64,000 nucleotides of DNA from an uncultured Lachnospiraceae bacterium (GTDB taxonomy: Bacteria > Bacillota > Clostridia > Lachnospirales > Lachnospiraceae). This document shows positions 1 through 64,000 of this stretch, piece by piece (position 1 is the first letter of the stretch; each line of letters opens with the position of its first letter). Location of the stretch: positions 4,118-68,117 of the forward strand of contig CANQHZ010000004.1 of the NCBI GenBank assembly GCA_947623805.1, written 5' to 3'. Under the pieces are notes generated by a model. It was not told the origin of the DNA. It did no database searches and was given only the letters and a program-made list of their open reading frames with translations. The translations under genes were made by a program, and so were the position numbers.

Positions 1-579
1 AGAGTCCGGCCAAACAGGACAATCTACAAAACCTGTTTCAATCACCTTTAAGCCATGCTCTCGCAATTTTTTTTTGATAAAATGACGGTTCATATATTGG
101 ATATCTCCATGCGTCCACTCTATTCCGGTTTTTTTATGGACTAATCTATGTATTGGAAAACCGACATTTCCTGAATTTACGGAAAAAATGGCTACATACT
201 TTTTGCTGATACGTTTCATTTCCTCAATAAAATCATCTGGTTGTTCGCAAGTTGGCATAAACGCAAAATTCCACACAAAGTCAAAAGCATTTTCCAACAA
301 TCCTGTATTATATATATTTATACCATCAATCCATTTGACTTTTTCTCCCGCCCCGATTTTTTCCCATTCTTTCATATATTTTCTGTTTCCGTTTATCAAA
401 GTAATTGTTTGGACAGCTTTAGCAAATCCCATGGAATATATTGATGGCATAGCCTTAGAGCCATGTGCAGGCAATTCAAGCACCGATTTAATTTTGTATT
501 TCTCTGCCAGCTTATTCAACTTTTTCCCGACAGAAAACCTCTCATAATTAACCCCAAAAACTTCTACTTCTTTCCCCAT
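1..579 (-). CDS. Class I SAM-dependent methyltransferase-like protein, 3' end runs off the window
   Basis: Not in the ORF track. Manually translated open frame from ATG at 579 (SD AAGGAG) to the window edge: MGKEVEVFGVNYERFSVG...FDFVWNFAFMPT...GFVDCPVWPDS. The fold assignment is tentative. Confidence 0.6.
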   Translation of the reverse strand, partial: MGKEVEVFGVNYERFSVGKKLNKLAEKYKIKSVLELPAHGSKAMPSIYSMGFAKAVQTITLINGNRKYMKEWEKIGAGEKVKWIDGINIYNTGLLENAFDFVWNFAFMPTCEQPDDFIEEMKRISKKYVAIFSVNSGNVGFPIHRLVHKKTGIEWTHGDIQYMNRHFIKKKLREHGLKVIETGFVDCPVWPDS

Positions 580-593
580 ATTATTTGTACTCC

Positions 594-1571
594 TTATAAA
601 TATCCGTTTTTCCTTGCCCATTTTATTGATAATTTAATGCCTTCTTCAAGACTTATTTTAGGACTGTATCCCAGTATGCTTTCAGCTTTTTCTATATTAC
701 ATGAATGATCCTTAGCAAAAAAATCAATTCTTCCTTTATTCACGAATCCTGCTTTTTTGAATATTTTTTTACTAATACTGTCAACAATATTTGCAATAAA
801 TACAGATAACCCATAACCTATATTGATTTGAATCAGTCTGCTTCCTACCGTTTTGGCAATGCATTCCAGATATTCTTTAGCTGTGCATTCTTCACCGCCT
901 AAATTAAAAATTTCATTATATGCCTTTTCATTTAATATTGACAAGACAAAGCCGTCTACAATGTCGGAAACATATGTAGGCTGAATATAAGCGTTTCCAT
1001 TTGTAGTCAATACAAAATGCTTCTTTTTTATGCTGCGGTATAGTGCTGTACGCCGCACATCTTCTTTCCCATATACATACGCCGGGCGTAGTATAGTATA
1101 TGGAATTTTTCCTTCACAGATATTGATTACGCCCAATTCTGCAAGCATTTTTGTTTCTGAATATTCATTTGTCGGCATATATGGCTCATTTTCTTTGGTG
1201 CTGCGCCCGCCAAGACCAACTACAAATGGCGCACTGCAGAGAATAAACTGCTTTACATTATATTTTACCGAAAGCTTAGCCAGTTTAGCTGTTGCAAGGT
1301 AATTTACATTGTAGTAATAGCTATAAGGAATGCCGTAGTGTCCTAGCTGAGCCGCCATATGTATTACTACGTCTATTCCTTTCATTTTTTCGCCGAGCTT
1401 TTCTATTTCCTGCAAGTCTAATACAATATTTTCGACATTCTTTGTAAACATCCCCTCAGGGATTTTATTTCTGGAAACGCAGATTACATTAAGATTGTCA
1501 TCCAGCAAACGCTCTACAAGATTTTTCCCAATAAACCCAGTAGCTCCTGTAACTAAAATATTCAAAATCAC
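594..1571 (-). CDS. NAD-dependent epimerase/dehydratase (extended SDR)
   Basis: TGATGFIG Rossmann motif, HMAA, YxxxK (YSETK), RPAYVYG. Confidence 0.9.
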   Translation of the reverse strand: MILNILVTGATGFIGKNLVERLLDDNLNVICVSRNKIPEGMFTKNVENIVLDLQEIEKLGEKMKGIDVVIHMAAQLGHYGIPYSYYYNVNYLATAKLAKLSVKYNVKQFILCSAPFVVGLGGRSTKENEPYMPTNEYSETKMLAELGVINICEGKIPYTILRPAYVYGKEDVRRTALYRSIKKKHFVLTTNGNAYIQPTYVSDIVDGFVLSILNEKAYNEIFNLGGEECTAKEYLECIAKTVGSRLIQINIGYGLSVFIANIVDSISKKIFKKAGFVNKGRIDFFAKDHSCNIEKAESILGYSPKISLEEGIKLSIKWARKNGYL

Positions 1572-1677
1572 ACCCCCCGAAAATTTTAGATATTTAAATG
1601 CCTTTTGGCATTACTGTTAATTTTTCCTATAACGCAAAATAAAAAATCCCAATTCAAAGCTTCCATTGTGCCATTCA

Positions 1678-1705
1678 CAATTTCATACTTTAAATCAGGA
1701 TTTTT
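1678..1705. repeat. Left inverted repeat of TA cassette (pairs with 2419-2446)
   Basis: caatttcatactttaaatcaggattttt matches the reverse complement of 2419-2446 at 27/28. Confidence 0.85.
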
Positions 1706-1732
1706 ATGCGTATTCTGCCTAAACAACCGTTT

Positions 1733-2095
1733 CTATTTTCCCAACAGCTTATTCAATTTTCTATCGAAAGTCTTGATTTCATATCCCTTTACCTTATGAT
1801 ACGCATATAATATACAGTCGGGAAAATCCAGATTCTGTTCTGCATATGTTCTGATGCCAAGTCTCAGCACGCTGGGTTCCGGAGTAGTGACCTCAGCCAA
1901 TAATTCAATCAGGCACTGGCTGATTTCCGTCCTGTCAATATGATATACACCCCTTAATACATATACCACTTCCGCAAAAATTTCTATATTTACCTGAACA
2001 TCATTATTTTTAATGGCTGTTTCTGCTTCTGATGCCATCTGTTCATCATCATTCAGCAGATACCGTAAAACGATGTTTGCATCAAGCATTACCAT
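1733..2095 (-). CDS. PIN-domain toxin (VapC-like)
   Basis: LDANIVLRYL N-terminal PIN motif; acidic residues in E...E, DFPDC and TFDRKL. Confidence 0.85.
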   Translation of the reverse strand: MVMLDANIVLRYLLNDDEQMASEAETAIKNNDVQVNIEIFAEVVYVLRGVYHIDRTEISQCLIELLAEVTTPEPSVLRLGIRTYAEQNLDFPDCILYAYHKVKGYEIKTFDRKLNKLLGK

Positions 2096-2321
2096 ATTTT
2101 TCCGCCACCGCCTTCTCCCACGCTGATGCTTCCTGCTCTCTCAGGCTTGTATCCGCATATTTTGCCAGCATTCCTCTTACAGTCTGTGGCTTTTTTTCAT
2201 TGGGGGGCTCATCGACAAACTCATCCAATATGGTGATTATCAGCTTTTGGTTTTTTTGTGCCTGAATCCTCCCTATCGTTTTTACGCTTTCTCCATCATA
2301 ATAACCTTCCAACGCCAGCAT
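2082..2321 (-). CDS. Putative antitoxin of the PIN toxin (AF2212/DUF104-like)
   Basis: Small ORF MLALEGYYDG... overlapping the toxin start by 14 bp; start moved from 2333 to 2321. Confidence 0.7.
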   Translation of the reverse strand: MLALEGYYDGESVKTIGRIQAQKNQKLIITILDEFVDEPPNEKKPQTVRGMLAKYADTSLREQEASAWEKAVAEKYGNA

Positions 2322-2361
2322 ATATTCACCCACCTATACGTTTTTCAATCTGTACCGCTAT

Positions 2362-2390
2362 ATTATATCACTATAAATATTATATGGCAA
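2362..2390 (-). promoter_or_regulatory. Sigma-A promoter of the TA pair
   Basis: TTGCCA-N17-TATAAT with TG extension on the minus strand, inside the inverted repeats. Confidence 0.7.
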
Positions 2391-2418
2391 ACAAAACCTT
2401 TATTTATGCAGTATGGTT

Positions 2419-2446
2419 AAAAATGCTGATTTAAAGTATGAAATTG
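2419..2446. repeat. Right inverted repeat of TA cassette
   Basis: aaaaatgctgatttaaagtatgaaattg, reverse complement of 1678-1705 with 1 mismatch. Confidence 0.85.
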
Positions 2447-2479
2447 TCAAGGTTCAATTGTAAAACATACAGACAATCA

Positions 2480-3631
2480 TTATTTCTTCAAGCTAAACTG
2501 CACAGCCTTCACCCCTGCCTTAACCAGCGTCGGAAAATGAAGCAGTTCGTTGCTGTATGCCATGTTCGCAAGCGGGCAGGCGCAGTTTTCATTCCTTATG
2601 TACCTGCGTACTTCCTCTGCTCTTTCTGAATGCCACAGCTTTTGAAAATCATAACCATAGTCCCTCAGGTTGCCCATTTCCTGTTCATATCCAAGCACGC
2701 AGCAGGGCCATACGCCGCCGTCATAATTTATGTGCACATTTGATACCCCCGCATAGCAGGGTATCACCTGGCGTTTTTCCTCAAGTATTCTTCCCGCCAA
2801 ATCATAATAAACTACTCGCATTGCCTCTGTAGTTTTTGCAAGCGACTTCTTTTTGCCGATGTTCTCCTCGATTTTTCTTGCAAAATCCTTCATAAGCCGC
2901 TGATAAACCTCTGCGGGCGGCGTAATAGGATCGCTCTTGTTAAAAAACTCTGCGCGGCATTCTGCCACCTCATTACGGTAGCTCTCAACTCCGAGTGAAT
3001 GTACAAAGTCTTCAATCTCATCAAGCTCATTGATATTGAAATTTGAAACAACAGTGCCAAGCTCAAGGTGAAAGTTATCGTATTTTTCTTCCAGCTTTTT
3101 CAGCCCTTCAACAGTCTTTATCAGACACTCAAAATTGCCCCTGACACCCCTAATTTCATCATGCTTTTCGCCAACGCCGTCTATGGAAGGCTTTACGGTA
3201 AAAGGCACCGTCGGGTCATAGGCTTGAATAATCTTTAAAATCTTTTCTGTGTCCTCAATGATACGTTCAGTCAAAATTGCATTTGTCGGCGTATGTATTA
3301 CCCTTGGCTTAAGATAGTTGCATGCCAACTCTACAATCTGCGGAAGGTCTTTTCTTAAAAAAGGCTCTCCGCCGCTGATATTAAAAAAATAAACCGGATT
3401 AACAGACTGGAATATTTTTTCTATTTCTTCCAATGTCATATCTTTTTGGCTTCTTGATGGATCCTGACAAAACATTGCGCCTATCTGGCAGGTTTTGCAT
3501 TTTGACTGACAGGCTGCCGTAACGGAATACGTCACAGTCATTGGATCAAACTTTTTCCTTCCAAACCATCGGTACATTTTGTAGTCAAACAGATACGGGG
3601 ACAGCTTGGTAAATAAATCGCTTTTTTTCAT
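2480..3631 (-). CDS. Radical SAM protein with SPASM/twitch domain
   Basis: CxxxCxxC (CQSKCKTC), SGGEP, C-terminal CYAG...GGVWPCC...CACP. Confidence 0.9.
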   Translation of the reverse strand: MKKSDLFTKLSPYLFDYKMYRWFGRKKFDPMTVTYSVTAACQSKCKTCQIGAMFCQDPSRSQKDMTLEEIEKIFQSVNPVYFFNISGGEPFLRKDLPQIVELACNYLKPRVIHTPTNAILTERIIEDTEKILKIIQAYDPTVPFTVKPSIDGVGEKHDEIRGVRGNFECLIKTVEGLKKLEEKYDNFHLELGTVVSNFNINELDEIEDFVHSLGVESYRNEVAECRAEFFNKSDPITPPAEVYQRLMKDFARKIEENIGKKKSLAKTTEAMRVVYYDLAGRILEEKRQVIPCYAGVSNVHINYDGGVWPCCVLGYEQEMGNLRDYGYDFQKLWHSERAEEVRRYIRNENCACPLANMAYSNELLHFPTLVKAGVKAVQFSLKK

Positions 3632-3672
3632 ATAATTTCACTTATGGCTATGCCATGTTCCCTTCTGCGTTT

Positions 3673-4710
3673 TTATCTTGTCAGGAATACTTTCCCGTCC
3701 TTTACCCGTCCGCGCCAGTAGTCCAGCAGGTCGTGCATTGTCGTTTCAAAGCTTATCTCAGGCTCCCAACCTGTGTGTTCCTTGAATTTCCTGCAGTCCG
3801 GCACCTGAAGGTCTGCATCGATGGGGCGGAGTCTCTCCGGATCAGTTACAATCTCTATCTCATCCTTTTTTGTGGAATAGGAGATTAAAGTCCTAAGGGT
3901 ATCGCCTACCTCACATGTATAAGAACCGCCTATATTGTAGTATTCTCCTGCAACAGGATTGACTGTTACCAGCATATAATACGCCCGGACGGCATCTCTT
4001 ACATCCGCGTATGTACGCAGGGATTTCAGGTTCCCTACCATTATCTTCGGCTCTATCAGCCCTGCCTCAATCATTGCAATCTGCTTGGCAAATGTTGATT
4101 CATGAAATACATCCCCCCTGCGCGGTCCAGTATGTGTGAACATTCTGGTGGTAATGACTGTCATCCCGTATGCCTCCGCATAATATCTTCCTAATAAATC
4201 CGTCCCTACCTTTGAGATTGCATATGGGGATGCCGGATGAAACGGACATTCCTCATGAATCCCGTCTTTTGGCTTTTTTTCCGCAGGTATCTTGCCAAAA
4301 ACTTCAGAGGAAGCGCATACATGCACTGTGGTCTGGTAGGAAGCATCTGCTTTCATTTCAAGCCGGATAGCCTCCAAAAGCCGACATGTTCCCAAAATAT
4401 TTGTATTTAAAGTATCTATAGGCGCAGTAAAACTAGTGAGCGGATAACTCTGGGCTGCCAGATGAAAGACATAATCAGGCTTCGCCTTGTGGATAACGTT
4501 AATCAAAGACATTTCATCATTCAGATCCGCATACTCAAAAAAGACCCTGTCCTTTTTATTTACACGTTCCAGTAAATGCTCAACGTTATCCAGCGGACTT
4601 CTCCACCTGCATACGCCATATACCTCCCAGTCAGTGTTCTCCAAAAGGAAGTCAGCCATGTGCGAGCCTACCATTCCTGTGATTCCTGTTATTAATGCTC
4701 TTTTGCTCAT
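3673..4710 (-). CDS. GDP-sugar 4,6-dehydratase (Gmd family; DmhA-like)
   Basis: TGITGMVG, HLAAQS, SSEVFG, SPYAISK, HTGPRR, RLRPID. Confidence 0.88.
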   Translation of the reverse strand: MSKRALITGITGMVGSHMADFLLENTDWEVYGVCRWRSPLDNVEHLLERVNKKDRVFFEYADLNDEMSLINVIHKAKPDYVFHLAAQSYPLTSFTAPIDTLNTNILGTCRLLEAIRLEMKADASYQTTVHVCASSEVFGKIPAEKKPKDGIHEECPFHPASPYAISKVGTDLLGRYYAEAYGMTVITTRMFTHTGPRRGDVFHESTFAKQIAMIEAGLIEPKIMVGNLKSLRTYADVRDAVRAYYMLVTVNPVAGEYYNIGGSYTCEVGDTLRTLISYSTKKDEIEIVTDPERLRPIDADLQVPDCRKFKEHTGWEPEISFETTMHDLLDYWRGRVKDGKVFLTR

Positions 4711-5570
4711 AATTGAATATTCTCCAGTTCCTTCATAATTTTTTCCGTAAAACTGCCGCTGTCTATTATTTTATATTTGTCAAGATAAAGACTTTTCATC
4801 TGCGTAATTGCTGGTCTGTTCTGATAAAATTCGCCGTTCGGCTTGGAAATGGAATATAACAGCCGTCCCCCCGTCATTCGGTTCAGCTCGTCCGCAATTC
4901 TAACCCTGCTCACCAGTTCCGTTCCAGCCACATTTAATACAAAATCTTCATATTCCTTCCAATGGTGCAGAAACCAAAGGACTACCGCTGTCACATCACT
5001 TACAGTGACACAATTGCGGTAAAAAGGGTGAAATATATCCGCAACTTTTCCATTCTTAATGCAATCAAGACAATAAGAAACAAACTTATCCTTTGCGGAC
5101 ACTACATAAGAAAGGCGGATCGCCTTAAAATGTGTATCAGTCTTAAACTCATCCTCAACGCTTTTTTTCATGCGCCCATAGGGCGTTTCTGCATGTGTAT
5201 CCGATTTCTCTGTGTAGACTTGTCCTGGGATATCCCCATATACAGCATCGCTTGAGAAAAACAGGACATTGCAGCCTCTTTTGATTGCTTCCCCGATGAA
5301 GTACTTTGTACCGATGACGTTAATAGTCTGGCAGAGTTCAAATTCATTGGCGCATCTGTCGGGGCTTGAGATTGCCGCCGTAAAAATTATGTAATCAGTC
5401 TTATCCAAGGTGGCATAGTCAAACTGTTCCGAATGCTCTAAGTTTAAAAAAACATCTGCCTCCGAATATTGGTCAATTTTAAGAATCTGCTCTACATCCT
5501 TGTCTTTTGCAAGCGCCCTAATAAGAAATCCTGAAATATAGCCCCCGCTTCCCACAACAGCAACTTTCAT
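4707..5570 (-). CDS. NDP-4-keto-6-deoxy-sugar reductase (SDR; DmhB-like)
   Basis: VGSGGYI, AAISSPD, SSDAVYG, YGRMK; 4-bp overlap with the dehydratase. Confidence 0.75.
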   Translation of the reverse strand: MKVAVVGSGGYISGFLIRALAKDKDVEQILKIDQYSEADVFLNLEHSEQFDYATLDKTDYIIFTAAISSPDRCANEFELCQTINVIGTKYFIGEAIKRGCNVLFFSSDAVYGDIPGQVYTEKSDTHAETPYGRMKKSVEDEFKTDTHFKAIRLSYVVSAKDKFVSYCLDCIKNGKVADIFHPFYRNCVTVSDVTAVVLWFLHHWKEYEDFVLNVAGTELVSRVRIADELNRMTGGRLLYSISKPNGEFYQNRPAITQMKSLYLDKYKIIDSGSFTEKIMKELENIQL

Positions 5571-5573
5571 ATC

Positions 5574-6713
5574 TTACCACCCTAATAATTCTTCTATTTT
5601 TTCCCTCATGCGTTCCCAGTCAAACTGATACGCCTCTTTGCGTACATGTTCACACATTTCCGCCTCGCGGTTTTGGGAATAAAAGTCAATCACCGCGTCA
5701 GCAATCTGCTCCGGTCTTCCCGCTTCTACGATGTAACCGGTCTTTCTGTCCTGCACAACATCAGGCAGCCCTCCAACATTTGTTACAATGACCGGCTTTT
5801 CAAATCCATATGCAATCTGCACTATACCGCTTTGTGTCGCAGAAATATAGGGCAGCACTACAATATCTGAAGCTGCAAAATACTTTTCAACTTCATTATC
5901 CGAAACATATTTGTCTATCAGTTCTACGCAGTCATCAATCCGGAGTTCCCTGATAAGGTGTAGATATTCTTCCTTGTCATCCGCGAAAGCCCCTACTACC
6001 ATTAAATTGATATCCTGCAAATATTCGCGTATCTTCGGCAGCGCCATAAGCAGGTATTTTAGTCCTTTATATTCACGCACAAAACCAAAGAAAAGCATCT
6101 GTTTTGCATCCTGTTTTTTTTGCAGTTCCACGCGCGCCTGTTCCTTTGTAATGTTCCTTTGCCTGAAAACATTAAAAATAGGAATGGGATTTCGGGCATA
6201 TACGGCATCAGGCATTACCTGCATAAGTTCTTCCCCATCGCTTTGCGAATGGACAATAAAATAATTTCCCATCTTAAGTACACGCTTTGTCAGAAAACGG
6301 TCTAACGGAAATCTCTCATGCGGAAAAACATTATGGCAAATGAACAGTTTTGGCATCTGCCTGCCCAATACTTTCCCTAAAATTTCATAGCACGGCGCAA
6401 AATATGGATGCCACCATTGCAGAATTACGAGATCTGGCTTATGCTTTTTTATCCTGAGCGCCACGTTAATAATGTTAAATGGATTAGCCGTATTGAGTAA
6501 AAATTGGGCTTCATCTACTTTAAACAGGTCGCTTTTAAAATCCTTCTGCTCCTTTTTAAACAGAAGCTTGGGGTACTGCATCTTATAAGATATTAGTTCT
6601 ACATCATGTCTTTTACTGAGTGTCCTGTATAATAAGCTGGTATTATGCGCAATCCCGCCTTTGTATGGATATACCGGTCCGATCAGCGCAATTTTTTTCT
6701 TTTCTGTCTCCAC
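5574..6713 (-). CDS. Glycosyltransferase family 4
   Basis: FFGFVREYKGL and PYISATQSG...GKPVI-like EX7E region. Likely start GTG 6713 with SD GGGAG; the ORF-track start at 6770 lies inside an inverted repeat. Confidence 0.9.
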   Translation of the reverse strand: METEKKKIALIGPVYPYKGGIAHNTSLLYRTLSKRHDVELISYKMQYPKLLFKKEQKDFKSDLFKVDEAQFLLNTANPFNIINVALRIKKHKPDLVILQWWHPYFAPCYEILGKVLGRQMPKLFICHNVFPHERFPLDRFLTKRVLKMGNYFIVHSQSDGEELMQVMPDAVYARNPIPIFNVFRQRNITKEQARVELQKKQDAKQMLFFGFVREYKGLKYLLMALPKIREYLQDINLMVVGAFADDKEEYLHLIRELRIDDCVELIDKYVSDNEVEKYFAASDIVVLPYISATQSGIVQIAYGFEKPVIVTNVGGLPDVVQDRKTGYIVEAGRPEQIADAVIDFYSQNREAEMCEHVRKEAYQFDWERMREKIEELLGW

Positions 6714-6749
6714 GCCAAAAACTCCCAATGAAAAGTATTCTATGTCATC

Positions 6750-6775
6750 TGACAATTGCATACTTTGCATTGGGA
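6750..6775. repeat. Left inverted repeat of AAA-nuclease cassette (pairs with 8648-8673)
   Basis: tgacaattgcatactttgcattggga matches the reverse complement of 8648-8673 at 24/26; it is also one arm of an imperfect hairpin at 6721-6777. Confidence 0.8.
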
Positions 6776-6848
6776 GTTTTCCCTTTATATTTTATTTTGT
6801 TCAATTTTTATTATTTTGTATTTTTAAATATTGTTTTCGCTATCCCCT

Positions 6849-8558
6849 TTACCCTATACGACATTCCTTCCCGCGGAATGCAAACCCATACTTGTGTATC
6901 CTTTTAGGCGTTATCCCCTTAGCCTCAAGCGAGGCGACGTAGCATTTCTCCTCTATCTGGCTTAGTGCATTTTTCACCGTGTCGTCAAGTGTCTTTTCAT
7001 CATCAGGATCATAGACTTTAAATTCTATGATTATCGCATCATCCTTCTCATTCAGCGGTTCAAGCATCACGTCATACCGTCCGAATCCGCTCTCGCGGTT
7101 CGAGGTGATGGAATACCTGTCCGCAAGGTCTACCATAAGCCCCAGCACGAAGCCATGGTAGAAGCGTTCGGGCTCTGAATATTCGGAAGGCTTGTTCCCC
7201 GCGTCAAAGCTGCTGAAGGTGGCAAGGGCAACCTTATTCATATAGCGGTTCATGGCCTTTTTATCGTTTATCAGCAGGGCCTTGATAAAGTCGTTATAGT
7301 CTGTTTCCGAGCTTTCTGAAAACCATCCCTTTACCATATCTGAGAACATAATTTCCACTTCCATATTAGTAAGGCGCATGGTATATAAGTTCTTTTTGTG
7401 TTCCCCAATTTGGACAAGTCTGTCAAGCCTGAGATACCCTGTCGCCAGCAGCAGGCTCCATACAGCGCTTGCATTTCCAGTAAGTTGATTAAATACAACC
7501 TGCTCATCAATTTCAGCATTAAAGCTTTTGCCGCTTAAAAGTTCTTCCATAGTCTGCTTAATTATAGGGCTGCCTTTTTTGACCAAAACATTTACAAGCT
7601 CATTGCCGCTTGTATTTGACCAATACGCGTCATAACGACCGCCGCTGTTGATAAATGATAAGATAGACCAGGGATTGTAGATATCTGTATGAGCGCCAAA
7701 GGTAAAGCCGTCATACCACTTTTTTACATTTGCTTTCTCCATCCCCAGCCCATTTCTGTCAAGCGCCGAAAAAACATCCTCCTCTGACAGTCCAAAACAT
7801 GATGCATATTTATCGGATGTTGTCGTAATTACCGCCAGATTGTTCAGCCCCGAAAAGATGCTCTCCTTTGAAATCCTTGTGATGCCTGTAATTATTCCGC
7901 GGAATATATGGTCGTTTGTCTTAAAGGTGGAATTGAACAGCCCCCTGAAAAACTCCACTGCCTCATCCCAGTAGCCTGACAGCCACGCTTCCTGCATCGG
8001 CGTGTCATATTCGTCAAGCAGAATAATGACATCCCTGCCATAATAACGGTGCAGAAAATCAGAGATGGCATTAACGGCTCCTGCCGCGACTTCATCGCGC
8101 ATGCCGGGGCATATCTGCTCATAATAGCGTTTTTCATTCGGACTCAGCAGGTCGCCTTCCAGCAGGTATCTGTGCTGCTCATATAATCTGGCAATTATTT
8201 CCGTTATCTTATACTCCATCTTCTCATAATTCACTGCTTTAATATTAGCGAAGCTCAGAAATATCACAGGGAACGTCCCCTGAAGATGCCTGTACTTATA
8301 TGTCCCGTCAGCATTTTTCGCTTCCCATACCGCTTTACCCTCAAACAGGCTTCCCTTCCCCGCATATTTATTGGAAAAGAAGCACTCAACCGTGCTGAGG
8401 TTGAGCGTCTTCCCAAACCTACGCGGCCTCGTTATCAGCGTCACCTTATCCTTGTATTCCCACCATTCGCTTATGAACCCCGTCTTGTCTATATAAAATA
8501 TGTTTTCCGTTATGACTTCCTCATAATTCTGGTATCCTAAAGCCGGTATCTGCTGCAT
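6849..8558 (-). CDS. AAA-ATPase-like domain plus PD-(D/E)XK nuclease (PDDEXK_9 type)
   Basis: ITRPRRFGKT, LLDEYDTP, C-terminal SNRESGFGRYDV...IIEFK. Start moved to 8558 (SD GGAGGGAAGGA) because the ATG at 8612 overlaps the -10 box. Confidence 0.9.
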   Translation of the reverse strand: MQQIPALGYQNYEEVITENIFYIDKTGFISEWWEYKDKVTLITRPRRFGKTLNLSTVECFFSNKYAGKGSLFEGKAVWEAKNADGTYKYRHLQGTFPVIFLSFANIKAVNYEKMEYKITEIIARLYEQHRYLLEGDLLSPNEKRYYEQICPGMRDEVAAGAVNAISDFLHRYYGRDVIILLDEYDTPMQEAWLSGYWDEAVEFFRGLFNSTFKTNDHIFRGIITGITRISKESIFSGLNNLAVITTTSDKYASCFGLSEEDVFSALDRNGLGMEKANVKKWYDGFTFGAHTDIYNPWSILSFINSGGRYDAYWSNTSGNELVNVLVKKGSPIIKQTMEELLSGKSFNAEIDEQVVFNQLTGNASAVWSLLLATGYLRLDRLVQIGEHKKNLYTMRLTNMEVEIMFSDMVKGWFSESSETDYNDFIKALLINDKKAMNRYMNKVALATFSSFDAGNKPSEYSEPERFYHGFVLGLMVDLADRYSITSNRESGFGRYDVMLEPLNEKDDAIIIEFKVYDPDDEKTLDDTVKNALSQIEEKCYVASLEAKGITPKRIHKYGFAFRGKECRIG

Positions 8559-8610
8559 ATATCCTTCCCTCCCCGCCATTAATGAAACCGTTTTTTTACC
8601 CCACAATCCC

Positions 8611-8639
8611 ATTATAGCCGCTCATCCCGCTTTTCACAA
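8611..8639 (-). promoter_or_regulatory. Sigma-A promoter of the AAA-nuclease gene
   Basis: TTGTGA-N17-TATAAT on the minus strand, just inside the right inverted repeat. Confidence 0.65.
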
Positions 8640-8647
8640 CATTTTTT

Positions 8648-8673
8648 TCCTAATGCAAAGTATGCAGTTGTCA
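8648..8673. repeat. Right inverted repeat of AAA-nuclease cassette
   Basis: tcctaatgcaaagtatgcagttgtca; shares the core aaagtatg-a-ttgtcaaggt with 2433-2453 (19/21). Confidence 0.8.
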
Positions 8674-8716
8674 AGGTGCCGTACTTTAATTAAACAATCT
8701 ATATAAAGCCTTCCGG

Positions 8717-9190
8717 CTATATAGCAGAGCTGTTCCGCCCATCCTCGTGTTGCTGCATTTCACCCACAACCCTGTAGGTCCTCACAGCCTCTTTCTCAAC
8801 CTTCTGCTGCAGGTACAGCGCATCATATTCCGTCCTGCGCACATGGTACTGCGTATCCTCTAGCAGCCTCCTGTTTGCCGCAAGCGTGTCAGCCATGAGC
8901 CCTATAATAAAAGTCAAAAATCCGATAATCAGCAGCATGCACGCCAGTATCAGCGACTGTATATGCCCCGCCGAAGTCCCCTTAAACACAAACCAGAAAT
9001 ACCTAAGTATGTACCCAACCCCCAGAGCCATGGGCGGCATCATCAGGAAAGTAAAACACTTAAGCGGCTTGTACATCATATACGCCCGCAGTATCGTCAC
9101 CACCGACTTCTTGACATACCCCCATATGCTCTTAAACAGCCTAGACGGCCGCAGCTCAGGGTTTGTCCTCACGGGGACACTTGTAATCCC
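8717..9190 (-). pseudogene. 3' fragment of a GT2 (polyprenol-phosphate glycosyltransferase-like) gene; 5' catalytic region missing
   Basis: ITSVPVRTNPELRPSRLF followed by two TM helices is a typical GT2 C-terminus. Upstream sequence is AT-rich non-coding DNA carrying the divergent integrase promoter. Confidence 0.7.
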
Positions 9191-9332
9191 GAGCTTTTCA
9201 CATATACAAAATAAAAAATTCCCTGCAAATAAAAAGGCCATTTCCACAAAAAACAATAAACAAAATGCTATAATAAATATGTAAAAAATAACATTTGTCA
9301 GCTAAAACAAAGCAAAAAGGAGAGAAAAGCAC

Positions 9333-10556
9333 ATGGGAAAATCATTAAAAGGAAAAGAACTAGGCAGGGGCATAACCCAGCGGAAGGATAAGCTTTATCA
9401 GGCGCGCTTTACGGACAGCTCTGGAAAGACAAAGACTATCTACGCCAAAACATACAAAGAAATACTTCAAACAATAGAAGACCAAACTTCGCCCGCCAAT
9501 CCGTCACCTGAGCAGCCTTTAGAAGCGCAGCCGCCCGAGAGCCAGACTGATAAATCACTGTCAGCATTAATTCAAGCCGTACAAGCCAAGGCTTTTTCAG
9601 GGCAGGACATCACATTGAATGACTGGTATGAAATTTGGATAAATACCTGCAAAAAGAACTGCAGGGACACAACGCTGAGAACATATTCCCTTCAATATAA
9701 CCGTCTGCGCGATACCATAGGCGCTTTGAGCCTGCCAAGCCTAAATCCTATATTGCTGCAGACAGTATTCAACAATTTAAAAAGCGACGCGTCAAGAAAT
9801 GCCTGCAAGAAGCTCCTTGTGGACATATTAAATTGCGCAATGGAGGCTGATCTGATATCCAAAAATCCTGCGCTTAACATAAAAACTAAAATTGACAATA
9901 TAGATAAACCTGAAAAAAGAGTTTTAACGGAAGAAGAAATACAGCTCTTATACAAAACATCAAGAAACGACAGGCTGTATCCGTTTTTTGCAGTTGCGTT
10001 AAACACGGGTATGCGTATAGGCGAAATAATCGGCTTGACTTGGGACTGCGTGGATTTTGAAAACAGCATAATTAAAGTTGAAAAAACCTTATGCTACCTT
10101 CCAAACAACGGAAACGGCATATATGAGTTTCACCCGCCTAAAACCAAGGCAGGGAGGAGAGTGATTCCGATGACAAAACAGGCAAAAGAAGCATTGCAGG
10201 AGCAGAGAAAATGGCAGAGCGGCAATATATCAGGCATAACGCCGCTTAAAGGCTTTGAAAAGCTTGTATTCACCAGCAAAACCAATCGCCCGCTGCACGC
10301 GGCAAACATACAGGACTCCATTAAATTTTTAATTAAAAAAATCAATAAGCAGAATCCTGAAATCAATTTTAAACCATTCACCCCCCACTGTCTACGTCAC
10401 ACCTTCGCCACAAACTGCATAGCCAAAGGCATGCGTCCCAAAACCTTGCAAAAGTTGCTCGGACACAATTCACTTCAGATGACAATGGATTTGTACTGCC
10501 ATGTACTTGAAGATACGCTGAAAGAGGAGATGGCAATGATAGCGGAAATGGACTAA
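9333..10556 (+). CDS. Tyrosine recombinase/integrase with N-terminal arm-binding domain
   Basis: MGKSLKGKELGRGITQRKD N-terminus; catalytic set TGMRIGE, KTK, HCLRH, GH, Y (DLYCH). Confidence 0.92.
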   Translation: MGKSLKGKELGRGITQRKDKLYQARFTDSSGKTKTIYAKTYKEILQTIEDQTSPANPSPEQPLEAQPPESQTDKSLSALIQAVQAKAFSGQDITLNDWYEIWINTCKKNCRDTTLRTYSLQYNRLRDTIGALSLPSLNPILLQTVFNNLKSDASRNACKKLLVDILNCAMEADLISKNPALNIKTKIDNIDKPEKRVLTEEEIQLLYKTSRNDRLYPFFAVALNTGMRIGEIIGLTWDCVDFENSIIKVEKTLCYLPNNGNGIYEFHPPKTKAGRRVIPMTKQAKEALQEQRKWQSGNISGITPLKGFEKLVFTSKTNRPLHAANIQDSIKFLIKKINKQNPEINFKPFTPHCLRHTFATNCIAKGMRPKTLQKLLGHNSLQMTMDLYCHVLEDTLKEEMAMIAEMD

Positions 10557-10664
10557 AAAACTCTTTATTAAACCAATCATTTGTGCTACAATAAACTAAG
10601 CTATGTAAAAACTCATACACAAACCATCAATTTAAGCAATCAAAACAAATGGAGCATCCCGCAA

Positions 10665-11729
10665 ATGGAAACCCAAATAATTACTATAAATAAATCAGAC
10701 ACTGCCTCATCTATTCGGGAAAAGCTTTTTCAGGCAGGCAAAATCATAAGGCAGGGCGGACTTGTGGCATTTCCCACGGAAACGGTATATGGATTGGGCG
10801 GCGACGCGCTAAATCCCGATGCCGCGCAAAAGATATATGCCGCAAAGGGAAGACCGAGTGATAACCCACTTATAGTACATATATCGCAGATAGACAGTCT
10901 TGACAGTCTTGTAAGCGCCATACCCGACAAGGCAAAAAAACTTGCCAAGGCATTTTGGCCCGGACCGCTTACAATGATAATGAATAAATCAGATATAGTT
11001 CCTTCTCAGACCACAGGAGGGCTCGATACAGTAGCAGTAAGGATGCCCTCGCACCCTGTCGCGCTTGAGTTTATAAAGCAGGCGGGAGGATATGTAGCCG
11101 CGCCAAGCGCAAACCTTTCAGGCAAACCAAGTCCCACAACGGCAAAGTACGTGATACAGGATATGGATGGCAGAGTAGACATGATAATCGCGGCTGATGA
11201 CAGCGAAGAAATAATAGGACTTGAATCCACTATAGTCGACATGACCTCGGACATACCGGCAATACTCCGTCCGGGCTATATCACGCAGGCAATGATTTCA
11301 CGCGAGATAGGTGCGACTGACATAGATGTCACAATTTTTGACGCGGACTCAGGCAAAGCACCAAAGGCGCCCGGAATGAAATATCGCCATTACGCGCCCA
11401 GAGGCGAACTCGTGCTTGTTGAGGGCAGACCTGATGACGTAGTGGCATATATAAATGCACAGGTACGTTTTCACAAGGAGAGAGGCGAGAAGACAGGTGT
11501 TATAGGGACTGACACTCTTGTCACAAAATATGACGCGGACATAGTAAAAAACGCGGGAAGCAGGGATGAGCCCGTTATGGCCGCAAGCAGGCTCTACACT
11601 TTCTTGCGTGAATTTGACGATGAAAACGTTGAATTTATGTACTCTGAATCATTCAAAAATGAAGGACTTGAACAGGCAATCATGAACCGCCTGCTAAAAG
11701 CGGCAGGCCACAAAATCATAAAGGTATAG
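10665..11729 (+). CDS. sua5: L-threonylcarbamoyladenylate synthase Sua5/YwlC
   Basis: AFPTETVYGLG, KGRPSDNPLIVH, AAPSAN, APGMKYRHYAP; start 10665 with SD GGAG. Confidence 0.96.
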   Translation: METQIITINKSDTASSIREKLFQAGKIIRQGGLVAFPTETVYGLGGDALNPDAAQKIYAAKGRPSDNPLIVHISQIDSLDSLVSAIPDKAKKLAKAFWPGPLTMIMNKSDIVPSQTTGGLDTVAVRMPSHPVALEFIKQAGGYVAAPSANLSGKPSPTTAKYVIQDMDGRVDMIIAADDSEEIIGLESTIVDMTSDIPAILRPGYITQAMISREIGATDIDVTIFDADSGKAPKAPGMKYRHYAPRGELVLVEGRPDDVVAYINAQVRFHKERGEKTGVIGTDTLVTKYDADIVKNAGSRDEPVMAASRLYTFLREFDDENVEFMYSESFKNEGLEQAIMNRLLKAAGHKIIKV

Positions 11730-11741
11730 GAGGAAAAGTAT

Positions 11742-12173
11742 ATGATAGCGATAGGAAGCGATCACGGTGGATATGATTTGAAAATGAGGATAATCAAATA
11801 CCTGCAGCAAAACAACATCGAATACAAAGATTTTGGTTGCTATTCTAAAGAGTCCTGCGATTATCCCATATTTGGTAAAGCAGTAGCGAAAGCGGTAGCG
11901 GCTGGCGAGTGTGAAAAAGGCATTGTCGTCTGCACTACTGGCATCGGCATATCCATTGCGGCAAACAAGGTAAAGGGCGTAAGATGCGCTTTGTGCGGCG
12001 ATACGTATTCCGCGAAAATGACGAGACTTCACAACGATGCCAACGTACTTGCGCTGGGCGGTGAGATAGTAGGCGGAAATCTTGCACTTGACATAGTTGA
12101 AACATTCTTAAATACTGAATTTTCGGGCGAGGAGAAGCACGTAAGGCGCGTTAATTTATTGAACGCAGAGTAG
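11742..12173 (+). CDS. rpiB: Ribose-5-phosphate isomerase B
   Basis: IGSDHGG, CTTGIG, ANKVKG, HNDANVL. Confidence 0.95.
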
Positions 12174-12228
12174 CGCGGCGCTTTCGGCGCTGCTTAGCCG
12201 CGCAAGGCGGCAGGAAAGGTTGGTGTGT

Positions 12229-12858
12229 ATGTCAAAAGTAGTAATAATGGACCACCCGCTGATACAGCACAAAATTGGATATATCAGGCGTATAGACACA
12301 GGCACAAAGGATTTCAGGCAGACAATAAGTGAGATAGCAAGCCTTATATGCTATGAGGCGACAAGAGATTTAAAGCTTTCGGACGTAGAGATAGAGACAC
12401 CCATATGCAAAACCACAGTCAAAGAGCTTGCGGGCAAAAAGCTTGCCGTAGTGCCGATTTTACGCGCGGGGCTTGGCATGGTGGACGGTATGCTGCAGCT
12501 TATTCCTGCGGCAAAGGTAGGTCATATCGGTCTTTACCGCGACCCTAAGACGCTAGAGCCTGTAGAATACTACTGCAAGCTTCCCGAGGATTGTGACCAA
12601 CGCGAGGTGTTTGTGGTAGACCCGATGCTTGCGACTGGCGGCTCGTCGTCAGCGGCAATCAGAATGTTAAAGGAAAAGGGCTGCAAGAGCATACATTTTA
12701 TGTGCATAATAGCGGCGCCCGAGGGGATAGCGCGTATGCAGAAGGACCACCCCGATGTGGACATATATATCGGCGCGCTGGACGAAAAGCTAAACGACCA
12801 CGGATATATTGTCCCTGGGCTTGGTGATGCGGGCGACAGGATATTTGGGACAAAGTAA
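12229..12858 (+). CDS. upp: Uracil phosphoribosyltransferase
   Basis: [36 protein letters not shown]. Confidence 0.97.
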
Positions 12859-12873
12859 TAGGGGGATTAACTT

Positions 12874-14046
12874 ATGAGGGCGGTTTGTAAGCGGCTGTTG
12901 GCCTTGCTTATGACGACGGCGGTATTTCTATGTGCGGTTGTGGGCACTATTCCTCTTAATGCTCATGCGGAAACTACGCTTGAACGCCTGCAGAAGGCAA
13001 AGGAGGAAAAGGAAAAGACAGAGGACGCTATGGAAAGCACACAGGGACACAGGGATTCGCTGAAAATAGCGCAGGATTCGCTTTTGGGTGAACTTAGCAG
13101 TTTAAATGATGAACTCGCCAATGTGAGCACGAACCTTGAATTGATAGAAGCGGATATAGACAGCAAAGAGCAGGAAATTTCCCAAACACAGTCGGAGCTT
13201 GAACAGGCGATTGAAAAAGAGGAAACGCAGTATGCCAATATGAAGCTCAGGGTAAAAATGATGTATGAGCGCAGCCTCAATGGGGGTGACTTAGATATAC
13301 TGCTGTCCTCAAAGAGCTTTTCCGATTTTTTGAACAAAAGCGAGTACATAGCGCAGATAAATGAATACGACCAAAAAATGCTCGCTCAATATGAGGAGAG
13401 CCGAAAAACGGTTGAAGAAACTAAGGCGCGGCTTGAAACAGAGCTTGACGAGCTCAATTCTCTCAAAGAGGATGCGGCGGCAGAGCAGAGCCGCGTATCA
13501 GGGCTTGTAAAAAAGACTTCGGACAGCGTGGCGAATTACAAGTCACAGATAGCTGATGCCGAGGCGACGATTGACACGCTTGAAGACATGATTGACGCGC
13601 AGGAGGCAAGTATTGCGGCTCTCCAAAAGCAGTATGAGGAGGAGCTTGCGCTTTCACGGCTTGCAGCTCAGTCGGCGTGGCGCGATATATCAAGCGTGAC
13701 TTTTGAGGAAGGAGACCGTAAGCTGCTTGCCAATCTGATTTATTGTGAGGCCGGTGCGGAGCCGTATACAGGACAAGTGGCAGTAGGAGCAGTGGTTGTC
13801 AATAGAGTGCTGAGCTCGCGCTATCCTGATACTATTGTGGGAGTTATTTACCAGAACAGACAGTTTTCGCCGGTTGCGAGCGGACGGCTTGCACTTGCGC
13901 TTGCAAATGATTCTGCTACGGCAAACTGCTACAAGGCAGCAGACGAGGCAATGAGCGGCGTCACAAACGTAGGACAGTGCGTATACTTCAGAACTCCGAT
14001 ACCAGGACTTGAAGGCATAAGGATAGGCGGACATATCTTCTACTAA
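12874..14046 (+). CDS. Secreted coiled-coil protein with C-terminal Hydrolase_2 (SleB/CwlJ-like) cell-wall hydrolase
   Basis: Signal peptide, PcsB-like coiled coil, LIYCEAGAE...AVVVNRV...QFSPV...IGGHIF. Confidence 0.85.
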   Translation: MRAVCKRLLALLMTTAVFLCAVVGTIPLNAHAETTLERLQKAKEEKEKTEDAMESTQGHRDSLKIAQDSLLGELSSLNDELANVSTNLELIEADIDSKEQEISQTQSELEQAIEKEETQYANMKLRVKMMYERSLNGGDLDILLSSKSFSDFLNKSEYIAQINEYDQKMLAQYEESRKTVEETKARLETELDELNSLKEDAAAEQSRVSGLVKKTSDSVANYKSQIADAEATIDTLEDMIDAQEASIAALQKQYEEELALSRLAAQSAWRDISSVTFEEGDRKLLANLIYCEAGAEPYTGQVAVGAVVVNRVLSSRYPDTIVGVIYQNRQFSPVASGRLALALANDSATANCYKAADEAMSGVTNVGQCVYFRTPIPGLEGIRIGGHIFY

Positions 14047-14069
14047 TATGAGAAGGGATTTGATGTACA

Positions 14070-15353
14070 ATGAGCTACAGGATAGGAATTTTAGGTAAAG
14101 ATTCTGCATATATAAAGCGGCTTGCCGATTTTTTGGACAGCCATTACAGCGATAATCTTACAGCAGACTGGAGCGCGGAAGGGGCAGAAGGGCTTGATTT
14201 TGGCAGCGTGAAATATGACGCGATTCTCATAAGCGATGATTTAAAACCTGCCGATGAAAAAAAGCTGCCCAATATAACAAAGGCATATCTGGTGTCAAAG
14301 GCATCTGAGGGCAGACAGCCGCAAATTCTTAAATACCAGCGCCTTGAGGAAATTTATAAGCAGATAATGGAAATTTGTGCGAGCAAAGTCAATGAAAATT
14401 TGCATCAGTCGCAGTCAGATGAAACTGACGGCGAAACGGATGATATGCAGGAGAGTGAATACATACAGGGGCGTTTTGACGGGCTTGAATTTTCTAAAGA
14501 GCGCATAAGGGAGAAAGCTTATAGCGTGCTTGACTACTCAGGCGGCAGCATTGGCGAGCCTAATGATTTGGAAACAGGCATGCTCGAAAACAACAGTATA
14601 AACGGAATCGCAGGTTTTTCAAAGAAAAATGGAAAGCTATACTATGACATAACGGGAAAGCAGCCGCTCACATATTTTGTCACGAAAAACGACAACCCGG
14701 AAGGAAAGGCAAAGCTTATCAGGATTTTTTCAAATATTCTTAATGCCATGGGCAATCTCGAGGAATATATGCTCGACTGGCAGAAACTTATCATGAGGGC
14801 TGACGAGATTTTTGTGGACAGAAAGACGCTTGAAGTGTCGCTTTTATACTATCCGTTTGATATGGAGGATAATAAGGAATGCGGCATATATGAGCAGCTT
14901 GAGGAGATAATTTCCGTGTGCGAGGGGCTCATGGAGGCGATTAGTGACGCGCAAGGACAGGATGATAAAGGCACGGAAGTGTTTGATGAGCTTCAGGAAG
15001 CGGCTGAGGACAGCTCTCGTGCAAAAAAGCAGACCGTGGATTTTGAAGATGCCAAAAAAGTAGCGTATCTTGTCAGAAAGCGGACAAACGAGAAAATCAT
15101 GATAAACCGCAGTATCTTTAAGTTGGGAAAGGACGAGGACTATGTAGATTATTGCATAAAGGATAATCCCACTGTCAGCAGGAACCATGCGGATATTGCC
15201 AAAAAGTCGGACGGTTTTTACGCTGTTGATAAGGGCTCGCGCAATCATACATTTGTGAACGGCAAGAAACTTGACAAGCAGCAGTATGTAAAGCTTGAAG
15301 ACGGCGATTTGCTGCAGATTGCCGATGAGGTGTTTGTATTTAATATTAAGTAG
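14070..15353 (+). CDS. FHA-domain protein (receiver-like N-terminus, DUF6382-like middle)
   Basis: C-terminal GK...VSRNHA...SRNHTFVNG FHA motif. Confidence 0.8.
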   Translation: MSYRIGILGKDSAYIKRLADFLDSHYSDNLTADWSAEGAEGLDFGSVKYDAILISDDLKPADEKKLPNITKAYLVSKASEGRQPQILKYQRLEEIYKQIMEICASKVNENLHQSQSDETDGETDDMQESEYIQGRFDGLEFSKERIREKAYSVLDYSGGSIGEPNDLETGMLENNSINGIAGFSKKNGKLYYDITGKQPLTYFVTKNDNPEGKAKLIRIFSNILNAMGNLEEYMLDWQKLIMRADEIFVDRKTLEVSLLYYPFDMEDNKECGIYEQLEEIISVCEGLMEAISDAQGQDDKGTEVFDELQEAAEDSSRAKKQTVDFEDAKKVAYLVRKRTNEKIMINRSIFKLGKDEDYVDYCIKDNPTVSRNHADIAKKSDGFYAVDKGSRNHTFVNGKKLDKQQYVKLEDGDLLQIADEVFVFNIK

Positions 15354-15383
15354 TGTATTTATGCGTGAAAAGGGAATTAAAAT

Positions 15384-16193
15384 ATGGAATTACATTATAC
15401 AGTGGCGGCGCAGACAGACGTAGGCACAACCAAAAGTGTGAATCAGGACAGCCTTACCGTGAAAGTGGCAAACACCCCGAACGGAGAGGCAGCGCTTTTG
15501 GTATTGTGTGACGGTATGGGCGGGCTTGAACAAGGTGAAGTGGCAAGCACTGTAGTGATGCGGGCTTTTGAGCAGTGGTTTTTAAGAGACTTTTCTGCCA
15601 TTGCGGTATCGGGGCTTGACGCGCAGATGCTTGAGAAAATCTGGACGGACATTTTGCATGACTGCAATGCGCGAATATATGATTACAGCAGGGAGCACAA
15701 AACTTCGATGGGTACGACGCTTACAGCGCTTTTGCTCTTTGGCGGAGCTTACTATATATCGCATATAGGTGACTGCAGGGCTTACAGGCTTGGTACCGAC
15801 ATTTCGCAGCTTACAAGCGACCATACGTACACGGCAAGGGAAGTGGCATTGGGGCATATGACGCCTGAGCAGGCGAGTAATGACTTGCGCAGGAATGTGC
15901 TCATTCAATGCATAGGCATGGGGAAACCGATAAGCCCAGAGTTTGTAAGTGGAGAGATTGAAGTGGGCGACAGTTTCGTGCTCTGCTCGGATGGTTTCCG
16001 ACATGAATTGACAGACGAAGAAATATACGAATATTGCTGGAATGAGCCAAATCAGCTTGAATGGAGCGTGCGAAGGCGCCAGGAAAACTCACGTGCAATG
16101 AACGGATTGTTGCGGGAGCTTATAGAGATGGACAAGCAGCGCGGAGAAAAGGATAATATATCCGTGGCGTTTGTAAAAATAATGGACAGATAG
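15384..16193 (+). CDS. PP2C-family Ser/Thr phosphatase
   Basis: NQD, LCDGMGG, MGTT, HIGDCRAY, LCSDG, DNIS. Confidence 0.93.
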   Translation: MELHYTVAAQTDVGTTKSVNQDSLTVKVANTPNGEAALLVLCDGMGGLEQGEVASTVVMRAFEQWFLRDFSAIAVSGLDAQMLEKIWTDILHDCNARIYDYSREHKTSMGTTLTALLLFGGAYYISHIGDCRAYRLGTDISQLTSDHTYTAREVALGHMTPEQASNDLRRNVLIQCIGMGKPISPEFVSGEIEVGDSFVLCSDGFRHELTDEEIYEYCWNEPNQLEWSVRRRQENSRAMNGLLRELIEMDKQRGEKDNISVAFVKIMDR

Positions 16194-16215
16194 TAATATT
16201 GCAGATTGAGGGAAA

Positions 16216-17901
16216 ATGTTAAAAATAGGCACAATAGTTGGTGGAAAATACAAGATTTTAAACGAAATAGGACATGGCGGCATGAGCACGGTTTACCTTG
16301 CAATAAATGAAAAGGTAAACAAATCATGGGCTATAAAAGAAATACGAAAGAAAAACAACAGACATTTTGAAACAATGCGTCAAAGCATGATTGCGGAAAT
16401 AAATCTTTTGAGGCGGCTAAGGCATCCAAATCTGCCGCGCATAGTCGATGTCATTGACAATGATGATAATTTTCTCATAGTGATGGATTATATAGACGGC
16501 AATACTCTTGAACATATTGTGGAGGACGAAGGCGCCCAGCCGCAAGGCAGGGTTGTGGAATGGGTCTTGCAGCTTTGTGATGTGCTGAATTATCTCCATT
16601 CGCGGCGTTCCCCTATTATTTATCGTGATATGAAGCCGTCAAATATCATGCTCAAATCTGATGGAAACATAGTGCTTATAGATTTTGGTACGGCGCGCGA
16701 GCATAAAGACGAAAGCGACGCAGACACATCTTATCTTGGCACGAAAGGCTATGCCGCACCCGAACAGTTTGGCGGTATGGGACAGACAGACGCTCGGACG
16801 GATATATACTGCCTCGGTGCGACAATGTATCATCTTCTCACTGCTCATAGCCCCTCTGCCCCTCCTTATGAAATGTATCCCATTACCCAATGGAGACCTG
16901 AACTTTCTGACGGACTTGAAAAGATAATATTAAAGTGTACGCAGAAAAATCCCGACAACAGATATCAGAGCATAGATGAGCTTGCATACGCGTTGAGAAA
17001 TTATACAGACCTTGAGGCGGATATTCAGAAAGGTTTGAAGAAACGATTTGCAGTCTTTAAGGCTATGCTTGGAGCCGCTGCATTATGCGTTTTGGTGGGA
17101 TTGGGCTTTAGTGCGGCATCGGGGATAAAATTAAATAGCGGATATAAGGCTCTGCTGGAAAAGGCGGCTTGCCATGAAGAAGACATTCGCATGGCGCAAG
17201 AACTTTATATGGAAGCGATAGAGCTTGCCCCGCGGCGTCCGGAAGCGTATCATGAATTTTGTCGGGCGGCGGCGTTTGACAGTGAATTTACAGCCGAGGA
17301 GGAAAAAATGCTGCTTGACATAAATACAAGCGGCGGCAAATATTTTGAGAGCTTTGCTAAGAGCCGCCCACTTGAGTACGCGGATTTCTGCTATGGGATA
17401 GGCGCGCTTTATTGGCATTATTTTTCAACTGATGTCGGGCAAGGCGGCAAAAATAATGCTATGCCATGGTTTGAGGCTGCCGCTATTGGATATAAGGAAG
17501 ATGAGCGGCGCAAAGCGGAATATGATAAATGCCTTGCTTACATAGAAATGAATGGACTTTCACAAAAGATAGCGGCGCTGCAGATAGAGGGCAATGATGA
17601 GGGGATGTATCGCAGATACTGGGAATGTCTTGCAGCTGTAAAGGCACTAGACAGTCAAGCGCCTGTAAATATGCATGTGACGCTGGACATAGACAGAGAG
17701 CTTATATCGTGCATAATTGATTATGCGGGATATTTTAGCAGTGATAATGTTTCAAAGGCAGAGCTTTTGGACATGCTCGGCAGAATTGAGAATGAACTGA
17801 TTGATTTTGACACGCCGGATGAAAAACAGCAGGCAACAGTGTCGGACATTGAGGGAAACTTAGCTGATGCAAGGCGTAGAATAGATGTCTGCTACGGGTA
17901 A
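16216..17901 (+). CDS. Hanks-type Ser/Thr protein kinase with one TM helix and a C-terminal helical domain
   Basis: GHGGMSTVY, AIKE, YRDMKPSN, DFG, YAAPEQ; TM at about residues 282-300. Confidence 0.93.
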   Translation: MLKIGTIVGGKYKILNEIGHGGMSTVYLAINEKVNKSWAIKEIRKKNNRHFETMRQSMIAEINLLRRLRHPNLPRIVDVIDNDDNFLIVMDYIDGNTLEHIVEDEGAQPQGRVVEWVLQLCDVLNYLHSRRSPIIYRDMKPSNIMLKSDGNIVLIDFGTAREHKDESDADTSYLGTKGYAAPEQFGGMGQTDARTDIYCLGATMYHLLTAHSPSAPPYEMYPITQWRPELSDGLEKIILKCTQKNPDNRYQSIDELAYALRNYTDLEADIQKGLKKRFAVFKAMLGAAALCVLVGLGFSAASGIKLNSGYKALLEKAACHEEDIRMAQELYMEAIELAPRRPEAYHEFCRAAAFDSEFTAEEEKMLLDINTSGGKYFESFAKSRPLEYADFCYGIGALYWHYFSTDVGQGGKNNAMPWFEAAAIGYKEDERRKAEYDKCLAYIEMNGLSQKIAALQIEGNDEGMYRRYWECLAAVKALDSQAPVNMHVTLDIDRELISCIIDYAGYFSSDNVSKAELLDMLGRIENELIDFDTPDEKQQATVSDIEGNLADARRRIDVCYG

Positions 17902-17933
17902 GGCGAGCGAATAGTTTGGAATGGAGGAAATAA

Positions 17934-18275
17934 ATGGGGATTGAAGAATTGGCGCACGTTTCGTATATATTGTTTGGCGCGGCTGCATGTTTTTTGATGG
18001 CAGCTGTAATAATGTTTTTTAAATTTGACATACGGCGCATTTATAGGATATTAAAATCAGCGGCGGATTCGCAGTCAGCGCCGCCGCTGATGTCAGTGAA
18101 AAATTCGGGCAGCGATACTCAAAGACAATTGACAAAGTCGGGGCGTACACAAAAATATGAGCAGACGCTTGCACTTGACACGGTTAAATTTATTCTAGTA
18201 CAGGATATTACCTATTCTGATGGCGATGTCCACTTGTTGATTTTGCCTGACAGAGCGTCGAGTTTATCATCGTAA
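17934..18275 (+). CDS. Small membrane-anchored hypothetical protein
   Basis: SD GGAGG and an N-terminal TM helix; the 3' end overlaps the convergent DUF402 gene. Confidence 0.6.
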   Translation: MGIEELAHVSYILFGAAACFLMAAVIMFFKFDIRRIYRILKSAADSQSAPPLMSVKNSGSDTQRQLTKSGRTQKYEQTLALDTVKFILVQDITYSDGDVHLLILPDRASSLSS

Positions 18276-18691
18276 ATCAGGTTTAAGAGTGTGTTGAGGC
18301 GGCGCAGTGCCAATGTAACGGTTGACGGTTCGCATAGTTTTTTCTCCAAGGCCACGGCAAGCTCGTCAATGTCAAGCACTTTGGTATAGCCATCAGGATA
18401 GATTACCACATCCGCAAGCAAATCCGTCACGGTCAGAGCATCTGTTTCTTTATTATAGGAGTAGTCAACAATGTCGCAGTATCGGTACAAAAGCGAACCG
18501 TCCTCGCGGTAGAATTTACTTATTTTAAATCCGAGCTTGAGGAAATAACACGAATATCCATAGCTGAAATCACGACGCGGTTTTATTGTTTTCCATTTGG
18601 TTACAATATAATCCTCGTCAGTTTCGAGTATTTCATCGTCCTTTAAGAGAATACATTCATCGGGGATAATCCTTTTTCTGTACAGCTGCAT
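18212..18691 (-). CDS. DUF402-family protein
   Basis: YRYCDIVD...TDLLADV...DIDEL; start 18691 with SD AAGGAGG. Confidence 0.8.
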   Translation of the reverse strand: MQLYRKRIIPDECILLKDDEILETDEDYIVTKWKTIKPRRDFSYGYSCYFLKLGFKISKFYREDGSLLYRYCDIVDYSYNKETDALTVTDLLADVVIYPDGYTKVLDIDELAVALEKKLCEPSTVTLALRRLNTLLNLIYDDKLDALSGKINKWTSPSE

Positions 18692-18872
18692 AGATGTGCC
18701 TCCTTTTCGTCTTTTTCTGTTGTTTCTGATATTGTACAACTTTTTTCCGGCGTCTTCAATATAATTTGTCACAAGTAAGACAGGATTAGAAAAATATCAT
18801 TATAAAAGTCGTTGAATTATGCAAAAACATAGGTTATAATTTATTCAATGGAAAATATGAGGAGGGTTTTAT

Positions 18873-19223
18873 ATGACAGTACAGGAATGTTACGAGCAGA
18901 TAGGCGGAGATTATAACGAGATAATGTCGCGGCTGCGCACTGAGGACCGTATCAGGAAATTTGCGGGAATGTTTTTGAAAGAGCAGAGTTACGATACATT
19001 GGTGCAGACCTTAAAGGACAGAAATCAGGAGGAGGCATTTCGCGCGGCGCATACTTTAAAGGGTGTATGCCAGAATATGTCGTTTACCACGCTTTTTAAA
19101 TCAAGCTTTGACATTACGGAAGCGCTTCGCGCAAATAACATGGAGGAGGCTGACAGGCTGCTTCCAAAGGTAACTGAGGATTATCAGCGTACATTAGAGG
19201 GCGTAAAGGCGCTTTTAGGTTAA
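18873..19223 (+). CDS. Hpt (histidine phosphotransfer) domain protein
   Basis: AFRAAHTLKG motif. Confidence 0.9.
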   Translation: MTVQECYEQIGGDYNEIMSRLRTEDRIRKFAGMFLKEQSYDTLVQTLKDRNQEEAFRAAHTLKGVCQNMSFTTLFKSSFDITEALRANNMEEADRLLPKVTEDYQRTLEGVKALLG

Positions 19224-19245
19224 ATTTTAGGAGGGGATAAACATT

Positions 19246-20337
19246 ATGGCAAAAAATACAATACTAATCGTTGACGATGCAGAGCTCAACCGTGAAATGA
19301 TTAAATTCATATTTGAGGAGCAGTACAATGTACTTGAAGCGGAGGATGGGCAGCAGGCAATCGACCTTATAAACGAAAGAGGAGAAGACCTTTGCCTTAT
19401 ATTCCTTGATTTGCTTATGCCGAAAAAGTCAGGTCTTGACGTGTTGCATTTTATGAACCTCAACAATTACATCAAATACATCCCCGTAATAATGATTACA
19501 GGCGAGTCAACGGACGAGAGTGACGAAAAGGCGTATGAGTACGGTGCGTCCGATATTATCTACAAGCCGTTTGCGCCAAATGTCGTAATGCGTCGTGCGA
19601 TGAACCTGATGGAGCTTTTTGAAAACAGGATAGACATAGAGCAGAAACTTGATGAGCGCACGAGAGAATTGAGGGACAGCCGCAGGAAGCTTGAGCAGAG
19701 CAATGATTTCCTTGTGAACGCGCTAAGCTCTGTCGTAGAGTTCAGGAGCCTTGAGTCGGGCGAGCATATACATAGGGTTAAGTATTTCACGAAACTGTTT
19801 TTGAAATATATTCGCGAGTTTTATCCCAAATATAATATTTCAAAGGAGTCGGCAGCGCTTATAGTGAATGCATCAGCACTTCATGACCTTGGAAAAATCG
19901 CTATTCCTGACAGCATACTTTTGAAACCCGGCAGGCTTACGGCGGAAGAATTTGAGGAGATGAAAAAGCACACGGTTTATGGCTGCGAGCTTTTGGAGAA
20001 ATTCAAGCAGGAGGATAATGAGTTCTATCGCTATTGCTATGATATATGCAGATATCACCATGAGAGATATGACGGGCGCGGTTATCCTGACAGGCTGAAA
20101 GGCGATGAGATACCCATCTGGGCGCAGATAGTTTCGATAGTGGATGTGTATGATGCGCTTGTAAGCGAGAGGGTTTACAAGAGCCCTTATGATGTGGAGG
20201 AAGCGGCGCGCATGATTAAAGACGGCGAGTGCGGAATATTCTCACCCGAGATGCTTGACTGCTTTGAGCTTGCTAAGTCTGAGCTTTTTGCCGCGACGGA
20301 GAATAAATTTTCGTTTGCGGACAGCATAGAGGCGTAA
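19246..20337 (+). CDS. Response regulator with HD-GYP cyclic-dinucleotide phosphodiesterase domain
   Basis: REC domain (VDD, LDLLMP, KPF); LHDLGK, HHERYDGRGYP. Confidence 0.92.
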   Translation: MAKNTILIVDDAELNREMIKFIFEEQYNVLEAEDGQQAIDLINERGEDLCLIFLDLLMPKKSGLDVLHFMNLNNYIKYIPVIMITGESTDESDEKAYEYGASDIIYKPFAPNVVMRRAMNLMELFENRIDIEQKLDERTRELRDSRRKLEQSNDFLVNALSSVVEFRSLESGEHIHRVKYFTKLFLKYIREFYPKYNISKESAALIVNASALHDLGKIAIPDSILLKPGRLTAEEFEEMKKHTVYGCELLEKFKQEDNEFYRYCYDICRYHHERYDGRGYPDRLKGDEIPIWAQIVSIVDVYDALVSERVYKSPYDVEEAARMIKDGECGIFSPEMLDCFELAKSELFAATENKFSFADSIEA

Positions 20338-20393
20338 TGCCTAATAACGTGGCATGACAGGATTAAAGTGTGTATGCCTGCGGATAAGTGTTG

Positions 20394-20424
20394 AAAAACC
20401 GCTGTTTTTGAGACAGCGGTTTTT
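20394..20424 (+). terminator. Intrinsic (probably bidirectional) terminator
   Basis: aaaaaccgctgt-7nt-acagcggttttt hairpin with U tract. Confidence 0.8.
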
Positions 20425-20456
20425 TGGTTCGGATAAAAATATTCAGGAGAAAATAT

Positions 20457-21647
20457 ATGGGAAAATATACTGCTTCTTTGGAAGAAAAGAGCTATGTGAT
20501 AAGCACTGATGATGAGGACTATATGGACGAGCTTGAAAAAGCCGCCGCAGGTTTTCGATGTTTTGATGAGGCGCTTGATGCGTTTCTTCTGGAATACGGA
20601 TACGGAGGGGAAATTGCGGACATTGATGGTAAAATAAATTATATCAGGCAGAAATATAAAGATGAGAAGATAGATATACCGAGAAATATCAAAAAATGGT
20701 ATTCGGAACACAAGTCGATTGAGCGGGAGACAGCGTTCTCACTCTGCTTTGCATTTAGGCTTGATTTGGAGGAAACGGAGGATTTTTTCAGGCGCGTCAT
20801 GCTGCAGCGCTGCTTTGACTGCCATAGCATAGAGGAACTGGTATACTGCTACTGCATATGCAGAGGTTATAACTACCGGAGAGCGCAGGAGCTTATTCAA
20901 AAAGCGCCCAGGGTAAAGGTGGATAAAATAAGCTTTGGCGGCGATTTGATGTATACCTTTGTGATAGAGGATGAAGTAAAGCGGTTTGGAAGTGACAGCG
21001 AGCTGCTTGATTTTCTGGATAAGAATAAGGAGCAGTTTGGTTATAACAATGTGTCTGCGGTCATGCTTATAAAAAAATTGTGGAATGAGATTTCAGGTGA
21101 GATTTCATCCGATGAGGTTGGCTTAGCGCATAGGGAAAGGAAAAGTCTGTATGATGCCGCCGATATGGAGGACCATGTGGCAGACGGCACAAAGGCGTCG
21201 TTGTGGAGTGTATATAAGCAGATACTTGGCTTGTATGGCGATGAGTTTTCCAAAATCGACGCGGCGCGCACAATAAAGCCGATGCTCCGTGACAGCAGGC
21301 TGCTGAACCCGCTGGCGGAAAAAGCATTCCCCGACAGAGACGGGCTGAACAAGATTTTGAACGGCGAGCATATATCTGACGAGCGTGTCAGAAAAATGCT
21401 GATTTTACTGCTTTTTTATGAATATTGGATTAAGCTTGCGCTAAAAAGGCAGACATATAAGGCAGAATACGGCGACAGCGAAAGAGGCCTTGCGTATATT
21501 AACGGACATATGGCTGATGTCGGCTACCCGACGCTGTACTATGGAAATCCGTATGACTGGATTTTTCTGTTTGCGTCAAAAGACGATTATCCGCTGGTCA
21601 CGTTCAGGGAGATTATGCGGGAGATGTTTTATGCGCATGAGCAATGA
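20457..21647 (+). CDS. Hypothetical protein
   Basis: Long ORF with SD AGGAG; no domain recognised. Confidence 0.75.
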   Translation: MGKYTASLEEKSYVISTDDEDYMDELEKAAAGFRCFDEALDAFLLEYGYGGEIADIDGKINYIRQKYKDEKIDIPRNIKKWYSEHKSIERETAFSLCFAFRLDLEETEDFFRRVMLQRCFDCHSIEELVYCYCICRGYNYRRAQELIQKAPRVKVDKISFGGDLMYTFVIEDEVKRFGSDSELLDFLDKNKEQFGYNNVSAVMLIKKLWNEISGEISSDEVGLAHRERKSLYDAADMEDHVADGTKASLWSVYKQILGLYGDEFSKIDAARTIKPMLRDSRLLNPLAEKAFPDRDGLNKILNGEHISDERVRKMLILLLFYEYWIKLALKRQTYKAEYGDSERGLAYINGHMADVGYPTLYYGNPYDWIFLFASKDDYPLVTFREIMREMFYAHEQ

Positions 21648-21696
21648 GTAAGGCATAAATGCATGGTTAGGTGCTAAGGCGCATTGTGATTGCGGC

Positions 21697-22020
21697 TTAA
21701 TCTTTATTTATTTTATTTATGACATCTTCTGCTGAAACTGCGTAATTTTCGGCAATCAAGCTGACTATTTTTTCATCGGGCAAGCCTAGATGCCGAAGCA
21801 TTTCGATGCTGCTTTTTATGTCCTGTTCGCGCGCCTCGCTAATCCCGTTCTTATGCCCACGCTCAAAACCTTCGCTAATTCCACTTTTATGCCCACGCTC
21901 AAAACCCTCGCTAATTCCACTTTTATGCCCACGTTCAAAGCCCTCGTTCACGCCGTCTTCAAAGCCCTCTCTGTATACAGTCTTTTTATACAGCTTTTCA
22001 TCAAATTCCGTAAGCAGCAT
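21697..22020 (-). CDS. Putative internally initiated C-terminal protein (RpnS-like antitoxin)
   Basis: In-frame ATG at 22020 preceded by GAGGTG-N6 SD. Confidence 0.55.
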   Translation of the reverse strand: MLLTEFDEKLYKKTVYREGFEDGVNEGFERGHKSGISEGFERGHKSGISEGFERGHKNGISEAREQDIKSSIEMLRHLGLPDEKIVSLIAENYAVSAEDVINKINKD

Positions 22021-22722
22021 ACTTTTCACCTCACTCTTGCATTTGATTAAAATATCTGCCAAAATATCATTTTCTATGCAATAGTCTATTGCCTTGCTTA
22101 TAGCATACTCTACTGTATGCTGGCTGTCGATGTATTCGTTTACCTTTGCTATAAAATATGAATAATCGTGAAGACGGCGGCAGCTGTTCAGCAGGGCATT
22201 ATTGTGTCCATAGTTAATGTTCAGCATTGTTGCACGACACTCAAGGATGGGTTCGCCTGACGCCTCCGGAACAAATGCGTCTGACAGTTTTAAAACCATT
22301 TCATCCGGATACTCGTTCCTGCCGTTGTAAAAAATAATAAACTGAGGTCTCGGCAGACTGACGAGACGACTTGCGTATATATCAAGGTCATGCTGTTTGA
22401 TATAGCCCTCGTACAGCCTGGCGAAATACATCAGTCCGCGCACGGGCATATTTGGGTTAAAGGTAGACTGATGCTCATAAAGGTTCAGTGTCGATGAGAT
22501 TATAAAGGACATATCATTTTTCATCGACATATAAATCACGTCTTCAAGCGTCGTGATTTCAAGCTCATCAGGATTTGCATAGTCAGTATGGTTTATCGCG
22601 TTGTACAAGTCAAGAAGGTCTTTTTTGTCCGCAAAAACCCTTTGGAACAGCCTATCCTTATGCGCCCTGTTTACCGCAAAGCGTCTGAATATTTTGGCAA
22701 TATTAAGTTTTTCTCTTTTCAT
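21697..22722 (-). CDS. Rpn/YhgA-like PD-(D/E)XK nuclease (putative transposase family)
   Basis: HKDRLF, NDMSF...LYEHQST.NPNMPVR, PQFIIFYNG, Gly/Glu-rich C-terminal repeats. Confidence 0.85.
   Translation of the reverse strand: MKREKLNIAKIFRRFAVNRAHKDRLFQRVFADKKDLLDLYNAINHTDYANPDELEITTLEDVIYMSMKNDMSFIISSTLNLYEHQSTFNPNMPVRGLMYFARLYEGYIKQHDLDIYASRLVSLPRPQFIIFYNGRNEYPDEMVLKLSDAFVPEASGEPILECRATMLNINYGHNNALLNSCRRLHDYSYFIAKVNEYIDSQHTVEYAISKAIDYCIENDILADILIKCKSEVKSMLLTEFDEKLYKKTVYREGFEDGVNEGFERGHKSGISEGFERGHKSGISEGFERGHKNGISEAREQDIKSSIEMLRHLGLPDEKIVSLIAENYAVSAEDVINKINKD
21836..21943. repeat. Three 36-bp tandem repeats (EGFERGHKSGIS) in the Rpn C-terminus
   Basis: tcgctaat recurs at 21836, 21872 and 21908; a degenerate fourth copy starts at 21944. 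Confidence 0.95.
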
Positions 22723-23154
22723 ATGTTCTCCCTTTTAGTATATTATAGTTTAAGTGTTTTGTAAAACGGAAATCAATCAGAAAATAAAGAACTTTTGAAA
22801 TAAAGATACTTTAAGGATAAATTGATTTGTTTCATTAGACTGTACTATACCATCAAAGCTAAAAGCTTGCAAGCCTTTAGGCAAAAATAGCGTTTGAAAT
22901 GTAAAAAATCGTACAAAATTAAAAAAACTGCGCTAAAACTGGCTGTCTTCAAAACTGACAAAATATAAAAAATTATTTCATTTCAGCAATATTGAAAATT
23001 CCTCCCAAACTGGTATACTAATGTAATTATATAGAACCAAGCAGGCGTCACAAGGAACATATACGCCGTATACGGCTGAAAATCCATATTATAAAAGCAG
23101 AGTGTTAAAATATCCCTATGGAAAGAAATATGCCTGAGATGAGGAGGCGGACTG

Positions 23155-26100
23155 ATGAACGATAAAAGAACCGCGCTGTCTGGCGGGGAACGGCTGATTT
23201 TTACAAACCGCGCGGGCGGAAAGACGGCATATACGATAAAAAGGGAGCTTGCGCGGGGCGGCTCGTCTATCGTGTATGATGCCGTGTATACAAATAATTC
23301 AGGTGCGGATAAAAAGGTGCGGATAAAGGAGTGCTATCCGTACAGGCTCAACATCATCAGGGAAAAGAATGGATGCCTGCATGCAAAGGGCGCAGAGGAA
23401 AGAGAATTTGAAGAATTTAAGGACAAATTTAAAAGCGCATTTGATGTTTCCAACAGGCTTTTTGACATAGATGCCCTGACAAACTCCGTGTCAAACGCTA
23501 TAGACATATATGAGGCATTGAATACCGTATACATAGTGTCTTCATACATACAGGGAGATACTATGTCTGAAATAGGAGATATCTCGCTGCAGAAGGCGAT
23601 TTCCATAGTGAAGGGCGCGGCGCGGGCGGTAAGCGCGGTACACAAGGCGGGATGGCTTTATCTGGACATCAAGCCTGATAATATCTTTGTTTTGGGGAAT
23701 ACCGCGGAGCAGATACAGCTTTTTGATTTTGATTCGCTTTTTCCCATATGCGAGAATGGCGCGGAAGATGTATCAGAATATAAAATTTCATATACAAAGG
23801 ACTTTGCGGCGCTGGAGCTGCAGATGGGCGAGCTGCATAAACTGGGAAGATATACGGACGTTTTCGGCATAGGAGCGCTGCTGTTTTATATGCTTTTTGG
23901 CAGGACACCTAAGGCGGTGGAAAGAAGTGCGGAGGCTGTATACGATTACGGCAGCTTTGCGTATGCGGGCATAAATTATCGCGATAGCCTGTATTTTCTG
24001 CTGACGGAGTTTTTTCATCATACGCTGCCTGATTATTACGCGGATAGGTATAGCGATATGGAAACGGTCGTGGATAAGTTGTCGTGCCTTGAAAAAGCGG
24101 CGGACATCACTACGCCGTATATATATTCCACATATAAGCCCGATAAAAAGCTGATTTTCGGGCGCGAGGGGGAGCTTGCGTGTATAGAAGCGTGGTGGCG
24201 CGACAAGGACAGTCGGTGTCTCATTGTTTCCGGAATGGGCGGAATCGGAAAAAGCTCGCTCGTGCGCTCGTATGTCTGGCAGAATCGGGAAAAGCTTGGC
24301 ACAATCCTGTACCTTGATTTTAAAAACAATATCAGGCAGACGATAACAGACGACTGGCAGCTTTGCGTCAATCTCACTGCGCGCCAAGGGGAGGAGAGCA
24401 TCGACGATTATTTCCTGCGCAAGGTGAAGGCTCTGCGCCTCATAGCGGCAGACGAGGAGGCGCTGCTCATCATTGATAATTTCAGCGGGGAGTTTGACAG
24501 AGATGTCGAAATGCTGGCTGAGCTTGGCTGGAAAATTATTCTGATTACAAGAAATGAGTGTGCGGCTGCGCCGTATGATATTGTGAAAGTCGGGGAAATA
24601 GGCGATAAAAAATATATTTATGAAATGTTTGCTCATTATCTTGGCAGACACCTTGACGGAAAAGAGCGGGAATATGCGGACATTATCATTGAAAAGACAG
24701 GCGGGCATACGCTCGCGCTTGAGCTGACGGCAAGACAGCTTGCGCGTAGCTTTCTGCCGCTTAAGGAAGCCGCCGCGCTGGCGCAAAGGCACGGCTTTTC
24801 CAAAATCGGCGCGGAAAAGGTGAGGTTTTCAAAGGATTATAAAGAATATTACGCAGCGATAGAAAATATCATAGGCGCGCTGTTTGAAACGGCGGATATG
24901 AATGATTTAAAGCGCTCGATTTTAAAGGCTCTGGCGCTCTTTGGGACAGCGGGGACAGATGCCCGCAGCTTTGCCCAAATGAGCGGGATAAAATCGCTTG
25001 ACTGCGTAAATGAGCTTATGGACATGGGCTGGATTTCAGGCGACCGCGGAGCTGGCATTTTGTCCGTGCATCCGATAGTCGCGCAGGTCGTACATTCATG
25101 GACCGCAGACGGCATAAACGCTGCCGCATTTAATGTGATGGAGAGCGTGCGCGAAAAGATACATGCTTTGGCTGGCGCAGAAGAATTTTCCATGCGTGCA
25201 AAATATCTGGGCTATTCGGAAAATATGCTCAAAGCCGCCCAAAGAGAGAACACGCTATACTGTTCACGCGCTTATGGAAAGTTGTTGTATGAAACAATAA
25301 TTACAATGCCGCTTGACAGGGAAGACTTTATAGAGGAATGGGGCAGCAGGCTTGTAAATGATGCGTCGATATCAGGAGTAGAGCCAAGGGAGCTTATGGA
25401 GGCATACGATATGCTGCTTGCCGTGTACGAGACGAAAGGCAATCTGCGCAGGGCAAAAGGCGAGCTTGTCCGTGTCAAAAGTCTGGCGGAAAAATGTTGT
25501 GACGATTATATCAGGGGACAGTATTATTACCTGCTTTCGTGCTTTTATGATGAGGTATTAGGCGGCGCGTATGGGGTGACAGATGGAAAGGAAGAACAGT
25601 ATTTGCGGCGGCTTATGAAGTCGCTTGATAAGGCAATCAGTTATTTGAAAAAGTCAAAGTATGAGGACAGGACTAGGCTTATTCAATGCCTACTTTCAAA
25701 AGCGTCTATGCTTATGAGAAGTGAGACGGGCAGTAAAGCTCAAATTGAAAGACTGCTGAAAAAGGCTGCAAAGCTGATTGCGATACATGATGAAAAGAAT
25801 TTTAAATGCAGCAGATTTAAAGCCGGCCATGAGTTGGCAAAGGACTATTATATGGTGTGTGCGTGGTATGCCGCTATGATTTTGAAAAATTGCGAAAAAA
25901 CTGACAGATGTGTCGGTTTGGCATACAGGGAGATTAGTGCAACGCATAAAGATACAGATGCATGCGATGTCGGCAAGGTCGTGAGTGCGGCTGTATCCGA
26001 TACAAGGCTTGAACATGAAAATTTGCGTATTTATGATATTGATGAGATAAACAGCATAATTATTCCGTATGCGGATATGCTCTGCGCGCTGCAAAAATAT

Positions 26101-26298
26101 GAAAAATCCGCCCGCGTGCTGGAAAGAGGCATTGCGATATGTGACAGGCATCCGCAAGTCGTCACATACATGAGGAAACGGCTTGATTTGACAGGATATT
26201 TGTTTGATGTGTATTATGAGGCAGGTAAGCCCGATAAGTGCAGGGAAATGGTGCGGAACATTGAGCGTATGAATGAGGAGTATAGGGAGTTTGTTTAA
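23155..26298 (+). CDS. Ser/Thr kinase-like domain + STAND/NB-ARC NTPase + helical (TPR-like) C-terminus
   Basis: RGGSSIVY, RIKE, LDIKPDN, DFD; GMGGIGKS, LIIDN, LITRN, GGHTLALEL. Confidence 0.82.
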   Translation: MNDKRTALSGGERLIFTNRAGGKTAYTIKRELARGGSSIVYDAVYTNNSGADKKVRIKECYPYRLNIIREKNGCLHAKGAEEREFEEFKDKFKSAFDVSNRLFDIDALTNSVSNAIDIYEALNTVYIVSSYIQGDTMSEIGDISLQKAISIVKGAARAVSAVHKAGWLYLDIKPDNIFVLGNTAEQIQLFDFDSLFPICENGAEDVSEYKISYTKDFAALELQMGELHKLGRYTDVFGIGALLFYMLFGRTPKAVERSAEAVYDYGSFAYAGINYRDSLYFLLTEFFHHTLPDYYADRYSDMETVVDKLSCLEKAADITTPYIYSTYKPDKKLIFGREGELACIEAWWRDKDSRCLIVSGMGGIGKSSLVRSYVWQNREKLGTILYLDFKNNIRQTITDDWQLCVNLTARQGEESIDDYFLRKVKALRLIAADEEALLIIDNFSGEFDRDVEMLAELGWKIILITRNECAAAPYDIVKVGEIGDKKYIYEMFAHYLGRHLDGKEREYADIIIEKTGGHTLALELTARQLARSFLPLKEAAALAQRHGFSKIGAEKVRFSKDYKEYYAAIENIIGALFETADMNDLKRSILKALALFGTAGTDARSFAQMSGIKSLDCVNELMDMGWISGDRGAGILSVHPIVAQVVHSWTADGINAAAFNVMESVREKIHALAGAEEFSMRAKYLGYSENMLKAAQRENTLYCSRAYGKLLYETIITMPLDREDFIEEWGSRLVNDASISGVEPRELMEAYDMLLAVYETKGNLRRAKGELVRVKSLAEKCCDDYIRGQYYYLLSCFYDEVLGGAYGVTDGKEEQYLRRLMKSLDKAISYLKKSKYEDRTRLIQCLLSKASMLMRSETGSKAQIERLLKKAAKLIAIHDEKNFKCSRFKAGHELAKDYYMVCAWYAAMILKNCEKTDRCVGLAYREISATHKDTDACDVGKVVSAAVSDTRLEHENLRIYDIDEINSIIIPYADMLCALQKYEKSARVLERGIAICDRHPQVVTYMRKRLDLTGYLFDVYYEAGKPDKCREMVRNIERMNEEYREFV

Positions 26299-26600
26299 CT
26301 ACTGGCTTGGTGCGCTGCCGTTCTATGATAATGTAAGACATGAAGGGGTTGAAATTGTTGGATAAGAGAAGGAGCGACTTATGAGAAAGTGATTGTGGAG
26401 ATTGAATATTTAATGGAAAATCAGTAATAGTGTTATCATATCATCAACTGTTTATCTTTATATATAGACGAAAAACGCACAGCCCGGCTAATAGCTCGTA
26501 CCGTGCGTTTTTTGCGTTTAAAAGAACTGCACTCACAAATCCAAAACAAAAAAATGTGGTGTACAATGAAAGCACCAATAAAAATAAGGTTTGGGGGTAT

Positions 26601-27290
26601 ATGGTTATGAAGAAAAAGTTATTGGCGCTGGTGATGGTATTGACTTTGGCAGTGATGGGAGGCGGATTTACGAGCAATGCGCAGGAATTGGCGGCGAAAG
26701 CGGAAACAGAGGCGGAAGTGACGGCGGAGCTTGACGTAAAAGTGGTGACTACGAATGATAAAAAGGCAGCAGTTTTTATCACGAATAACAGCAGGACAGT
26801 TATAGACTGGCTTGAAGTGCAGTTGGAGTATCTGGATGAGAACGGACAGGTAATAGACCTTAGCCGTGACATAAAGGAAACGGTCCTGCCGGGGCATATG
26901 GTTGTATCAAGGCTGGAAATTCCTAAAGTAAAGTTTGCTGATGCGAGAATACAGTATATTGTTCACTTGGATGGATTGTTCAGCTGGGAAGTAAGCCATA
27001 TAGATGAGATTGGAGTTGCCTGCAATGTGGGAAATGGATGCGTAATTGTACAGACTAAGAATAATTCGGCGGGAGCCATTGACTATATAGAATATATTGT
27101 TGCCTTATATAAAGGCGACAAACTGGTCTCACTCTGCTGGCCTGAATACATCTATAGCTTGGCATCAGGGCAAAGTACGACACAGAAAATATATACATAC
27201 AACGATCTGACGCTTGATAATTACATATATGGCACTGACTATGACAAGGCAGAAGTGTACTTAAATCAGGCATATTCATATGGGATGTAA
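26601..27290 (+). CDS. Secreted hypothetical protein (FxLYD-like beta-sandwich domains)
   Basis: Signal peptide MKKKLLALVMVL; ITNNS...YLDENGQVI...VLPG pattern; start moved from 26430. Confidence 0.65.
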   Translation: MVMKKKLLALVMVLTLAVMGGGFTSNAQELAAKAETEAEVTAELDVKVVTTNDKKAAVFITNNSRTVIDWLEVQLEYLDENGQVIDLSRDIKETVLPGHMVVSRLEIPKVKFADARIQYIVHLDGLFSWEVSHIDEIGVACNVGNGCVIVQTKNNSAGAIDYIEYIVALYKGDKLVSLCWPEYIYSLASGQSTTQKIYTYNDLTLDNYIYGTDYDKAEVYLNQAYSYGM

Positions 27291-27339
27291 AGGCACTGCA
27301 ATATTATAAGCAGGAAAAACACAGCTATGCCTTGCAGCA

Positions 27340-27540
27340 TTATGGCTTTGAAGGACAGCCATTTTGCTGTGAGGCGTTTGGCGTGGGAGAAAGCTTGGAT
27401 GCATTGCTTCTTAAATGTTCTTTTAAAACCAAATTGATATATTGCGAAAACGACCTGTCGTCCTTTTCTGATAATATTTTAATCGCGTCGATGATTTCTG
27501 CGTCTAGCGTAATGCTGACCTTGGCTTTTAATGGCTTCAT
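27340..27540 (-). CDS. Small ribbon-helix-helix protein (orphan antitoxin-like)
   Basis: MKPLKAKVSITLD...DDRSFSQYINLVLKEHL. Confidence 0.7.
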   Translation of the reverse strand: MKPLKAKVSITLDAEIIDAIKILSEKDDRSFSQYINLVLKEHLRSNASKLSPTPNASQQNGCPSKP

Positions 27541-27684
27541 ATGATGTCCGTCTCCCTTTCTAAGATGCAGCTTGCCTGAGATAGAGGCAGCTTCTAAAAT
27601 AAAAGGCATGTTTTTTGTGCCGAAAATCTGATTTATAAAAAGTGGTTTTGTTTTTTATAATATAGCATTATGTCCTATTTTAAG

Positions 27685-27717
27685 TTGGCTAATCGTATAA
27701 AGTAGTATAAAATAGGA
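27685..27717 (+). promoter_or_regulatory. Copy 1 of a repeated 33-bp sigma-A promoter
   Basis: TTGGCT-N17-TAAAAT; near-identical to 31004-31036 and 32779-32811. Confidence 0.75.
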
Positions 27718-27779
27718 AAAATTAACCAATGTAAGACAATATCGTAAATTTGAGAAAGAAACGTTAAAGAGGAGAAAAA

Positions 27780-29192
27780 ATGCAGGATTATTTTGAACAG
27801 CCGACAGAAGAAACTATAGTTACGCCCGTACAGCCAGACGCAAATATGGCGACACCGCAGCCATCAAAGAAACGGGGGAAACTCTGGATATACATAGGTT
27901 GCGTGGCAGTCGTGGCTATTGCAGCAGTATTAGCTGTAAAGCTGTTTTTAAATCCGATGATTAGAATCGGTATAGCTATGGCAAATACCTTTAAGGGAAA
28001 AAGCCAGATAGAAAAAGATTTGGACATTTCCGATATATTTGCTGATGGAAACGCAAGCGTGAAGGCGGATGTTGAGTATGATTACAAGACTGTCTCTATG
28101 AGCGGCGTATGTGATTTTTCAGATAAGCATAAAGCGTTAAGCTTGAAGGCTAATGGCGATTTGGGCAAGATAGGCGATTTTGAAGTGGATTTTACGGCGG
28201 AGCTTGACGCGGATAAGCTGGCAGTAAGTTTGAACCCTGCTATTGATAAGACGCTTGCCTACTATTATACAAGGGACAATAAAGGCTATATTATTAGCAA
28301 TATCAAGCATTCAGCTAAAAAAATAAGTGAGATAAATGATTCGCTCAAAAATTTCTATGAGTTTGATTTTAGCGATTTTAACACTAATGACATACAAAGC
28401 GCCATTGTAAAGGCAGTTTTGAAAGAGGCAAAGAATATTGAAATAGAAAAAGTAGACGAAAAAGAGAAATTTAAGATTAATGGCAAAATGAGAAAATGCG
28501 GCGGATATCAGATGGAGCTGACTGAAGAAGACATGGAGGCAATGGTTGACGCCGCGAGGAAGGCAGCAGAAAAAGAGCTGAAAAATGCAAGTGCCGAAGG
28601 ATATATGAGGGACTGGCTGGAAGATTATTATGATGATATGTTTGATGATCTGGAGGATGGGATTTCATGGACGAGGGATGTCGATTTGTCATTCTATATA
28701 TATGGCAGCCAGATTGCATGCATACGCGTAGAAGCATCACTGTATACGGCAGATATTATTTTTCATGGCGGCGATTACCCGACGCAAAATATCGAAGTAA
28801 TGCTGGATGGCGGCATATATAGCGATTATGTGGTAATGGAACTGAAAGGGGATAAAAAAGATAAGATTGAAAAAATGGAACTTGATATAGACGAAGATTC
28901 GATTTTTGAATTGGAGTATAATACAAAGAACGGTGAATTATCAGTAGAAAGCGATATGGCAGATATAGAGTTTGAGGCAGCCGTAAAAAGAACCAAGAAA
29001 GAGCTGGCTGTGGATATAGATGATATAAATGGCGTCGCGCTAACGCTTACAATAACAGACGGCGGTACAGTTGAGTCTATAAAAGGCGAGGAGTTCAATG
29101 TAGGCGAGGCTGATGAGGATGACGTTGAAGACTTGGTAGAGGACATTTTTGATGAATATGGTGATTTGGTCTACTATATATATCAGATGTGA
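27780..29192 (+). CDS. Membrane-anchored acidic surface protein, hypothetical
   Basis: SD GAGGAG, single N-terminal TM helix, beta-rich extracellular region. Confidence 0.75.
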   Translation: MQDYFEQPTEETIVTPVQPDANMATPQPSKKRGKLWIYIGCVAVVAIAAVLAVKLFLNPMIRIGIAMANTFKGKSQIEKDLDISDIFADGNASVKADVEYDYKTVSMSGVCDFSDKHKALSLKANGDLGKIGDFEVDFTAELDADKLAVSLNPAIDKTLAYYYTRDNKGYIISNIKHSAKKISEINDSLKNFYEFDFSDFNTNDIQSAIVKAVLKEAKNIEIEKVDEKEKFKINGKMRKCGGYQMELTEEDMEAMVDAARKAAEKELKNASAEGYMRDWLEDYYDDMFDDLEDGISWTRDVDLSFYIYGSQIACIRVEASLYTADIIFHGGDYPTQNIEVMLDGGIYSDYVVMELKGDKKDKIEKMELDIDEDSIFELEYNTKNGELSVESDMADIEFEAAVKRTKKELAVDIDDINGVALTLTITDGGTVESIKGEEFNVGEADEDDVEDLVEDIFDEYGDLVYYIYQM

Positions 29193-29292
29193 TTTCCATG
29201 GATGTCTGCGCGAAGCCATAAATATTAAAGCATTATAGCGCAGAACAGTGAAAATGGCTATTTGAGCCGCTAAAGCGGAAAGGGGAACTTTT

Positions 29293-30795
29293 ATGAGAAA
29301 ATATAATATATTTCTTGTAATAATAATGGCAGTATTGTTTATAACTTCTTGCGGCAATTCAAATCAAAATGACAGCAGCCGCGCGGAAACGGAAGAATCG
29401 CAGACTGGCAGCGGCACGGAAACGGAAGAATCGCAGACTGGCAGCGGCACGGATGAAGTATTGGCAGAAGATGAGGATAGTGACGACGAGGAGACGCAAA
29501 CTGATGAGGAAAGGGATGGACACAAGTCAAAAATCAGGAATATGAACTGCCAAGAGTTTGATGAGCTTCTTTCAACTCTGCCAGTAAGTGTGGTGCGCAC
29601 ACAATATATTGTCCAAGATGAAGAATATAAAATACTTTATCCTGATATGCTGCAGGCAGTTATCGAGAACAATTCTGATAATGATATTAAAAATGTCACA
29701 ATAGCATTTGCAGCATGGGATGAGCATAATCTGCCAGTGAAGATTATGCAAAAAAATGGTCAGTCAGAAGGGGCGTATATTCAGCAAGTGAGCTACGACG
29801 ACGTTAATCTCGTGCCAGGCGGTACTTATGGCGAAGACGTGGGATATAAAGTTGATGAAACTTGTGAAATCAGTTCGTTTAAAGCAATAGTTGTCGATTA
29901 TGAAACATTTGACGGGAAAAAATGGAAAAATCCATATTATATTTACTGGACCTCTTTGTATGAAGGGGTGAAATATACAGATGATATGTCGATTAAGGTA
30001 TTGGTTATAGATGATGAAGCTTATACAGGAAAGGCTAATGAGGACGGGAATGCATCAGTTTCAGGGAATATAAGCGGGGATGAATTAGAAGCACAGATAA
30101 GCGAGCAGGAAGTCAGGGTCATTTCAACAAAATATGTAATTCAAGACTTGGAAGATAAAAAGCATTATCCTGATGGTCTTCAGGTAATTGTTCAAAATGA
30201 TTCAGGTGATGAGATTAAAGATTTGGTTTTGGCATATGCGGCATGGGATAAAAATAACCTTCCTGTTATAGTTAAACCCCAAAAAGCTCCTTCGGAAGGC
30301 GCATATGTGATCCAGACAAAATGTGGCGGCATTAATCTAGTGCCAAATGCAACTTATGGCGAAGATGTTGTTTTTGAGCTTGATGAAAGCTGTGAGCCTG
30401 ATTTTTTCAAGGCGATAGTTGTTAGCTATGAAACATTTGAAGGCAAGACTTGGAATAATCCATTGTTTAACAAATGGCGTAATATATACGAAGAAAAGAA
30501 ACTGGCAGATAATTCAGTTCCAAATGATGAAGACAGCACAGATTCTGGATTGATGATTGGCTCAAGGACAATAGCGGAAATCAGGCAGGAACTGGTGGAT
30601 GGATTGGAAAAAAGAGGGTTGCATGAGTATGTGGATTTAATTCGGCAGAGTCAAGATGATGACATAGATTATGCAGATTTTATCGAACTGCTAAATTCAG
30701 TCTTTCCAGGCTGGGAGAGCGAGTCGTATATGCACATTGATGCATATATGGATTTGCTTATAAAATATATTATAGAATTATGCGCAAATAAATAA
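29293..30795 (+). CDS. Lipoprotein with two tandem DUF5780-like domains
   Basis: Lipobox FITSC; duplicated YPD.LQ...N.S...AWD..NLPV domain. Confidence 0.75.
   Translation: MRKYNIFLVIIMAVLFITSCGNSNQNDSSRAETEESQTGSGTETEESQTGSGTDEVLAEDEDSDDEETQTDEERDGHKSKIRNMNCQEFDELLSTLPVSVVRTQYIVQDEEYKILYPDMLQAVIENNSDNDIKNVTIAFAAWDEHNLPVKIMQKNGQSEGAYIQQVSYDDVNLVPGGTYGEDVGYKVDETCEISSFKAIVVDYETFDGKKWKNPYYIYWTSLYEGVKYTDDMSIKVLVIDDEAYTGKANEDGNASVSGNISGDELEAQISEQEVRVISTKYVIQDLEDKKHYPDGLQVIVQNDSGDEIKDLVLAYAAWDKNNLPVIVKPQKAPSEGAYVIQTKCGGINLVPNATYGEDVVFELDESCEPDFFKAIVVSYETFEGKTWNNPLFNKWRNIYEEKKLADNSVPNDEDSTDSGLMIGSRTIAEIRQELVDGLEKRGLHEYVDLIRQSQDDDIDYADFIELLNSVFPGWESESYMHIDAYMDLLIKYIIELCANK
29384..29449 (+). repeat. 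Perfect 2 x 33-bp tandem repeat (ETEESQTGSGT)
   Basis: Direct inspection. Confidence 0.95.
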
Positions 30796-31003
30796 TGATA
30801 TGCAAAACGAGTAAGGCAACCATTGAGACATAGCACAAAAAATAAATTTTTATATAGTAATATTATAATCCCGCCTGCCAGTTTTGGCAGATGTTATGCA
30901 GCATAAAAAGCGTATGGAGCAGTTGCTGATTGTATATATATATGATTGCTGCCATGCGCCTTTTTGTGCGCAATAGCAACTATGGCAGTGGGTGTTTTTT
31001 GAA

Positions 31004-31036
31004 TTGACTAATTGCACAAAGTAGTATAAAATAAGA
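31004..31036 (+). promoter_or_regulatory. Copy 2 of the repeated 33-bp sigma-A promoter
   Basis: TTGACT-N17-TAAAAT. Confidence 0.75.
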
Positions 31037-31200
31037 TTAAATCGGATGAGGCGAGCAAGAAATTAAAGCAGAAAGAAATGGAAGCAAATCTCATTGGTAT
31101 TTTGACCAAAGTGGATTAATGAATTGTATTTGCAGCATTTGTGGCAGTTGGGAAAACGATGATTGTAACAACTTAGGAACAGAAAGAAGATGAAAAAGCA

Positions 31201-32571
31201 ATGGACGATGAAACAGAAAAGACACTTGATAAATGCCCTCAATGTGGAAATGAAATATCAAATACTGCGAAAAAATGTATTCACTGCGGCTATTTAATAA
31301 AGAAACCTAAAAAGAATTTTTTACCAAAGGGAACGGGCATTACAACGATAGTAATTTTGACGATTATAATAATACTCGGTATCGGACTTGTTGTTTCTAT
31401 GAACGGACTAAATGAAGAAGAAAAAGAAAGTGTGGCGCAAGTAATGAGCGCTATTACAAGTATTGAAGTAGAAAAAGACAATGACGATGCAGATATTCGC
31501 AAAGCAGAAAGATTATATAATTCCCTTTCGGCAAAATGCCAGCATTATGTTAAAAACCATGACAAATTAATATCTGCTAGAGCGGAATATGATAATCTTA
31601 AAGCTAAAGAAACGATGGAGCTGATTGAACAAATAGGAACGGTTACGCTGGACAGCCAAAATGCTATTGAAGATGCAAAAAAAGCTTATAATGCGTTGTC
31701 AGATGAACAAAAAGCATTGGTGGATAACAAAGAAAATATATCAAATGCAATGGAACAGCTATTGAATTTAAGACTGGAAGATGCAACAGCAAAAATTTCC
31801 GCAATAGGAGCGGTTACACTAAATTCAGAAGAAAAAATAAAAGAAGCAAGAAGTGCATACGACAGTGTTCCCAATAGTGATAAGAGTAAAGTAAATAATT
31901 ATGATGTACTGCTTAAAGCAGAAGATGATTATACTGAACTATTAATAGCTAATTGCATAACACTAATAAATAATATTGGGCAAATTACGTTAGACAGCAA
32001 AAATGACATAGACAACGCTAAACAAGCGTATGATTCACTTTCAAAAGAATCAAAAGAAAAAGTTACAAATTATGATGTGTTGATAAATGCTGATATTGCA
32101 TATAAAGAACTCAAACAAGAAGAAGCAGATAAGGAAAAAATACTTAATCCTGGCGATTCATTCAGTACATCTAAATGGCAGGTGACATATAAAAAGACAA
32201 ATATTTCAGCTAAGGTATTTCCTAATAATACAAATGGATACTATTCATACTATTATGCTTCTGATGATAAAACATTTGTGGATGTAATATTTAATATAAA
32301 AAATATTGATGTCGATATTCTTGGTATTGATAACTTAATAGGCAGTTGTGAAATCGAATATGGTGATACAACTTATACTAAAAGTTATAATTTGTATACT
32401 AGCAATGGTTCTGATATAGATAAGGTATATTCTTGGGATGGATTAGATGCGCTTAATTCAACAACCCTGCATGTTGCAATTAGTATGCCGAGGGAGGCGC
32501 AGACGAATGACAAATCCATAACAGTAAGGCTTACTATTGCAGGAGAGGAAAAAATCATTAATGTAAGATAG
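31201..32571 (+). CDS. Zinc-ribbon + TM + four ~57-aa helical repeats surface protein
   Basis: CPQC...CIHC, TM helix, repeated IG.VTL.S...I..A..AY..L....K..V.NY unit. Confidence 0.8.
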   Translation: MDDETEKTLDKCPQCGNEISNTAKKCIHCGYLIKKPKKNFLPKGTGITTIVILTIIIILGIGLVVSMNGLNEEEKESVAQVMSAITSIEVEKDNDDADIRKAERLYNSLSAKCQHYVKNHDKLISARAEYDNLKAKETMELIEQIGTVTLDSQNAIEDAKKAYNALSDEQKALVDNKENISNAMEQLLNLRLEDATAKISAIGAVTLNSEEKIKEARSAYDSVPNSDKSKVNNYDVLLKAEDDYTELLIANCITLINNIGQITLDSKNDIDNAKQAYDSLSKESKEKVTNYDVLINADIAYKELKQEEADKEKILNPGDSFSTSKWQVTYKKTNISAKVFPNNTNGYYSYYYASDDKTFVDVIFNIKNIDVDILGIDNLIGSCEIEYGDTTYTKSYNLYTSNGSDIDKVYSWDGLDALNSTTLHVAISMPREAQTNDKSITVRLTIAGEEKIINVR

Positions 32572-32778
32572 GTTGAGCTTTTAAGGATTATAAGTGTGAT
32601 TATATTGCCTGCCAAGGGGGAAGGACATTATAAATATTGCATGACAATATAGCCTAAACGACTACATAAATATGCATGTGGACGTTTAGGCTGTTGTTAT
32701 ATAGTATCTAGTTTTATATGTAAAATAAAAAAATAGTATTGTTTTTTGACAGTAAATATATTGAGCTTTTATTTCAAA

Positions 32779-32811
32779 TTGACTAATCATACAAAGTAGT
32801 ATAAAATAGGA
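32779..32811 (+). promoter_or_regulatory. Copy 3 of the repeated 33-bp sigma-A promoter, upstream of the toxin island
   Basis: TTGACT-N17-TAAAAT. Confidence 0.75.
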
Positions 32812-32929
32812 ATAAATCAGACAAAAAATAATAGCGTAGCATTATAGGGCATGCGGCTTACTAATTTTGAATAGTGTCATAAGACACAAATTGCCAATAA
32901 TTATTGTATAAAGATGTCTAAAATTACGA

Positions 32930-34378
32930 TTGAAATTGGAGGTTAAAAAATTGGTAAATCGAGTAAAAAGAAGTATATCATTAATGCTGATTTTTTTTAT
33001 CACATTTTTATCGATTGCTTGCGAAAGTGAGTCAACAAATGCATATATATCCAATTCAAACGTACAAATTATTACGGAAAATATAGATACGGAGAATATA
33101 GAAGCAGAAAGCATAGAAACAGAAGATATAATCACAGAATTTATTACAAGTGAAATATATCTTGAAGAACTTGTTTTAGCTGAGGATAAAATATCAGAGC
33201 TTCTTCTTGAGGAAGAAACAATAAATGAGGTGATGCTATGCAAGACTATTTATGTGCCTCAAAATAATATAGAAGAATTTTCAGAAAATAGTCAGACAGC
33301 TCAATTGTTTGGGGAAGGAATTGACATAGCTCCCTTACTTAAAAAAGTTGCTTTAGGTACTGGGGTAATCGTTGCACTTGTTGTATTAAAAACGGCAGGA
33401 CTTCCGCAGCCGATTGCAAGTATTGTGTGTGCAGCGGCTGATAAATCATTAAAATTCGCGGGCTCTGGCGCGGTGATGGGTTCGCTTCTTGGTGGATTAA
33501 CAGGTGAAGCAGATGCAATAGATGCTTCGGGAAGAACATCGGCAGTTATAGGTTTTGCAACGGCGGTTGCAGGATTGATTGTTACAAGCATATCTTTAAT
33601 ATCATTAGTTCCTTCAGCAGGAAGCACAACTATTACAGCTGCGGAAGGAATAAAATTGGTTATTGCTGGAGTATCATTAGTGGCGGCATCTGCGGGAACG
33701 GCACATATGGGTGCCAATTTAGTTAAGGCATTTACATCGACAGATTATGAAGATATAGATTGGGGGAATATAGACTGGGAAAAAGCAGGCGTTTCTTCGG
33801 CAGAGAGGGCAGTTAGATATGGGACAGACGGATACATGTGGGGTTCTGTTATTGGAGCAGTTTATGGAGGAGCTGAGGGATATGAATTTTACCAAAAATA
33901 TAATACACCATATACTAAATATGAGGTACGTTTGAAACATACACCGATAGATGGCAGTGGAGGAAAATGGAGCGGAAAACGAGGAGATTCTGACTATATT
34001 CTTGATAAACCTATTGAACTTCCAGATGGAACAAAAATAACAAAAGTGACATACAAAAATGCTGTTCCAGATTTTTCGCCTTATCAAAAAGCGCAAGTTA
34101 AAATATCAAAGATGACGGATTACAGATATGAAAACTTTAAACAGGCAGACGAGGTGCTTTCAGAGTATTGGAGCAGAATAAAGTATAACGGAAAAACATG
34201 GACAGCTCGTGACGTTGAAATATATCGTACTAACAATAATTTGACCTGGCATGAAATGAATAATATGGAATCAATGCAGTTAATTCCGTTGGATGTAAAT
34301 CAGAGATTTATTCATTATGGCGGAGTTGCAGAATATAAAGCTATGATAGGGCAGGAAGTGGTGAGCGAATTTGATTAA
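32930..34378 (+). CDS. Polymorphic toxin-like protein: signal/lipoprotein-like N-terminus, hydrophobic Gly/Ala helices, C-terminal WHH-type HNH nuclease
   Basis: LTWHE...MQLIP...IHYGG C-terminus; start uncertain. Confidence 0.78.
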   Translation: MKLEVKKLVNRVKRSISLMLIFFITFLSIACESESTNAYISNSNVQIITENIDTENIEAESIETEDIITEFITSEIYLEELVLAEDKISELLLEEETINEVMLCKTIYVPQNNIEEFSENSQTAQLFGEGIDIAPLLKKVALGTGVIVALVVLKTAGLPQPIASIVCAAADKSLKFAGSGAVMGSLLGGLTGEADAIDASGRTSAVIGFATAVAGLIVTSISLISLVPSAGSTTITAAEGIKLVIAGVSLVAASAGTAHMGANLVKAFTSTDYEDIDWGNIDWEKAGVSSAERAVRYGTDGYMWGSVIGAVYGGAEGYEFYQKYNTPYTKYEVRLKHTPIDGSGGKWSGKRGDSDYILDKPIELPDGTKITKVTYKNAVPDFSPYQKAQVKISKMTDYRYENFKQADEVLSEYWSRIKYNGKTWTARDVEIYRTNNNLTWHEMNNMESMQLIPLDVNQRFIHYGGVAEYKAMIGQEVVSEFD

Positions 34379-34751
34379 GACATTAAATATTAATATTTGG
34401 GAAAGGGAGTTTTCCCTTTCTGTTGAATATGACTGTTATAAATATGAATCCATTACAGCAGGGCAGATTTTGGCATTGAAGAAATTTGCTGCTCATAATG
34501 ATTGGATTGCAAATTCAAAAAGTTATGTTGAAGAATTTTGCAGAAACCAAGTAATGGAAGATGTCCAAAACGAGAAAAAGGATAATGTATTCAGCTATGT
34601 TAAGCCCGAGTGCATTTTTGTAAAACATGAAAATGACAATCCAAGAGTTGCATTGATGTGTAAATACCGCTATGATGTAGAACATGGATTAGCAGTGGTT
34701 TTTTCGGCAGATGGCACTATAAATGTAGGACCTCAAGATATAATTATGTAA
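34371..34751 (+). CDS. Putative immunity protein (DUF6985-like)
   Basis: Overlaps the toxin stop; YRYDVEHGLAVVF motif. Confidence 0.65.
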   Translation: MIKTLNINIWEREFSLSVEYDCYKYESITAGQILALKKFAAHNDWIANSKSYVEEFCRNQVMEDVQNEKKDNVFSYVKPECIFVKHENDNPRVALMCKYRYDVEHGLAVVFSADGTINVGPQDIIM

Positions 34752-34833
34752 ATTATGGTGTTTGTCGATAATAAAGAATTAAAGGCAAATGGCTCAACAA
34801 ATTTAAAAATAAAATTGTGGAAGGAAGATTATT

Positions 34834-35346
34834 ATGAACAAGATAAAAAGAAATCTGTTGCTGTTTATTATTATTGTGTTTGCTGCAGTTTTAGCGACAG
34901 GGTGTGGCGAAACAACCTATACGGCAGCGTCGGGATTTTTCTATAGCAGTGATAAGGGACACAGCTATGGTGATGGTACAAAAGAATATATAGTTGGAGA
35001 AACTGTATATATGAAAGTAAAGTTTAAGGTAACATCAGATAATAAAAAAATTTCCCAGGTTAAAGTTGTCCTTTCTATCCCAAATGCTCAAAATGTTGAT
35101 GCCAAATATATGGACGGGCAGGTTATTACACCGAATTTTGATGCAGTTAATAATGTAACAGCATATGAATTTACGGCAAATGCATCAAAGGAAGCAAATG
35201 AATCAGAATGTGTAATACAGTTTGTTCCAAATGCGGCAGGCTCAGTTACGATGACACTTGTATATGATGATAATGTAGATTCATCATATGATATTCAAAG
35301 TACATTGGAGTTTGTTGAGGCAGAGGCAAATACTGTGGAGGAATAA
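34834..35346 (+). CDS. Lipoprotein, hypothetical
   Basis: Lipobox LATGC; beta-sandwich-like body. Confidence 0.75.
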   Translation: MNKIKRNLLLFIIIVFAAVLATGCGETTYTAASGFFYSSDKGHSYGDGTKEYIVGETVYMKVKFKVTSDNKKISQVKVVLSIPNAQNVDAKYMDGQVITPNFDAVNNVTAYEFTANASKEANESECVIQFVPNAAGSVTMTLVYDDNVDSSYDIQSTLEFVEAEANTVEE

Positions 35347-35348
35347 GC

Positions 35349-36512
35349 ATGACGGGTTATTGGATTAGGCATAGGCTGTTAGTGACATTATTGTTAAGCG
35401 CTATTTTAGCATTGGCAATGGGTTCTTTATTTGCTTATCCTTATATTGAACAAAGAGCAGATGATTATAATGCGCAAAGCATATATCAAAATACAGATAT
35501 TGATTTTATTGCGCCAGAGCCATCTTTTGAACAGGTTAGCGAACTTTCGGGAACTCATGGGATTTATAAAGTGTTTCCGTTTTTCCTGACTAAGATGGAT
35601 ATTGATGTTAAAGGAGAAACTTGTTCTGCTACAGTGTTGCTGAGTGATCAATTTAAAAATATTGATATTACAATGCATAACCAAAAACGCCTCATAGAAA
35701 AGTCGAATATAGAGTTTGATAACCCGATTTTTGCTGATTGGGAGTTTTGCCATAAGACATCTGCCAAGGTTGGGGATGTATTATTGCTTAATATTGGCGG
35801 AGTTAGTAAAGAATATAGAATCTATGCCATATATGAAACAAACTATATTTATGATGGAGGTACTGTGCTGGCACAGATTAGTGAAGAACAAAAAGAAATC
35901 ATTAGTAAGCAGTCCAACAATAATGGATATTCCAATATGTACATATCTGCAAATGATTATAACGAATGTAAGTCGTATTTAGCAACGGAATATAGACCGC
36001 TTGGCAGACTGAAATCACGTGAACAATTTGATAATGATGAGCAATATCAAATTCATTATGATGCGATAACATCATCAGGATACGCAAACGAAATTACAGA
36101 CTTTCGCATTATGGAAAGCAGTCTTGGCAAAAGCAGTAGCTCATTGCTGATATGGATAGGGGTTTTATTGGCGTTTGCGGTTATAATTGGATTTAATATG
36201 GTATTGGCAGGACGCGGATGCGAAAAAGTGTACTTTACTAAGCATTGCATACCTCAAGGTCAAAATGTAAAACAATATTATAATATATCATTTTTCTTTG
36301 AATCAATATTTACTATTGCTTTGTATGCAGCAATATTGATTATAAGGTGCAATTTATCAAACAAATTTATTTCTGTTAGTGTATATGATATTAAGATTGT
36401 TGCAATACCAGCAGCAGTTATTATAGCTGAAATTGTTAGCTTATATGTAAATTGTTTAACAGTTACGAGAATTGCTGATAGGGTAAAAAGCATAAAAAAT
36501 TATAAAAAATAA
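35349..36512 (+). CDS. FtsX/MacB-like ABC permease (divergent)
   Basis: One N-terminal TM, large extracellular domain, three C-terminal TMs; adjacent to an ABC ATPase. Confidence 0.6.
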   Translation: MTGYWIRHRLLVTLLLSAILALAMGSLFAYPYIEQRADDYNAQSIYQNTDIDFIAPEPSFEQVSELSGTHGIYKVFPFFLTKMDIDVKGETCSATVLLSDQFKNIDITMHNQKRLIEKSNIEFDNPIFADWEFCHKTSAKVGDVLLLNIGGVSKEYRIYAIYETNYIYDGGTVLAQISEEQKEIISKQSNNNGYSNMYISANDYNECKSYLATEYRPLGRLKSREQFDNDEQYQIHYDAITSSGYANEITDFRIMESSLGKSSSSLLIWIGVLLAFAVIIGFNMVLAGRGCEKVYFTKHCIPQGQNVKQYYNISFFFESIFTIALYAAILIIRCNLSNKFISVSVYDIKIVAIPAAVIIAEIVSLYVNCLTVTRIADRVKSIKNYKK

Positions 36513-36559
36513 ATACGATATAATGCTGAATGGATTTTTGTTAGGGTAAATAACTGATA

Positions 36560-37570
36560 TTGGGTGATTTTCCATTGAGAAATGTATATATAAATCTTCA
36601 TATGAATAAAAAGAGAGCATTATTTATAATGTTCATTTTTGCAGTGGTTTTATCTTTATTAAATTTATTTGCAGTATTATCTATAAATACAAATATTGCG
36701 CAGCTAGATTCTCTGCTGCATTCGGATTATATATATTCGGTAGTTGCGCATAAATCTGCGTATAAGAATGATTATTATTGCTTTAATGCGGAGATTTGTT
36801 TTGCTTTGTCTTCAAATGCTGAAACAAGTTTAAATACTGATGTTGTAATGCAGTCAGTTGAATCAGAATATACAGATTCAATTTATTGGAATGCGGATAG
36901 ACTCAGTACGTATGGTATTGCGATTTCAAAAGGAATTGCAAGGAATAACGGATTAAAAGTAGGGGATAAGCTGTATTCAAAGCATATTGTAAATGGAGCA
37001 ATCACAGAATATACCATTGAGCAGATCCTGCCAGAGATTAAAAATGTAAGGACAGTTAAAAAAAGCAACCATAGTAATGGTGTTATTATTATGGGATTTG
37101 ACAATGAATATATTGATAATATTACGCATGTCAGTATTGCATTTACAAATGATTCGTTAGAGGAGTTTTCACTAAAAATTTCAGATATGCCTGAAAACAT
37201 AGTGTACAGATTTGATGAAATAATCAGTATTGGCAAAAACCTGTTGCCATATTTTTTGTTATATTTATTGTTGTCCGTCTTAGGCATTTGCATTTTGGTG
37301 TTTATTATTGTAAAAGAAATAAAATATAATTTTAGAAGGTTAATAATGCTGGGATTTAATGAAAGGGAATTAAATAATTCTTATAATAAACTTGTTTATT
37401 CTATAGGCATTTTGCCAATTTTAATAGCTTTCTTTTTCTCAGTTATGCTTTCGCAATTTTTTGAACTTAGTGTGACGCTGATAGCTAGTTTATTCTGCTT
37501 AATGTTTGCTGAGATTTTTGCATTATTTTTATCGGTAATTATCTTAAAAAAGCGGTTGTGGAGGAAGTAG
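36560..37570 (+). CDS. Second FtsX/MacB-like ABC permease (divergent)
   Basis: Same 1+3 TM topology; LIMLGFNE motif between TMs. Confidence 0.6.
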   Translation: MGDFPLRNVYINLHMNKKRALFIMFIFAVVLSLLNLFAVLSINTNIAQLDSLLHSDYIYSVVAHKSAYKNDYYCFNAEICFALSSNAETSLNTDVVMQSVESEYTDSIYWNADRLSTYGIAISKGIARNNGLKVGDKLYSKHIVNGAITEYTIEQILPEIKNVRTVKKSNHSNGVIIMGFDNEYIDNITHVSIAFTNDSLEEFSLKISDMPENIVYRFDEIISIGKNLLPYFLLYLLLSVLGICILVFIIVKEIKYNFRRLIMLGFNERELNNSYNKLVYSIGILPILIAFFFSVMLSQFFELSVTLIASLFCLMFAEIFALFLSVIILKKRLWRK

Positions 37571-37572
37571 CA

Positions 37573-38337
37573 ATGGATAATATTTTGACAATTAACAATT
37601 TGACAATAAAACTAAAACAGCATACATTGATGAAAAATATTTCTTTTTCTGTAAGTGAGGGAGAAGTATTGCTGCTTTCTGGAGCAAATGGCGTGGGGAA
37701 AAGTACATTATTGAAAACCATTTTGAGATTGGAAATGGAAGGAAAAAAAACAGAAGGAGAGATTATAAGTCGAAGCTTTGGAAACATTCTTGCATTAAAT
37801 ATCAGAGAAATTCAGCAATATAGAGCAAGCATAGCTTATATCCAGCAAAAGGACGATTATTCTGAAATGGGAAATGTTCAGGTAAGAGATATAATTAGCG
37901 AATGCGGTGAGGCAAACTATAGAAATTCACTAAATTATTCAGAGGTAAATGAGCTTATTGATGAGTGGATACCAAGAAGAAAAGATAATAGTCGTGTATT
38001 TGATGCTAAATCAAAACCAGCAAATTTTAGCGGAGGCGAGCAGAGGCTTTTATCAGTGTTGTCTGTAGTTGCAACACGCTCAAAAGCCGAGCTTATGATT
38101 ATTGATGAGCCATTAAATAACCTTGATTTTGTTAATGCAAGAAATATTAGCAATTTGATTAATAAAGCAGTTAGAGAGAATCCGCAAATGGCATTGGTAA
38201 TGGTTAGCCATTGTAGGATTTTTCCGTTTATCAATAAAGAGTTAAGATTAACGTCGGAAAGTATTGTTGATGTTAGTGAATGTTATATGTGCCATAGTTG
38301 CTTTGGTGAGCCTGATGATAATGGATTTTATCTTTAG
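37573..38337 (+). CDS. ABC transporter ATP-binding protein
   Basis: GANGVGKS, FSGGEQR, IIDEP, VSH. Confidence 0.92.
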   Translation: MDNILTINNLTIKLKQHTLMKNISFSVSEGEVLLLSGANGVGKSTLLKTILRLEMEGKKTEGEIISRSFGNILALNIREIQQYRASIAYIQQKDDYSEMGNVQVRDIISECGEANYRNSLNYSEVNELIDEWIPRRKDNSRVFDAKSKPANFSGGEQRLLSVLSVVATRSKAELMIIDEPLNNLDFVNARNISNLINKAVRENPQMALVMVSHCRIFPFINKELRLTSESIVDVSECYMCHSCFGEPDDNGFYL

Positions 38338-38542
38338 AGAGAGGAGGTCTGTGGAGAAATATTAAATGTATATATTCATTATTATAGAGCGAAGATAGAA
38401 ACATATCATTTAGTAAAGACATAGTGGAAAAAGGGTGGTGTTTGTGGTATTATAGTAATGCGGCATAAGTGGTAATATAGGTATTGCAATAGTTATTGCA
38501 GTAAAAAGCTGTTAATCAGAAAAATAAAAAGAACAAAGGAGA

Positions 38543-39100
38543 TTGATTATGAACTTTCTATTACAACTTATTTCTAATTATGGAGTTGAAACTATTATTG
38601 TTATTGGAGTGATCACATTTGGAGGGCTATTTTTAAATGGACAGGCATTGTCAACTCAAAAGGGTAGAATTAAAGATGTGTTGGAACGAAAAAACAAAAA
38701 ATATAATGTTAATAGCAATTCAAAAGAAATAGAAGAAACAGATGATGAAAGCGTTTCTATTACCCCTGATACGATTAGAAAATATGAAACAGAATTTAAT
38801 AAAAAATGTTCTATTCATGGTGTATTGGTTCAAATTATTCCCATTTTCCCGTTGCTTGGTATTCTTGGAACTGTTGCAGGTCTTATGCTGCAGATTCAGT
38901 CAAGCGACATTGAAGGCATGTTAGATTCACTGGATGTTGCGTTGACTACAACTTTGGTCGGACTTATCTTTGCTATAGTGCTTAAATTTTTCGATGCGCT
39001 TTTTCCCTCGCGAATTATTTATGATGTTGAAGTAATGCTGGAGGATTTTGATAAAAAAATAAATATTGCTGAAATGTTTGAAAATTTTAAAGACAAATAA
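38543..39100 (+). CDS. MotA/TolQ/ExbB-family ion-channel protein
   Basis: IFPLLGILGTVAGL...ALTTTLVGLIFAI. Confidence 0.88.
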   Translation: MIMNFLLQLISNYGVETIIVIGVITFGGLFLNGQALSTQKGRIKDVLERKNKKYNVNSNSKEIEETDDESVSITPDTIRKYETEFNKKCSIHGVLVQIIPIFPLLGILGTVAGLMLQIQSSDIEGMLDSLDVALTTTLVGLIFAIVLKFFDALFPSRIIYDVEVMLEDFDKKINIAEMFENFKDK

Positions 39101-39118
39101 TTGTGGGAGTGTAGGCAT

Positions 39119-39643
39119 ATGCGAAAAGTTGGAAGAAGTTCTAAGGGTGATGTAATAATTGATTTGACATCACTGTTGGATGTAATGTTTATTATTTTGC
39201 TTGTTGTGTTATTTGGACAGAAGACAGTTACTGCCGATACACAATCAAAAGCGGAAGAAGCAATAAGCCAAGCTGAAGAAGAAAAAAGGCTGTATGAGGA
39301 GCAGCAGGAAACCTTTAGCAGCATATGGGCTGTATCGGTAATTGTACCCTATGATGAAAATGAGATAGAAAAAAGGCACATATGTATTTTGGAAAAGGGA
39401 GAGGAAATAAAGTCCATCGCTCTTGTTGGTAATGATATTAATGCGAGAGATGAATTTAAAAATTATTTAGTTGATTATATCAAAAAGAATGAGGATAAGC
39501 CGATTATGCTGTCCCTAAATGATGATGATAAATACATTTTATATAGGGATGAGGTTATGGTTAATAACATATTTGATGAACTCATAAAAACATATAGAAA
39601 TGTTTATGTAATTAAAGGCAGCGTAAGTGAGGAAATAAAATGA
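39119..39643 (+). CDS. ExbD/TolR-like protein
   Basis: IDLTSLLDVMFIILLV TM helix with the conserved Asp. Confidence 0.8.
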   Translation: MRKVGRSSKGDVIIDLTSLLDVMFIILLVVLFGQKTVTADTQSKAEEAISQAEEEKRLYEEQQETFSSIWAVSVIVPYDENEIEKRHICILEKGEEIKSIALVGNDINARDEFKNYLVDYIKKNEDKPIMLSLNDDDKYILYRDEVMVNNIFDELIKTYRNVYVIKGSVSEEIK

Positions 39644-49746: not shown

Positions 49747-50039
49747 GTGAAATAATAGAAAAATATTATAAAGATAATAATGTGATGCCTATGCTTTTGC
49801 AGCAGAAATTAAGCAAATTTGAAAAACATAAAGATATTGAGAAGGAATTTGAATATTGGATTGAAAATGGGGAGTTTGTTTCTGGCAAGCCGATATTAAT
49901 AGAAGGATATACGGCAGAGAAATTGGCAGAAGTATCTAAATGTCTTGTTGGAGATGGTGCATTTGATATGCTAATAGAGCTGCGCGAAAATCCAAAGGCT
50001 GCCTTAAAAAAGATAGCAGATGGGTTTAAGATGAAATAA
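49743..50039 (+). CDS. Small hypothetical protein, possible peptidase immunity/partner
   Basis: 4-bp overlap with the peptidase gene. Confidence 0.7.
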   Translation: MSEIIEKYYKDNNVMPMLLQQKLSKFEKHKDIEKEFEYWIENGEFVSGKPILIEGYTAEKLAEVSKCLVGDGAFDMLIELRENPKAALKKIADGFKMK

Positions 50040-50261
50040 AAACTATATAGTACAATTTTAAAGATAGAGAATCAGAAAAATGATTATTCAAACAGCACAT
50101 AAAACAACCCATTAAACAGCACATTGAAGGTGTAGTCTGCCAAAAGTCTTAAAATCAAAAGTATTATCATCAAGTACAGAGATAAATATACATTGACTAT
50201 TATGTAGTTTCGTTTGATTTGTATATAGCATATTAAAAAAATAATAGAATCATCACAAAGG

Positions 50262-50289
50262 TTGATTATACACAAAAATTGTGTATAAT
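50262..50289 (+). promoter_or_regulatory. hicAB-1 promoter with overlapping palindromic operator
   Basis: TTGATT-N16-TATAAT (TG-extended); attatacacaa-aaa-ttgtgtataat palindrome at 50265-50289. Confidence 0.75.
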
Positions 50290-50315
50290 AATATTAAACG
50301 GAGGAATGGCAACTA

Positions 50316-50489
50316 GTGAAGCAAAGAGATTTAATAAACAAATTGCAAGCTGTCGGCTTTGAGTTCGAGCGTCACGGTGGCAACCACGACATATACAGGC
50401 GAGGAAATGATATAGAAAAAGTTCCAAGGCATAAGGAAATTAATGAAAATTTAGCCAAGATGATACTCAGAAAATGGAATATATTATAA
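50316..50489 (+). CDS. hicA: HicA-family mRNA interferase toxin (57 aa)
   Basis: Not in the ORF track. GTG start with SD GGAGG: MKQRDLINKLQAVGFEFERHGGNHDIYRRGNDIEKVPRHKEI... Confidence 0.88.
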   Translation: MKQRDLINKLQAVGFEFERHGGNHDIYRRGNDIEKVPRHKEINENLAKMILRKWNIL

Positions 50490-50503
50490 GAGGTGAATCC
50501 AAA

Positions 50504-50947
50504 ATGAAACAAGCCTACCCAACATTTATATTAGACACAAAAGACAATTCCGAACATCCATTCCTCGTATGCGTACCTGACATGGAAATATTCACAGAAG
50601 GCGACAGCCTCGCCGACGCAATAGAAATGGCAAGAGACGCCATAGGCATTGCGGGCATTTCCATGGAAGACAATGGTGATGCTATTCCTTCGCCGTCATC
50701 ACAAGACACCGCTATTCTCAAAGCCAGGCAAAACACAGAAGTTGTTGATTTTTCCACAGGAATCATGACATACGTAGACGTTGACTTTTCAGAATACAGA
50801 AGAAAAACCGACACCAAAACAGTCAGAAGAAACGTCGCTCTCCCAAGCTGGCTCAACTACGAAGCGGAACACGCAGGAGTCAATGTTTCAAGAATATTGC
50901 AGGAGGCGCTTATAAATACCCTAGGTTTGGAAAAAAGGCATAGATAA
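50504..50947 (+). CDS. hicB: HicB-family antitoxin with C-terminal RHH
   Basis: AYPTF...VPD...TEGDSLADAIEMARDAI...VRRNVALPSWL. Confidence 0.9.
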   Translation: MKQAYPTFILDTKDNSEHPFLVCVPDMEIFTEGDSLADAIEMARDAIGIAGISMEDNGDAIPSPSSQDTAILKARQNTEVVDFSTGIMTYVDVDFSEYRRKTDTKTVRRNVALPSWLNYEAEHAGVNVSRILQEALINTLGLEKRHR

Positions 50948-51244
50948 ACATTTTCTGTTAAAGCATACTTTTAGTAAAAACAAAAAGGCATTATCTGTTT
51001 TTAAAAGCATCCTTGATAATAGCTAATATTAGACATGTAATAGTAGTAAAAACAATTACAAAACAACTAATTGTTTAAGCTGTTTCAACTGAAAAATGTT
51101 AAGGCGAGTATGCCTTGTAAACTTAAAGTATCGTAATTTTAAAGGGTTGCGGTACTTTTTTCATAAAAAAATGAAAACGGAAGCCAGCTCGTTTGTTTGC
51201 AGCATCGCTTATCAGAAAAAATACATATAATGCGCATAATTTGT

Positions 51245-51273
51245 TTGACAATGCGTATAATACGCAATATAAT
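51245..51273 (+). promoter_or_regulatory. hicAB-2 consensus sigma-A promoter with palindromic operator in the spacer
   Basis: TTGACA-N17-TATAAT; tgcgtat-a-atacgca at 51252-51266. Confidence 0.85.
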
Positions 51274-51323
51274 ATAATTAAGGACAAAAACAGAAGAAGC
51301 GGATAATTTTGGAGGCAAATGTA

Positions 51324-51506
51324 ATGAGGTTCAGGGAAGTTGATAAAATATTAAAAAAAGATGGATGGTATGAGGTAAAACAGAAAGGCTCACATCATCA
51401 GTACCTGCACCCAACAAAAGCTGGCAAAGTGACTGTGCCTGAACACGCAGGCAAGGATATACACCCAGACATTGTAAAATCAATAATGAATCAAGCGGGG
51501 CTATAA
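51324..51506 (+). CDS. hicA: HicA-family toxin (second copy, divergent)
   Basis: GWYEVKQKGSHHQYLHPTKAGKVTVPEH. Confidence 0.92.
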   Translation: MRFREVDKILKKDGWYEVKQKGSHHQYLHPTKAGKVTVPEHAGKDIHPDIVKSIMNQAGL

Positions 51507-51537
51507 AATTTGCCTATTAAAGAAAGGAGAGAATAAT

Positions 51538-51939
51538 ATGAAGTTAGTATATCCAGCAATACTAAAACCGTTTTCTGACGGTAGCGGAGGATATGTAGTG
51601 GAGTTTCCAGACTTGCCAGGGTGCGTGACGGGAGGAGACAGCTTAGAAGAAGCCATTGAAATGGGAATTGACGCGGCAAGCGGCTGGATTCTGGGAGAGC
51701 TAGAGGAGGGGAGAAAAATTCCCGATGCAACTCCATATAATAGCGTATTAACAGAGGAAGGAAATATGGTAAATTTAATCCTGATTGACATTGATAGCTA
51801 TGCTGAAAAGTATGGTGATAAGGCAGTGAGAAAGAACCTGACAATTCCTGCATGGCTCAATACTTTTGCTGAAAAAAATAATATTAATTTCTCTAAAATT
51901 TTACAAGAGGCATTATTCTCGATAGCGCAAACGAAATAA
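51538..51939 (+). CDS. hicB: HicB-family antitoxin (second copy)
   Basis: YPAI...FPDLPGCVTGG...VRKNLTIPAWL. Confidence 0.92.
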   Translation: MKLVYPAILKPFSDGSGGYVVEFPDLPGCVTGGDSLEEAIEMGIDAASGWILGELEEGRKIPDATPYNSVLTEEGNMVNLILIDIDSYAEKYGDKAVRKNLTIPAWLNTFAEKNNINFSKILQEALFSIAQTK

Positions 51940-51948
51940 ATATGAATC

Positions 51949-52104
51949 ATGACCTACGTAGACGTTGACTTTTCAGAATACAGAAGAAGAAACGTCGCTC
52001 TCCCAAGCTGGCTCAACTACGAGGCGGAACACGCAGGAGTCAATGTTTCAAGAATATTGCAAGAGGCGCTTATAAATGCCCTGGGTTTGGAAAAAAGAGC
52101 ATAG
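51949..52104 (+). pseudogene. Duplicated 3' end of hicB-1 (RHH only) with a 24-bp in-frame deletion
   Basis: Near-identical direct repeat of about 50761-50944; open as a 51-aa ORF MTYVDVDFSEYRRRNVALPSW... Confidence 0.85.
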
Positions 52105-52146
52105 ATGAATTATGCAGTAATGAGGATTAAGGAGGTTTTCCAAATA

Positions 52147-52755
52147 ATGGCTGACAATAAAAAATTTCCCCTAACAGATGAAGAAAGATGCATAGATCCA
52201 TTTGCAGAATACCTCACATCCTCAGAGCCAGGCAAAGCCATTAAAACATATGCATGGCAGACAGCAATCGGTCTACAGGATGTAGACAAACTGCAACCAT
52301 CCGAATACCTCATTAACACAGCCAAGGAGAACATTGAAGGCAGCATCAGCATTGAAGAAGCCAGACAACGCATAGAAAGCTACTATGAGGAGAATAAAAC
52401 CCATCAGCCAGAGCGCACAGAGGAGGCAGACAAGGTTTCCGTCAGAATAGCGGAAATCCTATCAGAAAATTCGTTTGTATTTTCCATTAATAAACAGCCC
52501 ATTAAACAGCTCATTGAAAAGCCCAGCCTGTCAGAAATCCTTGAAACTAAAGCGATATCATCAAGAACAAAAGCAAACATATTCAGACTATATGATATAT
52601 TCGGCAGCGAAAAGGTATTTGGGCGCAGTGATGTCTTAGAAGCGCTGACAATTACTGAACGCCCTGCGACAGCACTAATCAGCAGGCTGTATGAGCTTGG
52701 GCTTACTGAACGCATCACAGGCGCAGGAAAGGGAAAATACAGATTCATTATTTAA
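52147..52755 (+). pseudogene. Fic-family gene lacking its catalytic Fic core (VbhA-like N-terminus fused to C-terminal wHTH)
   Basis: AWQTAIGLQDVD...EEADKVS.RIAEILSE N-terminus and FGRSDV...GKGKYRF C-terminus, with no HPFxxGNxR motif. Confidence 0.65.
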
Positions 52756-53007
52756 TAGCAATTAATTACACCTTTGAGCCTGAAAAACTCGGCATAATTA
52801 ATATTTCGGCAAATGCAAAAAACAAAGCATAGCCGAAATATTTTTGCCTGTCAAAAAATTTTTTCGGCTAAAATGTAATCCCAGTCCAAAATAGCCGAAG
52901 AAAAACAAAATTTAAAAGAAATCCATAAAATTTCCAGTCAATCCTCAATCCCTAAACAATAAATAAAAAAATCTTAAATAAAAATTACAGAAATATCAGA
53001 CAATAAC

Positions 53008-53036
53008 TAGACAGAATTGCCAATTTTTTGTATAAT
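53008..53036 (+). promoter_or_regulatory. Sigma-A promoter of the atp operon
   Basis: TAGACA-N17-TATAAT with TG extension. Confidence 0.7.
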
Positions 53037-53152
53037 AATAGTCGGGCATTATAAAGATTGAACATAAAAGCGGCAATATGTGCCCGATGCAAGCCATATC
53101 ACGCGGCATCAGGCCATATCATCCCGCCGTACACATAGCACGGAGGCGCAGA

Positions 53153-53392
53153 ATGGGCAAAAAGAAAAAATACGGCAGGTCAGTTTATCAGGCAATGACA
53201 GTCATCACCCAGTTTGGCATCAATATGCTGGTTCCAATCTTTTTATGCGCATATGCGGGCTGGTATCTTGACAAGAGGTTCCACACCGCGTTTTGGTTTG
53301 TCCTGCTTTTCTTTGTCGGCGCGCTTGCGGGCTTTAGGAACATATTCGTCCTGGCAAAGAAAATATACGAGCACAAGGATGGGGAAGATTAG
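53153..53392 (+). CDS. AtpZ/AtpI-family small membrane protein
   Basis: ITQFGINMLVPI...GWYLD...LAGFRN; first gene of the atp operon. Confidence 0.85.
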   Translation: MGKKKKYGRSVYQAMTVITQFGINMLVPIFLCAYAGWYLDKRFHTAFWFVLLFFVGALAGFRNIFVLAKKIYEHKDGED

Positions 53393-53816
53393 CGTGACGC
53401 GGCTTTTTTCAAGAATATCAAAGATAAACACAGCTCTGCCGCTTCTGCTTGTCGGCATAGTGCTTTTCGGGGCGCTCTGCCAGATAGCGGGCATATTCCT
53501 TGCATCGGACAAGGCAGACTACAGCATAGGGCTCTGGATAGGAGTTCTCACAGCGGTTTGTATGGCATTCCATATGGCAGTGTCATTAAACAGCGTTGTC
53601 GAGAGAGATGTAAAGGGGGCGCAGGCGGCAGCAACGGTAAACAACATCATCAGGTATCTGATAGCCATTGTCGTGCTTGCTATACTGGCATTGACGCATA
53701 TAGGCAATCCACTCGCGGCATTTGCGGGCATCATGGGACTGAAAGTGTCGGCGTATATGCAGCCGTTTCTGGTGAAGCTGTTTCATCGCTGTGACAGTGA
53801 CAAAAAAGAAAACTGA
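53379..53816 (+). CDS. atpI: ATP synthase protein I
   Basis: Four TM helices, NPLAAFAGIMGLK; directly upstream of atpB. Confidence 0.75.
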   Translation: MGKISVTRLFSRISKINTALPLLLVGIVLFGALCQIAGIFLASDKADYSIGLWIGVLTAVCMAFHMAVSLNSVVERDVKGAQAAATVNNIIRYLIAIVVLAILALTHIGNPLAAFAGIMGLKVSAYMQPFLVKLFHRCDSDKKEN

Positions 53817-53843
53817 ATATATTAATGAATAAAAAATAAGGAG

Positions 53844-54596
53844 GTGAAGTTTATGGAAGCAGGATTTTTACAATACGGATTTTTGCTGTCCGACGCAGGC
53901 ATCGACTTTATGGTCCACGGCGTTTTCCAGTATTCGCTGTTTGGCCAGAAAGTATGGATAACAACTACTCACGTGTGCCTGTTCATAGTCATGCTGATAA
54001 TATGCATCTTCTGCCTGTGCGCAAACAGAGCCATCAAGCACGCGACAGAAGTACCCGGAGCCTTCCAGAACGTGGTGGAGCTTGTCGTTGAAATGCTCGA
54101 CAAGATGATTGCCGGCGTAATGGGCAAGAGGGCAAAGCCGTTTGCCAACTATATCGGCATACTGTTCATCTTTATTCTGCTGAGCAATATATCGGGACTG
54201 TTCGGCTTGCGTCCGCCTACGGCTGATTACGGCACGACCTTGGCGCTTGGACTTATCACATTTACTCTGATTCATGTGACGCAGTTTCGCAACAATTCGC
54301 TCAAAAGCATCTGGGTTGATATGTGCTCACCGCTGCCGCCGTGGCTTCCGATATGGTTTCCGATAAACCTGATAAGCGAGATAGCCGTACCGATATCGCT
54401 GTCGCTTCGTTTGTTTGCAAACGTCTTATCAGGCACGATTATGATGGCGCTTATTTACGGTCTGCTTGGCATTATAGCTACAGCGTGGCCCGCGGCTCTG
54501 CATGTTTATTTTGACCTGTTTTCAGGCGCAATCCAAACCTATGTATTCTGTATGCTGACGATGACGTATATCACAAACGCTTATCCGTCAGATTGA
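53844..54596 (+). CDS. atpB: F0 subunit a
   Basis: RPPTAD, SLSLRLFAN, IQTYVFCMLT. Confidence 0.96.
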   Translation: MKFMEAGFLQYGFLLSDAGIDFMVHGVFQYSLFGQKVWITTTHVCLFIVMLIICIFCLCANRAIKHATEVPGAFQNVVELVVEMLDKMIAGVMGKRAKPFANYIGILFIFILLSNISGLFGLRPPTADYGTTLALGLITFTLIHVTQFRNNSLKSIWVDMCSPLPPWLPIWFPINLISEIAVPISLSLRLFANVLSGTIMMALIYGLLGIIATAWPAALHVYFDLFSGAIQTYVFCMLTMTYITNAYPSD

Positions 54597-54626
54597 CAGA
54601 CTAAATTAATTTTTATTTAAAACTAG

Positions 54627-54893
<267 letters not shown>

Positions 54894-54930
54894 TTAAAAA
54901 GATAAAGATACAGGAAAGGAGGCTAAAGGT

Positions 54931-55473
54931 ATGATACTTGCTACAGAAACAGAGGGCCTGAGCCGTTTGTTTGACCTTGACCTTCAGCTCTTGGCAGATG
55001 CGGGGCTTATGATTATAGCGATGTTCTTCCTTTTCATGTTTGCGTCGCACTTCTTATTTAATCCGGTAAGAAAGCTGTTGAGTGACAGGCAGGAAAAGAT
55101 TAAGACAGAGCTTGACCAGGCGGCGAGCGACCAGAAATCGGCCGCCGAGACACGCGCCCTCTATGAAGAAAAGCTAAAGCAGGTAGACAAGGAGGCGGAG
55201 GCAATTCTTGCCAACGCGCGCAAACGCGGCATGGAAAATCAGGCTGAGATTGTAGCGCAGGCAAAGGAGGAGGCCGCAAAGATTATAGACAGAGCCAGAG
55301 TGGAGGCAGAGCTTGAAAAGCAGAAGCTTACCGATGAGGTTAAGCGCGAGATGATAGCCGTAGCGTCCGTGATGGCGGCTAAAATCGTTCAGGCAAATAT
55401 TGACACAAACGCTCAGCATCAACTCATTGAGGATACTTTGAAAGAAATAGGTGATAGCACATGGCTAAGCTAG
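54931..55473 (+). CDS. atpF: F0 subunit b
   Basis: N-terminal TM, then LFNPVRKLL..RQEKI coiled coil. Confidence 0.93.
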   Translation: MILATETEGLSRLFDLDLQLLADAGLMIIAMFFLFMFASHFLFNPVRKLLSDRQEKIKTELDQAASDQKSAAETRALYEEKLKQVDKEAEAILANARKRGMENQAEIVAQAKEEAAKIIDRARVEAELEKQKLTDEVKREMIAVASVMAAKIVQANIDTNAQHQLIEDTLKEIGDSTWLS

Positions 55474-56006
55474 TTTCCAAAACATATGCCCAAGCGCTTT
55501 TTGAGCTGGCTGTCGAGGAAAATGCTGCTGCAAAAGTGTTGGAGGAGGTCACGGCGCTGCTCGATACAATCCGTCAGAATGAGGAGTTTGGCAGGTTTAT
55601 GAATCACCCCAAAATCCCCAAAGACGATAAGCTCCAGGTAGTCAAGAATGTTTTTGAGGGCAGATTGAGCAAAGAGCTGATTGGCTTTCTCGTCACCATC
55701 ATTGAAAAAGACAGGTACAGCGAGATTGAGGCAATACTTCTTGAAGTCATCGCAAGCATCAAGGAGTACAACAAAATCGGCACAGCCTATGTCACGACGG
55801 CGATAGCGCTTGAGGAAAAGGAAAAAAATGATATCGAACAGCGTCTGCTTGCTACCACCAAATATGATACGATCGAGTGCAGCTACAAGGTAGATAAGGA
55901 CTTGATCGGAGGCATGGTTATCCAGATGGGTGACAAGGTTGTGGACAGCAGCATACGCACTAAGCTAAACAAGCTGGAGCGCGAGCTTTTGGCAATTCAG
56001 ATGTAG
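55461..56006 (+). CDS. atpH: F1 subunit delta
   Basis: YAQALFELA, VDKDLIGG, VDSSIRTKL. Confidence 0.95.
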   Translation: MAKLVSKTYAQALFELAVEENAAAKVLEEVTALLDTIRQNEEFGRFMNHPKIPKDDKLQVVKNVFEGRLSKELIGFLVTIIEKDRYSEIEAILLEVIASIKEYNKIGTAYVTTAIALEEKEKNDIEQRLLATTKYDTIECSYKVDKDLIGGMVIQMGDKVVDSSIRTKLNKLERELLAIQM

Positions 56007-56115
56007 TTCATGGCGATGGAAAACCTGCAGGATGCGTTTTCCGTTGTCGGCACGGACAGTTCGGCAGTCTGTCTGAGCTGTCATAAAAATAGTAACAAGA
56101 AAGGTGCATATCAAT

Positions 56116-57621
56116 ATGAATTTAAGACCGGAAGAAATAAGTTCTGTGATTAAAGAGCAGATTAAAAGATATGCCGCTGATTTGGAGGTATCAGAGGTTG
56201 GTACTGTCATTCAGGTGGCAGATGGTATTGCACGTGTACATGGGCTTGAAAAAGCGATGCAGGGCGAGCTCCTCGAGTTCCCGGGCGAGGTTTACGGCAT
56301 GGTCATGAACCTCGAGGAGGACAACGTAGGCGCCGTTTTGCTGGGCAATTCAAAAAACATAAACGAGGGCGATACCGTAAAGACTACAGGGCGAGTGGTT
56401 GAAGTTCCCGTAGGCGACGCAATGCTCGGACGTGTAGTAAATTCTCTCGGACAGCCGATAGACGGCAAAGGCCCTATAAATACGGACAAATACCGTCAGA
56501 TAGAGAGAGTGGCATCAGGCGTTATCACGAGAAAATCAGTAGATACGCCGCTGCAGACTGGTATTAAGGCTATTGATGCGATGGTTCCCATCGGTAGAGG
56601 ACAGCGTGAGCTGATTATCGGCGACCGCCAGACCGGTAAGACGGCGATAGCTATAGACACCATAATCAATCAAAAAGGACAGAAGGTTAAGTGCATATAT
56701 GTCGCAATCGGACAGAAAGCTTCTACGGTTGCGAGCATAGTTAAGACACTCGAGGAGGCGGGCGCTATGGCGTACACCACGGTAGTAGCTTCCACAGCGA
56801 GCGAGCTTGCACCGTTACAGTATATCGCGCCATATGCAGGATGCGCTATCGGCGAGGAGTGGATGGAGAACGGCGAAGACGTGCTCATTATATATGATGA
56901 TTTGAGTAAGCATGCTACGGCATACCGTACACTCTCATTGCTTCTGAGGCGTCCGCCCGGCAGAGAGGCTTACCCTGGAGATGTATTCTATCTTCATTCA
57001 AGGCTTCTCGAGAGAGCAGCGCGTATGAGCGAGGAATACGGCGGAGGTTCTATTACGGCGCTTCCTATCATTGAGACACAGGCGGGCGACGTTTCCGCGT
57101 ACATCCCGACAAACGTTATTTCGATTACAGACGGACAGATTTACCTCGAGACAGAAATGTTTAACTCAGGCTTTAGACCTGCCGTAAACGCGGGCTTGTC
57201 AGTTTCGCGAGTTGGTGGTTCGGCGCAGATTAAGGCGATGAAGAAAATCGCAGCGCCTATCCGAGTAGAGCTTGCCCAGTATAGAGAGCTTGCAAGCTTT
57301 GCACAGTTCGGCTCAGAGCTTGATGCCGATACAAAGGAAAAGCTAGAGCAGGGCGTCAGAATCAAAGAGGTATTGAAGCAGCCGCAGTATAAGCCGATGC
57401 CTGTAGAGTATCAGGTTATCATCTTATTTGTAGCTACAAGGAAATATCTGCTCGACATACCGGTAGAGGATATTACCAGATTTGAGACAGAGCTGTTTGA
57501 GTTCTTGGATACAAAGTATGCTCAGATACCTCGCGCAATTAAGGAAACACAGGTAATCTCCGACGAGACGGAAAAAGAGCTTATTTCAGCTATAGAGGAA
57601 TTTAAAGGACGCTTTAAATAA
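56116..57621 (+). CDS. atpA: F1 subunit alpha
   Basis: [29 protein letters not shown]. Confidence 0.99.
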
Positions 57622-57652
57622 GAGGTGTTCCGTATAAGAAAGGAGTTTTCAT

Positions 57653-58507
57653 ATGGCCTCAATGAGAGATATTAAAAGGCGTAGAGGCTCCGTACAGAGT
57701 ACGCAGCAGATTACCAAGGCCATGAAGCTTGTTTCCACAGTCAAACTGCAGAGAGCCAAGGGGCGCGCGGAGAGGTCCAAGACGTACTTTAAATGTATGT
57801 ATGACACAGTGGTTTCTATGCTTTCTAAAGCGGGAGAGATTAATCACCCTTATCTAAAAGCGGGCGAGTCGGCAAAGAAGGCGGTAATAGTGATTACAGC
57901 CAACAGAGGACTTGCGGGCGGCTATAATTCCAACATTGTTAAGCTTGTCAAAAACAATGAGGATTGGAAAAAAGAGGATTTGATAATCTATCCTATAGGC
58001 AGCAAGGGCCGAGACGCTTTTGCGAGGGCAGGCTACGAGCTTGGCACGGATTACTCCGATGCTATTGAGGAGCCTATCTACGTAGATGCTATGAAAATCA
58101 GCCAGCAGGTGCTTGACGACTTTTCACAGGGCAGAGTGGGCGAGATTTATATTGCTTATACAGGTTTCAAGAATACAGTCACACATATACCTACCTTGTT
58201 GAAACTACTTCCTATAAAATTAGAGGATGAGCGCACGGCGGAGGACAAAGCTGTATTGGATTTTGAGCCTGAGACGGAGGAAGCAGTCGAGCTGATTATA
58301 CCGAAGTATATCACAAGCCTGATTTACGGCGCGATGATAGAGTCGGTTGCCAGCGAGAACGGCGCGCGTATGCAGGCGATGGATTCAGCTACGAGCAACG
58401 CAGAGGAAATGATTGATAAGCTGTCATTACTCTACAACAGAGCGCGTCAGAGCTCTATTACACAAGAATTAACGGAAATTATCGCAGGCGCGGAAGCTAT
58501 TTCATAG
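57653..58507 (+). CDS. atpG: F1 subunit gamma
   Basis: ITKAMKLVS, RGLAGGYN, RQSSITQELTEI. Confidence 0.98.
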   Translation: MASMRDIKRRRGSVQSTQQITKAMKLVSTVKLQRAKGRAERSKTYFKCMYDTVVSMLSKAGEINHPYLKAGESAKKAVIVITANRGLAGGYNSNIVKLVKNNEDWKKEDLIIYPIGSKGRDAFARAGYELGTDYSDAIEEPIYVDAMKISQQVLDDFSQGRVGEIYIAYTGFKNTVTHIPTLLKLLPIKLEDERTAEDKAVLDFEPETEEAVELIIPKYITSLIYGAMIESVASENGARMQAMDSATSNAEEMIDKLSLLYNRARQSSITQELTEIIAGAEAIS

Positions 58508-58555
58508 TGTGCGGTATTTAAAGATGTTAGGAATTAGCGGATTTAAAAATTTTAA

Positions 58556-59968
<1,413 letters not shown>

Positions 59969-59999
59969 TCGTCATAATTAGAAAGGCATGGTTATCAAG

Positions 60000-60401
60000 A
60001 TGGCAGAGAGATTTAAACTTACGATTGTGACGCCCGACCGTGAATTTTACAGTGATGATGCGGATATGGTTGAGTTCAATACGACCGAGGGTGAAATCGG
60101 TATCTATCAAGGTCATGCACCGTTGACGGTTATCGTAAAACCCGGCATTTTGACTATAACGCAGGGCGAAACAGTTAAAAACGCGGCGCTGCACGCAGGC
60201 TTTGTCCAGATATTGCCCGAGGAAGTGACAATCCTTGCGGAAATAATAGAGTGGCCGAGTGAGATTGACGAGCAGCGCGCAGTGGCAGCAAAAGAGAGAG
60301 CGGAAAACAGGCTTAAAGACAGAAGCCACATAGACGTGGCGCGGGCGGAGGCGGCGCTTATGCGTTCAATCGCGCGCATCAATGCCGCAAAGCTGCAGTA
60401 G
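60000..60401 (+). CDS. atpC: F1 subunit epsilon
   Basis: IVTPD, GEIGIYQGHAP, ARAEAALMRS. Confidence 0.95.
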   Translation: MAERFKLTIVTPDREFYSDDADMVEFNTTEGEIGIYQGHAPLTVIVKPGILTITQGETVKNAALHAGFVQILPEEVTILAEIIEWPSEIDEQRAVAAKERAENRLKDRSHIDVARAEAALMRSIARINAAKLQ

Positions 60402-60514
60402 ACAGCAATCCGGCAGTATTAATCGCGGCAAAATAGCCGGTTGCAATGGTATTATTGTTCACAGACATAGAAGGAAACGCATATGATAATCATAAAAAGA
60501 GAAGGACTTGGATT

Positions 60515-60982
60515 ATGGATTATTATAGAGCGTTTCCTTTTTATTCGGGGTATCAGGGCTACAGCCGCTGGAGCAGCGCGCCTGAAGTGAATGAAGACAG
60601 AATAGCGGAGGACTTAGATTATCTGCGGCAGATGTATCCGTCATATGCCAAAAAGTACCAGAGCGTAATATCAAGCGCAGTCGACAAGATGGATTATGAC
60701 GGCAGCTTTATATACGACCAGTACCCCGATAAACTCACCATGCAACGTATGGTGACAGGCATAATGGCTGTTATCAAGACGAATGAGGAAAAAGACATTG
60801 AAAAGGAGAAAGAAAAAGCAGGCACTCCGGAAAGCGAAGATTGTGCCCATGAAAACATGACACAGAGCGAGTGCCGGCCGTGGACGGAAAAAGAGCCTTG
60901 GATAAAGGAACTCGTCACGCTTGTAATGTTTTACGAGATACTATGCAGGAGACGAAAGAAGCGGAGTTACTTTTTTACATAA
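60515..60982 (+). CDS. Hypothetical protein
   Basis: ORF with YLRQMYP...MDYDGSFIYDQYPD; start uncertain (60446 or 60515). Confidence 0.65.
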   Translation: MDYYRAFPFYSGYQGYSRWSSAPEVNEDRIAEDLDYLRQMYPSYAKKYQSVISSAVDKMDYDGSFIYDQYPDKLTMQRMVTGIMAVIKTNEEKDIEKEKEKAGTPESEDCAHENMTQSECRPWTEKEPWIKELVTLVMFYEILCRRRKKRSYFFT

Positions 60983-60997
60983 CAACCTATAATTAAA

Positions 60998-61029
60998 AAA
61001 TGCAACATTTTGTCTAAAATGTTGCATTT
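60998..61029. repeat. Left recombination-like site (14-bp arms, GTCT core)
   Basis: aaatgcaacatttt-gtct-aaaatgttgcattt; 30/32 identical to the reverse complement of 62018-62049. Confidence 0.88.
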
Positions 61030-61060
61030 TTTTAATATTGTTTTTGTTCTTACACCTTAT

Positions 61061-61087
61061 ATATCGGTCTTTATTCGGAATACTTTA
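61061..61087 (-). promoter_or_regulatory. Sigma-28 (SigD/FliA) promoter pointing leftward
   Basis: Minus strand TAAA-N15-ACCGATAT versus the B. subtilis SigD consensus TAAA-N14-16-GCCGATAT. Confidence 0.78.
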
Positions 61088-61159
61088 CCCCTTATTTAAA
61101 AATTTTTAATTTATTTTGAAAATTTCTAAGAATACCGCCCAAATTTTCACCAATACCTA

Positions 61160-64000: not shown

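Follow-up and report, generated by a model that had tools for sequence, protein, structure and literature searches.

Among the described systems closest to the cassettes reported here is the leader of bacterial rRNA operons, in which boxA and its Nus factors are tethered at the RNA exit channel of the polymerase and a leader-trailer helix forms around the 16S product (PMC10250234, PMC8632103). In E. coli, this helix requires more than 17 bp (PMC10250234). The cassettes, each bounded by an entry site (P) and an exit site (T), carry the same boxA, and the boxA strand is likewise predicted to lie in a long-range helix of ~25-30 bp that encloses a product. However, this product is protein-coding, spans 0.1-3 kb and has its own internal promoter, and the 3' strand of the helix doubles as the 5' arm of a terminator, which creates a choice between two structures. 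In attenuators and riboswitch platforms, too, one RNA segment has two mutually exclusive partners, and the choice between them determines if a terminator forms. In those regulators the antiterminator strand lies next to that segment, tens of nucleotides away at most, and a ligand, ribosome, tRNA or protein makes the choice, whereas in the cassettes it lies up to 3 kb upstream and the proposed decider is whether transcription started upstream or downstream of P.

BoxA sites also occur in the leaders of CRISPR arrays and of suhB. Like lambda nut, HK022 put and EAR, these non-ribosomal elements are early cis RNA signals that make polymerase ignore later stops, and some are used by horizontally acquired DNA. 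All of them stand behind a promoter and serve their own operon, whereas P stands at the cassette entry, would serve the polymerase of the host operon and is paired to one specific terminator. Phage morons resemble the cassettes as autonomous cargo with its own promoter and factor-independent terminator, placed between genes of a larger transcription unit, but they have no conserved entry signal complementary to the terminator, and the present cassettes are found in metabolic and glycan operons of the chromosome and keep one frame across cargo families. Integron cassettes are also small single-gene units with an imperfect hairpin site (attC) at the 3' end, often with toxin-antitoxin cargo and sometimes in arrays. 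In contrast to those, the flanking sites here form inverted and not direct repeats, each cassette carries a promoter of its own, R''/R' GTTRRRY cores are absent and the asymmetry of the hairpin fits RNA of the coding strand; moreover, no IntI, attI or Pc was seen around the cassettes, and the integrase nearby has a Tn916-type N-terminal domain. Literature searches on boxA within mobile elements or cassettes, and on terminators associated with these cargo families, returned background papers only.

Two cassettes in the window and their family

The stretch analysed (the window) comprises 64,000 nucleotides. The initial annotation had described two self-promoted cassettes in it, each flanked by inverted repeats, and both repeat pairs were recovered, at 1674-1706/2418-2450 (33 nt, 94%) and at 6750-6775/8648-8673 (26 nt, 92%). 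The core that it had proposed for all four sites, T[CG]ACAA[TC]T[TG]CATACTTT, matched four times in the window in alternating orientation, against an expectation of 0.16, and four matches were reached in 0 of 100 shuffles; exact ACCTTGACAA was confined to the two P sites. The internal sigma-A promoters also held up, being the best two sigma-A-like matches between 1500 and 9300 (2390 to 2362 and 8639 to 8611), as did the gene content, a PIN gene with a small partner in cassette 1 and an AAA-ATPase_like plus PDDEXK_9 gene in cassette 2. The hairpin claimed for each site was borne out for the downstream sites, which have strong arms (1636-1706 and 6713-6782), and not for the upstream ones (about 2436-2468 and 8657-8687), where it was weak and not conserved.

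Cassette 1 and its neighbors are read on the minus strand. A host radical-SAM/SPASM gene (2480..3631) stops ~25 nt short of the P1 boxA; as no terminator intervenes, it is a likely source of read-through transcripts bearing P1. P1 (2418..2455) consists of boxA-identical ACCTTGACAA (2453 to 2444) and then a strand complementary to the 5' arm and loop of T1. The promoter (2362..2390; TTGCCA-17-TATAAT with TG), the region's best match at 11/12, lies downstream of P1, so the cassette's own transcripts are without P1. It is followed by a small gene for an 83-aa protein (2082..2333), which has no Pfam match and is a putative antitoxin, judging from its position upstream of, and overlap with, the PIN-domain toxin gene (1733..2095; PF01850, E=3e-9). 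The partner gene is conserved in the genomes G028, G067, G008, G017 and G010; in the orthologous cassette of G028 the PIN gene is deleted, and the frame and the partner gene remain. T1 (1636..1706) is composed of an RNA 5' arm (complement of 1688-1705), a small apical stem, a 3' arm (complement of 1642-1659) and then a U-run, and its 5' arm and loop (1674-1706) form the inverted-repeat partner of P1. The sense fold reaches -24.8 to -29.1 kcal/mol with four G.U pairs, and the antisense fold -12.7. The P1:T1 duplex was calculated at -37.2 kcal/mol, and co-folding of P with T dissolved the terminator (-42.0 vs -29.1). A host NAD-dependent epimerase gene (594..1571, minus strand) lies downstream of T1.

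Cassette 2, also on the minus strand, is entered through P2 (8648..8679), with boxA-identical ACCTTGACAA (8677 to 8668) followed by a strand complementary to the 5' arm and loop of T2. Its sigma-A promoter (8611..8639; TTGTGA-17-TATAAT, 10/12) lies downstream of P2. The cargo gene was predicted at 6849..8612 (AAA-ATPase_like, PF09820, 1e-40; PDDEXK_9, PF08011, 2e-18), and translation probably begins at the ATG near 8558, which lies downstream of the promoter. T2 (6713..6782), with arms at 6718-6743 and 6755-6780 and a U-run, folds at -30.9 kcal/mol; the P2:T2 duplex was calculated at -35.5 and the co-fold at -41.2 kcal/mol, against that value for the terminator alone. The 3' arm of T2 holds GGGAG (6726 to 6722), the ribosome-binding site of the next gene, with a likely GTG start at 6713, and the same GGGAG-spacer-GTG order is found in the T2 sequence of the G067 cassette. 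That next gene, a host glycosyltransferase (5574..6713, minus strand) directly downstream of T2, would depend on read-through of T2.

The two cassettes belong to a Lachnospiraceae-wide family of ~100, all ordered as P site, own sigma-A promoter, cargo and T site. The cargo is a PD-(D/E)XK nuclease, an AAA-nuclease, Uma2, an Rpn-like protein or a PIN toxin-antitoxin pair. Copies are numerous in each genome and occur in unrelated contexts with the same frame around unrelated cargo, throughout the genus and the family, in agreement with the initial view of modular, self-promoted units sharing one family of sites. The P/T frame is not tied to its cargo: in G008, G017 and G010, homologues of the toxin-antitoxin pair lack P and carry an ordinary GC-rich terminator, and an Rpn gene elsewhere in the window has neither P nor T sequence at either end. 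The cassettes are co-directional with the surrounding operons. In 20 of 27 cassettes (45/65 in a wider set), boxA is preceded at 9-98 nt by the end of a co-directional ORF, and in 22 of 27 (63/67) another begins just past T, while a long opposite-strand gene lies upstream in about three to five cassettes.

P and T as probable RNA elements

T has the features of an intrinsic terminator, namely a stable RNA hairpin on the transcribed strand and then a U-run. In 29 of 31 cassettes (p=1.6e-6), and in 69 of 73 in the family-wide set (p=2e-13), the sense strand gave a more stable fold than the antisense strand; many cassettes are related by descent, so these p-values, like others on cassette sets, are inflated. 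G.U pairs numbered 91 on the sense strand vs 4 on the antisense strand in the 31-cassette set, six positions of the stem showed at least two Watson-Crick pair types, and a U-rich tail (at least four of nine) followed T in 52 of 73 cassettes. Each cassette brings its own 3' arm and U-run, which covary with it. A simple terminator scan misses T because the stem is long and A/U-rich and the loop large and interrupted. On this comparative structure, T is an intrinsic terminator on cargo-strand RNA that would halt transcripts from the cassette's own promoter.

P opens with (g)aACCTTGACAA and comprises an rRNA-type boxA (ACCUUGACAA) and, immediately after it, a stretch of ~25 nt that complements the 5' arm and loop of T. 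In G017, in G033 and in the present genome (G000, at the ends of contigs C64 and C202), the rRNA leaders read ACCTTGACAAATAAACAG, and ACCTTGACAA is identical in these leaders, in P1 and P2 and in other P sites. This identity favors the second option of the initial annotation, in which the CCTTGACAA copies on the minus strand are boxA-like signals for antitermination. Part of the match is cheap, since ACCTTGACAA includes the -35 consensus TTGACA. As a sigma-A promoter, P was rejected because AGGAAA-like hexamers, and no -10, stand 16-18 nt after TTGACA; sigma-54, sigma-H and sporulation-sigma readings misfit in spacing (judged by eye), local hairpins at P are not conserved and no Rfam family matched P or T. 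P is oriented, and follows the upstream gene without an intervening terminator, in a way compatible with a sense boxA in RNA. P lies upstream of each cassette's own promoter, so it would be present only in transcripts arriving from the host operon. The genes nusB and rho are present in the genome.

The pairing between P and the 5' arm of T was calculated at a mean of -37.5 kcal/mol vs -26.7 for the hairpin, and the duplex was the stronger of the two in 30 of 32 cassettes (66/73 in the wider set). When the window sites were co-folded, the minimum-energy structure went from terminator to duplex. Between P and the T of its own cassette, 1.9 of 22 positions differed on average, compared to 3.7 with shuffled partners, and the observed value was reached in 0 of 20000 shuffles. 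As in leader-trailer helices, the complementary strands surround a product, covary and exceed 17 bp (22-30 bp in the duplex), and in the rRNA operons of this genus the boxA strand itself pairs with the 16S trailer (-40.4 and -35.2 kcal/mol). The duplex was more stable as sense than as antisense RNA in 48 vs 23 cassettes (p=1e-6, inflated by kinship), with a G.U share of 8.9% vs 14.4% in the hairpin. Mismatches between P and the 5' arm of T included 259 G.U vs 197 A.C, a sense-strand bias too modest to decide by itself between RNA and DNA for the long-range pair. P is also more invariant than pairing demands, with TTAGGA in P opposite TTGGGA in T, an A.C mismatch, in many cassettes, which hints at an additional sequence-specific reader.

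A terminator that may read transcript origin

On these grounds, P and T are probably RNA signals rather than sites for flipping DNA. The specific reading that we favor, and which we hold at about even confidence, is that P acts on host transcripts reading through the cassette as a boxA-led long-range antiterminator or leader-trailer helix and that T stops the cassette's own transcripts. Each cassette would be a self-contained unit placed co-directionally within a host operon. As happens in rRNA operons, NusB and S10 would load on boxA and keep P close to the polymerase, at its RNA exit channel, until the 5' arm of T emerges 0.1-3 kb later and pairs with P. This pairing, mostly Watson-Crick, is predicted to be ~10 kcal/mol stronger than that with the G.U-rich 3' arm of T, so the terminator would not form and the polymerase would proceed to the downstream host gene; in cassette 2, the ribosome-binding site in the 3' arm of T would also be released for that gene. 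The rRNA antitermination complex of E. coli is chiefly anti-Rho and weak on intrinsic terminators, and the pairing step would therefore have to carry the effect. The outcome would probably be read-through of host transcripts and a stop for cassette transcripts, in other words a terminator dependent on the origin of the transcript, and selfish or defence cargo may thereby live in operons without polar damage. The design would copy the 16S leader-trailer helix of the same genus, in which the boxA strand pairs with the 16S trailer. More broadly, and with confidence somewhat short of even, we propose that selfish nuclease and toxin-antitoxin cassettes of Lachnospiraceae borrowed the boxA/leader-trailer design of rRNA operons for a terminator that is passed by host polymerases with a tethered anti-terminator and that stops those from the cassette's own promoter; the P/T frame may also be a handle for the exchange of cassettes between operons.

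The same pairing could instead serve processing, with the stem formed by P and the 5' arm of T cut by a double-strand RNase that frees or destroys the cargo mRNA and detaches it from the message of the host, as for 16S rRNA. The layout equals that of the genus's 16S leader-trailer helix, boxA strand included, and its 22-30 bp exceed the E. coli requirement. Nevertheless, processing gives no reason for a third strand, the 3' arm of T with its U-run, that competes for the 5' arm, a cut would expose an unprotected 5' end on the downstream host message, and the draft genome, which is 96% complete, yielded no RNase III domain (PF14622). We therefore consider processing unlikely. An operator function appears improbable: P, nearly invariant and 30-60 nt upstream of each cassette promoter, would bind a common DNA-binding regulator, with the likeness to T and to boxA due to descent and to the -35-like TTGACA. 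LexA-box-like palindromes (AAACATATGTTT and GAACnnnnGTTC-like) do follow P in several Rpn-type cassettes, but an operator leaves unexplained the covariation of P with the 5' arm of T within cassettes, the sense-strand bias of the duplex and an rRNA boxA match that reaches beyond TTGACA.

Two further readings place the function in DNA. P and the 5' arm of T may be the ends of mobile, non-autonomous cassettes served by a trans-acting nuclease or recombinase, perhaps the Rpn or PD-(D/E)XK cargo itself, with the RNA features secondary. The many copies per genome in unrelated contexts speak for this reading, as do the common 20-mer that is more invariant than pairing demands, the conservation of cassettes at 85-96% vs 65-75% in their flanks and the assignment of most cargo to families annotated as putative transposases or nucleases. 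A site downstream of a glycerophosphodiester phosphodiesterase (GDPD) gene also varies between species, being empty in G062 and G086 and filled with P-Uma2-T, P-Uma2-Uma2-T or P-AAA_35-T in others. Alignment of relatives thus yielded the empty sites that the initial annotation had called for, but not the target duplication or residual site; the genes simply abut in G062 and G086, with no footprint. A terminal-inverted-repeat transposon or MITE was rejected on this absence and on the right repeat being subterminal, which it is because the 3' arm of T, covarying and traveling with its U-run, belongs to the cassette; the defining features of IS200/IS605-type hairpin ends were not found either. 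Mobile DNA ends would also leave unexplained the boxA identity, the strict co-orientation with the host and the sense-strand G.U bias, and the window cassettes keep their position across three species, so that we regard this explanation as doubtful. A lone T-like hairpin was observed in G083, which could not be placed in an insertion scheme.

The initial annotation had preferred an invertible system, possibly served by the integrase at 9333; the cassettes would then be phase-variable segments that flip at the inverted repeats. Inverted repeats of 26-33 nt do surround each cassette, and the tyrosine recombinase gene lies ~650 nt from P2. However, it has a Tn916-type N-terminal DNA-binding domain and points away from cassette 2, and most other cassettes are without an adjacent recombinase. 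The main cargo ORF runs from boxA toward the hairpin in every one of the 29 genus-set cassettes and in 71 of the 72 in the family-wide set, and thus no cassette was seen flipped, nor did any of the ~100 cassettes examined show a flip when judged against the asymmetric outer parts of P and T. Both window cassettes retain position and orientation in two other species, and the hairpin is a coding-strand-specific RNA structure. Inversion is accordingly not supported, and we consider it highly improbable.

If the preferred reading of a pairing-based antiterminator is true, accessory genes could settle within essential or surface-glycan operons and leave the genes behind them active. BoxA/Nus biology would then extend past rRNA, phage and CRISPR leaders to a kilobase-range pairing antiterminator delivered by the polymerase, and the cassettes would supply a natural terminator dependent on transcript origin, a part wanted by synthetic biologists. 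The abundant, unexplained AAA-ATPase/PDDEXK, Rpn-like and Uma2 genes of gut Firmicutes gain a defined unit with recognisable borders, which aids their annotation and the study of their spread. Cultured carriers of the cassettes include Acetatifactor muris DSM 23669 and Butyrivibrio hungatei DSM 14810.

Sites, genes and promoters of the two cassettes

Both inverted-repeat pairs described in the initial annotation were recovered where they had been placed, at 1674-1706 and 2418-2450 around cassette 1 (33 nt, 94% complementary) and at 6750-6775 and 8648-8673 around cassette 2 (26 nt, 92% complementary). The core motif that the four sites were said to share in alternating orientation was also confirmed, with four matches in the 64-kb window against 0.16 expected, a number reached in 0 of 100 shuffles. 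The minus strand holds every gene across 594-9256, including the cargo of cassette 1, a PIN-domain gene with a small overlapping partner, and that of cassette 2, an AAA-ATPase_like + PDDEXK_9 gene. The neighboring genes belong to glycan synthesis and encode an epimerase, a radical-SAM/SPASM protein, a GDP-mannose-dehydratase-like protein, an RmlD-like protein and a GT1 glycosyltransferase. The promoters claimed inside the cassettes are the top two sigma-A matches in 1500-9300 (2390->2362 and 8639->8611).

When read on the cargo coding strand, the sites split into two classes, termed P (upstream) and T (downstream). P has the consensus (g)aACCTTGAC-AAyTkCATACTTTAyATyAGGA, and T is a long interrupted hairpin with an outer stem of ~17 bp, an internal loop with TATGmAATT and a small apical stem, followed by a U-run. 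The local hairpin attributed to each of the four sites was found at the T sites, and no conserved local hairpin was found at P. P is the reverse complement of T between hairpin base and apex. What appears as an inverted repeat is thus P set against T's 5' half, and the 3' arm of T represents a third copy that has diverged further.

Strand specificity of T and the boxA of P

Among 31 distinct cassettes, the mean folding energy of T was -26.1 kcal/mol for the sense strand vs -17.9 kcal/mol for the antisense strand, with the sense strand more stable in 29 of 31 (Wilcoxon p=1.6e-6) and 91 G·U pairs in the sense folds against 4 in the antisense folds. The sense strand was likewise the more stable one in 69/73 cassettes of an independent family-wide set (p=2e-13), where T is followed in 52/73 by a U-rich tail (at least 4 of 9). 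Six T stem positions carry at least two Watson-Crick pair types, one of them being A-U in 26, G-C in 26 and G·U in 16 cases. Strand symmetry would be expected of a DNA cruciform or a recombination site; its absence here makes an intrinsic terminator acting on the cargo strand the best reading of T.

The P:T statistics, all inflated to some degree by common ancestry among many of the cassettes, give a mean energy of -37.5 kcal/mol for the duplex of P with the T 5' arm (P:T5') vs -26.7 kcal/mol for the T hairpin, with the duplex stronger in 30/32 cassettes and in 66/73 of the family-wide set; a G·U share of 14.4% in the T hairpin vs 8.9% in the P:T5' duplex (p=9e-8); 1.9 mismatches in 22 nt between P and its own T partner vs 3.7 for the partners of other cassettes (equaled in 0/20000 shuffles); and a P:T duplex more stable as sense RNA in 48 cassettes and as antisense RNA in 23 (p=1e-6). 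In the window, the T sites alone fold as terminators (-29.1 for T1, -30.9 for T2), and upon addition of P the terminator is lost and the P:T5' duplex is the fold of minimum energy (-42.0 and -41.2). Pairing alone would not require P to be as invariant as it is, so P may also be recognized by a further sequence-specific reader, possibly at the DNA level.

Two same-genus genomes have ...GAACCTTGACAAATAAACAGTAATGCAACCC... in their rRNA leaders, downstream of the promoters, and the genome of the window carries an identical sequence at two contig ends located at rRNA-operon breaks (gcACCTTGACAAATAAACAGTAATGCATACC). Within the window, exact ACCTTGACAA occurs only in P1 (2453->2444) and P2 (8677->8668). 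At the sequence level, the start of P is identical to the rRNA boxA of the organism itself, the antitermination signal of rRNA leaders. One main caveat is that this match overlaps the -35 consensus; TTGACA in P was itself considered as a promoter -35 box and ruled out, with no -10 at 16-18 nt. In these rRNA operons, the leader strand that includes boxA forms a duplex with the 16S trailer (GGGAGTTGCATTACTGTTTATCTGTCAGG), with energies of -40.4 and -35.2 kcal/mol; this is the classical leader-trailer helix (PMC10250234). The Nus complex bound to boxA tethers the nascent transcript's 5' element to the RNA exit channel (PMC8632103). The genome of the window encodes NusB and Rho, and its draft (95.7% complete) gave no match to the RNase III catalytic domain PF14622.

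A proposed antitermination device

The initial annotation had proposed an invertible or non-autonomous cassette system, possibly served by the integrase at 9333, and had named boxA-like antitermination signals as an alternative. An invertible switch is not supported, as cargo runs from P to T in 29/29 cassettes of the genus set and 71/72 of a wider set, and both window cassettes have identical place and orientation in two other species. The tyrosine integrase (9333-10556, plus strand) lies on the opposite strand and points away from cassette 2; with its Tn916-type N-terminal DNA-binding domain and SAM-like domain, it is probably part of another integrative element, located to its right, and a role in serving the cassettes is not supported. 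Neither a recombinase for the cassettes nor a target duplication or T-side terminal repeat was found. The antitermination alternative is favored, since P begins with the rRNA boxA and the P:T5' duplex is predicted to outcompete the terminator fold.

Gene context was examined for both site classes. Because the internal promoter of each cassette lies 3' of P, only transcripts arriving from an upstream host gene could contain P. For 20/27 cassettes of the genus set, boxA follows the end of a long co-directional ORF by 9-98 nt, with one clear opposite case, and a co-directional ORF begins directly 3' of T in 22/27. The family-wide set has a co-directional downstream gene in 63/67 cassettes and a co-directional upstream gene in 45/65, the remaining upstream cases being mostly short, doubtful ORFs with 3-5 real opposite-strand genes.

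The comparison shows strand-specific structures, an rRNA-identical boxA, a duplex of lower energy than the hairpin, covariation and a consistent gene context, and the best-supported reading of the P/T frame is an RNA device composed of a terminator and a boxA-led antiterminator. T would stop transcripts from the cassette's own promoter. P would be transcribed only within host-operon transcripts, would be loaded with Nus factors and would pair with T co-transcriptionally across 0.1-3 kb; as boxA plus antiterminator strand it would keep T from forming, leading to read-through, and the downstream host genes would therefore still be expressed. In cassette 2, terminator opening would additionally uncover the GGGAG ribosome-binding site of the following glycosyltransferase (6726->6722; GTG start 6713), because this site lies inside the T2 3' arm. 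With an antiterminator at the cassette entry, termination would depend on where transcription began. BoxA, the leader-trailer helix, terminator/antiterminator competition and moron-like cassettes are known components. No Rfam family for the P/T arrangement and no published description of a boxA-led, terminator-complementary cassette arrangement were found, and to our knowledge the combination, a putative kilobase-range antiterminator at the entry of an operon-embedded cassette, is new.

Spread, cargo and turnover of the cassettes

A search for paired copies of the core motif around other cargo, as suggested in the initial annotation, identified the motif in 45/61 same-genus genomes, in convergent pairs every time. 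The cargo families of the cassettes are AAA-ATPase_like+PDDEXK_9, AAA_35+PDDEXK_3, Transposase_31 (Rpn/YhgA-like), PDDEXK_2, Uma2, a PIN toxin-antitoxin pair and an aspartyl-protease pair. Several cassettes have only 240-300 bp left as remnants, but these are few. A strict pattern placed the motif in 18/250 other genera of the family. The exact P pattern matched 113 stretches among 185,579 species, and the matches listed are nearly all from Lachnospiraceae or from gut bacteria without a name; Acetatifactor muris DSM 23669 and Butyrivibrio hungatei DSM 14810 are among them. In three other species, homologs of the window toxin-antitoxin pair lack P, and their terminator is of the ordinary GC-rich kind. 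No P/T sequence was found at either end of a free-standing Rpn-family gene in the window (21697-22722, minus strand), and the frame therefore accompanies co-directional copies embedded in operons and is not tied to the gene family itself. The P/T frame is independent of cargo and widespread.

Sequence comparison indicates that cassettes undergo gain, loss and replacement, with conservation of 85-96% in cassettes vs 65-75% in flanks. A hotspot directly 3' of a GDPD (glycerophosphodiester phosphodiesterase) gene differs between species. It holds P-Uma2-T in the genome of the window (G000) and in the compared genomes G028, G063 and G067, P-Uma2-Uma2-T on a second G000 contig and P-AAA_35/PDDEXK_3-T in G003, G008 and G071. 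Since P and T covary with cargo here, whole cassettes are exchanged and not cargo alone. The search of relatives for empty sites and target duplications was borne out for the former, as the flanking genes abut in G062 and G086, with neither duplication nor footprint. G083 has a lone T-like hairpin (ACCTGATGTATGAAATTGT...TTTGTATCAGATTTTTT; locus L054, G083:C5) with P and cargo absent, which could be an ancestral cassette-seeding terminator or a remnant of cassette loss. The GDPD flanks 5' of the Uma2 cassettes are 96% identical between G000 C8:13400-14400 and C51:19800-20170, which differ downstream (one vs two Uma2 genes, different following genes); this identity reflects either segmental duplication or strain heterogeneity in the metagenome-assembled genome. 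In a sister species, one of the two that share the window cassettes, L028 (G028:C6:9400-10000) is the ortholog of window 1634-2450; here the PIN toxin gene is cleanly deleted and the partner gene, P and T are kept, leaving an orphan putative antitoxin in an intact frame.

In several Rpn-type cassettes, palindromes AAACATATGTTT or GAACnnnnGTTC-like overlap the cassette promoter just 3' of P (G000 C3:65400-65600 on the minus strand, L036, L040, L045, G000 C4:230-300 and C54:5150-5230). They resemble Firmicute LexA (SOS) boxes, and because of this likeness the Rpn-type cassettes carrying them may be induced by DNA damage; they are absent from both window cassettes. An array at G000 C54:1-5300 contains P, a broken Rpn-like gene, a half T at 3010 without the 3' arm, a second near-identical Rpn-like gene, a full T at 1969 and an AAA-ATPase gene without its own P, and looks like a tandem duplication within one frame. 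On the same contig (5365-6489, minus strand), a 12-nt DNA repeat encodes some ten tandem copies of the tetrapeptide DRQT at the start of an acyltransferase-like membrane protein, and this tract beside a P site could be slippage-prone.
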